From positions 26,412,001 through 26,476,000 of the forward strand of contig NC_073390.1 of assembly GCF_028641065.1 (NCBI RefSeq): 64,000 bases of DNA, given 5' to 3'. Below, piece by piece: positions 1-64,000 of the stretch (positions are counted from its first letter, which is position 1; each line of letters starts with the position of its first letter). Source of the stretch: Leucoraja erinacea. Lineage: Eukaryota. Under the pieces are notes generated by a model. It was not told where the DNA came from, did no database searches, and saw only the letters and a program-made list of their open reading frames with translations. A program made the translations under genes and the position numbers.

Positions 1-1177
1 TGAAGATGTTGGAACACCTGAAGTTATAGTTATGCAATTTATTTTACAGTCACACAGCAGAGCACAGAGACATACACAGCACACTGCATAATAAGCATGC
101 GAGACAGGTGCTCATCATACCGTCACATCAGCCAATAAATGGAAACAAAAATAATGATATCACTACAGATTTTTACGTGTAAAACTAATTAAAGAAGTTC
201 TGCTAGGGCTTAGTTTTCAGACCATTGAATGTGGTTGGGGTCCTGGTACTCTTTCAATAGTATGAACGGCAGGGTTGTATGTTGATTCACAATCAGAAGC
301 AGTGTGTGTGTGTGTGTGTTTTTTGCTGTCTGCATGATTGTGCATAGTTGTTTGGATGCTTGGGTGCATCCATGTGCATTGTTTGGATGCGTGTGCGCAT
401 ATCTGAATCTTGAATGTTGAGGGAAATTATCCTTCTACCACCAATCCCGAAGAGTGAATTTACATGCCGCGGTTCCATGTGTGTAGAAGTTCCCCTTCCC
501 TAGGTTGCAAAGCTTTTAACTTTACTCTGGTCTCGACAGTTGCTTATGTTACTGTGTGTCTGAAATGCAGTTCTGCTTTCCATGCAGATAGATGTAACAC
601 TGGCCCTCCGAGGCTTGGCCCAAAGGGATGGCTGTGATAGCATCATTAATAACGTGTGAGGGGCTGCCAAGGGTTAAGCGAGGCTCATGGGCATGGATGT
701 GATGTCTCGTGGGATGTATCATGAATCTTTCAATTGACCAAGAAAGCATTTTTCTCCCACTTGACTTTAATTACCTGCTAAATTTGGATTGTGTTTGCAT
801 GGATCGGTTTACAAGGATAAAGGATAATGACTTATGATGCTAAAGTGATGGAAATCCTGAAGCTAACGACATTACTGGTACCTACGTACATGTACATATA
901 TATTTTTAATATATTCATATAAATCTGGCACCTGTCAGAATCTATAAATCAGCAGAACATCAGGCGTAATTGGGAGATGGGGATGAGATTCATGACTGGT
1001 TTGGGGAACGTGTTTGTTTAGTTAGAATATCCTGTGGGTTTGGGCAAAGTAAACACAAGTATTTGCAAACACGAGAGACCACATCATTTAACAGGCAGTG
1101 CAGAGGACCATGGTGTAACTAATACCTTGAGTGCAGTCTGTTTCTTGAAATTGTGGTGAAATTAAATATTAATTAAG

Positions 1178-1460
1178 ACGTGGCGCAGTGGTAGAACAGC
1201 TGCCTTAGAGCACCAGAGACCTCGGTTGACTAGGATGCTGCCTGTATGGAGTTATACATTCTCCTTGTGACTGCCTGGGTTTTCGCCGGGTGCTCTGATT
1301 TCCTCCCACATTCCAAGGACGTGCAGGTTTGTAGGTTATTTGGCTACAGTAAATTGTCCCTAGGGTGTAGGATAGAACTAGTGTATGTGTGATCATTGGT
1401 CAGTGCTGACTCAATGGGCTGAAGGACCTGATCCACGCTGTATCTCTAAGTTAAACTAAA
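1178..1460 (+). mobile_element. tRNA-derived SINE, HE1/V-SINE-like
   Basis: A-box-like TGGCGCAGTGG head, central GGAGTT..TTCTCC..GTGAC domain, 3' tail GGGCTGAAGGACCTG..CGCTGTATCTCTAA shared with local CR1 3' ends; paralogous to 13684-14004. Confidence 0.8.
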
Positions 1461-1519
1461 GTCGGGATCCCGTGGCATTCATGGAAGGAAGGCAGGGGAG
1501 ATTTCCCATATGCTATAGA

Positions 1520-2182
1520 TAATAGACAATAGGTGCAGGAGTAGGCCATTCGGTCCTTCGAGCCAGCACCACCATTCAATGTGATCATTGCTGATCATCC
1601 CCAATCAGTACCCCGTTCCTGCCTTCTCCCCATATCCCCTGACTCTGCTATTTTTATGAGCCCTATCTTGCTCTCTCTTGAAAGCATCCAGAGAACCTGC
1701 CTCCACCGCCCTCTGAGGCAGAGAATTCCACAGACTCACCACTCTCTGTGAGAAAAAGTGTTTCCTCGTCTCTGTTCAAAATGGCGTACCTCTTGTTCTT
1801 AAACTGTGTGGCCCCTGGTTCTGGGCTCCCCCAACATCAGGAACATGTTTCCTGCCTCTAGCGTGTCCAAACCCTTAACAATCTTATATGTTTCAATGAA
1901 ATCCCTCTCATCCTTCTAAACTCCAGAGTGTACAAGCCCAGCTGCTCCATTCTCTCAGCATATGACAGTCCCGCCATCCCGGGAATTATCCTTGTAAGCC
2001 TACGCTGCACTCCCTCAATAGCAAGAATGCCCTTCCTCAAATTAGGGGACAAAAACTGCACCCAATACTCCAGGTGTGATCTCACTAGGGCTCTGTACAA
2101 CTGCAGAAGGACCTCTTTGCTCCTATATTCGATTCCTCTTGTTATAAAGGCCAACATGTAATTCGTTTTCTTCACTACCTGC
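1520..2182 (-). mobile_element. CR1 (HER1-like) LINE 3' fragment
   Basis: ORF 1858-2175 gives YRALVRSHLEYWVQFLSPNLRK..EGVQRRLTRIIPG (CR1 RT C-terminus), followed by 3' UTR ending in CTATTGT-type tail. Confidence 0.9.
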
Positions 2183-2423
2183 TTTATTGAGATTGGATAT
2201 GAGCATATATTGTTCCTCTCAATTGACTCTTTTATTTGTCATTTTTCAACTCAAGTTTCATGATTTTTTATGCAACTCAAGTGGGTGATTATGCATAACT
2301 TAGTGGCAGTTCAGTACCCTGCTTCTGGCCACATAGACCATTCCATTGCATGGAATCTAGCACCAGGATGTTGGACAATGCCACAGCAGTGAGTTTCCAC
2401 ATCCAACCACATGTTCCACTCTG

Positions 2424-2512
2424 ACAGTCGCCATTCCACTTCCTGGTTTTTCAGGCGAGTGCCGGCAACTTGACAGACGCCGGCAGTTCGCTGAAAAATC
2501 GCCTAAGTGGGC
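2424..2512. mobile_element. Truncated right end of a Harbinger-like non-autonomous element
   Basis: CpG-rich stretch ending AAAAATCGCCTAAGTGGG, similar to the terminus at 25040-25067; followed by a ~34-bp tandem duplication (2509-2581). Confidence 0.45.
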
Positions 2513-4342
2513 GACCATTTAGTGTTGCCTTCCAGCAGCCACGACCATGGCGACCATTTAGTGTTGCCTTCCAGCAGCCACCTCCTCAGATTTTAGCTGT
2601 TGACATTGTCCTTTAGGGAGCTGGTACAGGAAAAGTAGCGCTGAGGTAAAGGAGCAGCCAGGATCTTACAGAATGGCGAAGCAGGCCAGAGGGGCTGAGT
2701 AGCCTCCTCCTGCATCAGTTTTTAAAGTCCTCTCTTATTTTTGGAACCCACTGAAACTTCTTGGATCTAATTGTTTTGCTTTACAATGATTTCCAAGGGA
2801 TAGCAGATCAATGTGTCCATTAGCAGCAGTGTTGAGAACAAACCTCATTCATCTGCTCTCAGCATTCCTGAGTTAATGCCAGTGAGACAAAACATCGGGC
2901 ATGTTACTACTTACTGCAGACATTCAAGAGTTGCAATTCGTGTTCTTACAGTTGATTGAATTGAAAATTGAAAATTATTACTGAACATCCTGCATTTGTA
3001 AATATCATTATACGTTTGTATTTTGATTAAATATAAGATATGTATTATTGGGTGCATTGCAGTTTGGTGTCTTTGTTATAAAGAAGATAACTTGTTTTAA
3101 CTGGCTGACACATTTCCCACTGTTGTGATATGAAGCCCATTTACAAATGTATTTTACTGTCACATTCAGCTGACGTTTATTGGCAATAATTTCTAGTTAT
3201 CTGTTTTATTATTATTACTGTTAAATCTTGTCATAAAGATTTCAGTTCCAATACAGTATATGTGAGTAATTTCAAGGTCTGTCATGTGAGAAGAAACTCT
3301 CAAGTTGCTTATTTAGTTTCATTTTCTTTAGAGAAACTGAATTTCATGTTCAGCTAGTAAAAATGTTGACATTGGCACTGGTTGGATAGCACTTTTAACC
3401 TGGAACGGAAACTGCCCCATGTTACAGGGTCAGAAGTGACCAGTTTTGCAGGGGTTGGTGATCTCTGTGCTGTGGTGTAAGCTCGGTTGTGGGCGATTGT
3501 TGGTACGGTGTGATTCACATTGTTGGTCAATGTGGAGGTGGCAGATGCCGAGGCTCGCTTGTCTCAAAGGGAAGCGCTTCCACTGAGCAAACAGTGGCTC
3601 ATCAGACAGTGAAGCTGTAATATAGTGCTGACGACATTGCACGGGGTATGGGTCAAAATGGAGGTGGGAATACAGTGTTTCAGGTTGTGATAAGGCCTAA
3701 ACCATAGTTGGCGAACATAACTTGTTCATTAAAACTTTCATTTTAATGATACTCTCTTCCAAAACATTCTGCTGGAAGGTATTATTAATAGGTCTGACAT
3801 ATTGTTCTTAAGCTCTTTCAACATTATTGATTTTTTTAAATTATGTAATTTTGTTCTGCACCATGCTCAGCTTATGCCTCTGTAGGTGGATGTTTTTGGT
3901 TGAGGGCATTCATCTGCCCCTTTCCTCACTGCTCATAACGAGCAGCCTTGTTCCCAGGGCAGTATATCTTCTTCCTACACTGCCCCATCAGGTTATATCA
4001 TCCAGTACTGATTAACAGCCTAACCCTCTAATGATCTGGGGAAACCAGTTTGAGGTGTATAAAATTGATTACCCCATTCAACTTTTTAATTAAAAAAAAC
4101 ACTATTGATCAAGTCTGCAGAGTATCAATATTTAATGCTGTAAGTGCCAAGCTAAATCTGCCAGATTCTTGCTATTGATTAATCATGTAGCTATGTATGC
4201 AGTAACTTTATAAAATTTTCATGGCTTCACAAGATCAGATTTCCTGGAGGATATCTCAAGGTGCAACAGAATTAAAATGCTTCAAAGAAAGTTGAGAGTT
4301 TAAAAAAAAAATTCTGTACAATGAATTAATGTGAATGAGTTT

Positions 4343-5150
4343 TTCATTTATATAGTGCCTTTTCACATCTTATGCAACAGCCTAAAGTAAATAACCAAAA
4401 TTGTTTTGTTAGTCTGGTTACTGAAGCAATGCAGAGAACCGACTGTATAACCAATTGCATACTGTAAGCTTCCACAGACAATAGTGATTCTGTGATTAAA
4501 AACATAGAAAATAGGTGCAGGAGATGGCCATTCAGCCTTTCAAGCCCTTCAATATGATCATGCCTGATCATCCAAAATCAGTACCCCATTCCTGCTTTCT
4601 CTCCATAGCCCCTGATTCCATTAGCCCTACTGTATATCTAACTCTCTCTTGAATACATCCAGTGAATTGGCCTCCACTGCCTTCTGTGGCAGTGAATTCC
4701 ACAGATTCACAACTCTCTGGGTGAAAAAGTATTTCCTTATCTCAGTCCTAAATGGCCTACCCCTTATTTTTAAACTGTGACCCATGGTTCTGTACTCTCC
4801 CAACATTGGGAACATTTTCTCTGCATCTAGCCTATTCAATCCCTTAAGAATTGTATGTTTCTATAAGATAAATGAATTGATCAGTTTTGTTCCAAGGGAT
4901 AGGATTAGCTGCATGGAAGTTCTTCCAGTTTCTGCTTGAGAATGGTATTGTGGGACCTTTAGTGTTCACCTGAGTCTCCAGGCAGGATCTTGGTGCAGCA
5001 TCTCATCCAAAAGAAGGGTCCTCTGACAAAGTGGTGCTTGCTTAGCAGTTCATGTGAGTGTTGGCCTAGACATAACGTCCAGGTTTCTGGCGAGAGATTT
5101 TAAATGATTTCAAGGTGTTTTGATTCAAATGCAAGAGCGCTGTCTAATGT
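4343..5150 (-). mobile_element. Decayed Deu-domain SINE (SacSINE1/AmnSINE-like) interrupted by a CR1 3' fragment at ~4498-4868
   Basis: CATTTATATAGTGCCTTTTCAC tail and CATCTCATCCAAAAGA..CTCTGACAAAG..GGCCTAGA motifs resemble recalled Deu-SINE consensus. Confidence 0.55.
4498..4868 (-). mobile_element. CR1 LINE 3' fragment
   Basis: ORF 4627-4839 FFTQRVVNLWNSLPQKAVEA; AAACATAG tail. Confidence 0.9.
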
Positions 5151-6079
5151 TTTTTGGTTGATACCATATGGACCTTTAGCTTGTGCAGTCATAAATAATA
5201 TATATCTAGGAGAATAACATTCAGTGTGAGTGATAGTGTAGATTTTATTTATATAATTCACATTCATTTTTAAACAATAACAGTGCCATATGACTATAGT
5301 TGCAGGGTTGGGCTGGGTTCTTTGGAAGCTGTGGTATGATACAAACTGATTTGAATTGTGAGCTTCCTGTTTGTATTTCTCAACATGATGCTAGTTAACT
5401 TGTTAGCTGTCACAGTAAGTACAATAAAGTTGAGAAATAGAGTCATAGAGTGATACAGTGTGGAAACAAGCCCTTCGGCCTAACTTGCCCACGTCGGCCA
5501 ACATGTCCCAGCTACACGAGTCCCACCTGCCCACGTTTGTGCAGTCATAGCAGTTGTGTCTGTCCTATCCATGGAAATGATGATACAAGTCTGGTTTGAA
5601 GTGTGTGAGTAAACATTAATAGATAGTTTTGGAACCACCTGTAATTTAGGCGTCTGAAATTAAGTGAAAGGTTGAAACTAAGCTCGGACACAACTTGAGC
5701 ATCAGGGCTCAGGTTGGAGAAAGGGAAACTCCATCATGATTCCTGGTCCTGATCACAGTTATCCGCCAGTTTGAGTTTGTCAACGCTGAGATTGGTTTTG
5801 CGATATCAAGTCTGGTGAACTACCCAGTCTGCGCTTGATGCCAACATTTGCAAACTAATCAGTTCAATTTGGAGAGGAAGGGGAAAAATCAGAGAACAAT
5901 TTTTTTTAACGGAGATTTTAAGAATTTAAACATGAGTTTATTCTGTTAAACGTATACAACAGACACCACTGCAACACGCTTCCAATGTCATGCTGCATAC
6001 TTCATGACATCAGCTCAGCTCCTAGTTTGGGAGGTGGTGGAATTGGCTTTATATTGTAACCCACCCCTGACCTATTACG

Positions 6080-6262
6080 GAGACACAAGAGACTACAGAG
6101 GCAGGAATCTTGAGCAAAAAAACAAATTGCTGGAGGAACTCAGCGGGTCAGGCCGCATGCATGGAGAGAGATGGAGGGTCAACATTTTGGGTCGAAACCC
6201 TTTGGGAGGGGTCCTAACTCGAACATCGTCAGTATATTTCACCCCACAGATGATGTGTTGAG
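6080..6262. mobile_element. Decayed head-to-head Penelope-like terminal repeat pair
   Basis: TGCTGGAGGAACTCAGCGGGTCAGGC..TTTTGGGTCGAAACCC followed by a degenerate inverted copy. Confidence 0.55.
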
Positions 6263-6317
6263 TTCCTGAACTATTACAACTGGATACAAACCGGAAAAGG
6301 CACAGGGAAGACCATTC

Positions 6318-8328
6318 ACCTGTGATCATCTAAAATGTGTACTCCATTCCTGCTTTTTCCCCATATCCCTTGATTCCTTTAGCATTAAGAGCTAGATCTA
6401 ACTCTATCGAAAACATCTAGTGAATTGGCATCCACTGTCTTCTGTGGTAGAGAATTCCACAGATTCATAACTCTCTGGGTGAAGAAGTTTGTCCTAATCT
6501 TAGTCCTAATTGGCCAACCCCTTATTCTTAAACTGTGACTCCTGGTCCTGGACTCCCCCAACATCGGGAACATATTTCCTGCATCGAGCCTGTCCAATCC
6601 TTTAAGAATTTTATATGTTTCTATCTCATCCTAAATTCCAGTGAATACAAGCCCAGTCAACCCAGTCTTTCATCATATGTCATTCCCGACATCCCAGGAA
6701 TTAAGCTGGTGAACCTACACTGCACTCCTTCAATAGCAATAGTGTATTTTCTCAAATTAGGAGACCAAAATTGCACACAATACTCTACGTGTGGTCTCAC
6801 CAGGGACCTGTACAACTGCAGTAGGACCTCCTTGCTCCTAAACTCAAACCCACTCGTAATGAAGGCCAACATGCCATTAGCTTTCTTCACTGCTTGCTGT
6901 ACCTGCATGGTTACTTTCAGTGACTGAAGTACAACACACCCAGGCCTTGTTGCATCTCACATTTTACTAATCTGACACTATTCATATAATAATCTGCCTT
7001 CCTATTCTTGCAACCAAAGTGGCTAACTTCACATTTATCCACATTATACTGCATCTGTCATGCATGTGCCCACTCACCCAACCTATCCAAGTCACCCTGC
7101 AGCCTCATAGCATCCTAATCGCAGCTCACACTGCCACCCAGCTTTGTGTCATTCGCAAAATTGGAGATGTCACATTTAATTCCCTCGTCTAAATCGTTAA
7201 TATATATTGTAAATAACTGGTGTCCCAGCACCGAGCCTTGCGGCACCCCACTAGTCACTGCCTGCTATTGTGAATAGTTAATTCCTACTCTTTACTTCCT
7301 GTCTGCCAACCAGTTCTCTATCCATCTCAATAACCTACCCCCAATACCATGTGATCTCTTTTTGCATACTAATCTCTTGTGTGGGACCTTGTCAAATGCT
7401 TTTTGAAAGTCCAGATACACCACATCCACTGGCACACTCTTGTCCATTCTACTGGTTACATTTTCAAAAATTCCAGAAGATTAGTCAAGCATGATTTCCC
7501 CTTCATAAATCCATGCTGACTTTGACCGATCCTGTCACTGCTTTCCAAATGCGCTGCTATAACATCTTTAACAATCGACTCAAGCATCTTCCCCACCACT
7601 GATGTAAGGCTAACTGGTCTATAATTTCCCCGTTTTCTCTCTCCCTCTTTTCTTAAAAAGTTGGGTTACATTGGTTACCCACCAGTCCACAGCAGTCGAG
7701 AGCACATTGGAAAATGGTCACCAATGCATCCACGATTTCTAGGGCCACCTCCTTGAGTACTCTGGGATGCAGACCATCAGGTCCTGGGGATTTATCTGCC
7801 TTCAATCCCAACAGTTTACCTAACACCATTTCCTGACTAATATGGATTCCCTTCAGTTCCCCCCTCCCTCTAGATCCTCGGTCCCTTAGTATTTCTGGGA
7901 GATTGTTTGTGTCTTCCTTAGTGAAAACAGAACCAAAGTACTTGTTTAACTGTTCTGCCATTTCTTTGTTTCCCATTATAAATTCACCTGTCTCTGATTA
8001 TAAGGGACCTACATTTGTCTTCACTAATCTTTTCCCTTTTACATATCTAAAAAAGCTTTTAGAGTCAGTCTTTATATTCCTTGCAAGCTTTCTTTCACGT
8101 TCTATTCCCCCCTCTTAATTTACCCCTTTGTCCTCCTCCATTGAGCTCTAAATTTCTCCCAGTCCTCTGGTTTGCTGCTTCCTCTGGCCAATGTATATGC
8201 CTTTTCCTTGGATTTAACACACTCCTTGATTTCCCTCATTAGCCACGGTTGAACCGCCTTCCACCATTTTATTTTCTCGCCAGACGGGGATGAAAAATTT
8301 TTGGAGTTCACCCACGTGGTCTTTAAAT
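6318..8328 (-). mobile_element. CR1 LINE ORF2 fragment (~2 kb, disrupted)
   Basis: Peptides [61 protein letters not shown] in successive broken ORFs. Confidence 0.93.
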
Positions 8329-8344
8329 CTCGGTTTAAATAGTT

Positions 8345-8605
8345 AAATAGGTTTAATATGAGTGGGTAAATATTTTAGGAGGACCTGAGAGAAAACGTTT
8401 TACACAGAAGGTGGTGGGTGTCTGCAATGAGAAGCCAAAGGAAGTGGTAGAAGTGGATATGGTTACAACATTTAAAGGACACTTAGATACATGGATCGGA
8501 AAGGTTTGGAGGGATATGGCCTGCAGTAGACCACTGGTACTCGTTTGGTAAGCCTGCTGTGCGCATGGATGTATTGGGCTGAAGGGCCTGTTTCCTTGCT
8601 CTTAA
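8345..8605 (+). mobile_element. CR1 3' fragment
   Basis: TTTTACACAGAAGGTGGTGGG..GGGCTGAAGGGCCTGTTTCC tail. Confidence 0.7.
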
Positions 8606-9582
8606 GTGCTGACCCTGAGATTTGAACTCTATAATTAATACAAATTAACCACAATACCAAAAAAAAAGCAGTTTAGACAAAATAAACGAGAGAAAAAATA
8701 ACAGCAGCAGTGTCTTGTAGCTTTTTTGAGATGGGCACATTTAAATGATTCTGGGGCTGCATTTCGTCACAGGGTCTGGAGATTTGGGTTCAAATCCTCT
8801 CAGACATATGGGATGGTGCCCTCTCTTGCTAACAGCTGTTTGGCACACCAGCTGATGTGAACCCGGATCATCTCTGTAATCTCCCACTGGAGTCCGCTAA
8901 GCAGAAGTGCCACTCATTATACTGGCACACGCACAAATAAAAAGTCCGATTGAGTTTCGGAGTTAGTAATTAGGAGTTGGAAAATAGGTTTTAATCACAG
9001 CAGTTTAATGACGCAAATGCTTCTGATTAACCATTGTGTCACGTCTAGGTACATGGATGAACGTGTATTTGTGTGTAAGGAAGGCCTGCAACTGAGAACA
9101 GGTGTTGCCCATAAAGCTCCTGTTGAGACTTGCGATGGAGCTGCCACAGTTGTGCACTTCGGAGGGCCTGAAAATGATAAAACAAGAGTTAATGATGTAG
9201 GGTGCACACAGTGACAAAGGTATATGCCAGAAGTAAACGCCAGAACAATCTCTTCTGTTGCTTTTCTATGCAACATTCTTTACATGTTATTTTGGCTGAA
9301 TTGCCTCAAATTGAATTATGGGTGTGATTAGTTCATTTGTTCCCATGGCTGAGTCACAAATTTTGGCTGGAGTGCCAGATACATCCATTGCTAGTTTTTG
9401 GAAGAGTGTCAGTAATTTTATTTTGCTCCAGATTCCAGCATCTGCAACACCTTGTGTCTGCTGGTAATCTTGCACAGTTTAATACTTCATCAGGGTGACA
9501 ATACAGCAGTCCTTTAGTACTGAATAGACTGTGACCTAAGTGTTTGAGCTCAGGCCTCTGAACTTGGTTGACCCTCAAAGAT

Positions 9583-10222
9583 GCTTTCAAGATGGCGCCC
9601 AACCCAGGCGACTATTTGCGGGCTCCCCACAAAAGCGGATCTGCAATCATATATTACAATCACTCTACACTCTTAAATCTATACACTGTAAATGACTCGA
9701 TTGGAATCGTGTATTGTCTTTCTGCTGACTGGAGAGCATGCAACAACAGTTTTTCACTGTTTATCTATTTATTTATTTAATTCTTTATTGCGAACAGAAT
9801 AAAAGAATAAAAAGCAAGTGAAACAGCATACAAAAAACAAAACAAGAATATTTATAAAGTGAAATAAACAATATCTATAAATAAATGAAATTGTATGTGT
9901 CCGAAAAGGAGCAGGAAGAAGCCAAAGCTTATTAATTCCCACCCTTATTCAACTCCTTATAATTATCTTATACAAATTTAGCAGCTATATGTACACCAGC
10001 AGCTATATGTACACCAAATTACTTACATTTATACACTAATCAAATATTTACAAAGCCATGCAAAAAAAGAGAGAGAAAAACCCCTCATATACTATACAGT
10101 ATCTCTTAGTCATATATATAACCCATCACCCTTCCCAATACATTCAGAATAACAAATATCCCACTCACAATCACTGTATCTCGGTACACGCGACTATAAA
10201 CGACTATAAAACTAAACAATAA
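9583..10222 (+). mobile_element. Short Rex1/Babar-tailed non-autonomous element containing a nested insertion
   Basis: Starts CAAGATGGCGCC; tail TTTTCACTGT/ATCTCGGTACACGCGACTATAAA split by a 410-bp insert. Confidence 0.55.
9761..10170 (-). mobile_element. AT-rich LINE 3' UTR insertion with 7-bp TSD
   Basis: TCACTGT direct repeat at 9754-9760 and 10171-10177; (AATA)n tail on minus strand; GTCCGAAAAGGAGCAGGAAGAAGC subterminal motif. Confidence 0.7.
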
Positions 10223-11431
10223 ACATTTACATTCGTTACATTGTCACTCCCTCAGTAATCTCCCTGGCAGCGGTGGACTGTCCCCATCATCAGTGAACAC
10301 GGCTATGGTATGGTATGACCAGTGCAGACAGGGTCAGGACTATCAGAGCTTCCCAGGTTAGTGCTGGGAAACCTAGTTGAGCAGGTACCTATTGCTTTCC
10401 ACCCTACATAGTCCTCCACAAAGCTTACAATCCTCACCTGGAACACATCCATCCATGCACCACTCTAATCTGACACCCTTCCACCTGATTTTCCCAGTGG
10501 ACCCCCCCCCCTGCCCACCTCCATTGGCTATGAGGTTTGAAGTCCTGCCCCTTCCTATTGCCCACTCCTCCGACTATTGCTGTCTTCACCTTGGCTCCTC
10601 AACAGAGCAGGGACCGAATCAACATCCTTTACATGTTGCACAACGATGGGCCAGTGGAAAGGCACAGCTCATCCGTCCTCTGAACCAAATTAACATGGAC
10701 TACTTTAAGGAATATTAAGCAATATTGAACAAAGCAGCATCAGAAGATACATACTTCTGGCATACACTTTGTAATTTGCATGCTGAACTGGTGGGACAGG
10801 AACAAATGCTCAGCAAACTGGCTGCTTGCTCACCTTCACAGGCCTGGTGCTGTTTCATTTGTCAGGCTGGGGGTTGTTGGTATTCACATGGACCTGTCCT
10901 AATGCGCATATTGTGTGAAGTCTGGGGAAAGAGAGCAAGCATTTAGGGCTAAACAATATTTAGCCGTGATAAAAGAGGGTAATAACATGGAAGACCTGCT
11001 GTAGTTAAATTGGACCCTGGTAAGACTGTGTCTGGAGTACTCTCTATAGTTTTGGTGCCATTAAATAATGACAAAATACTTGTCTCATACGGAGTTCAAC
11101 AAAGGTTCATATCCTGAACCCTGGGTTAAGGGCATTGTTCAGCAAGGAGAATTTCAGAAGACTAAACTGCATTCTGAAAAATAATGAGGAGTGAATCCCC
11201 TGAAATAAGTAGTTTGAAAGTTACTTGACAGGGAAGAGGCTGGGAGGATATTTCAAAGGGTGGGAACTACGAGCTATGATCACAGGTCAAAAGCTGGGCT
11301 CAGAGATCAAGGAAAACATATTTTCACAAAATGTTGTCAGTCTTTGCATCTTAGTCTGAAAGCAGACTTGTTGCTCAGTCATTGAAAATAGTCAACATGG
11401 TCAAACATAAATAGTGAAGGACATCAGTATT

Positions 11432-12052
11432 TTCATAGCGAGAGGATTTGCGTATAGGAGCAAGCAGTTGTATAGGGCCCTGGTGAGACCACACCTGGAG
11501 TATTGTGTGCAGTTTTGGCTCCTAATTTGAGGAAGGACATTCTTGCTATTGAGGGAATGCAGTATAGGTTCATCAGGTTAATTCCCCGGGATGGCGGGAC
11601 TGACATATAATGAAAGAATGGATTGACTAGGCTTATATTTAATTTAATAAAATAGAATTTAGAAGGTTGCGAGGGAATCTTTAAAAACATATAAAATTCT
11701 TAAGCGATTGGACAGGCTAGATGCAGGAAAAATGTTCCCGATGTTGGGGTCCAGAACCAGGAGTCATAGTTTAAGAATAAGGGATAGGCCATTTAGGACT
11801 GAGTTGAGGAAAAACATTTTCTCCCAGAGAGTTGTGAATCTGTGGAACTCTCTGCTACAGAAGGCAGTGGAGGCCAATCCACTGGATGTATTCAAGAGAG
11901 AGTTAGATATAGCTCTTTGGGCTACAGAATCAAGGGATATGGGGAGAAAGCAGGAACAGGGTACTGATTTCAGCCATGATCATAATGAATGTCGGTGCTG
12001 GCTCGAAGGGCCGAATGGCCTACTCCTGCACCTATTTTCTATGTTTCTATGA
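11432..12052 (+). mobile_element. CR1 LINE 3' fragment (adjoining older CR1 at ~10940-11430)
   Basis: ORF 11708-12052 FSQRVVNLWNSL..FKRELD; TTTCTATG tail. Confidence 0.9.
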
Positions 12053-12912
12053 CAGCGTAGGAAAATAAAGTAGTTCAAAAATAATTTTATGCTGTGGGTT
12101 TATTTTCTTTGAATGTTGTTAGTTATGCATATGGTTAAGTTAAAGCAAAATTGCTTTGTGATTAGCATTCAAAATCAATTAGTTGGTCAATGGCAAGTCA
12201 GTTTGCTTTCCAATTGATTTGGGAAGCCAGTGAGCTCTGAACATTGGGAGCGGGATGATTTATGATGAGATCATACGATAAACTGCCCAGAATATCTGCA
12301 ATCACTGTTGGCGACCCTTGTGCACGAAGACTGGAGTAAGGTGTTTTTTTTAGGTGTAGCTGATTTTTTAGTTCCTTATGTGCCCAGCTTCTAGATTCAA
12401 ATCAACAAGATTCTTAGAACCCTATGGGAAATTTGAGTTCTGACATTTTGCTAGGATTTTTGTCTTCCTTGTACCTTTAATTCATTAAGAGCCTCCCATA
12501 TGATGACAATGAACAACACAGGGCTAGCCTTCAGTGTTACTTGTATTCTCATTGTCAGAGAAATGGCGGGGTCATTGCACCACTCCTGGGAACTGTTTGG
12601 AGAGCTGAGGATGCTGACAGCTTGGATCACAACTTGGATCACTGCTTTGTGTGGTTCCACAGTCTGAAGAAGGGTCTCCCATTCCTTCTCTCCAGTGATG
12701 CTGCCTGTCCCGCTGAGTTACCCCAGCAATTTGTATCTATCTTCCATCCCATGACTCGGGCTCTCAGCTTGGAGGTTGTTTCATATGGACTCTGAATGCA
12801 ATTTTTAGTTTCAAATTGATTCACAGGAATGTATTTACAGATTTGAAATTTGTCCCTCAGTCAGGGTGCTTTACTCTGTCATTCCCGAAACGAAATGAAA
12901 GGCAAACACTAA

Positions 12913-13598
12913 AGCCCCTGTCCCACTTGCGTGTCCTTGGCACGCTAATTACACGACCTCGTCGTCGCATTGAGGCGCGACGGTCCCGCGAAGGTCTTCA
13001 TGCGCCCGCACAGCCGTCTGGAGCGCATGACGTCATTTGATGATGGACACAAAATGCTGGAGTAACTCAGTGGGACCGGCAGCATCTCTGGAGAGAAGCA
13101 ATGGGTGATGTTTCGGGTCGAGACCCATCTTCAGTCTGGAAGAAGGGTCTTGACCCAAAACGTCATCCATTCTTTCTCTTCAGAGATGCTACCGGTCCCA
13201 CTGAGTTACTCCTGCATTTTGTGTCTATCTTCAATTTTCTTGGCCCCGGTCTGGGAGTAGAAGTGGGGGCGGACTGGATCCGCAACGGCCGAGAGCCCCA
13301 GGCCGAGTTCGACGATTGTTTGCCTGCTTCTGCTGCTGTTGGAGGTGAGACGTTGCGTCGTGCCAGGGTCTTGGGCCTGTCCCATTTTGGCCGTCAGTTA
13401 CGCAACAGGCCGGTGGCGCACAAAGATTTTGTTCGGTCCAAAATCCCGGAGCGCCACGGTATACCACGCACAACTCCATACCCCTCCGCGCTTCTCAGTG
13501 GGACCGGCCCCGTGCGGCCACACGATGCCCGTGCGCCTGAATGCGACGACGAGGTCACGTAATTTGCGTGCCAAGGACATGTAAGTGGGACAGGGCCT
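12913..13598. mobile_element. PIF/Harbinger-type MITE, composite
   Basis: TIRs AGCCCCTGTCCCACTT / AAGTGGGACAGGGCCT extending into ~60-bp imperfect inverted arms; flanked by TAA and TTA within CAC-TWA-GTG. Confidence 0.8.
13043..13232. mobile_element. Palindromic Penelope-like terminal repeat pair with hammerhead-like cores
   Basis: GACACAAAATGCTGGAGTAACTCAGTGGGACCGG ... CCGGTCCCACTGAGTTACTCCTGCATTTTGTGTC; minus strand reads CTGAAGA-T-GGGTC-TC-GACCC-GAAAC-ATC. Confidence 0.75.
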
Positions 13599-13683
13599 TT
13601 AGTGTGTGGCTGGAGAATCATGTATATATAGGTCAGAACTGAACAAAGACATGGTCTTTCCTGTCAGAACATTAGTGAACCAC

Positions 13684-14004
13684 GGCAAGGTGGCGCAGCG
13701 GTAGAGTTGCTGCCTTACAGCTCTTTCAGCACCAGGTCGTGATTCTATCCCGGCTACGGGGGCTGTCTGTATGGAGTCTGTATGTTCTCCCCGTGACTGT
13801 GTGTTTTCTCCGAGATCTTCGGTTTCCTCCTACACTCCAGAGAAGTACAGGTTTGTAGGTTAATTGGCTTGGCATAAATGTAAATTATCCCTAGTACATG
13901 TAGGGTAGTGTTAATGTGCAGGGATCGCAGGTCAGTGCGGACTCGGTGGGCCGAAGGGCCTGTTTCCGCGCTGTATCTCTAAACTCATCTAATCTAAACT
14001 AAAC
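13684..14004 (+). mobile_element. tRNA-derived SINE, HE1/V-SINE-like, near full length
   Basis: GGTGGCGCAGCGGTAGAGTTGCTGCC head; CR1-type tail GGGCCGAAGGGCCTGTTTCCGCGCTGTATCTCTAAAC. Confidence 0.85.
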
Positions 14005-14438
14005 CAGTTCATGAAATTCCTTCATGTTCCCTATTATCCCTGATAAGTAGATTTAAAATGCCACCTGTTGTGCGGGAATTGAACTTTGTTTCCAAATCAT
14101 CAGTGTGGTAATTTAACAGGCTAAGATGCCACACCCTGGTCTCAACCTATGGTTAATCACTTAATCCCCATTCACAATTTCACCTTGGATGTCCAAATCC
14201 TTGCCATTTAATGTGAAAATTGGCATCTGTCACTAAAATAAAACCCAGATTAGTGATCCAGATTGAAGCCGATCGAAGATTGTAGAGTGTTGGTTCCACC
14301 CCTGATTGTCAAAGACTTCCAGGTAACTCAGCTTATCAGAGCGAGCTAAGCGGTGCCGTGGGTACGTTTCATCAACAGAACTGCAACCTCACTGGATTGA
14401 CATTCAATGGTTAACCAGTTGTCTTCTTTGTCTTTCAG

Positions 14439-14503
14439 AGACCCTGTTGGACACTCGAATAGCCACGGCTGAACTGGGTTGGACAGCATTTCCTTCTACT
14501 GGG
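14439..14503 (+). CDS. ephb1: Exon 2 of an EphB receptor tyrosine kinase (start of ephrin-binding domain), most similar to EPHB1
   Basis: Acceptor GTCTTCTTTGTCTTTCAG with TTAAC branch-like motif upstream, donor GGG|GTAAGA; 65 bp, phase 1 in, phase 0 out; translates (E)TLLDTRIATAELGWTAFPSTG vs recalled EPHB1 ETLMDTRTATAELGWTANPASG. Exon identity is strong; paralogue assignment is less certain. Confidence 0.85.
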
Positions 14504-15894
14504 GTAAGAACAATCCAGACCACGGTGTATTTGACAACAATGGTGCATCTTTGTAAGTGGGAGGATGTATGTGGAGATGAGTATTGAATGGGAGCCAGGA
14601 GGACAGACAGCCAGTCATTGATAAGACACTGGAAAACAATTTATAGCCATCTAATTATTTCAAAATTGGCATTCAGTAAAGCATCATTAAAAAGTATTGT
14701 GGTACATCTCCATTTTTGAGCAATATTTGGTTGAACAATGTGATGGTGAGTATTGGGCAGGACATCAAGATATTTTCCTTCAACATAATGCCTGTTTAGT
14801 GCCAAATTGATGACTTTGAACTTAAAACCTCCAATTATGTGTTGCATCCAGTTTTTTGTTGTGGGACAGAGAGCTTATGATCTTATTACTCTAGAACGAA
14901 AAGTTGTTACTGTGCTTTAAGATGATGTTCCCTTGCTTGTTTCCCCTGTAATTCTTAATCTAAATAGTGTTTTAGCATTTCAGTACAGTCAGATCACTAT
15001 GCTCATGAGAATATAAGTGATATGTTTATGGTTTGTACCACTAATTTAGCACCATTAATCCCAAGAGCATTGTGGTGAAAGCAAGTTGTGCTTCCTCCAA
15101 GTCCAACATCTCCTCCTCGAGGAGAACTGAGCAAACAAGCAACAGCTCTGCTCTGCTCTGAGCTGTGCTGCTTACCCTGCAGAGAAAACAGAAGGGGGAG
15201 CAGAATATTCACTTTCCTTTGATATAATTGGTGCAAGGATGCTGCCAAAGAACTGAAAAGATAGAACTACTTGAATATCTTCAAACCTATCATTAAATCG
15301 GTGCACTTCACTAGATGTGAAAACAGTATTTATCTTTATTCTTCATTCTAACAAAGCATCATGTTTGGAATTCCGTCTCAGCAGAGCCTTATGGAAACCC
15401 TGCACCTGGCAAATATTATCCGTGTAATTGGCGGGGAGATGGTAAAGGACCATGTCTGTTGCATTGCCCAGATCGGATAAAAAGATGCAACCTTCAGCAT
15501 AGACAACATCAAGGTGTAACACTGTTATCCTCTATTCGACTGTGTTTGGATATATTTTACAAAGTGATCTCTGTGGATATTGCAACAACTATGGGACTCT
15601 TTCCTTAATTTGGCAACTGATATTGCCAGCTTTGGCACGGAGGTCCCACTCATTGTCTCACTGCGGAAACATCAAATCAAAGCGATCACTTCAGAGCAGT
15701 ACCATGGGATTGCAGCAGTGTCTCTGACATTGTTTTGGAGATGTTAAACTGACGTTTGTCTACTCTATACAGTTAATGGTTTTAATTATTTATTTGCACA
15801 GTCTTGCACTGTACTTGAAGCTTAAGAATCACTGGAGTCGGAGATTGTATGGATTGATGATTAATAAATCACCATTAAAAATGTATGATGGTAA

Positions 15895-16232
15895 TTAGTA
15901 AACAAATAGTTTGAAGAAACAGCATGGAAACGGGTCCTTTGGCCCACCGAGTCCACATCGACCGTTGATCACCCATTCACCCAGCTCTATGTTATCCCAC
16001 TTTCTCATCCACTCCCTACACACTAGGGGCAAGTTGCAGACAGTAAATGATCTACAAAACCTCATGTCTTTGGGATATGGAAGGAAACATGAGCACCTGG
16101 AAGGAACCCAAGTGGTCACAGGGAGAAGGAGCAAACTCCACATGGACACAGCACCCAAGGTCAGGATCTAACCTGAGTCCCTGGTGTTGTGAGGCAATGA
16201 CTGTACCAACTGGGACACTATACTGCCCTTGT
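15895..16232 (-). mobile_element. tRNA-derived SINE, HE1-like
   Basis: Reverse complement of the SINE family at 13684 (GGAAACGGGTCCTTTGGCCCACCGAGTCC..CCCTACACACTAGGG). Confidence 0.75.
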
Positions 16233-16249
16233 GCCACGGTGCTGATGTA

Positions 16250-18215
16250 AGCGGTATAGGAAATAGCTGGGATAAGTGGCTCATTTTCCAATTGGCAATC
16301 ACTAACTAGTGGGGTGCGACAGTTAGTAGTGGAGCGTTGGCATTTATTAACTATATAAATGAGTTGGATGAAGGGGCTACATATATTGTGGTCATGTTCG
16401 CTGATAAGTGGGTAAGCAAGTTGTGAGAAGGATACAAAGAGCCTACGTAGGTTAAGAGAATAAGCAATATGTTGGCAGATAAAGCAATGACAAAACAAAG
16501 AAGTGAGACTATACTGTTTTGTGATTTTAAAAAAGTGTTTGAGTAATTTGAATATATTTTAATGGAATAATGGAAGTAATTAGGAAGGATAATAATGGAA
16601 TATTTGGCTTTATTGGTTTGGGGGAGCTCTGGAGTAAACCAATAGTAACAGGTTTTGATGCAGCTTTATAGGGTGCTGGTGAAACTGCTCCCATAGTACA
16701 GAGTTCTGATCTCTACATTTAAGGAAAGATGATGTAATAAAAAGGAACTGCAGATGCTGGTTTATACTAAAGACACAAAATGATAAAATAAATCAGCGGG
16801 CCAGGCAACATCGCTGGAGAATATGGATATAGTGCCTTTAGATCGGAACCCTTCAGATCTTGAAATCCTTTAAAGGAGGATTTATTTGTCTTGGAGGCAG
16901 TGCAGTGAAGGTTCGCTTGAATGATTCTTGGATTAAGCATTGACAGATGCGGAAAGATGGAGCAGATTGGACCTGTACTCATTAGCACCAGTGATCCACC
17001 CTGAGGAACAGTGCTGGGACCTCTATGATTAGATATAAATAATTTGGATGAAAATGTAGATGGGCTGATTTGTATGTTTGCATATGTGTATTCGAGTAAT
17101 AAAACATTGAAGTTGTAGATAGTGAGGAAGGTTGTCAAATGATATATCTAGTGGATCTAGTGGAGCTAATAGCTAGTGGAGTTTAAACTGGACAAATGTA
17201 AGATGTTGCACTTGAGAATTCATGTGTAAGAGGAAAATATACAGTGAATGACAGGATCCATACCAGTGCCGAGAGATGTTAGGGTGCACATTCATTGTTC
17301 CCTTTTAGTGACAACACAAGCAGATAGGGTGGTAAACAAACCATGCAGCATATTTGCCTTCATTGGTTAGGGTGTTGAGTATTAATGTAAGGAAATCACG
17401 TTGCAGCTGTATTCATTAGACTGCATTTGGAGTATTGTGTGCAGTTCAGATCACCACATTGCAGGAAGGATATGGGTGCATTGGAGAGGATTCAGGAGAG
17501 GTTCACCGGGATTATGCATGGATTAGCAAAGTACTATCTGTAAGGAAAGGGTGGACAAGCTAGGATTGTTTTCTCTCGAGCATCAGAGGCTGAGAGAAGT
17601 ATATAAGTATATTAGAAGTATATTAAATTACGAGAGTAGATAGTAATTTTTCCAGAGGTGAAAATGTCAAATATGAGAGGGCTAGCTTTTAGGTGAGAGG
17701 GGATTTAAAAAAAAAATGTAAGGCATGTTTTTTTACAGAGTGATAGATGCCTGGCTTGCACTGCCATGGGAAGAGGTGGGAAAAGATGAAAGCAACATAT
17801 AAGTATTAAAACATCTGGACAGGGTAGGATATAGGCCACATGCTGGCAGATGTGCAGTTTCCATTCACATCATGTTTAGCATAGACCTGGTGAGCTGAAG
17901 GGTCTGTGTCTGTGCTATACAGTTCCATGTTCTGTCCTGTATGTTTGGATTAATGAAAGGAGATCTTTTTTGAAACATTTAGGGTGGAGAGGAGAAGGAA
18001 TCTCTTCTCTCAAAGGGTTGTAAATCTTTGCCATTCTCTGCCTGTGGGGGTGAATCTGTGAATATATTCAAAGTGGAGATTTACAGACGTTTGAACCGTG
18101 TGAGTCTTGGGGTAAAGGGAGAGCACAAGAAAGGCCAAGATTGAATCAGCCGTGATCTTACACAAGATAATGCAGTTTGAGGTTGTTTGGCCTCTCCTGC
18201 TCATGTTTCTTGTGT
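16250..18215 (+). mobile_element. Mosaic of old CR1 fragments with a Penelope terminus at ~16740-16860
   Basis: Degenerate CR1 RT motifs (GGAGTATTGTGTGCAGTTC, GGACAAATGTAAGATGTTGCAC) and two 3' tails. Confidence 0.65.
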
Positions 18216-19359
18216 TCTGATGTGAAAGATTTTCAATGACTATTAAGCATTTTGGAACATTCCAACAGAAGAACATTCCAACAGAAGTTCTTGCTCTCCC
18301 ATTATTGACAAATAAAATGATCTTGCTCCAGGGATTAAAAAAAAAGAGGTACATGGATATGAAGAGCTGTCAGTAGTTTAGCAATATGTGACAGATGGCA
18401 AGGAGAAGGGAGAGGTGTAGCAGAGAGAAAGGAGAACCAAACAAAGGGAGACGGTGACTAAGAACTCGGTAATAAGAGGCTGAGTGAGAGACCCAATAGT
18501 GGAAACTAGATTAGTGAATACAAGAATTGCAGAGTGACCAAAAAGCTAACAAAAATCTGGAAGACTGATCAAGGCTAATGGAAACTTGTGGGCATCCTTA
18601 GTAGGTCAGGTAGCATTTGTGGGGACAGTTAATGTTTCAGATTGATGGTCTTTCTTCTCAATGATGATTCAGGGACAAACGTAAAGGAAAAGGAGGACAG
18701 AGGAATAGCAGAGGAAAGCCTGGAATCTGCAGGGAAATGCCTGGGAACTACAGGCCAATGAGTTTAATATCTGCGGTCAGAAAGGATACTGAGGGATAAG
18801 ATATCCATGCAGTTAGATGGACAGAGGCTGGTTAGGGATAGTCAGTAGGATTTTCTACATAGGAGATCATGTCTCACAAATGTTATTGTTTTTTTAAGAT
18901 GTGGCCAAAAAGGTTGATGGCGGCAGAGCTTTAGACCTATCTGGATTTCACCAAGACATTTGACCATGGTTGGCTGCTCTGGAAGATGAGATTGCATAGA
19001 ATCCAAGGAGAGATAGTTTAGGAGTGCAGGAGGATGAGGGATGATTTTATAATTGTACAAGGTCATGAGAGGAATAGGAGCATGCTGAGGGGCCCTGATG
19101 ATTATCACAGATTTTTCAACATGGAGCCTGGAGTTTTGGTGATGTGTTCTGACAACCCTGTGTAATTGTATGCGAATGATGTTTCTGACCCTCTGATTCT
19201 GGAATCGAAGACTGGTATCTACCACCGCTGCTGGAAATGTACTTGTGGGGCTGCCCGTTGCCATCTGCACAAGTGTGGGTGAAGTGTCGGCGAAGTCCTC
19301 TCGTGGCAGGACCACTGTCTGGTGTAATTTACCAGCCTACAGAGGAGATACAAGGGCGA

Positions 19360-19870
19360 TTTTGGATTGCAAGCTAATGATTAATTTTAGATTGATATGT
19401 TACTGACAGAAAGTAAACCACTTTGCTAGATGGGTTTGTGGTTGTGTCGTTTTAGAGGACGGGATTTAAAAGCATTAGTGACACACCTTTTCGAGGTGAC
19501 ATTTTAACATATTGCATTAACAGCTTGGAGATGTTCAGCCTACCAATAGACCGGTCTCCAATTGTCGATTTTCTCCTCACACAGACACATTATTAAAGTT
19601 ACTACTCAATGCACATATCTGCAGAGCAGTAAATGATAGAAAACATCACCTCAAATACTTTAACAGTCTCCACATGGCAGCTAGTTGTGCTGCTCTTTCT
19701 GTGGTTTGCAATTAATCTTACTGATGTTCAATAGCAAGCAGAGGGAAAATTGTCTAACCAGCCTTGTTAATTTAAAGAAGAAAGTGCAAAAGCTTGTTAT
19801 TTACAACACGTCATCAGAGCATTCAAGAGTTCTTCATGGCTGACTGATTAATTTTTGAACGTAGACCCAA
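19360..19870. promoter_or_regulatory. Candidate conserved non-coding element
   Basis: No recognisable repeat; TAATGATTAAT, TGACAG, CAATTAAT, TGATTAAT motifs. Composition-based only. Confidence 0.35.
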
Positions 19871-22800
19871 GCTGTTAATGGGCAAGCGTGGAATTACGGA
19901 ACAGCTTTGGCATAGAAGGAAGTCCTTCAGCCCATCAGTGTACGTTTCGCGAGGTCTGACAAACAGGAGTGAGACAAATGAGCAGACACCCTGGCATGGG
20001 GAATGCTGTTCAAGAGATGGATATTGACCAGGACTCCTGAGAAAAGGATTGTGGTCATCTTCCATTGGTTGCCATGGGATATTTAAATACATCTGCTGGG
20101 GATGTGCAGTTCAATGTTTCATCGGAAAATTGATCAAGATGCAGTATTTGCCCATTTCTATCTTGGGTCCATCCACCAACTCAATCAAGCAGACATTAAA
20201 TGTATTTTCAATCACCAGATCTTGCTTTCTGTTACATTCTGCTACGCCTGACTAAGTATTGGTTGTTTTATTACTCTGCAGTCTTCCAGATGTAATCCTG
20301 TGGGTGGGCTGCTATTCTGTAGGCCTCATCTCCTCTGCATCTTAAGATTTACATCAGGCCAGTGTCTTTCAGTCTTTGGCTTGTGGCCCGAGAGTGAGAC
20401 GGGGAAAATGGATTGCAGCTGAAAACACACAGCTCGCCCTTAAATAGGTTCCCAAGTGTTCCATGCCAGGCATAGAATCTTTTCTATGTTTTATCTGATA
20501 GATGGTGATTGTCTGCAGTGCAGTTAGATGATTTCCTTCACTTTTGATAGTCATTGCTCCTTCTTGCAGAGTGGAAGCAATTTTATGCTCTCCTGGCTTC
20601 CAATATGAATCCAGTTCAGCGTCATGAACTTAGCAATTCTTTTAGTTTGGATGAGAGGTACATCGTCTAGTTAGCGTTATATTTTCTTGCATGCTAACCA
20701 TCCTACTATTAGAAACATCTGGTTTTCTGTGGCCTATTAATATGTAATTCAGTTTAAACATAATGCGTCAGCCAAAGCTGGCTTGTATCCATCTAATTGA
20801 AGGTCAACTTCGGACCAATGCAAAGAACCTACCTCTTGAATAAATCTCTCCCAAAAATTCGAAGCAACTTGTCAAGCTCAGTGCTTCGTACTCTAAGAGG
20901 TGTTATTCCAACTGTCTGTACCAATAAATCGATTAATTTGGGGCCAAATTACTTGTGTATTTTAAACTGCTTACAGTGTCACAACTGGCCAACATTTTTT
21001 TTCACAAGGGTCTGAGTTCAAAAATATGTTGAGAAGCACTGTTCCCGAGTGCGAGAGTCAGCAAGTCTTTCATGCTAACGCTATCTGGCCCTTTATTGAC
21101 CTCTGCACATGTTCTCAGCTGGCTGGCATTATTGGGTTGTAATTAGGAGCAGGGTCCCTGGCCAATTCCTCTCCACACCGTGGAGCTGTTTTATAAGCAT
21201 GCTTCGCTGCCTTGTCTACCTCCAGTCCATTGTTCACGACAAGACAATACTGCCAATGTACTGCACAAATGGGTACCAACTGACTGAAAGGAGAAGGACT
21301 GTTCGTGAAGACATAATGAAAGCTTGAATTGCAAAGCAATTTGAGATGAATGATTAGGTGCTCTTTGGCCTCTCCCTTTTTTCATACCAAATCCCTCTCA
21401 CGTGCTTCTTCCATTTACCACATTCTTTGGAATTCATCCCCCCCTACTTTCACACAATCAAGAAGTGTTACAAGCGGTGGCAGGGAGAGAGACACAGAGC
21501 CATGCTGAGTTAACTAACAGATTTTATACGCCGTGTAAGGACCTTTAACCTGCTTGTCAGTGGGCAAACAGTGACAGAAGATAATTGAAGGCTTACTTTA
21601 ACCTTGATGGCTTTGAAAGGTAATGGGAGGGCCTGGTGGAAGCTTTAAGGCAGTTATGAATCTTGTAATACCTGGCTTAATCCAGCCTAAACTCTATGAA
21701 AGGCCGTGTCCTTTCATATCTCATCAGGATGCAATTAGTGGTGCCGTTTGTTTTAAATGCATGTGAATTCCTTAGTCCCGTATTATCCCCATCCATACAG
21801 GGTATTTCTGGTCAGATTCATGAAGTCACAGCCACCTGGAAACAGGTCTCAGTGATTCAGACAGATGAGGTTAGTCCTTTTCAATTGGATTAATAGCAAA
21901 GATTATGAGATTCAACTGGAAGCTTTGTTTTTGCAGCAAAATAAACTACCATGTGGTAATTTGACCTCTGTTATTACATACCATAACTCCTTGATGTTGG
22001 TGCATACTTGTTGAAGCATAACCATGGTCCACATAAGCTCCGTTACCTATTCAGGGTTCTGACCAGCCTAGGAATCTATTTGTATTGTAATATAATGGTA
22101 CTGGTCTATTGAATATTTGTATTTGACTACAACACTGGCTGAGTGGATGAAGTTAAGTGGATGAATAAAGTCTTTATTCATAATCTAAATGAAGTTGTGA
22201 CTGAGGGGCAGGAAGGAAGACAATGAAAGCAGGGAGTGGCAACGAGGCTTAACTTTGTGGTGTTGGAAACGTCTGTGGGTGTAGGGGTAAATAAAGGGTG
22301 TGCCCATAGGATGTGTCTGTTAAAGGACAAGTCCCACAGGTTGTGAGGGTGTTGGGTTAGTTGGAGGGTGTGTTACACACTGTGTGGGTGTAGGGGTGGC
22401 AGGGTGTATTTACAGACTGTGTGGGTGTAGGGGTGGGCGGAGGATGTACCTGCTGTTGTTTGAATATCAGATCCATTCTTTGGGCAGCTCTAAACTTCCT
22501 TCCAGGATCCTATCCTGACTGTCCTTTTCTTGCCACTGTCGGTCATTCACCTTTGGCACCCACACCTTAATTATATTAACAAGCTCCCTGCGCAATTCCT
22601 CTTAAGCTCAATTTAACAAACATCTCCTCAAACCGCTTAACCTGCATCATTCCACATTTCTCCTGAGAAACATCTTAACCCTGAAGGAGTGGCTTGAAGT
22701 TTATGAACCTATGTTGTCTGCGTCCCAGCTTCCAGAATCTTACAGTCCTGGTCATTTGCACAGACTGCTGTTTTTTGGATCCCGCTGCTTATAGTTCAGG

Positions 22801-23271
22801 ATAGAACTGGGGAAAATGCCGTCTTTCCCAAAGAAACATTAAAACACACACGTATCTGCCTGGCTAGATGATTTGGAATGATCCTGAGGCTGTCTGTGAG
22901 GAAATACTAGACTCTCCGGGTGTCTGGCCAACCCGCAATCGACATCCAGTGCACAGCTTGTCTGACGCTGGTCTTGCTGTTGTTCAGGGGACTTTGGCAC
23001 ACACAATTCAAACAATAATGAGACTTGCAAACAGTGCTTCATTTACTGTGGGAGGTGTTAGGATTTTGGAGTGTGAGAGGTTGTTTCCCTATGTTGACCT
23101 TTCTTCATGGGTAACAGAACAGGAGGATGGACCATGGCCACAGTTTCCCCGGTGGGCCATCATTATCAAAACTCACAATTTTCTCTGCCAGATTGTTCTT
23201 CCCAAAGTCACTGAAAATGCAAATTGTGTCATCCCAAATTTGAAAAGTTGTTCTTCATTCAGGACCGACAC

Positions 23272-23425
23272 AATAGCATAGCTGATAGAGTTCTGTCTCG
23301 CAGTGCCAGCGACATAGGTTCGATCCTGACCTCAGGTGCTGATTGTGCGGAGTTTTCACATTTTCCCTGTGACCGTCTCATTTTCCCCCAGGTTCCAGTT
23401 TCCTCATGCACTCCAAAGACGTGCA
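23272..23425 (+). mobile_element. 5' half of HE1-like SINE
   Basis: B-box GGTTCGATCC followed by the central domain. Confidence 0.65.
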
Positions 23426-23844
23426 ATGAGAATAAATGCTGCTATAAGTTAGTCCTTGTTAATTAGTACTTCAATAGCCATCCCAAATGTCAGATTATTC
23501 TATTTGCCAGCATTTCAACCATACTTCTTGAACTTCCAATCTACCCGTGTTGAAGTCATTTCATTTTTTTTTAATCTGCACTTTTGTAACTGTAATATTC
23601 TGCATGGTATTAGCTCTTTAGTTCCTCCAAATCATGAGATTAATCATATTCAATTGTTGTTTTTCGCAAGCTAGCTTTTACTCCTATTGTTTATGGCAAT
23701 TATTAGTCAATGTTTTTCCTCTTATAATGTGTCTGAGATTCAAGGAGTAGGAATCAATAAAAGAGAAAAGAGCCGGTTCCGACCATGACAGCAGTTTATT
23801 CAGCTCAATGCAACTCAACGCAGACTATTTTCTGTACCGTTTCT

Positions 23845-23913
23845 CTATATCTCTTATCCCTTTGCCTTCTTTTCATCTCTGGCCTTTGTCCACCCATCTG
23901 CCAAAGAACTCGC

Positions 23914-23944
<31 letters not shown>

Positions 23945-24112
23945 ACCAATAACCACCTGCCTGGCCTTGTCTTGCCCCGCCTCTCTTCTAGCTTTCTCCC
24001 TCCAACTCCACCCTGACCCGAAACATGCCTTTCCATGTCTGCCAGAGATGCTGCCTGACCCGTTGAGTTACTCCAGCACTTTGTGCCGTTTTTTTTGCTT
24101 ACCAGAATCTGA
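23845..24112 (+). mobile_element. Penelope-like 3' terminal fragment with poly-C tract
   Basis: CATCTCTGGCCTTTGTCC..GACCCGAAAC..GAGATGCTGCCTGACCCGTTGAGTTACTCCAGCAC. Confidence 0.7.
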
Positions 24113-24380
24113 ACTTTCTTGTGTCTAGAAGATAGATTAGTTGGGTCAAACGGGTTATTTATGTGTACAGTAACCTCCACTGAACCAGAACAGCCCTTCT
24201 GTTTTCCAGACTGTGCTTCCTTATGAAGACTGAACATTACATTCCTGATTGTGGTGTGGTTTACTTTTGACTATGTGACAGACATTTGAGACTGAAGACC
24301 TGTTCTTGTCCACTTTGACTGGGTTTACTACAGCGAATACCTCAAGGCGTGGGGGGGTGGGGGGGGGGGGGGGTCTGGAA

Positions 24381-24529
24381 NNNNNNNNNNNNNNNNNNNN
24401 NNNNNNNNNNNNNNNNNNNNNNNNNNNNNNNNNNNNNNNNNNNNNNNNNNNNNNNNNNNNNNNNNNNNNNNNNNNNNNNNNNNNNNNNNNNNNNNNNNNN
24501 NNNNNNNNNNNNNNNNNNNNNNNNNNNNN
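24381..24529. other. Assembly gap
   Basis: Run of N flanked by poly-G. Confidence 1.
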
Positions 24530-25067
24530 GGGGGACAGGGCAGGCAGGGGAGCACTTTCTGCGTCAAATTCACACAGTGCAAAGCCAAGGTGATACAGGC
24601 ACACACCGCGATGAATACGAAGGTTCGCACTGTAATTAACACGGCTAAAGCACAGTGTACGGTAAGACCTTTAAAAGAAGGGAGGAGAGGGGGGAGAGGG
24701 GGGAGAAGCAGTGGAGCCAACTTTCAAGAAGCCAGAGATACACAGCTGTGAAGCTCGGCGAACATTTAACATTACCGGTCGGTTATCCTTGGTTCTGAAA
24801 GCTACTGCTTATGTTTTCTTTCTCCCAATGAGCCAATTAAATTCCTTCGACCATTGGCGACCCACCTACGGCACAAGAATTTTCGCTATTCTCCATGGTG
24901 GCCTCATTCTAGTTGCCGCTAATTTTTCAACATGTTCCAGAATGTGGGAACTCCTCATGACCATGAAGGCGATGGCCAGGCAGCCACCTACGAACATGTG
25001 GCGACCATGTGGCGACTGCATAGTCTCCTACAGTCGCCTAAAATGTCGCCTAAGCGGGACAGGCCCA
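24530..25067. mobile_element. Right part of Harbinger-like non-autonomous DNA transposon
   Basis: Ends TCGCCTAAGCGGGACAGGCCCA followed by TTA; TIR related to 12913-13598; left end not seen. Confidence 0.6.
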
Positions 25068-25254
25068 TTACAATGTTTCTCTGCGATGATGTAGTTTATG
25101 CAATGTCTTGAAGCAAGTTGGATCATCGTTACACAGAAATCCAGCATGGAACATGATATGAGCCTCCGCATTATCTAACACAGAGAGGCAGGAAATTTGA
25201 TTATACTGTCTGCCGAAAAAGTATTTTCTTTCGTAACCAGTCAGTGCCAAGATA

Positions 25255-25543
25255 TTATTCATGGTCCTTCGGTAAACACTCGTGTCCCTGAGTTCCAAAG
25301 TTATGGGTGCCGCCTGTATGGAGTTTCTACATTCTGCCCATGACCGCACGGGCTTTCACCAAAATATTCGGTTTCCTCCCACACTCTAAAGACGTACTGG
25401 TTTGTAGGTTACATGGCTACTTGGTATGTGAAAATTGTCCCTAGTGTGTGTAGATAGTGTTAGTGTGCGGGGATTGCTGGTTGGTATGGACACGGTGGGC
25501 CGAAGGGCCTGTTTCCACGCTTTATCTCTAAACTGAACTAAAC
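25255..25543 (+). mobile_element. HE1-like SINE
   Basis: Central domain plus GGGCCGAAGGGCCTGTTTCCACGC..CTAAACTGAACTAAA tail. Confidence 0.75.
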
Positions 25544-25554
25544 ACTATAGAAAT

Positions 25555-25905
25555 CTAAGGATGTAAACCCAGGCTGACGTCCTCAATAGTATACAGAGAG
25601 ACTGCTGCACTGTCTAAGGTGCCATCCTTTGAATGGGTTGGTAAATCAATCACAATGGTGGCTATTGAACAGCATGTAGACCTATTTTAGACAGGCAGAG
25701 TTCTCCCCATTGTCACGGACAGCATTTATGTAAAAGTTATTCTGATATCATCTCATTGTTGTCAATGAGAGCTTGCTTCGCACAAATAAGCTGACGCAAT
25801 TTCCAGATTCCAACAGTGACTGCACTTTAAAAATACTTCACTAATGGTAAAGGTCTTTGTGGTGATCCGACATTAAAAACAATCCATACAACTATATATT
25901 GCTCT
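25555..25905 (+). mobile_element. Deu-domain SINE (SacSINE1-like), decayed
   Basis: CCAGGCTGAC..CTGCTGCACTGTC..GGTGCCATCCTTTG and CAACAGTGACTGCACTTTAAAAATACTTC motifs. Confidence 0.6.
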
Positions 25906-27633
25906 TCCTCTGTGAATTTTTAGCCTCTGTTTATCCACATTCAATATTCTTGATTAGTGTACAGTGAATTTGTATATTCCTTGTGAAAAAAATCTATTTC
26001 TCATGGATATTCCTAATTGGTAGCAAAAAATAAAAAAAATTGCAATTATACAGTATCACTTGTAAAAATTACATTGTACTTAACAGAAGCATTTGCAAAC
26101 AAGTTTTGTCTTTAAGCACATAAAGGGGTGGTAGGGCATATGACAATGGCTGAGTCAACAAGTTAGGTGTTATGGAACACTTTACAGGAGGAGAGTGAAC
26201 TAGAGAAGGGCATAGAGGTTTTATGCAGCTGAAGGTACAGCATCCCAATTAGGGTGTTGGGTTGGGTTTGTGGTGGAAGGTTACAACTGGCACGTGCAAA
26301 CGACCACAACTGGACGAGAATTGAAGAAGCAGAGTGCACACCAGAGATAGGGAGGGGTGAGGCAGTGGAGGGATTTGAAACCAATAATAAGACTACTAAA
26401 ACTGAGACATTGCATGACTGTGAACCAAAGAAGATCAACAAGCAAGGAGTGACTGATGAATAGGATTTAGTGTGAGATGGGATACAGCTTGGATGAGTAC
26501 AAATTACTTGAGATTTTACTCTGTCCAGGACAACAATGGAGCACTCCAGTCGAGGCTATGAGTTCACGATAATGATTTCATAGCAGATGAGCTTTAGTGG
26601 GAATGAAGGTGAACTTAAGAGGAAGCTGAGCAAGCATGTGTTGGAGAAGAGAAGAAGGTTAAACGGATATTCTAGATGTGGAAGTTGGAAAGAAGCTCAC
26701 TTGAAGGGGCATTCAGGCGACCATAAATTACTTGGCCGAATGGTCTGTTTTGGTGTATCCACTGTGTAATCCCTTGTCATTATGGTCACTATTAAAGTTA
26801 TTACGAGTATTCTAATTCAGTTATAAAGATAACCTGAGGATGCCTGAGTAAAATAAATAGTTTAATTAATGGGTTAATTTTACACCGTATAATTTAGACT
26901 CAGATAAATAGTTTAAGCTTATTCACGTGACTTGCCCAGTGCTTTATTTTTTATAAAACCATTAAAACACACATGAGATGCCAGTCTGATATGCACAAGA
27001 ACCAAATTAATACATTGGACTATTCTGCAGATTATATTGCAGCAAGTTTGCCTAAAGCCACTCAAATCATTCTCACACTCAGGAGCCTAAATTCTCTGTA
27101 GCTCCTTCCAGTTTCTCGTACAAATCTTTTGCCTGGAACCTGCCTTCACTATTGAAACATGAAAGAAGGTTAAAACACAATGGGAGAAGTTGATAAAAAA
27201 AAACATTCTCTCATGTGAATGCATTGGGCTTTAAAAAACATAATTCCTTTGGAATATCAAATAGCTTATTTGCAGAGAAAGCAATTAAAATTCTAATTAT
27301 ATTATAATAGATAAGGCTACAACAGCATTCTCCTTCACCTGTTGTTATAGTCTCCAGAGTCATTAAACTCCACAAAAAGAATTACAAATATCTGGCATAC
27401 ATTTCAAAACTTCTTGACTACACATAACCTCTGCTGTACTGAGTTGAGCAACAACAGCCAAGTTGGAGTTGGAGATAAATAAATCAAAATAATTGTTATC
27501 TTAGTTTATTGAATTATAAACCGAGAATTCTGGAAATGCTCAGCAGGGCAGGAAGCATCCAGGGAAGGTGGAACATTTTGGGCTGAATGCTTTTTCTCAT
27601 GGACCTGTGAAATGATCTTCTGCTCCAAATTAA

Positions 27634-27842
27634 NNNNNNNNNNNNNNNNNNNNNNNNNNNNNNNNNNNNNNNNNNNNNNNNNNNNNNNNNNNNNNNNNNN
27701 NNNNNNNNNNNNNNNNNNNNNNNNNNNNNNNNNNNNNNNNNNNNNNNNNNNNNNNNNNNNNNNNNNNNNNNNNNNNNNNNNNNNNNNNNNNNNNNNNNNN
27801 NNNNNNNNNNNNNNNNNNNNNNNNNNNNNNNNNNNNNNNNNN
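27634..27842. other. Assembly gap
   Basis: Run of N. Confidence 1.
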
Positions 27843-28116
27843 AGTCCGCCTGCAGTACGGATCCCTTCCTGCCTTTTGATTCGCTGCTCCTTCCTCAGCT
27901 TCCAACACACTTTGAAACAATGTTGCAAGACAGGAACACTGAACTTTTCACTGCTGCAGCAGGCAGGGATTTTTTTTAAAGAGGCAGGGCAGTGCTGGAA
28001 TCTTACTTTTGAGAACGGCTTCAGTTCCATTGGAGGAGACGGGTGCATGGTGGAATATTGGGTTGGGGGATCACACCATTGGGGGAGCAGACCCAACGGG
28101 TCTGCACTTGGTCTAG
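27843..28116 (+). mobile_element. Helitron-like 3' end
   Basis: GC-rich hairpin GCAGACCC-AAC-GGGTCTGC (28087-28105), 7-nt spacer, terminal CTAG (28113-28116) followed by T; 5' end presumably in the gap. Confidence 0.7.
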
Positions 28117-28942
28117 TTTAACTTAAAACTAAATGAACAGTGTTAAACTTTTCACCCAATACATAAAAATGAATACATAACTACTTCTTTGTGATTTGGG
28201 TCAGGGACTTCAAATTCTGAAAATTGCAGAAGTGTCCACTGGTTTGACCTCATCTGCTTGGAATCCAGTTGGAATAAACCAATTAAAAGGAAGACATTGA
28301 AATACACTAGAAATGCCCTGGTTGCTATAGTGGGTGACTCAGATTAATATACAGTAATTTAGAATTACCCTGGCTGTTATCAGACTATGTACCCCGCAGT
28401 TTGGGCAATGATAATTCACCCTTACAGAATTCACAAATTACAGCCAAAAACTGAAAAAAATGTGCATATACTGAAATAATATGAGAAAAATATAACTCAG
28501 TAAATACAAAATGTAAAATAAATGTTGTCATTTTTTTGCCATGCGTTCATGTTATGAAAAATTATGATATAGATATTATTCTTGGAATACAACCCATCCA
28601 TAATGTGAGGCTGTACTGTGCTCTGGTCAGGATACAGGTGATAGCAAGGGTAGTGCTGGTTTGAATACACTTAGTATATAGTCATTAAGTTAGAACATAG
28701 GCATTTGGAACTGTTTGCTCAGGACACAATTATTTATGACATGTGTATTTGGAATACTTTCATTGGGATACAATCAAATGCTTTAGAAGTGGTGAGGTTC
28801 ATGTAAGGTTAGAAAATGTAGGTTTTGCCATGCTTTTGTTGAGCTGAGAGATTGGGAAAAACCAAAGCCATGCAGTGGAACAAGGTATGCAATGCAGAGT
28901 GCCCTCTTGATGGATCGGATAGGGAACTGTGTGATCCTTTTC

Positions 28943-29359
28943 CAGTCACTGCCTGACTCGCGTAAGGGAGTTCTGTAAAGCCTTACGCAAGTCAGATTTT
29001 ACGCATATCAGAATCATCTTAAAACTAGGTAGAAACAAAGAACTGTGGATGTTGGATAATGCACAAAATGACACAAATTACTGGTCAGGCAACATCTCTG
29101 GTAAGCATGGAGAGGTGACCCTTCTTCAGATTGATTCAGTTTGCTTAGTTATTCCAGCACTTTGTTCCACCATAACACTGGAAGAGCAGCAAGCACAGGT
29201 GATGCTTTTATATCTATGAAGTGGGGGGGCTGCAAGCCCTTGCCTTCCTCCTGTTGCAATAACACCGGCCATGCAGGAAAATGAGACCACCTATTGTGAA
29301 TTGTTTACGTAAGTACGAGTTTACGTAAGTCGCCTATTATGTAAGTAGGGGAGTGCCTG
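28943..29359. mobile_element. Decayed pogo/Tigger-like MITE with Penelope insert
   Basis: Right end TATGTAAGTAGGGGAGTGCCTG with subterminal TTACGTAAGT repeats; weak left counterpart CAGTCACTGCCTGACTCGCG. Confidence 0.4.
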
Positions 29360-29879
29360 CATGTTGCCAAGAACTACTTCCTCTGCTCAAGTTCAGAATG
29401 CACGCAGACTGTCACTTCACGGGGGTGGCTAATCTTTTCCAAGTCCGAGTTTTATGAATATATTGCGGTGAAGCTGCGTATCTCTGGATGTGCACAGCTG
29501 GAAAGTAAAATCAACCCACGCAATAATAGATACCAGCGGAGTCACCTAAATGGAGGTTAATACTGGCCTGCAGGCATTCAGTCCAAACAGATATTAACAT
29601 GCCAAAGATTGAATGCCTTCTCTGCTAAATGGCTCAGTGTGGGGAGAGTGTCAGCACTTTAGGAATGCATTATCTACATTACATCACTCTTACACACACA
29701 CCTGACAACCTTTTCTGTTGGGTTTATAATTCAGTGTTTTTCTATTGTGGATATTTCAGTTCAAACAGTTACTGCTCTTGCAGTCGACTTGCTCATGGGC
29801 TCTGGTTGTGTGGGAGCATGGAATCTTTTGGCTCAGAATCCATTCCCACTGAACAGTGTGTCCCAGTGCACCAATAATA

Positions 29880-29980
29880 AGTTGAGAAGGGTTCTGACCC
29901 GAAACGTCACTGATCCATGTTCTCCAGGCCAATGCTGCCTGACCCACCAAATTACTCCAACGTTTTGTGTCCTTTTGTGG
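29880..29980 (+). mobile_element. Penelope-like terminus
   Basis: AGAAGGGTTCTGACCCGAAACGTCAC..TGCTGCCTGACCC..TTACTCCA. Confidence 0.7.
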
Positions 29981-30519
29981 TGAAATGATGATTCATTGCA
30001 ACAAACATTTTGAAACGTTTTAGCAGATGAACACGTAAATACAAAACCAAGACTTATGATTAATAAAATGTAAGATAAGGGATAGAAACAGCTCCAGATT
30101 TTATTTCCTCTGGGTGCTTTGAACTGTACTGGTTATTGTGCTTGTGTATTAAATTCCTTACTGCGGTATTTTAACCCATCAAACACATCACCACCAAATA
30201 AACTGCATCAGAAACACTACACAGACAGACAGTGAGCAGACCGGCCCTAAAATATCCTTGGTCTTCAGACAGATCCCACCACACCCCACTCTCCACACAA
30301 TGCAGGAACTACAGTATTTCTATGGTGCTGGTTCTTTGAAACTGGCTAACGCAATCATTGAGGGCATTCAACGGTCTCTCCTAACTTAGTTGGGAACCCC
30401 TTTTAACTGTGAATAGCCTAACAAATTAATTTGTCTGCAAAGTAGCCAATTTATTCATCAGCCCTTGTATCCTGAGGAGTTGTTGCAGAATATGGGCTTC
30501 AGTTCCAATCTTTACAAAA

Positions 30520-30860
30520 ATCTTAAACCATTTAAAGAACATTTGTACCGGTACAAGGATAGGACAGGTTTTATGGGATTTGAATCAAAAGCAGGCAAAT
30601 GGGATTGCTGTAGATAGGCATCTTGGTTGGTACAGATGAGTTGGGCCAAAGGACCTTTTTGTGCACTGTATAACTCTATGCATCTAACTCCAGATTAACT
30701 GACCAACACATGCGTCTTTGGTATGGGGGAGGAAACCGAAACACCCAGTGGAAATCTACACAATTACAGCAAGAAAATGCAAACTCCAAACTGGTAGTGC
30801 CCAAAGTCATGATCTAACCTAGATTGATGGTCTGTACCAGCGTGTTACTGTGTTGTCCCA
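30520..30860. mobile_element. CR1 3' tail (+) abutting a decayed HE1-like SINE (-)
   Basis: GAGTTGGGCCAAAGGACC..TGTATAACTCTATG then GGAGGAAACCGAAACACCC..GCAAACTCCA. Confidence 0.6.
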
Positions 30861-31155
30861 ATGGAGAATACTTTTTTAATTCCCGCTTGCCTACTACTTA
30901 AAACCAAGAAAACAGAGCCATGGGTTTGGATGTTTTTCGGATTGCAGCTCCCTCTGGAACCTTGGTACTGGCAGCAACCTAGATTGGTCAGTGGCATGGT
31001 AAAATGGAACAGTGATCATGGACACATTACACAGCATCCTCACCTGCAAGAGGCACTGGTCATCACTTGTTTGATGTTTGTGTGTGGGGAGATCTGGGCA
31101 GTGAGAAGGCTTCTCAGAAAGCACAGTGTAAAAGCAGAGAGGGATTCAGAAACCA

Positions 31156-31430
31156 TCAGTCTGAAGAAGGGTCTCAGCCTGAAACATCGCCCATTCCTTC
31201 TCTCCAGAGATGCTGCTTGTCCTGCTGAGTTACTCCAGCATTCTCTCTATGCTTTCAAGAGAGAGTTAGATAGAGCTCTTAAAGATAGCGGAGTCAGGGG
31301 ATATCGGGAGAAGGCAGGAATGGGGTACTGATTGGGGATGATCAGCCATGATCACAGTGAATGGAGGTGCTGACTCGAAGGGCCGAATGGCCTACTCTTG
31401 CACCTATTGTCTATTGTTTATTGTCTATTG
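31156..31430 (+). mobile_element. Penelope terminus fused to CR1 3' end
   Basis: TCAGTCTGAAGAAGGGTCTCAGCCTGAAACATC then FKRELDRALKDSG and CTATTGT tail. Confidence 0.75.
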
Positions 31431-33094
31431 AAATGAAATCTCCGATTGCTGGTGAGATTTATTAATTGTTAATTAGTTAACTGAATAATCGAGTGCAGTT
31501 TTGGCATCATTTCAAGAACAGAAGCAGACGTAACAAACCTGGTCAATTGTGCATGCTCGTCCCTTAATTAACTTTGTTGTCATTTCTTGCAACCTGATGT
31601 AAAATGAATGTTTGTGCTGAGGGCCAATAGACTATTTTTAAAAGCAGAGGAATATAAAAGAATAGGATAGGAAAGGTCATTGCTGTTTAACCCTGAGGGA
31701 CACAAAATGAGTAAGAAACCAACAAAAAAAACTAACCGGCATTTAGTAATGTCAAGCAAAGCCAGTAGAATGGAATCAATTGTAGGACCATCAAAAGGCC
31801 TTTTTGAAAAGGACTGAGTGTGTGGAGGTTACAGCATTAAACATACCCATCTTTTCCCTAAACATCTTTTGACTTCCGAGAAGATGCTGGCAGAGTTGCC
31901 TCTGAGTTGGATCTTGAAAATCTGGAAGGGGTTGAGAATTTTATTTTTACTTCGTATTTTTTTTTTTTATAAACAGTTGTTAATAGTGTCAATTGATTAG
32001 TGCACACATTTCCAGTGCTAGACTCTTCCATTCATGTATTTCCTAATTAAGACGGCAAAGATAAATAGGAAGAAAACTATCTAAGAGAGTTGTCTGAGAC
32101 CAGAGGCCATAGGTTTAAGATAAGGAGTAAGATATTTAGTGTAGATCTGAAGATTTAATTTTACTCAGAAGGTGGTTGGAATCTGAAGCACGTTGTCTGG
32201 TGAAGGAAGAGACTCTCACATGTAAGGTGTAACTGAATGGGCACTTGAATCATGAAGGCATTGTAAGTTACAGACTAGGTGTTGGCCAATGTGATCAGTA
32301 TGGATAGGCTCTTAATGGTTGACAAAGACATTGTGAACAACTTGTTTCTGTATGGTATGACTGCCCTAATTAATTAATTAATTAACCCTGTCATAACCTG
32401 AATTAATGAAATAATGGCTGAATGACTCTAAGATTTTTGTTTGATTTGTGACATGTAAATTTCAGTGTTATTCTTAAATTGGTGAAGTTCAGCTTCATTG
32501 GAGGTATAAATCTGGCAGTTTGGGTTGCATACACATCATAAACTGAAAGAATAAGTTGTCCCATTAATAGCTGGTTAGCAGCACAAGTTTTATGGACCTG
32601 ACAAATGTAAGACATAGTGGCATTAAGATGGACGGGAAGCACAAGTGAGGTCAACTCTCTTAATTGCTTTTAAATATTATTAATTAAATGTAAGTTCATC
32701 TTACATGGAATTGGGACTCAGCCAAGAACTTCTTCATAGCTGTTGCTCAGCATTGCCAAAAGTTCTTCTGAGGCGCAGTGGAGTTTCTGCTACACGGCTG
32801 CTGAACTTACAGCAGGGAAATAGAGTCAGCTTCATGCAAGTCACTAGTTTAAATATAGGAGAGAATCTGACCAGAATGTGTTGTTCAAAGGTTCTCGCAG
32901 TTGCACTGCTTGGAGAAAGATACATGTGAATGATTGGCATCTGCAGATTCTGTTATAATTGAGGATAACCAATGACCAATAAGAAATATAAAATGAAGAT
33001 AGAATGCTGATGGGGAATGTTCCTTTGGGGATTTAATGTCTTCATTGTCCACAAAAATAGAAACGTAGTTGAAGGTAATTACAACCTTGGTATT

Positions 33095-33585
33095 GGTATA
33101 GGTTTACCATTGTCACATGGACAGAGATAAAGTGAAAACCTTTGTTTTGTGCGGACCATACAATAAGATCATAACAATAAAATCACACAATCATATATTA
33201 TGCGAGTACAACAGGTTGTGCTGAAAAGAAAGGAAACAGAGAATATAGTATCATGTCTACAGAGGAAGTACAGATTTGTTTTTAAAGTGCAAAGGCCACA
33301 CAATGTAGATTGGGAGGTGGGGAATTTATCTGGGGCGTATGAGAGGTCTGTGCAATAGTCTGATAACTATCTGCTGTTACATGATCTCAATATTTTGTAT
33401 CTTCTTCCTGATACTTCCTGATGGGAGAGGGGAAAAGAGAGAATGAATGGAGTGTGATTGGTCCTTCATTACGATGGCTGCTTTACTGAGGCAGTGTGTA
33501 ATACAGATGGATCAATGGTGGGGGAGGGGTGGGGGAGGCTGGTTTGTGTGATGGACTGGACAGCATCCACAACTCTCAGCAATTT
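33095..33585 (-). mobile_element. Old Rex1/Babar LINE 3' fragment
   Basis: ATTGTCACATG..AGTGAAAA tail; GTATCTTCTTCCTGATGGGAG encodes a degenerate LPSGRRY motif. Confidence 0.55.
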
Positions 33586-33944
33586 TTAGCCTTTTTCCAT
33601 TTTCTGGACTGGCAGAGGTTTGCTCTTGGTGACTGAGATACATCATATGCATTCTGATGATGAACCTCCCACAGTAAGTTCATTAGTGAGTGTCGTGAAT
33701 TAGCAGCCAGTGTGAGGGTAGGGCAGAGTGCTGAGAACAAGCCTCAAACGTCACCTGTTTATTTTCTCCAGAGATGCTGTCTGATCCGCTGAATTACTCC
33801 AGCTTTTTATGTCTAACCTCAGAGTCGGTGTTGATCTGTGCAGAAGATGTCATAGCAATTGTTAAACTTGGATTGTTAGAGGTCAAGGTCCACAGGAAGG
33901 TGCTACCTTCTGAGCAGGCTGCATAAATAAGGGAGTAGAACGTC

Positions 33945-34270
33945 AAATGTCAAGTTGATTTTATTGTCATATGCACAAGTACGGTGAGGTATCGGTACAA
34001 TGAAAATCTTGTTTGCAGCAGTTTCACACACAGACAACACACAGAACATAAATTATACAAGTATGTGAAAAGAAAAAGACTGCAAAAGAAACATTCACGA
34101 TAAAACACAAATAGATAATGAGTCCATGGTGGAGATGATCTGCAGTGTTCCACTGCCGAGATAGGATTAAAGTTGTGCAGGTCAGTTCAAGAATCTGATC
34201 GTCGTAGGGAAGTAGCTGCTCGTGAACCTGGTGGTGTAGGACTTCAGGCTTCTGTACCTCCTGCCTGACT
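33945..34270 (-). mobile_element. Rex1/Babar LINE 3' fragment
   Basis: TTTATTGTCATATG..GGTACAATGAAA tail; GGGAAGTAGCTG..CTGTACCTCCTGCCTGA encodes SGRRYRSL..TRF.SSYFP. Confidence 0.7.
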
Positions 34271-35999
34271 GTGTGACGTGACCTTTATAGGTTATTGTAC
34301 CAGGCATTTCGGTTTAGTTAACAACTATTGTCTTCAGTTAAGGTTTTGGCTGCCTGTAGCTTTGTCTCTGTGTATCTCCTTATGTGAGCTACAATACAAA
34401 GGAACAACAGACACTATAATTACAGGATGATTCAATTCCATGTGCTTGCAGGAATTTATAAAGGAAATACAAGCTGTAGCAGCAGTCTCATCTCACCCCC
34501 ATCAATGCCATCACTTCCAGGCCTGCTCACCTGCATGTTTGACTTGGACTCGGCTCTTCATGTGGGAGATCAACTCATGTTTCAAACAGGTGCTGACAAG
34601 CATTTCATTGTCAGTAATGAATGATCACTGCCAAATGAAGAGGCTTTCTCTCACCTGTTACATTGATTTTACATGAGTGCATCTTCCCTTTAAAAAAAAA
34701 ACTGATTCATGAGTGACAATTTAATTAGTGCATTTGGAGACCTGAGTCTCATTTACTCTGAGCTCTATTTTCACTGCTCGGGTTAACGGGATCTGCCAAA
34801 TTCCTGTTTTAATGCATCTGTTAATCAGTTTAAAATAACACAAGCATGGGGCAAGAGTTAATGAATGCAGAAAATAAAACAGGGGCAACTTTGTGTGAAG
34901 GTAACAGCAATGAATCAAAGTTACCTGTACAGGACAAACACATTCTTTGACCAGACCCTGACCTAGTCTACATTCTCAGGGTCATGTTGCTTAGCAACCA
35001 ATGATACTCTGGAATAGAGTGAGTCTGGTCACAGACCCACTTTAGCGTTTTGGCTGAAGTTGTGTTGCGGAAGGGAGGAGTTGCTGCAGCTCACCAACAA
35101 AGTCAGTTGAATAATTTTAAGCTTAACAAAAGATTATTGATTACCGTACAAGCTTAGCTGTCAGCACAATAGTCGAGAATGGAATTGCCCTTGGTTGTGT
35201 TCACAATAATACCAAGAGCGTGCTTTCAGAATGAGGTACACGTAAATAGATACTTGAAATTCAAATTTATGTTTCTCTCTGGCCTGCGTGAGTATTTGGC
35301 AGTCTTTTCTGTGGTATCCGCTAACCTTACTGAAATGTATTTGCCATGCTACATGAACTCAGAGTTAAACATCTATGGAGTCGGGTGGCTGGAATGCAGT
35401 AAGATGGAGCAATCAGATATAAGCAGTCAAGGTTCCTCTGCGTGACATTTCTAGTGATAAATGGGCTACTTTCTTGTGTCTGGTGGAATCAACAATCACT
35501 TCATTCAGCACCAGCAAAATACTTCAGAAGGAAGATGTGACTATTCAGGCCATGCTTCTACTTTGCAATTGAGAAGAACCACACGGCATAATTTAGACGG
35601 TAACTATGTATTGCCACATTACCATTGTCCAATGCATTTGCTTTACATGGACTCTATATGCAGTGCTGTGCTGTCATTTAGCTGCTGTTGTCAATTCACT
35701 GGTTGTGTTGGGAGATACTCTAGTTTTCATGTCTGCAGATAATCAACCTCACTTGTTGGATATGGTCGGCCTTTGGGGAACATGAAAGCTCGAGGAAGCT
35801 GCTCAATCATCGGAGTAAATCTGTACATGTCTGTTCCTCAGCACCGTTTTCTTCTTACCTTAATAAAAAAATATTTATTTTGACCTTGGAAGTTCCAATA
35901 TTCCCAGAGTTGTGTTTTCTGATTTCACTCCTGAGTAGATTGGTGCCTTTGTGCATTTTATGATTAGATGAAATAATCTCTTCACACCAAATCTCTACT

Positions 36000-38120
36000 C
36001 ATCCATACTTTGAGGGAATTGGACAGAGCAAGTGACTGGAGAGTCACTTGTTGATGCTTTTGGGATAAGCGACCACAATTCTATGGGCTTGGTTTTGTGT
36101 ATAGAGGACCGTGTCTTGTAAATTTGATTGTCTTTTGAAGAGATTAATAAAAAGATTTACAAGGCCAGGGCCATAGATGTAGTCTATATGGACATCAACG
36201 TTGATAAAGTCATGTGGTAGGTTACTCTGGAAGGTTATATCGCATGTGATTTAAGGAGAGCTAACTAACCAGATGCAGAATTGACGGTACACAAAAATGC
36301 TGGAGAAACTCAGCGGGTGCGGCAGCATCTATGGAGTGAAGGAAATAGGCAACATTTCGGGCCGAAACCCATCTTCAGACTGACTCCTTGGTAGGAAATA
36401 GAGGTTGTTGGGGAAGGATTTTGTTCAGACTGGAGGCCGGTGACTAATAGCATGTCTCAGGCATTGGGGCTGGACCCAATGATTATTAAGTTTGTGGATG
36501 ATGTAAAAGTAGATTGTATCGGAGGCAGTGAAGATGATTATTAAAAATTACAGTGAGATCTTGATCAGCTAGGCAATGGGCCAAGGATTGGTAAATTGAG
36601 TTTAATTCAGATGGGCGAGGTGATGTATTTTGGCTAGTCAAACCGGGGCAGGAACTGCACTGTGAATGATAGGTCTAGGTGTTCAAGTAAATAATTCTCT
36701 GAAAGTAATGTCACGTGTGGTGAAGAAGGCTTTTGGCTCATTGGCCTTCATCATTCAGGGTATTGGGTATAGACGTTCGGACGTTATGTTACAGTTGTAC
36801 AAGACATTGATGAGGCCACACTTGGAGCATTGTGTTCAGTTTTAGTCACAGTATGGAGTTCAAGATCATCTTTAATCAGTACCCATATTATAGCAGTACA
36901 GCAGGTCGTTAGTTGTTTGTTCATCGTTACCGCTACCAAGACTGACCAGTGTAGGAAGTGGGTGTTAGTATGAATCTTACAGTAAGGTGGGGTTAGTGAT
37001 GCTATTCTACTATGATTGGTTCACATGCAATAACCAATCTACATCCTTCCCCGTAAAGAGCGAATATAGTTAAACACACATGCAGCTGGAATTTAAACAT
37101 ACTCGCCATATCTATCAGGCGGTCTACTAATACGGCCCAAACGCGTACGGACCAAGCCCTCTCCCCCTTCGCCAGAAAAGTTAGAGGGAGGCGGTGAACC
37201 CGGAAGTGAGAAAGCAGCTGGGGACACTCGTGCTGACCGACAGGGGGAGCATGCGGGTGAGGTAGTGTTGTTGTTAGTCATGGCCGCCGGTCGTGGTGGA
37301 GTAAGGGACATGCTGGAACTAGTGGTGGCCATGGCAGCAGACGGCTGGAACGGTAGAGGTGGAGCGAAAGGATCGGCTGGTGGGGGACGTGGTTCCTTCA
37401 CAATCAGCAAGTGTTGGCGGCTCCGACGGTACAAGGCGCCATCGATGTCAACAAGGTAGGATCGGGGTTCTTTGGACGGGCCGAAAACGCAACCTAGACG
37501 GGAATGTCCCACGGTAGTTTGCAAGCGGACGACTTGGCCCGGTAGTAGTGGTTTAAGTGGTTTGCTGGACTTGTCATGTGATCGTTTCTGGATGTCGTGT
37601 TTCTCCTGAATGCGCTAAACACACTTCCCACTTCTGACACCATGTAAATAAGCAGACTACACAGTCTGGAGTTCAAGATTATCTTTAATCAGTACCCATA
37701 TTATAGCGGTATAGCAGGTCATTAGTTGTTAGTTCATCGTTACCGCTTCCAAGACTGACCAGTATAGGAAGTGGGTGTTAGTATGAATCGTACAGTAAGG
37801 TGGGGTTAGTGATGCTATTCCACTATGATTAGTTCACATGCATTAACCAATCTACATGCCATTAAGTTTGGCATTCTAGCCATTAAGCTGGAAAGAATGT
37901 AAAGAAGATTTACGGGGATGTGGCAGGACTCGAGGGACTGAGCTAGAGGGAACAGGGGGACAGGCTAGGGCTTTTTTTCTTAGCATGCAGGAAGCTATGA
38001 GATGATCTTACTGATGTGTATAAAATAATGAAGGGAATAGATAGGGTGACTGAAATTATTTCTAAGAATAGGGTAATCAGGAACTAAAGGGCAAAGGTTT
38101 AAGGTGAGAGGGGAGGGTGT
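36000..38120 (+). mobile_element. Decayed CR1 RT fragment hosting a Penelope terminus (36285-36385) and a Gypsy element
   Basis: GATGTAGTCTATATGGAC, TTGTACAAGACATTGATGAGGCCACACTTGGAG; resumes after 37856 with GCCATTAAGCTGGAAAG. Confidence 0.75.
36847..37856 (-). mobile_element. Internally deleted Gypsy LTR retrotransposon (~1 kb, TRIM-like)
   Basis: 5' LTR 37643-37856 (TG..CA), 3' LTR 36847-37043 (outer ~17 bp lost); PBS TGGTGTCAGAAGTGGGA matching tRNA-Leu 3' end; PPT GGGGAAGGA; internal ORF 37093-37524 PRSYLV..YRRSRQHL..TRLGRISRPPDRY typical of Gypsy integrase C-terminus. Confidence 0.9.
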
Positions 38121-38693
38121 TGAGAATGGCAAAGCTGCGCCCTAGGAGCCCTTGATAAGCAGACAGAAGGAGTGGATCACTTTCAAAGCACCTATTCACC
38201 AGACCCATCCGCGGTTACCAAATTGACCTCATCAACCATCTTCAGAAGCTACTAAATTGGCATGGAAGCAAATCTTTCTCGATCCTCACGTTCTGCCTGA
38301 GAAGATGTTGTTAGGCCATGGAATCACAACTGACTGCAGGAAAGTTGATGAGCTTCTGATTTTGACCTTCCATCTCTCACAGCAGATTGTCACCGTGCTC
38401 TTCCCTCATGCTCTTACCCCCAATCTCCCAAGGCTCCCAACCTCCAAGAAGCCAAGGATTTTCACATGCATCTGCAACACAGTGCGAGTATGAGCGTGTG
38501 TGCATGTATCAACATCAGTGTGAGTGAGTGTTCATGTATCAGTGGGAGTATATGCATGCGTGGGTGTGTGACTGTAAAAAAGTGTGTGGGTGAATGTGGA
38601 TGTGACAGTGTGAGTGTGAATGATTATAAAGACTTACAGTGAGATCTTGATCAGCTGGGCAATGGAACGGATATGACTGCGAGTGTGACTATA

Positions 38694-38880
38694 GGGCCTG
38701 TCCCACTTTCACGACCTAATTCATGACCTTTTTTACTCGTGGACATTTTTCATCATGCTAGAAAAACGCCCCGACCTACTTGATGCCACGAGCATCTACG
38801 ATTAGCATCACGACCTCCTACGACCTACTTACGACCTCGTGACGACCATGCTGCGAGTATGAGTCAAGGGCAAACTCTCA
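38694..38880. mobile_element. Left end of Harbinger-type MITE
   Basis: AGGGCCTGTCCCACTTTCACGACCTAATT with ACGACC subterminal repeats; related to 50978. Confidence 0.65.
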
Positions 38881-40892
38881 TGGTCACGTGGTGCTCAAAG
38901 AGCTAGCCCGCAACAACATCCCACCTGAAGTATCTGGATAACAGTAGAGTTCTGCTTTCTGCCTCCAGGTTTGTTCAGTGAGATCTGGGATCTCATTGTT
39001 GCTGGAGGGGGAGGACTGCCAATAGTTTCTTCTCAATGCCCTTGAATGTAACTGCATCTGTTAAAACCAAATTGTGCAGCCACAACCATATGTCCAGATT
39101 TAGAGTTCATTGGAGTCAGTGCTTGTTTTGTGCAAGCACATATATTTCCCTTGCTACTGGTGTTTGTGGTGATCATCATCATTAATTCTAAGAAGAAAAT
39201 ATACAAGTAATGTCATGACCCTAATCCATAACTCCCAGAAATTTGCTCCATAAGTATATAGAGTAGCAAAGAAGGCATATGCAATGCTTGCCTTCATAGT
39301 TCGAGGCACTGAGTATAAGAGGGATGGTGGCTGATGCAAATATGACAGCGCCATGTTAGAGATGTTTGGATAGACATACGGATATGCAAGGATATGGATC
39401 ATATACCGGTAGATAGGAGTCGGTCTTGGCATCATGTTCGGCACGGACATTATAGGCTGAAGGACCTGTTCTTGTGCCGCACTTGTTCTATGCTCTATAA
39501 CTTGCTTAACTAGTTAATACATATTATTTTAAAACATTAGTAATCTTTTTGTAATATTAATAATTTAAAAAATGTGAAAATCTATCGTTTTACATTTTTA
39601 GAGGAGGCAGCACGCCAGATCGGCGGGTACCATCACAAAAAATGCACTGGTTGTAGTGAACCTTTACAGGCACCAGGAGTCACCATCCTTGCCTGGCTCC
39701 AAAGGGATAAAATTGTTATTGGTATTTGTTTATTGTTGTCCTGAGATAAACTGAGTCCAAGTGTACTGAGATGCAGTGAAAACGAGTTTACGTGCCTTCC
39801 TGTGGAATCAGACTGTACATGAACACAATCAAGCAGGGAGCAAACTACCAGAATGCTGAATGTGGACAAGTAGGAGTAAGCTCAGTTGGAAGGCTGTCTC
39901 CAAGGGGATATGCAAGGATGATTAGTTCATATCATTATTGTGGTATGTTTTATTTGACTGTAAATGTAAAAAATTGTGTTCATTAATTTTTTTCATAAAT
40001 TCAATCCAGTATTCAATAAGATTGCACCTTGGCAGAGCAAAACCTCTGCTCCATTTTCCTGCCAGTTCCCCATGGGCCCCAAACCTCACACAGACTAAAA
40101 ATCTCACGTCCGAGCCTTGAATATGCACAGTGATTCGGCTTCCGCAGTGAGTTCCAAAGACTTGCAGGTTTCTGAAGAGGTTCCTGTTTATCTCCATCTA
40201 ATGTAACAGAGATTATGCCCCTTGTACTAAACACTCCCCAGCAGTGAAGACCTCTCAGCTTCCACCCTGACTTGCCCCTCAGAACGTGATATGTTTCAGT
40301 AAGATCGCCTTCTGTCCTTAACTCCATGGATAGGCCCATTTTGCTTTGTCTTTAGTGATAAGATGAGCACTTTCTGTTCCGATTCGATTTTCGATATGCA
40401 TACCCTGAGGCAACCGCATCCTTGCTTAAATAAGGAGATCAAAACTACGTACACTATTCCACTTATAGAAACATAGAAAATAGGTGCAGGAGTAGGCCAT
40501 TCGGCCCTTCGAGCCTGCACCGCCATTTGATATGATCATGGCTGATCATCCAACTCAGTATCCCATCCCTGCCTTTTCTCCATACCCCCTGATCCCTTTA
40601 GCCACAAGGGCCACATCTAACTCCCTCTTAAATATAGCCAATGAACTGGCCTCAACTACCTTCTGTGGCAGAGAATAGTAAGATTAAACGAGAACTTACC
40701 AGTTTGAAGTTTGATCTGTATTTTATGAGGAGTTACGATGAGGGATTTCGTGAAGAAGCCCGCTTCCACGCATGCGTGTCATACTTCAAAGCAGCGGTGT
40801 GAGGTCACAGGAACCTATAATGATCTAACATAGTAAGATTACCAAAGAGATACCAGTTTTTGATATGATCATAAGAGGGTGGGAGCGGAGGG

Positions 40893-41004
40893 CACGAAAT
40901 CCCTCATCGTAACTCCTCATAAAATACAGATCAAACTTCAAACTGGTAAGTTCTCGTTTAATCTTACTATTTTACTTCGGAGTCACGTGAGTGACTTCGT
41001 GAAG
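40893..41004 (-). repeat. DIRS internal complementary region (ICR)
   Basis: 40893-40970 is the exact reverse complement of 40675-40752; 40970-41004 is the exact reverse complement of 45435-45469. Confidence 0.93.
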
Positions 41005-41239
41005 ATTTCAAAGCTCTGTGACCTCATGCCGTGGAACGAGTCCATGCTTCACAAACTGCCTTGGGTATTGGGAGAGAGCATCATTAGTAATTTTAAAACA
41101 CAATTATACAAAGAGTTGTGTGGTATAACGAAAAAATATATAACATTTTTTAAAATTTGAGAATCATAGCCCTGTAACCTTTCGGGCAAATTATTTTGTT
41201 GAACATAAAATGTTTTCTTAATACAATGATGGCTCCAAA

Positions 41240-42080
41240 AAATAACTGGTTTATTATAAAACCTGTGGAAAAACCCTTTTTGAATGACCATCCTGCCATT
41301 CTGAGGATTTGGACTGTGGGTACCTGTACAATTTTTGCTGCGGATGTTGCTGCAGCCCTGGTGGAATGAGAGTTAAAACATTAGTGTCTATTTCTGCCAT
41401 TTTTAGGACCTATCTGAGCCACCTTGGTATAGTTTGAGTCGTGACCCTTTCATGCGGTTTCTTGTAAGAGATAAACAACTCCATTCTGTGACCTCGAATG
41501 TTCTTAGTATATTCTATGTATTGTTAGATGTGTCTTGCTATACACAGTCGTTTGCCATATGGGTGTACCATAAATTCAAACACTTGACCCGAGGAACCCG
41601 ATCTGTTTTCTTTTATTAAATCCTGTATGACAACACCAGTTTCTCGGTGAGATGATCAGGGAGTCCAGGCTCAGTTTGCTTAATGGCTGGACTTGTTGTG
41701 CGGTAAATAACACCATGAGCATAACCATCTTCCTGGACTGTTACTGAAGTGACAACGCTGTTATGAGCTACAAGCTCCTCAGCATGTTGAGAAACGACAC
41801 CCACGTCCCAGATTTCGGAGTACCTGGTTTTCTTACCAGGGGTGCGTTCCCACACCGCGTGCCGCTCTGTTCCTTGTGATAGGTAATTGGAGAGTGCACT
41901 TGTGGCACTATTGATGGCACTGTAGCCCCATCGATTATGATAATGGAGGCTTGTTAAAAAATCCAATACGGCCAGAAATTCTTGGCCTGTTGGTCGAGGT
42001 TGTTGTCCAAGCAGTATATGCCCCATTCTTGATGTGTCCAAGGTACTGCTTCCGTGTTGACAGTCTTAGTGCAGATGAGA
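41240..42080 (-). pseudogene. DIRS tyrosine recombinase remnant
   Basis: LDFLTSL..GYSAINSATSALS, RYSEIWDV, SHSTRAAATS (~41340-41372), GWS..FHRFYNKP with the presumed catalytic Tyr; frameshifted. Confidence 0.85.
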
Positions 42081-42289
42081 TGAGATTCATCGTCCTGTCT
42101 GACAGCCCACTGCCGTGTAGTGGGTCTTTTAGACTCTACCAATCAATAAATCCATAGTCTTATGGCATGGATGACTGCCTCCAGTCACTGGATAAATTAA
42201 TAATTTTTGGCTATGTACATTAGGGAACATGGTTCTAACACCATCCCCTGTATGACCGAATACCATGATTAGTAAATAATATTGGGGCT

Positions 42290-42745
42290 GATGATTGCCC
42301 CTTTTGTAAGCTCTATATTGCCAAAGTTCCTCTTTTGAGTCAATGCCTGCCATATAGAAAAAACCCAGCTGACACCAAGTCTTTATCAATAATAAGAGTA
42401 TCCATCTTAAAATGAATATCTAGAACAAATGTGTTTAGGGTTAAAATCAAATGATAATCCTGCAACCCTACTCTATTTTATTTAATAAATATGTTTGATA
42501 CAATTCTAATGTTCCATGAAAAGTATGCTCAATCACACCTTTCGTGTACAATTTTTTGTAGCACCATGTGGGTTTTGGATTGTTTGGTTTATGTAAGGAC
42601 AAAATGCCCTTCTGGTGTATGTTGTACTGTGGTTATTGGGATGAGTAAATCCTATCAGATAACCCTGAATACTGCTGAGATTATATGAATCTGTAGTGAT
42701 TATATACCATACATAACTGTAGTGTTGCAACCTCCCCCACCATCG
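42290..42745 (-). pseudogene. DIRS reverse transcriptase N-terminal remnant; catalytic core and RNase H apparently deleted
   Basis: VGGRLQHY..W..ITTD..IQGY.IGF, LNTFVLDIHFKMDTL, FYMAGID, LWQYRA, then a jump to pre-YR sequence. Confidence 0.75.
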
Positions 42746-42752
42746 TGGGTCC

Positions 42753-43556
42753 CTATTTTAACAGAATAAACCCCACCCACCTACCTCCATGGTTACCGGT
42801 GGTTGAGTTATTTCCTTGTTTTTTTTTTTTAAAAAGGAGGTTCTGGTTTGATATCTCTTGTTCGGGGTTGTGTGGGAGGTTGAGGCTTCTGCATCTTCCA
42901 GGGTGGCCGCCCTGGCCATACCCTAAAAAAGGATCCTGCGGGTTATATTGATTTCTGGCACTGCCACTGGTATGAGCCACATTTTTTATGGCCTTGCCTG
43001 TGGCTGGTATCATGCCCCAAAATAGGCCCTTGCGCTGGCCTTGATGAGCCCCAGTGTCTTGGCTTTGTCCACCCACGGTTCTTTGTTTGCAAATGGTAGC
43101 ATTTTGGGGTCGTAGTGCTGGCTGAATGGCCGCCTTCCACGTGTAGTTCAGGTCATATTGCGTATTACTAAACAGAGCTAGTGCGTCTTGATGGTCTTGG
43201 TTACCTACGTTTAGTCCAGGGTGCGGGTGTATGCTATGATGCCTTCCGTGAATCCCTTTAAGGTTCTCTGGATCTTGAGGTCCTTGGTTCCTGATGTTCG
43301 TCCCCATATGCTGCCAAATGCATTGGTTTACACTGGGCACCTGTAATGCCTCACCGTTGCCAGGTGGCAGATGTCTGGCCAGTGTCTGTAAATTTTTTCT
43401 TGTTGGCGTTTGTGGCCAGACATATAGTAATACTATTGCCATCCTGGATCCAAGTCTACCCATGTTTGACTTGGCTAAAGTAATCAGCCACCATGTCCAG
43501 CAGAGTCCCTGCTGTGTTAGGATCATGGGACGCTGTATTACCAGGCTCTGGCCCAT
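42753..43556 (-). pseudogene. DIRS gag-like ORF remnant (may extend to ~44076)
   Basis: PPGNGEALQVPSVNQCIW and DALALFSNTQYDLN resemble DIRS ORF1 motifs; position upstream of RT. Confidence 0.65.
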
Positions 43557-44232
43557 CAGGGTCCTGCCTACTCTTTTTTATAGAGTTAGAGATCTCTAGG
43601 GTCCCGCACGGGGTACCCATGTGGGGCTTAACTGCTGCCCACTTGTCTTTTGTTCTGCGGACCCCTCTTGCAAGTCAACCCAGAACTGACCCACAGTGCT
43701 CCCCTCTGATGGGGTAGAAGCATTGTGCAGCCCTCAAAGAGGTACTGCTGTGGTTTTATCACGTTGGAGCAAGGCTCCATACACCGCTTCTTCCACTCCA
43801 GCCCTCTTGGTGCTGGTTGCTGGCGGTATTATGCAAAGTCGGACCCTCTGAGTCCACTACCTTGTTTGATTTGTGTCTAGCCTTACCGCTCGGCCGCATG
43901 GAGCTGGCCCGTGCGGGGCCGACATCGGGCACAGCTGATCCCACTACGGATGATCCAAGTGCCGCTGGCTGCTGCTGGCTGCCCGCTGTTCCATGGTCCT
44001 CCTTCTCCAGTTTTGTCCTTCCTTCCATGGAGTGGATATGGCCGGTGTGGAGGATAACTGGCACAGCTGCTTCCATCTATTCCTTTAACCCGGCTCCAAC
44101 GCTCTCAGCACTCCTGGCTGCTCCTTTATCTTAGACCCCTGGGACCGACCCCCATACTGACGGTGCTGGTCCCTTGCGGTCGTTGCAGCCGGTCAACCCC
44201 ACTCTAATGCCCTCAATACTGGACACTCCTAC

Positions 44233-44291
44233 TTATATGGTCCTTAGATAAGGGACATATAAGACATTCAAACTGATGATAACAGCTACTA
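44233..44291 (-). pseudogene. Second, more diverged U2 snRNA fragment (approx. nt 33-91)
   Basis: Minus strand TAGTAGCTGTTATCATCAGTTTGAATGTCTTATATGTCCCTTATCTAAGGACCATATA aligns with the adjacent copy. Confidence 0.75.
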
Positions 44292-44300
44292 TAGTTTTTA

Positions 44301-44395
44301 TTTAATATATGGTCCCTAGATAAGGGATGAATCAGATATTAAACTGATAAGAACAGATACTACACTAGACCTTAGCCAAAAGGCCCAGAAGTGAT
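44301..44395 (-). pseudogene. U2 snRNA 5' fragment (nt 1-95) inside the DIRS leader
   Basis: Minus strand ATCACTTCTGGGCCTTTTGGCTAAGGTCTAGTGTAGTATCTGTTCTTATCAGTTTAATATCTGATTCATCCCTTATCTAGGGACCATATATTAAA; ungapped 83/95 match to human U2 as recalled, nt 30-65 identical; stops just before the Sm site. Confidence 0.92.
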
Positions 44396-44570
44396 TATTG
44401 TAACTAAAAACCCCGCTGGGACCGACCCTGGTACTCACATACTGGTCCCTTGTAGTAGATTGCAGCCAGTCAACTGCAAAGTCCTTTGCTGCCGAGAAAT
44501 GAATTTTCTCACCGTGCTGGAGCGAAGTTGGGCACCGGTGTTTTCCCTCTCCGGGAATCGATGTGCCCAT

Positions 44571-44692
44571 GCTGCTCCTGCCGTTGCCAGCTCCTGCCGT
44601 TGCCAGCTCCTGCCGCTGCCAGCGCTCCTGCCGCTGCCGCTGCTGCCGCTGCCGCTGCCGACTGCCGTTACTGCTCTCCTGCCGGCTGCCTG
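44571..44692. repeat. GC-rich minisatellite (GCTCCTGCCGTTGCCA)n grading into (GCTGCC)n
   Basis: Directly visible tandem units. Confidence 0.8.
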
Positions 44693-46009
44693 CACTCCGC
44701 GGTTCTCCCGCCGGCATTCTGCAGCTGACATGGACCCAGTCCATGTCTGCACCTAAAGGTAAGTGGAAGGAAAACGCAGAGTCTCCTACCTGCGGTTCCC
44801 GACTTTTCATACTCCCGCTGGTGAACGTTGTTCCCTGCGTGTCGGGTTCGAGCCGCTCGGACCGACCCCGGTGTTCACGGGCCTGGTCCATTCGCGGCAG
44901 TTCCTGTACCTATGGATCCCCTGGACCAACCCCGGTGCTTACCTTTTGAAGAAGGTTTTCAGCCCGGACGTCCAGTTCCTACTCCATAGTGCCGCTGCAC
45001 TCGCTGAGCGTTTCCAGCCCTGCTGTGTACCCCGGGTACTTACAGCGCTGGTCCCTGCTCTCTGTCCCGCAGCCTTCGCGCTGGCCGCTAGCGACTGTTC
45101 CAAGCCAGTCTCGCTAAAGACTGGCATACGGGACCTCTTTGCTTTGCTTCCCGCCCGGCCGAGAAGTGAATTTTGCCGGTGCGGGAGCAAAGTCGGGCAC
45201 AGGTTGTTCCCCTCCAGGGAAACTCGTGCTGTTGCTGCTGCCGGCTGCTCGCCCTCCACGGGTCTCCCCGCCAGCTTTCCGCAGCCTCCTAAAAGGTAAG
45301 TAGAAAAAAGGAACGCAGAGTCTCTTACCTGCTGTTCCCGACTTTCAAATTCTCCCGCTGGGGAACGCCGTTCCCCCTGTGTGACTCGTTGCAATGCGTG
45401 TAGCGATATGACACGCATGCGTGGAAGCGGGCTTCTTCACGAAGTCACTCACGTGACTCCGAAGTAAAATTTCACAGATTCACCACTCTGTGTAAAAAAT
45501 GATTTCCTCATCTCGGTCCTAAAAGTCTTCCCTCTTATCCTTAAACTGTGACCCCTAGTTCTGGACTTCCCCAACATCGGGAATAATCTTCCTGCATCTA
45601 GCCTGTCCAACCCCTTAAGAATTTTGTAAGTTTCTATAAGATTCCCCCCTCAGTCTTCTGAATTCCAACGTGTACAAGCCAAGTCTATCCAGTCTTTCCT
45701 CATATGGAAGTCCTGACATCCCAGGAATCAGTCTGGTGCACCTTCTCTGTACTCCCTCTTTGACAAGAATGTCTTTCCTCAGATTAGGAGACCAAAACTG
45801 TACGCAATACTCCAGGTGTGGTCTCACCAAACCCTGTACAACTGCAGTAGAACCTCCCTGCTCTTATACTCAAATCCTTTTGCTATGAATGCTAACATAC
45901 CATTTGCTTTCTTCACTGCCTACCAATGATCTACCAATGCTCTCTACATTTGCAAGAAGGCTCCCCTCTTTTAAACTCCATCCTCTTGCATGAAAGGGAA
46001 CATTCCATG

Positions 46010-46430
46010 CTCCATATGAAATATTGCTGCATTTACAACTAACCTCCCCTAGCTTCACCCAGACTCGCATCAATTTCTCCCCTCTTCCTCCACCTGTATT
46101 CCTTTCTCTGGTTTCACAATTTGCAACCCTTCAATCCTTTTGTCTTACACCATTTTTTCATCTCTGGCCTTTGTCCATCGGTCTGCTTCTCGCAACCCCC
46201 TCCTTGCTTATCTTCACCTCCAAACCAATTTACCTGCCACACTTTGTCCTGTTCCTCCTCTCTGCTAGCCCCCCCCCCCCCACCCCACCCCACCCCACAA
46301 CCAGTCTGAAGTCCTGACCTGAAACATCATCTATTCGCATTCTCCAGGAATGCTCCATGACCCACTGACTTACACCAGCATTTTATGTCTTTTTTTTTGT
46401 AAACCGGGATTTGCAGTTACTTATTTCTAC
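46010..46430 (+). mobile_element. Penelope-like 3' fragment
   Basis: Same terminal sequence as 23845 and 63565 (CATCTCTGGCCTTTGTCC..CAGTCTGAAG..GAAACATC). Confidence 0.65.
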
Positions 46431-48799
46431 ATTTTGACCGCTCTTCTATAAATCACCCCATGTGTTTCTTGTGCAAGGGAACTTGGTCATCTCAAAACAT
46501 CAACATGCATTTACTTCACACCATTTTAACACTATTCTATGCTCTATTCTTCATACCAATGTGGACAACTTCATACTTGAGCAGACACATCTGCTGCCTC
46601 AGCTCCATTGAGCTGGATTCAATTCTGATCTTCGATGCTATCTGGGAGGAGTTTGCATGCTCTCCCCATGACCACATCGGTTTCCCACTGATTCTCCGGT
46701 TTCCTTCCACCTCCCAAAGAATTGTAGATCAGTAGGTTAATTGGCCACTGTAAATTATTGCTATCGTGGGTGAGGGGTAGAATCTGGCAGAAGAATTTGG
46801 TGGATGGTATTGCTCAGTGAGCAGCATAAACTTGATGGGCCAAAATGGTCTTCTTCAACATAAGGTTGTCAGAATCTATGGGGGGAAAAAATCCTCTCAA
46901 TATACTCCATCTGCATCTCTTTGTCTACTCATTCAGCCTATCCATACACTTTGGAGTCATCCATTTTATTTTTATAATGTGAGCAAACTAGGATACTTTA
47001 CAAGGAGACACTTGATCCCTTTATCTGAACCATTGTTATAGTTTGGATATTTTTAGACACAGCATCAAGCCTTGCCAGGCTGAACGTGACCCATTTTTAA
47101 AAAAATGGCACAAGAGAAGTTGGTCATATTGAAAAATGATCAATCATAAATGTACATACAACTTCCTATCAATTCTGCTATTAAACTACTGAATCCATCG
47201 CCTCTTTCACCCCTTCCCAGAGGTGCTGCTACATACTTGACTCTACTTCATTCAGTATTTTTCCTCTGCAAATTGCAGTACAAATCATGCAACATTCTGC
47301 TGCTTTTGCACTTGTCCTCATTAATTGCTGTATCTATCATTACCATGTATATTGTTTACTCTGTCAGCTTCATATGAACAAGGAATTTCATTGCAGCCTG
47401 GTGTACACGACAATAAACCTACTTAAATTTGATCTGAACCCTTGATTGTTTAATATATCTGGCAGATATTTGTGCATCTTCTTCTGTGAAAACAGACATA
47501 AAATAATTAAATTCCTCTCTCATTTCCTTATTCCCTATTTTTAATTTGCCATTCCCTGGCAGTGCCCAACATTTGTCCTCACTTGCCCTTTCACTTTTAC
47601 AGACCTATTAAAGATTTTAACATTTTTATGTTTCTCACATTCTGTCTGGTGTTCATCAAAATCTTATATCTCTTTTGCCAAGTTCTGTTATACTCATCAT
47701 CCTCAAAGCTATTGGTATTTCTGGCATACACAAGGAACTGCAGATGCTGAAATCTTGCATTAAAAACAAAGTGCTGGAGTAACTCAGCAAGTCAGGCAAC
47801 ATCTCTGGAGGTGATGTTTCAGGTTGAAATCCAAACTGAAGACTACAGCACTTTGGGTGTTCTATGCCATTTCTGGCAACTTTATAAGACTCTTTGTTTG
47901 ATGTAATTATCTGGGTCCCATGACTCTGACCAATTACCTTTTTATGGGTGCAAAACCTCATTGAACTCTGCCTTCAATGATGGAGCAATCTTAGCAGTCT
48001 GAGGTAGACAATTCCAAAGTCAACATTCAGCTTCAGGAAATTTCTCATATAATGTTGTCCATTGTCCTAAGCAAGGACAGCTTGAAATTGCCCCAACCAG
48101 TCTAAATCGGTGCTTAAAATAGATCCAGTTGAAAGCTGAACTGAGAAGGCAGGCAAGTTGTACTAGCAGCATGGTCGGCATGGACATGTTGGGCCAAAGG
48201 GCCTTATTCCATGATGCATGAACTTTATGACTCTATAACAGCTGAGAGTTTAAAACTGTTTTGGCAAGTGGTTAAACTGGTTAATATCACATTCATTCTA
48301 ATTGATCAAGAGGGAACTGAAGGTATTATCTTAAATCTGCCTAATGCATAGTTACAAACAATTCCATTGAATCTCGTCCAAATCCTGGTCATGAGTATTG
48401 TGGTTATCTGTAAAAAGATTTACACAAGCAGTTTGCATAATACATTCTCATGGGTTTTAGGAAGCATTTTGAGCAAAACAAGACACTAAAAATCAAGATT
48501 TGGATTGTTAATGGGGTGGAACATTTTTGGTTGCACAACAGTTTAAAATAATGATCATTTGGTAATGTTTTGAGATATCCAATGATAGCATATGACAATC
48601 TAAGTTTCAGTGGATAAAGAGTATTACACCACCTTACAGTGAGACTTTAGGAAGTGACAGAAAGCCAACCGTACACACTGTCAGCAAATTAAACACCTTT
48701 TACAGTATCTTTAAGGTGATATGATGTGAACTGCTCTTATGCAGCAAATGTCAACAGCCAATTTGCACACCAATAGCAAATCGATTAATAAGTAGTATA

Positions 48800-49092
48800 G
48801 GTTAGAGATACAGCACGGAAACAAGCCCATCGGCCCACCGAGTCCATGCCAACCAGTGATTTCCGCACACTAACATTATCCTACACACACTAGGGACAAT
48901 TTCCAATTATATCAGGCCAATTAACTGACAAACCTGTACATCTTTGGAGTGTGGGAGGAAACCGGAAATCCCAGAGAAAACCCACACAGGTCACGGGGAG
49001 AACCTACAAACTCAGTATAGACAGCATCCGTGTTCAGGATTGAAGCCGGGTCTCTGGCGTTGTAAGGCAGCAAAACTACCGCTGTGCCACCA
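48800..49092 (-). mobile_element. HE1-like SINE
   Basis: AGAGATACAGCACGGAAACAAGCCC..ACTACCGCTGTGCCACC, reverse complement of the 13684 family. Confidence 0.85.
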
Positions 49093-49769
49093 TAGTTATT
49101 GGGAATCCTTTGCTGTGAATGAGGCAAACTCTCTTGTCCTTATAGTGTTGGCATGGGATTGTTTCTATTCATCCACAAACAGGCTGTCAACTTCTTCACC
49201 ACTTCTGTAATCAGTTTGGAGTGTCATCTTTGGAATATGATATATCCCACGTCCTCTGTATCAAGGGCAAGAGCTACTCCCTGGGCACAGTCTGACACTT
49301 AAATTAGAAAGGGATTTAAACAGAGTTTAGTAAGTTTAATATGTGCAAAACCCCTGTAGTTTGATCAGTCTCATTATTAACCTGTGCTGATAGTTTTGCT
49401 TCCAGTCGACCGTGTAGTTTCATTTTGTTTCTCTCACACTTAATCAGCTTCCTTTCCCTGGTGGTCCAGACTTACATTGCCTGCCTAACATCAAATCATC
49501 AGTTCAGAATTGGCTGCAAAGACTATCAGCTGAGCTGCTGTTATCTGATAAATATCAGTTTACATTTTCATAGGACCTTTGGTATGAAAACATTTTACAA
49601 GGGGTCAAGCAAAAGCTGGGAAATTAAAGAGACTGTTTTTTAGGGGCCCTGGAGAGAACCACAGAGGGAGATGAGCCTCTTGGAGAGAGTCCAGCAGACC
49701 AGGGCCATGGTGATCCGAGAATAGGCTGTTGGCGATGAGGTTGAGTGCAGGGAAGGCTGGTACCTAGTC

Positions 49770-50230
49770 ATAGTTGCAGAGTTGTAGAGCACAGAAACAT
49801 GCTCTCTGGCCCACCACATCCATGCTGACATTCCCCATCTGCACTAATCCCATTTACTCACAATGCTCTTCATATACTCTGCCTATTTAAATATCTGTCC
49901 AAATTTCTTGTAAACACAGTGATTTTGTTGGATTCCACCATCTCCTTTGGCAGCGAGTTCCAGATATCAACCATTCTCTGTGGAAACTTTCCCCTTAGAT
50001 CCCCTTTAATGTTTCCTCCTTATACCTTTAACCTCTGCTCACTTTTTTTGATGCCCTTACCATGGCAATAAAATCCTGGCTATTTACCCTATCTATGCCT
50101 CATATAATGTTTTATGCCATGTCGCCTCGCAGCCTCCTTCGCTCCCGTGGAAACACAGCCAGGATATCCAATCCCTCTCCGTCATTGAAGCCCTGCAACC
50201 CCAGCAATGTCCTGGTGAATTTGAATGTGC
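49770..50230 (-). mobile_element. Old CR1 3' fragment
   Basis: CACAGAAACA..GGCAGCGAGTTCCAGATATCAACCA..CCCCTTAGATCCCCTTTAA. Confidence 0.6.
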
Positions 50231-50344
50231 AGTGATTGGTAACAAGAAGTGATATAACTGACCTGTATTGCATTTACCACTTCTTTGCCCACTCTCCCAA
50301 CCTGTCCAGGTCTTTTTGCAGACTCCCTGGTTCCTCAATGTTCA

Positions 50345-50665
50345 TAGTTGATTAAAGCTGCTCACTCATGACACCAAAGACTCAGTTCAATCTGGACCTC
50401 CGATGCTGTGTGTAGAGTTTGCATATCCTCCCTGTGACCAAGTGGGTCTCTTCCAGATGCTTCCGTTTTCTCCCTTATCTCAAAAATGTACAGATTTGCG
50501 CGTTAATTGGTCTCCATAACTTGTCCCTACTGTGTAGGTTAGTGGTGGAACCTTGGGAAGTTGATAGGAATGTTGGGAGATTAAAATGGAACAAGTGTAA
50601 ATGAGCACCATGTGGTCAGCATGCATTCAGTGTGAAGAACGGTCTGTTCCTGTGTATGATTCTAT
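50345..50665 (+). mobile_element. Decayed HE1-like SINE (another at ~46585-46870)
   Basis: GAGTTTGCATATCCTCCCTGTGACC central domain. Confidence 0.6.
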
Positions 50666-50977
50666 AACACAAGACTTTTATACATTCGGATAGAGATCGG
50701 CTTCAGAAATGGGCGGAGAAATGGCAGATGGAGTTTAATCCAAGCAAGTGTGAGGTCTTGCACATTAGGTGATTGAATGTAATGGGAGTGTATACAGTTA
50801 ATGGCAAGACCATCGATGGTAACAGCATCGATGTGCAGAGAGATCTTGTAGTTTAAGTTCATAGCTCACTGAAGTTGACAGCACAAGCAGATAGGGTGGT
50901 AAAGAAAGCATATGGTATGCTTACTTTCATTGCTAGGGACATTGCAAGAGTCAGGAAGTCATGATGCAGCTCTGTAA

Positions 50978-51110
50978 AGCCCCTGTCCCACTTTCACAAC
51001 CTAATTGGCGACCTCTGCCGAGTTTGCCCTTGACTCATACTTGCAGCATGGTCGCCATGAGGTCGTAGGAGATCTTTGTAACTCTTTCTCATGCTCGTGA
51101 GCGGTCTCCA
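50978..51110. mobile_element. Left end of Harbinger-type MITE inserted in CR1
   Basis: TAA-AGCCCCTGTCCCACTTTCACAACCTAATTGGCGACC. Confidence 0.7.
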
Positions 51111-51163
51111 CGTAACATAATGTGGAAAAAGTGAAGGGACCTGAATACTTTCTGAATGCACTG
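51111..51163 (+). mobile_element. Tc1 transposon terminal inverted repeat fragment
   Basis: AATGTGGAAAAAGTGAAGGGACCTGAATACTTTCTGAATGCACTG followed by TA; resembles the recalled fish/amphibian Tc1 TIR CAGTGCATTCGGAAAGTATTCAGACCCC. Confidence 0.75.
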
Positions 51164-51739
51164 TATATCCTTGCTTAGATAGCTCAACCAAAACTGTATC
51201 AATATTCCTTTTGGGGTCATGCCAGTGCTTTAAATTGTGGGACTTAACAGGGTAGATGCAGGGAGGGTGCTGCCCCTTGTCAGACTCTCTTGAATCAGAG
51301 GGTCATCATCTCAAATAATATAGAGATGAGAAGAACTTTAGTTGCCCAGTAAATGGTGAACATTTGGAATTGTCCAGCCAAGACGCTTGGGGAAAGCATA
51401 TATTCAGGACAGGTTTTTAGTTATTAAACAAATCGAGTTTGGTGCGGTAAATGCTGGAAAGAGATGCTGTGGTCTAAAACAGCCATGATCTCACGGAATG
51501 ACAAAGCAGTCATGAGGGGCCAAATGGCCTCTGTCTGTACTATCATGTGTTCTTTTGCAATAATAAACATTGTTTCACTTGAATTAATTTGATGCATTTA
51601 AGGATTGTCACGCAAGCCGAAGAGGGCGAGAGGCATGTGAGGTTATAATGGTGGTTGGAAGTGGTAGGTTAGGGGTGGTGTCGGGGTGTTGTGAAGATGG
51701 AATAAAAGGCTGGCATTTAGTTGGGATGAATGTGCTGAG

Positions 51740-52740
51740 CATCCGATATAGTTCCTTAATTAATCAATTGTTCCATTACTGTTGACTGCCAGATGGTAAA
51801 AAGTAAACAATGGTCTTTGTTTTTAATCATCTTTAATTCCTTTGATGCTGTGGAACTGTTAACCTAATTTAAGTAAATAATGATTAAAGTGGCTGATATA
51901 TTCTATTAACAAACTTGACCTAGAGGTTCCATTAGCAAGTGATTACTGTCGGCGCCTATTTTTTAAAACAGCAATAATTAAAACTTGCACTGAGATTAAG
52001 GGGCTCACTTAAACTGAACACTTCCCAACACCCCATCAAAACTTCCCAGGACCAATACTAATTGTAAAAGTTACATGAACAATTAATTACTTCGAACTTG
52101 ATTAATTTGCTCAGTGAGAACCAGAAAGTGGAAATGTACAGCTCATCTCTGACCTCAGTACAAATAGTGAATTAATAAGGTCAGCATTTTGAGGGAATTA
52201 ATTTGAAAAAGATGTACAGAGATGTACATTTTCATTTTATACATAAGCTGCACTCAAATTGCCTGCTCAATGAGGAACTTGTCATAGCTACTAATAAATT
52301 AATTTTGAAAATCGGTATAATTTTATTGCAGAATCCCAGGATTAAAATGCAATGGAAGCAATCTTAATTATCCATGAATTCCAATGGGATTCATTTAAAT
52401 GTGGAGCTGCGGAGATATGATTTGAAAGCCCCTGGAAGCGTTTCCTGGTGCCTAGGCATCACTACGAATGTATCAAACAATATAACTACCTGCCTGATTT
52501 AATTTTTCTATTAAATTACAAAGTGAGCAACAATGCGATGAAACAGCAACACAGTAGAAACAAAATATTCATTGCTTTCCCTGAAAATGACCAAAAATAC
52601 ATTCAATTCATTGGCATAAACCATCAAGGAACTGACCTTCGCCAACCAGAATGAATGGTTTGGAGTGAGTGGCTCTAAACTGCCATAATAAATTTCTGTA
52701 ATTATTGCAATTGGACAGGTGTCAGAAGTATATTATTCAT
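51740..52740. promoter_or_regulatory. Candidate conserved intronic enhancer block
   Basis: ~1 kb free of recognisable repeats; many TAATTA/TTAATT, CAGATG (51790), GTAAACAATG (51803), CCTTTGATG (51839). Confidence 0.5.
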
Positions 52741-52869
52741 AGGAATATGAAACTGAATGTCTTTAAAGGGATGGAGACATTCAGAAGGTTGTGTTATTAA
52801 AGAACATTTAATGGTCTGTAAGTCCTTGGAAACACTCTGCAGATAACCCTGCCTATCAACAGCAAGGGA

Positions 52870-53950
52870 AGGTCACGTTTGGTGTTGTGTTCAGTCTGGT
52901 CACCTCATTAAAGTAAGGATGTAGAGGTTTTTGGAGTGGGTGCAGAAGAGGTTTACCAGAATGCTGTCTAGATTAGAAGGTATTAGCTAAAAGGAGAGAT
53001 TGAAAAACATTGGATTGTTTTCTCCGGAGCGTCAGAGGTCGATGGGAGATCTGATAGAAATGTATACATTTATGAGAGGCATAGATGTGGTAGACAATCA
53101 GAACTTTTTTCACAGGGTGGAAATGTCAAAGTCTAGAGGGAAAGTAAGAGGGGCAAAGTTTAAAGGTGTGGGGGGCAAGTCTTTTTCACAGAGCGGTGGC
53201 TGCCTGGAATAGATTACCATGGGTAGTGCTGGAGGCAGATACAATAGTGATATTTACAGTAAGAGGTTTTTTGAAAGGCAAATGGATATGCAGGGAATGG
53301 AGGGACTTTAACTCACCTTCCAATTCCCATACTGAAACTTTCTGGCAATTTGGAGGAGGCCCAGGACAGAGGAAATTGGAGGAACAGCACCTCACATTTT
53401 GCTTGGGCAGCTTACACCTCAGTAGTATTATTATTGCATTGAGATTGAGATAGATTTTATTGTCACATGTGACAAGTCAGATGCATAGTTTTGTATACCT
53501 TGGCATACAAAGAGTCGCCACATAGAGGCAACCTCAAGTAATCCTTCCTTTCCCTTTCTCTCGGTCCCTCCCCCGTCCTAGTTTTCCAACTACTTTTATT
53601 GTCCTGATTAATTTTAATATTTGTGAGCCTCGTTGTCACCTTCCCCACAGCCAACAACGGACCATTCTATATTTCCTTGAACATCATCTGCTTTGATCTA
53701 TCCTTTTCACACCTTACATTCTCTTTGCACCCTTTCATATCTCTAGTTTCACTCTCTCCTGACTCTCTCTCAGTCTAGTCTCGATCTGAAACGTCACCCA
53801 TTCCTTCTCCAGAGATACTGCCTGTTACGCTGAGTTACTCCAGCATTTTGTATCTATCTTCGGAAGGATATGGACATGTGTAAGCAGAGGAGATTAATTT
53901 AACATTATTGTGTTCAGTGTGGACATTGTGGGGCTGAAGGGCCTGCTCTT
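52870..53950 (+). mobile_element. CR1 3' fragment interrupted by a Penelope fragment (53305-53862) that itself contains a Rex-type tail
   Basis: GLFSPERQR..GDLIEMY (CR1); FNSPSNSHT..RKLEEQHLTFCLGSL (Penelope endonuclease C-terminus). Confidence 0.75.
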
Positions 53951-54929
53951 GAGCACAACTTCAGCCATGTTTACAGCTGTTCCATCATGCAAACATATCA
54001 CTCCCTCCCACTCACTTGCACACGCACGCACACACACAAACACACAAACACACATAGCACATACCTATCAACATTTTTTTTACCATTTCTTACGAAGGCA
54101 GCCCATGATCTCTGACTGCACAAGTAGATTGGAAGGGTGGGTATGGAGATTGGGAGGGGGCTGGTGGGTTCAACTTTGACTGAAGTTGTCCAAGGAGTGT
54201 TTGGTCTAGTGGTTGGCATCTGTAGAGTCAGTGGTGCATTGGAGCTCATTGAGGAAGGTGGTCGGATCATGTCCAATGATCCTTCTCCCATCATCCCGTG
54301 GTCTCTTCGCAGCATCCAGACCAGCTCTGCCTCTGGAAGTGAAGGTGCAAAACTCAGAGGATGAAGAAGATGGACCATCCTGGCCGGTGTCATCTGTAAA
54401 CCCGTCAGAACTGGTCATTTCAAGTAATTTGAGACAAGTTCTACATGCAGTGAATCACAAGGCATGAATGAACTCATCCAGGCCTATGGGTAGGGCAACA
54501 GGTCCCTAATGGATGTTATACTTCAGATATTATGCAGAAGACTCAGGTGGGTTGCACATCCACTCTGAGCCATCCCCACTATAATGGCCCCAATCCCTCC
54601 TGGATCTTTTGCTAAACATTCCATGTAATGATTTGGTCTTGCAGCTGGAGACTTCCTTTTCAGTGTTAGACACTTCCACACAGTATAACTCCAAATCTTG
54701 TAGTTACACACCTAGTCTGAACACCTTTTAACTAGTTGCCCACACTATCACCTGCTGACCTCTTCCCAGGTTTTGGGTTCAACTTCTGTAACAGGAGCTG
54801 TATATGCCCTACCTCAGCACTGAACCACTGTCGACTCTGCACTACTGTTTTTTCCCCCTTAACTGTGCACTACTAGGGTTGCTCTACATACTTTCCACAT
54901 TCATGTTCTAGTTTACTTAGAATAACCTA

Positions 54930-55180
54930 TAGGACATGAAGAGGAATTTATTTAGTTAGAGGGTGGTGAATCTATGGCATTATTTGCCACAGAAGGCTGT
55001 GGAGGCCAAGTCAATTGATATTTTTAAGGCAGAGATAGATAGATTCTTAATTACTATGGGTGTCAGGGGTTTTGTGGGAGAATGGGGTTAGGAGGGAGAG
55101 ATAGATTAGCCAGGATTGAATGGTGGTGTTGATTAGGCCAAATGGCGGAATTCTGCTCCTATCACTTATGACCTTATGAT
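54930..55180 (+). mobile_element. CR1 3' fragment
   Basis: GAGGGTGGTGAATCTATGG..TGCCACAGAAGGCTGTGGAGGCC..CTTATGACCTTATGA. Confidence 0.75.
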
Positions 55181-55574
55181 AGTTCATGGTATATTTATTT
55201 TTGTTGTTGTTGCCTCTCATGTGTCTGTAAAATTGCAGTGAATAGCTGGTACTTGGATAGGAAAGGTTTGGTGGGATATGGGACAAATGCGAGCTTGGTC
55301 GGCATGAGTAAGTTGGGCTGATGTTTGGTGTGTGGGGGGGGGGGGGGGTACGCTGGCAGTTGAGAAGGGTGTCGTCGAGATCGAGAAGAAGACCAGCGAT
55401 CGAAGAAGGGGGCGAGGTCTAGGGCGGGCAATGGTGGTCGAGGTCACGGGCGCCGACGGTCGAGGATGGGATGGCGGAGGGTGTTCTGACAGTCTCGCAT
55501 CCAAAACATGAGTTCGCTCGTCCTTGACCTCAGCTTTTGTGTACATTTTTAATTTTTACTCCCGTAAAATTGAC

Positions 55575-56065
55575 CACTGGGCGGCGCCAGCTATGGCTGC
55601 CTTGCCAACAGTCTGTCTGTCCCTTCCTTCTTTTTGTTTTAATAGTATGTCTTAAATGTATGTTTTTAGTGTTCTTTAGCTTGTTTTATGTGGGGGGTTG
55701 GGGGAAACTTTTTCGAATCCCTTACCTCGTTGTAGATGCAATTTTTTTTCCTGTATCGTATATCCGTCCGCACTGCGACCTACCATCGAGCAGTTGGCGG
55801 CCTTTGTTGCAGACCACCTTTCCAGAGCTCCACCTTGGGGAGCCTACGGTAATTTAACATCGCAGAGCTCGTGATTACTTTGCCAGGGATCAACCTCGGA
55901 GCTCCAACTGTGGGTGCTTGCGGACTTAACATCACAGAGCTTGCGGTCCTTGGTCAGAGACCGACTTCGGGAACTCCAAGCCGCAGGATCTTCGACCGCC
56001 CTGACCTGAGCGTTACGGTCGCCCCGACGCGGGAGCTTCAATCGCCCCGACGGATGGTTCGAACC
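55575..56065. mobile_element. Unclassified CpG-rich repeat with internal GGAGCT subrepeats
   Basis: GGCGGCGCCAGCTATGGCTGCC start; TTAACATC(G/A)CAGAGCT repeated; similar to the arms of the palindrome at 59253-59830. Confidence 0.5.
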
Positions 56066-56084
56066 GAGCCCAACACCTCCACTC

Positions 56085-56402
56085 AGTTCGCAATAACCAA
56101 CCTGATCTCCCGGTGGCACAGCACTTCAACTCCCACTCCCATTCTGAATCCGACCTTTCTGGCCTGGGCCTCCTCCATGGCCCGAGTGAGGCCCACCGTA
56201 AATTGGAGGAGCAGCACCTCATATTTTGCTTGGGCAGTTTACACCCCAGCGGTATGAACATTGACTTCTCCAATTATAGGTAGTCCCTGCTTTCTCCTCC
56301 CTTTCCCAGCTCTCCCTCAGCCCACTGTCTCCGCCTCTTCCTTTCTACTTCCCGCCCCCCCCCACACCTTCACATCAGTCTGAAGAAGGGTCTGGACCCG
56401 AA
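56085..56402 (+). mobile_element. Penelope-like element, GIY-YIG endonuclease C-terminus plus terminal repeat
   Basis: Frame reads NQPDLPVAQHFNSHSHSESDL..RKLEEQHLIFCLGSLHPSGMNIDFSN; ends CTGAAGAAGGGTCTGGACCCGAA. Confidence 0.85.
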
Positions 56403-56831
56403 TGGTCGCCAATGACTCTGACCTTCCTTCCATCGAGGGGATTTATCGCAGTCGCTGCCTCAAAAAGGCTGGCAGTATCATCAAAGACCCACACCATCCT
56501 GGCCACACATTCATCTCCTTGCTACCTTCAGGTAGAAGGCACAGGAGCCTGACGACTGCAACAACCAGGTTCAGGAATAGCTACTTCCCCAAAGCCATCA
56601 GGCTATTAAACCTGGTTCGGACAAAACAAAACTCTGATTATTAATAACCCATTAACTGTTATTTGCACTTTATCAGTTTATTTATTCATGTGTGTATATA
56701 TTTATATTATGGTATATGACACACTTATCTGTTTTGTAGTAAATGCCTACTATGTTCTGCGTGCTGAAGCAAAGCAAGAATGTCATTGTCCTATACAGGG
56801 ACACATGACAATAAACTCACTTGAACTTGAA
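56403..56831 (+). mobile_element. Rex1/Babar LINE 3' fragment inserted into the Penelope terminus
   Basis: LPSIEGIYRSRCLKKAGSIIKDPHHPGHTFISLLPSGRR..TTRFRNSYFPKAIRLLN; CAATAAA..(CTTGAA)2 tail. Confidence 0.88.
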
Positions 56832-57389
56832 CCATAGTTGCTGCCTCATCCGTTGAATTTCTCCTTCATTTTTGTCGTCCTCTGGATAAATTATATCTTG
56901 GCTTGGTCCTTCTGATCTTTTTCACAAATTAAAATCTCCCGCCTGTCTGTGTCCTGCTGACTGAGCAACAAGATACAGGTGCAATACAAAGTCTGAAAGG
57001 TGGTATGTCTGACAGGGTGGCGTTCCCTCAGTACTCCACTCCATGTTAGCCTGGGTTATGCACCCTAGAGAGGAATGTACGGAATATCGGAACCGCAGTG
57101 CCTCCTTCAGCAGAGGATAAACCAAGCACACACTTGCTCTGACTGGACAGAAGGAATGGGTGACGCTTTGGGTCGAGACCCTTCTTCTGAAACGTCACCC
57201 ATTCTATCCAGTGATGCTGAGTTACTCCAGCATTTTGTGTCTATCATCGGTGTTAATCATCATCTGTAGTTCCTTCCCACACACATGTTCTCTGGGTTAA
57301 TTTTCCAAGCTGGTTTTGAGCTGGGGAGGACTTGTCATCATCCAAGTGGCCATCAAGGCTTTCTATGAATGTTTGCTGTGGTATAGGCA

Positions 57390-57850
57390 GGAGGAGAGAG
57401 TAGATGACAATAAATGCAGATTTAATTGAAAATGCGCAGGACTCTCTGAACATCACTGATTTGCCAGAACAATTATCTTTGCCAAAATGTAGACACAATC
57501 GATATGTTCTTCGCAGTTGTCATTAAAACAAAATTAGCTTCTCTGTGTTTTCCTCGGCAGCTGCGGTACAGCACTTATTGATTTCAGGCAAATTAACATT
57601 AATTGCTCAGCAAAAACAAACAGTTCAATTGCGCAGGAAATAAATAAATAAAAGATTGTGCTGGCTGAAAGCTCTGTGATTAATTCCTTTGTGCAGATGA
57701 AAAAAAATGTTGGAACAGCCCGCAGCATAATTCCTTGATAGATCGTAAAAATCACATTAAAGCTGCGAAGTTACATGTTTGGAGAGCAGTGAATGCAAGA
57801 ATAAACCTTAAGTAGAGACAGTGAGTGCTGCTTAATGAGAGGGCACCCAG
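57390..57850. promoter_or_regulatory. Candidate conserved non-coding element
   Basis: Repeat-free, retains CpGs; AATCGAT, TTAATTG, TGATTAAT, CAGCTG, CAGATG motifs. Confidence 0.45.
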
Positions 57851-59100
57851 TGACTGATGTTTGTTATTTCCTGCTAACTGGCATGATATGTATACAAGTG
57901 TCTCATTGTGGAGGTGAAGGGTTATCTTGGGATGCTAAATGGTGATAAGACATAATTTTAAATATCAACTCTGCCATACATATTCCATGAAAGAATGAGC
58001 AGAGGAGAAACAGGAGCCTGGCTTCTGAACCGTTGAGATATTATGCTATCCCTCCCTGCAAAGCCACTCCAGTCCATCTGTCATCTCCAAAGCCACCAAT
58101 CCACATGTTTCCCTTTGATCTCTCTGTTCTATTCTTCTCTGTTTCTGTTTCCCCCTCTATTCTGTTTGCTGGTTTTATTTTTCTCCCTCTGCTCTTCTGT
58201 TCCCGACTTCCCTCGCTTGGTGATGTTTACTCCCTGCCCCTTCCCTCCATATTACCCCTCCATATTACCCCACCTATTGCTGATTCTGAAACTGAGCCGT
58301 GCTTTTCTCCCTCTCTGTTTAGAGAATTTAAGTGAGCTCCTTTGCAAAGCGGGAAAGTGGTCTGAGTGAAAAGCAGATTAACAGTGCGGCTTTTTATAAT
58401 TAGAATTTCATTTTGTGCATGCTGTGTGCCTGGCAATCCTCCAGGCTCCAACATTGTTTTTCAATTCTCTCCTTTGACGTGGAGTGAGACAAAGAACACT
58501 GAACCCAGAATTGCCAACTAATGCTGGCTGATGGGCAGGGCAGAAGAATAGGGAATGAAATAGGCTCATTGTGGTGCTCTGGGAATGATTCAGATGCATG
58601 GAAAAGATCAGGCCAACATTTGTCACAGCCGATGGGAGGTAAGGCGGACTGCTTGGCTCAATTGGTGGCACTCTTGCTTCGAAACACAAAGAAATCTAAC
58701 AGTTTTCCCTCCATTAACCCTCCTTGTTAATATTGAATTTCTTCCCTGATTTGTAACTGAAAATGCAGCAATGAGATTTCTCATATTGCTGCTGGCATTC
58801 TAGGATTGCTCTGAATTCTCAGGGACTTAAAGACTCTATTATATATAGGAAGGATTAAGAGGAGATAATGTGGGCAAGGGGGGACCAGCCCAGAATATCA
58901 ACTTGGTCGACACAGACAAGGTGGGCTAAGAGCCTGTTTCCGTGCTGCACAGCCCCTTGACTCTTTGACTAACTCTGGGCACTGCCTTGTGAATCATGAG
59001 TATTCATGAGTATTTTTTTAAATTAGGGTAATTAAAAAAATATTTGAACATATTTCTTTCATAGCCATTTCAGTATTGGTGCTCCTGGGATTAGAGTGTA

Positions 59101-59957
59101 CAGGTGCACAACCTTTTATCCGAAATTCCGGAAACCGGAAAGCTCCGAAAACCGGGCATTTTGTTCCAGGATGTCGCCTGCACACCAAAGCTCGCGTTTG
59201 GCGCCAAACGTGACCCGAAACGACCCACGGTCAACCCAGGTCTATACTACTGTAGCGGCTGCCACCTCCCCGGAGACCGGGGAGACACTTAAACATCTGT
59301 AAATCATTGCTTAAATGTTAGTCAGTTAGTTTGGAGGGCTTTTATGTGGTGAAGGTGGGTGAAGGGGGAAACTTTCATTCTTAGTCCCCTACCTGGTCGG
59401 AGAGGCGCAGAGCGGGTAATGCCTTACCGGGTCGCCGTGCCGTAAGCTCCGGAGCGCTGTGGCCGCCGACTCCCAACATCGCGGAGCTGGAGCAGGGGCT
59501 GCGGGCGTCCGGCCGCGGGCGGCGCCGGTTGTAGCTCTGACCCCGGCAACTCTACCCCTCGCTGCGCGGCGCTCCAAATCCAGCGCCGCCCGCGGCCGGA
59601 CGCCCGCAGCCCCAGCTCCGCGATGTTGGGAGTCGGTGGCCACAGCGTTCCGGAGCTTACGGCACGGCAACCTGGAAAGGCATTGCCTGCTCCCCGCCTC
59701 TCCGACCAGGTAAGGGACTAAGAATTAAAGGTTTCCCCTTCACCACATAAAAGCCCTCCAAACTAACTGACTAACATTTAAGCAATGATTTATAATGATT
59801 CCCCGGTCTCCGGGGAGGAGGCAGCCGCTCCAGACTTTCCAAGCTGCCCGCTACCTACCTAATCTACGCTAAAAATCTTCCATTCCGACATCCGAAAAAT
59901 TCCAAAATCCGAGAAGTGTCTGGTCCCAAGGCTTTCGGATAAAAGGTTGTGCACCTG
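59101..59957. mobile_element. pogo/Tc1-mariner MITE with large internal palindrome
   Basis: 25-bp perfect TIR CAGGTGCACAACCTTTTATCCGAAA, TA duplication on both sides, inserted into a CR1 (GGATTAGAGTG-TA-TTAGCTA). Confidence 0.92.
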
Positions 59958-59959
59958 TA

Positions 59960-60270
59960 TTAGCTAGAAGAAGAGATTGGATAGACTTGGATTGTTTTCT
60001 CTGCTGCATCAGAGGTTGAGGGGAGATCTAGTTATAATTATGTCTAGTTATAATCTAGTTATACAATTATGAGAGGTGTGAATAGGGTAGACAGCCATCA
60101 CCTTTTGGAAATGTCAAAGATTAGAGGGCATAACTTTAAGATCGGGCACATGTATATGCAGGAATGGAGGGATCTGGATCATGCATAAGACTAGAAATTA
60201 ATATGGTATTACGTTCAACACAAGCATTGCAAGCCAAAGTGTTTTGTTCCTGTGCTGTAGTGTTCTATGA
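59960..60270 (+). mobile_element. CR1 3' fragment (host of the MITE)
   Basis: GATTGGATAGACTTGGATTGTTTTCTCTG..GAGGGGAGATCT. Confidence 0.7.
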
Positions 60271-60639
60271 ACTATATATTATTGTGAAGGTAGGTGGAAG
60301 AGAACACCTCATGTGCATTGTCACGAACCCTGATTACAGCACATGTAACAACAGCTTCCATTGATAAAGTGTGTTTAATAACTCAGAGAAATTTGGAGAG
60401 TTTCCAGCTTTGCCTTCCAATCAAGACTTCACAGAGTTTGCAAACACAGCAAATACTGTTTGCTTTTATGAAATCATTTTTCAGGATTGAGGGCTTATTT
60501 GCAAAGCCATAATTTATCAACCAGGTAGAACTGTCTTTGAGAAGGTGGCAGTGAGCCATCACTTTAAACCACTGCAGTCCTTCTGATGAAGGTGCAAGAG
60601 ATTCTGAGGGATAGGATCCGGCAGTATTTGAAAAGGCAA

Positions 60640-61705
60640 GAACTGATTAGAAATGGTCTGCATGGGTGTGTGCATAAGAAGTCGGGTTGCACGAATCTGA
60701 TATAGTTCATCAAGAGAGTAGATGTGGGCATGGCATTAGACATTACCTATGTGTACTTTAACAAGGCCGCTGACATGGTCCCGTATAGTAGACCAGTTGG
60801 GAAGGTTAGATCACATGAGATCCTGGGTGTGCCAGCCAACTAAGCCAAATTAGCTTAGTTGAAGGAGTCAGAGGATGGTACAGGTTGTTTTGATTGGTAG
60901 CTTGTAACCTGCTAGTGCCGCAGGCATTGATGCTGAGTCTCCTGTTGTTTATCATCTATGTTCAAAAAATTGGATGACAATATAATTATTGTGGTTGGGT
61001 AATTTGTAGCTGACTGCAAAATTGGTGGTATATGGGACGGTGAGGAGGCTATCTAAGTTTACGAAAGAATCTGGATCAACCCGGGAAGTGGGCTAAAAAG
61101 TGGCAGGTGGAATGTAACCCTGATAAGTGTGAGCTGATGCATTTTGGTAAGTCAAACCAGAGCTGGACTTCAATAGTATGTGGTTGGGTTCTGGAAAGTG
61201 TTGAGAGTAAAGAGACTGAAGGGTATGGTCCAGAACTTGACAAGGTTGAGAAGAAGATGTTTGGCATGCTTACCTTTATTGGTGTGGGTATTGAGTACAG
61301 AAGTTGGGATGTCGGGCTACAGTCTGTATAAGACATTAAGACATTGGTAAGACCATACGGTATTTGGGGTTTTCTGTGGACTTGTAATTGGTGTGCTATT
61401 GAATGGTATTAAGCTAGAAAGGGTACAGAAAAGAATCAGCAGGATTCCTGTAGTGTAGGATGCTGAGGAATTACTTTATAGCGGTATATAAAATCATCAG
61501 GGGCACAGATAAGGCGAATGGACACCTTGTTGTTTCCTCAGGGTAGAAGAAATCATTTGGACAGGTACATGGGTAGGAAGGGTCAAGAATGATAATAGAT
61601 AAATATAGGCAAATGAAACTAGCAGTTGTAATGAACAGGTTGGTTAGCATGAACAAGTTAGGCTGCAGTGCCTGTTCGTGTGCTGTATGACTCTGTGACT
61701 CTAAT
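60640..61705 (+). mobile_element. Old CR1 RT fragment
   Basis: ORF 61107 NPDKCELMHFG..IEYRSWDV; TGTATGACTCTGTGACTCT tail. Confidence 0.75.
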
Positions 61706-62377
61706 TTTATCTTCATATATCAGCAATGTGTATGCATGGCAGCTTGGATGCTGATTATATTTGCTTTATAACCTTCAGTTCTGTTATCTTCAATGTATTT
61801 TATGTTGCAAGGATCGTTAAATGCTCTCAGAAACATGAGCCGTATCTATTATATTAAATATGACTTAATATATTTATTGGATTTAAATAGTTTTACAGTT
61901 TAATTATAACTGTTTAAGTTTTGGCATAATTGACATATATGGAACATCCATAACAAATAACAATAACGCTTTAAAATGAAATTGTTCATACTATGGAGAA
62001 GCCCAAGTGAGAGCTACAGCTTCTCTTCTACCCTGTGAACTCAGTGAGTGATTGCTAGTGTGTTGCAGGAAGCAGACATTGTACCGGGGTTTCTGCCGAT
62101 GATGGAAGATTTAAAAAAATTATTCAATTTTTATATCTGGGCAACTTTAGCAGTGACAGAATTCCTTGACCAGCCCTAACTCTCCTTGAGAGGTGGTGCT
62201 GAGCTAACATCTCAAACCATTGCATTCCTTCTGGTGAAGGTGCTTCCTCAGCTTAAGGTGCTTAAGATTCCAAGATTTAGACCCAAGTGACTGCCAAGAG
62301 GTGGTGTTCCCAAGCCATTGCTGCCCTTGTTTTTCTTGATGATGAAGTTCAAATATTTTGGAGATGCTATTAAGAGC

Positions 62378-62545
62378 AGAAGATAGACACAAAATGTTGG
62401 AGTAACTCAGCAGGTCAGGCAGCATCTCTGGAGAAAAAGGAATAGGTGACGTTTTGGGTTGAGATCCCTCTTCAGACTGAGATTCAAGGGTGAGGGAAAC
62501 TAGTGATATAATAAGGTGCAGAACAAATGAGAGCGGGTCTGTGTT
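62378..62545 (-). mobile_element. Penelope-like terminus inside an older LINE fragment (~62140-62800)
   Basis: Minus strand TCAGTCTGAAGAGGGATCTCAACCCAAAACGTCACC. Confidence 0.7.
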
Positions 62546-62809
62546 AGTAAGTGGTGCATTTTGTAGATGATACACCCTACGGCCATGTATGCCAGTGGTG
62601 GAGGGATGTGGTGCTGATCAAGTCGGCTTTTTGTTCTGGATGTTACTGAGCTTCTTGACAGTTTTTGGAACTATGCTTGTCCGGGAAAATGGAAAGTATC
62701 TATCGTACTTCTGCCCCGCCTTCTGGGCCATGGGAGGGCTCTAGGTTGTCAGCAAGTTAGGATATCCAGCCTCTGGCCTGCTCTCGTTGCTATGGTATTT
62801 GTTCAAATT

Positions 62810-63565
62810 AGATTAGTTTATTGTCATCTGCATCAAGGTGCATGAAATTCCTTGTTAGCGTGAAGCTCATAGAGTAAGCACTCTACATGACAATGATAAA
62901 TGTAACAACTAATTCAAAAAGACAGGACGGTTCAAAGATTCCAGTGCAATCTGAAGTGGTGAAAAAAACCCAATAAAATAATGCAATAACCAAATAAGGT
63001 AAAGAGTAAGGGTATGTGGCAGAATATTTAGGAATGGGATGTGAAAGAAGTGATGCCTGGATGCCTGGTCTTTCAAGTTCCTGTATCTTGTCTGATAAAG
63101 TAGAAGAGGGAACAGAGTAAAGAGTATGGTCAGGATGGCAGTCATCCTTGGTGATACTTGCAGCCTTCCTGATATGATGCAATGCACCATGAAGATGCAT
63201 TGGATGGAAGGATGTGATGAACCCGCGATGGACCAGCCTGAGCTCACCGCTCTGGTTCAGGTGTTCAAATGCACAGCAGATGCCTTACCAGACTGAAGTG
63301 CATCCCGTCAGAATGCTTTCCATAATGCAACTGTAAAAATTCCAGAGAATCTTTGTGGACATGTAAATACACCGCTGTGTGTTTTGATTACTGCATACGT
63401 GTAAAAGGACCAGGTCAGGAAGCAGGTGATGCGGATGCCTATGAACGTGAAGCTGTCAACCATATCTACAGCTGCTCCGTCGATGAGGAGAGTGTTGTGT
63501 TCACCGCTCACTTTCAGAGGTCAACAACCAACTCTTTTGACTTGCTAACATTAAGGGCCAGGTTG
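62810..63565 (-). mobile_element. Decayed Rex1/Babar RT 3' fragment
   Basis: LLIDGAAVDMVDSFTFIGIRIT..LTWS; IRKAASITKDDCHPDHTLY; GACAATAAACTAA tail. Confidence 0.75.
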
Positions 63566-63925
63566 TGTAGGAAGGAACTGCAGATGCTGGTTTACACCAA
63601 AGGTAGAAACAAAATTCTGGAATAACTCAACGGTTTAGGCAGCATCTCTGGAGAAAAGCAATAGGTGACTTTCAGGTCGAGACCCTTCAGATTGTGAGTC
63701 AGGGAAGAGGGAAATTAGAGATATGAAAAGGTACAAAGAGCAAATGAATGAAAGGTATGCAAAAGGACAAATCAAAGCCAGCAACTAAGCAGGATGCAGT
63801 GAAACTAATAGGCCAACTAGGGTGGGGGAGGGACGGAGAGAGAGGGAATGCAAGGGTTACTTGAAGTTCAATTTCAATATTTCAATATCAATCAATATTC
63901 ATAATGCTGGCTTGTAAGCTGCTTA
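63566..63925 (-). mobile_element. Penelope-like 3' fragment
   Basis: GGAAGGAACTGCAGATGCTGG..GGTCGAGACCCTTCAG..TCAATATTCATAATGCTGG. Confidence 0.75.
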
Positions 63926-64000
63926 TACTTCGCTTGGAAACTTACAACCCAGTACGGAATAAAGAGATAGGCGTAGCTGATGGTGGTATAGCATGATCAA

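Follow-up and report, generated by a model that had tools for sequence, protein, structure and literature searches.

The host element

The window, by which we mean the whole 64,000-nt stretch of skate DNA analysed here, contains on its minus strand a non-autonomous DIRS1-like retrotransposon with inverted terminal repeats, an internal complementary region (ICR) and homology to DIRS elements that bear a tyrosine recombinase (YR). Its parts are the following.

40674..45470, minus strand: non-autonomous DIRS1-like retrotransposon, whole copy, identified by its inverted repeats and ICR and by homology to YR-bearing DIRS
45407..45470, minus strand: left inverted terminal repeat, its first 45 nt identical to those of loci L093-L095
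40674..40783, minus strand: right inverted terminal repeat with a 3′ extension, which pairs with the left repeat
40893..41005, minus strand: ICR, with complementarity to the element ends
45060..45288, minus strand: decayed gag N-terminal fragment, module A (45286-45147 has 70% identity to the gag start of L099; in-frame version in L140)
44490..44752, minus strand: module B of the decayed gag N-terminal fragments, which also contains an expansion of low complexity
42890..44076, minus strand: further decayed gag, module C and gag core (44017-43636 has 76% identity to L099)
41240..42800, minus strand: RT/RNase H, methyltransferase-region (a label presumed from the anatomy of DIRS) and tyrosine recombinase remnants, deleted and decayed, placed by alignment to related DIRS

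The inverted terminal repeats are 96% identical (45407-45451 against 40739-40783), the ICR is 100% complementary to both outer ends (40969-41005 with 45434-45470, and 40893-40971 with 40674-40752), and the trinucleotide ATT stands at each end of the element (45470-40674). Aligned to loci L081 and L099, whose frames match RVT_1 and Phage_integrase (Pfam), the remnants of gag, RT/RNase H and tyrosine recombinase follow in DIRS order; Pfam searches of the window's own remnants and of gag each gave 0 matches. A DNA search of the 2.19 Gb genome, in which 40 of 3547 candidates were scored, returned copies of the element with identities of 93-98% and 88-90%. The 20 copies retrieved over their whole length are collinear and mostly about 4.9-5.0 kb long, and since none of these 20 holds an open frame of more than 200 codons wholly inside the element, the family is non-autonomous.

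Related DIRS families, drawn from 20 loci found by a tyrosine recombinase search, are ~4.9 kb long and start gag 170-220 nt from their 5′ ends. Because gag begins so early in these relatives and the corresponding stretch of the window aligns to a gag start, what the preliminary description had taken for a structured leader reads, on these alignments, as a stack of duplicated element 5′ ends and not as a leader. In the available text of PMC7192593, DIRS-1 of Dictyostelium shares with the element its non-identical inverted terminal repeats, an ICR near the right end, the gag / RT-RNase H / YR order and the end trinucleotides, whereas the window copy differs in being non-autonomous and in its duplicated, mosaic gag 5′ end.

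The hairpin units and the gag repeat

Five units combining a GGACC/GGTCC stem with a 5′ splice-site-like motif had been described in this region as an array of repeated hairpins, and all five strings lie at their given positions on the minus strand.

44141..44173, minus strand: gag repeat unit, reading R-D-Q-x-R-Q-Y-G-G-R-S-Q; predicted hairpin, z -3.35
44418..44449, minus strand: gag repeat unit lacking one base; predicted hairpin, z -2.05
44859..44889, minus strand: gag repeat unit, reading D-Q-A-R-E-H-R-G-R-S; predicted hairpin, z -1.87
45030..45055, minus strand: 'half unit', the 5′ part of one interrupted gag repeat unit (unsplit in L131; split in L134, L135 and L137)
44923..44946, minus strand: 'half unit', the 3′ part of the same interrupted unit as 45030..45055, beginning AAAG-GTAAGC
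44947..45030, minus strand: 84-nt insertion of a common dispersed repeat that splits this unit and is flanked on each side by a copy of the stretch containing GTAAGTACC

Measured against dinucleotide shuffles, the three full units fold, and to that extent the hairpins are borne out, but neither half unit does (z +0.52 and +0.28). These halves are a single unit, whole in L131 and split in L134, L135 and L137 by a dispersed repeat that is common in the background, with 12 matches in 11 of 92 records, including one at 36287-36377 of the window. The pattern of stem plus motif has 981 matches in the genome, against 0 for a reversed control; these are copies of one transposon lineage and not independent cases. 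An Rfam search of 43500-46000 placed only U2 above threshold and no other described RNA family, which rules out a ribozyme or another Rfam family at the hairpins.

The origin of the units is found in the coding sequence of related elements. The window units align base by base to in-frame gag repeats of sister subfamilies (L199, L203 and L205), which carry 3-4 in-frame repeats of the form P-R-A-(A/T)-S-A-R-E-H-(W/R)-(S/G)-R-L-E-R-L-Q, and the named gag proteins P0001 and P0002 hold the repeats TGAREYRGR, TSAREHQGR, TSAREHGSRLERLL and TSAGEHESRLERLW. The nearest named proteins are those of the little skate. Read in the gag frame, the unit at 44859-44889 gives D-Q-A-R-E-H-R-G-R-S-E-R-L-E, and its alignment to an in-frame repeat of L205 leaves the codon run CGT GAG CAC CGG GGT CGG nearly intact; in L131-L134 the derived unit forms a tandem repeat of 106-117 nt. 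By these alignments, the hairpin units are identified as decayed copies of a tandem gag peptide repeat, A-R-E-H/Y-R-G-R, in which GTGAGT corresponds to an Arg-Glu-Tyr codon run and GTGAAC to Arg-Glu-His. A reading of the units as Val-Ser-Thr-Gly-Val-Gly-Pro was dropped once the gag proteins and the in-frame copies gave the A-R-E-H/Y-R-G-R frame. The idea that the hairpins are built to display U1 sites fails on the same ground, as the splice-site-like motif is made of gag codons and the units are paralogues of one duplicated coding repeat; the array, as it was described, is incidental to the decay of coding repeats.

Pairing with U1 is a point against this view, in that four of the five unit motifs reach 7-8 pairs. 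Against the 5′ end of the genome's own U1, the putative donors at 44161, 44438, 44878, 44942 and 45043 form 7, 7, 5, 8 and 7 Watson-Crick pairs of 11, and GT sites with at least 7 such pairs make up 5.5% of all GT sites in the window. The site at 44161 has a GTCAGT core, that at 44878 (GTGAAC) is at background level, and the variants GTGAAC, GTAAAC and TTAAAC are common among units.

Three RNA runs (5-25% of each; depth about 5-55; tissues unspecified) contained no GT-AG joint in 44690-45480. Reads covered all 30 bins of this stretch at low depth and in both mate orientations, and they span three unit donors, with 44438 and 44161 lying outside the covered stretch. Split reads had been proposed as a check on the units, and at this low depth none joined a splice at 45043, 44942 or 44878, which is weak evidence against splicing at the unit donors. 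The three joints that were listed in the RNA also stand in contig run X12 and match module-number variants.

Two captures of U2

Between two of the repeats lie two pieces of U2 snRNA of different age.

44300..44395, minus strand: U2 snRNA nt 1-96, second and younger capture; Rfam 92.2 bits (match 44395-44290)
44234..44297, minus strand: what is left of the first U2 capture after decay, spanning about nt 28-90; basal L137 still has it intact, and it has decayed in L138 and L145-L149

The younger piece is continuous, begins at +1 and ends before the Sm site; L171 and L180 retain all 96 identities to U2 1-96, and copies of the window's subfamily retain 90-94. It is not a functional gene, as it stops short of the Sm site and its flanks are DIRS. 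It is preceded by 15-16 nt of unassigned origin.

U2 is absent from 13 of 20 hairpin-bearing loci chosen from the genome-wide pattern matches, and over a shared gag/RT stretch (24 rows) the 15 rows with U2 group in a single clade (support 100/99), which is nested among hairpin-bearing copies that have no U2. Comparison of L137 with L134 indicates that the insertion replaced about 16 nt between two successive repeats. With U2 placed between two repeats that already existed, its bracketing by two units is automatic. In basal L137, U2 1-90 is unchanged, and in L138 and L145-L149 it has decayed, the branch-pairing region included; after this decay a fresh U2 1-96 came to lie in front of the first-capture remnant and then decayed in turn to the 90-94 identities of the window's subfamily. 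The copies thus compared place the events in the order hairpins, first U2, decay, second U2, and the second capture was probably aided by homology with the first. A joint function of U2 piece and hairpins, as had been envisaged, does not agree with hairpins that predate U2 or with a first U2 that decayed.

Keno and Utopia are non-LTR elements that target U2 and split it near nt 37-38. Together with SINEU they resemble the present case in that transposon sequence is joined to U2, and they differ from it in that here U2 is not split at a target site, there is no SINE head and the host element is a DIRS. A Keno- or Utopia-like U2-targeting element is ruled out by the continuity of U2 1-96 and its location inside DIRS, and SINEU by a U2 that is unsplit and internal in DIRS.

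snRNA pieces in DIRS elements across the genome

Among the best-scoring Rfam hits inspected, DIRS sequence lay on both sides, in the same strand, for 31 of 38 U2 hits, 6 of 42 U1 hits, 5 of 11 U5 hits and 4 of 11 U4 hits. The 38 U2 hits come from 47 that were scored, 9 of which were not fetched from that list. No U6 was found inside DIRS among the 48 best-scoring hits inspected, a count that is to be read as a sample and not a census, since the best 42-48 candidates per family were scored and short U6 pieces in DIRS could be missed. The hits collapse to 10 independent sites.

U2, five sites: the gag repeat; the RT start (full length: L159, L160, L162, L163); L161; L169/L170; L187
U1, two sites: L223; the L224 group
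U4, two sites: L283-L285; L286
U5, one site: the subfamily of L141, where it follows a hairpin unit at a distance of 136 nt; the site is empty in L135, L140 and L143

Four of these sites are single-copy (L161, L187, L223 and L286); the DIRS context of the U4 piece in L283-L285 consists of a terminal repeat upstream and weak RT/YR remnants downstream. Orientation is sense at 10 of 10 sites (p 0.002), and the captured pieces begin at or within a few bases of +1. Four shortened U2 pieces break off at nt 90-96, immediately ahead of the Sm site. The U2 and U5 pieces of full length are followed by short runs of A, and DIRS sequence has been lost at several junctions (about 140, 180 and 535 nt). DIRS account for 0.7% of 275 kb of background. 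With events counted by eye, DIRS contain 10 of about 39 Sm-class retrocopy events and 0 of 37-40 U6 events (p about 0.001, Fisher test). Poly(A) snRNA retrocopies of the LINE type are common in the genome, and most U6 hits look like such copies. Repeated capture of Sm-class snRNAs is a real pattern, as is the conserved leader donor described below.

A conserved splice donor before gag

Two further donors had been mentioned in passing, and both are present, at 45328 and 44789, as copies of a leader donor that is conserved among DIRS elements.

45289..45328, minus strand: leader donor CAG/GTAAGA with a pyrimidine tract and AG, 40 nt, copy A; 8/11 U1 pairs
44753..44789, minus strand: leader donor CAG/GTAGGA with AG, 37 nt, copy B, in an internal duplication of the element's 5′ end

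An AG/GTAA donor with 8-9 U1 pairs lies at +136 to +150, just before the gag ATG, in 17 of 17 DIRS 5′ ends, which come from six groups with about 65-85% identity where comparable; 1.2% of the GT sites in the window reach 8 pairs. A conserved 5′ splice site in the leader therefore exists, as had been supposed, but it is not the hairpin motif. The donor is followed by a pyrimidine- or GT-rich stretch and then by an AG before the ATG in 16 of 17 cases (the AG is missing in L093), about 29-70 nt separating donor from AG. For comparison, the available text of PMC4463651 gives a threshold of 65 nt for human introns, so that the intron-like DIRS stretch is unusually short, at this limit or below it, and describes spliced introns of 37-65 nt.

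In the wider lineage of the window, 777 of 785 matches keep the stretch, at 31-55 nt; it is partly deleted in 5 and precisely missing from 3. These three represent two events (L153; L157 and L158, which share flanks), made ambiguous by 4-5 nt of microhomology at the ends. Loss of the stretch was seen in 0 matches of the L090/L097 family, the number of copies covered not having been counted, and no joint removing it occurred in the three low-depth RNA runs. Since 777 of 785 copies retain it, the RNA that is copied must almost always be unspliced. U1 probably binds to the leader donor on RNA that remains unspliced, and from this arrangement we infer a major-donor function.

Retroviruses carry a strong 5′ splice site, the major donor, upstream of gag on RNA that is kept unspliced for copying. 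The DIRS donor is likewise strong, about 140 nt from the 5′ end and just before the gag ATG; it differs in that an AG follows within about 29-70 nt, use of which as an acceptor is putative. Through this donor one could approach the question of how vertebrate DIRS keep genomic and messenger RNA apart. In metagenome data, DIRS contigs were present at 12 loci, and the six examined were all devoid of 5′ ends.

A proposed route of capture

We consider it likely that the units are decayed gag repeats with no role as U1 sites and that U2 was patched in later, by a DIRS RT that switched to a co-packaged snRNA and back. Reverse transcription would jump from the DIRS RNA onto the snRNA, run to the snRNA 5′ end and jump back; as the ends of DIRS have to be completed, only such double jumps would survive. 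Sm-class snRNAs pass through a cytoplasmic maturation step, which U6 does not, and it is probably during this step that they are picked up. With somewhat less assurance, we lean towards a wider reading in which skate DIRS combine a retrovirus-like leader donor on a too-short intron with an RT that has repeatedly patched U1, U2, U4 and U5, but not U6, into a moving element. If this is correct, the captured pieces preserve in the genome, as fossils, a record of what DIRS particles take up and of the place where the particles form, and they represent a third route to snRNA retrocopies, one that lets a single U2-bearing family reach hundreds of copies.

The snRNAs might instead have reached the RT from spliceosomes that had formed or stalled at the short leader intron, and not as cytoplasmic precursors. 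This is unlikely, though it has points in its favour: 17 of 17 leaders have a strong donor, which an AG follows after about 29-70 nt, U2 and U1 make up 7 of the 10 sites, and the four U2 pieces that end at nt 90-96 before the Sm site do so as if Sm proteins had been bound. Yet U4 and U5 were captured without U6, their tri-snRNP partner, and the short A runs after full-length U2 and U5 fit processing intermediates. Cytoplasmic pickup would accommodate the absence of U6 better than a stalled spliceosome does. A narrower model, in which capture is confined to the prespliceosome (U1 and U2), is weakened by the U4 and U5 captures.

Selection on the stem and other readings

A separate question is whether the stem itself has been selected. 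The folding of in-frame repeats is weak (z -0.2 to -1.4), and they have no GGGACC/GGTCCC; derived units fold better (z -1.3 to -3.8). From 263 units at 92 loci, 24 shared 37-nt variants were aligned, leaving aside variants present in one copy, units of 36 or 38 nt and the type that is interrupted. Among the 24 variants the closing stem hardly varies, and its five core pairs show no Watson-Crick compensatory change, two one-sided changes and one break, with the outer pair unpaired in 11 of 24; the inner pairs show one two-sided change in each of two mutually exclusive registers. Pairs with a two-sided change are not in excess of shuffles (118/500 and 68/500), and percent paired and covariation score exceed most shuffles (0/500, 9/500 and 0/500) in a control that relatedness inflates. 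The persistence of the stem amid varying neighbours had been put down to selection, which is not upheld for units that are paralogues of one coding repeat with no compensatory change in the core. The GGACC/GGTCC stem may instead have a single origin, in which both arms of a weakly self-complementary GC-rich repeat changed and tandem duplication followed; single origin and subsequent copying would account for its invariance in the absence of core swaps.

Exaptation of the stem once the coding function had gone, as a signal for packaging or dimerisation that helps a non-autonomous lineage to compete for helper proteins, would agree with derived units more stable than their in-frame ancestors, with the little variation in right-arm stem columns and with the 1-5 unit copies kept per lineage and hundreds of copies in the genome. 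We nevertheless hold it to be quite unlikely: the core pairs lack compensatory change, unit number is free to vary, with one unit destroyed by insertion, or deleted in the 89% subfamily, and autonomous families such as L093-L095 are without any such unit.

It is improbable that LINE machinery placed snRNA retrocopies in genomic DIRS by chance and that DIRS then amplified them, for all 10 sites are sense, DIRS are only 0.7% of the background, four sites are single-copy, the junctions show deletions and not clear duplications, and 0 of 48 U6 hits lie in DIRS though most look like poly(A) retrocopies; such LINE-type retrocopies are indeed common, and amplification raises the odds of seeing those borne by DIRS. 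The preliminary description's own model, a selected leader of U1-binding hairpins and a U2 mimic controlling polyadenylation or the balance of spliced and genomic RNA, is very improbable despite 7-8 U1 pairs in four unit motifs, two acquisitions of U2 at the same place and short inverted arms either side of the U2 piece, given that the motif equals gag codons with common GTGAAC, GTAAAC and TTAAAC variants, the hairpins are older than U2, U2 decays in its branch-pairing region too, and U1, U4 and U5 were captured likewise at unrelated positions.

Relation to known systems

Patching by a DIRS RT that switches template has partial precedents. In the available portions of PMC11838501 and PMC4476161, LINE-1 forms snRNA chimeras, mostly with U6, at the 5′ ends of insertions, and internal switching yields 3′-truncated U5 pieces; as in DIRS, a sense snRNA is fused to a retrotransposon by template switching. 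In those accounts the snRNA forms the 5′ terminus of an insertion that is dead and has a target-site duplication, and U6 is dominant, whereas in DIRS it is an internal patch that needs two jumps, in an element still moving, and U6 was not found among the hits inspected. The DIRS cases do not have the layout of LINE-1-type chimeras, which is a 5′ snRNA with target-site duplication and poly(A), the snRNA in DIRS being internal, with DIRS on both sides and deletions at the junctions.

According to the accessible text of PMC4997597, retroviruses package cytoplasmic U2 precursors and A-tailed small RNAs, retroviral cDNA can take in pieces of host RNA by template switching, and MLV and RSV package U6 (Table 1 there). 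DIRS differ from this retroviral patching in not being retroviruses and in having neither integrase nor tRNA primer. For DIRS1-like elements, the available text of PMC7192593 states that the RT can act in trans on defective elements, that ICR-restored ends are needed and that how DIRS package RNA and start reverse transcription is not known; that text makes no mention of a conserved leader donor or of captured snRNAs. No published description of snRNA capture by DIRS or of their leader donor was found in a search whose coverage did not extend to subscription papers, Repbase reports and supplements. Strand-specific capture of Sm-class snRNAs predicts which RNAs sit beside the DIRS RT, and so bears on the unsolved packaging question. 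There is also a consequence for annotation: in this genome, DIRS contain 31 of the 38 top-scoring U2 hits that were inspected, among them the five best of full length.

U2 copies and the captured fragment

The five best full-length U2 matches in the genome among those listed (loci L159, L160, L161, L162 and L163) all lie within DIRS elements, and none of the 38 U2 matches inspected could be recognised as a U2 gene flanked by a promoter-type sequence of its own, in contrast with U1, U4, U5 and U6. In the window, the 15-16 nt directly ahead of the captured U2 piece (44396-44411) form an inverted repeat, at 81%, with the far U2 junction (44294-44309).

Another U2 match, at L323, has no U2 5′ end and could be the remnant of a U2-targeting element. 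The U1 captured by a DIRS copy (L223, 1501-1633) has a variant first stem relative to the U1 genes of L209-L219. Four U6 copies (L258, L263, L291 and L299) share one common 3′ flank, and are perhaps a family of U6-headed repeats or U6-LINE chimeras.

Mosaic copies and family relations

The DIRS copies at L194, L146 and L100 are mosaics, in which 5′ modules that come from separate families are stacked in twos or threes, each with its own donor; this stacking suggests that template switching between DIRS RNAs is frequent. In its terminal repeats and internal complementary region the window element matches the L093-L095 family at 99-100% identity, but in its interior it resembles the related loci L099 and L081 more closely, a contrast in sequence hinting at which family may provide its proteins.

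The leader donor

The short intron-like stretch that begins at the leader donor often contains CTTACC (window 45289-45328; L081 4203-4235; L146 1195-1233, oriented), which is complementary to the donor of the same stretch and resembles the 5′ end of U1. The corresponding pairing joins AGGTAAGA with TCTTACCT in L081 and AAGGTAAGT with ACTTACCTT in L146. Folding z-scores for the window stretch were not significant.

A donor-like string, ATGGAG|GTAGGT, lies where the reverse transcriptase frame starts (window ~42775-42790, minus strand) and is found again in L099 and L100.

LTR remnant

The window also holds one small feature of another kind:

36847-37857, small LTR remnant, 198-nt direct repeats (94%) flanking a 173-aa frame

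The frame resembles the terminal part of pol from an LTR retrotransposon.
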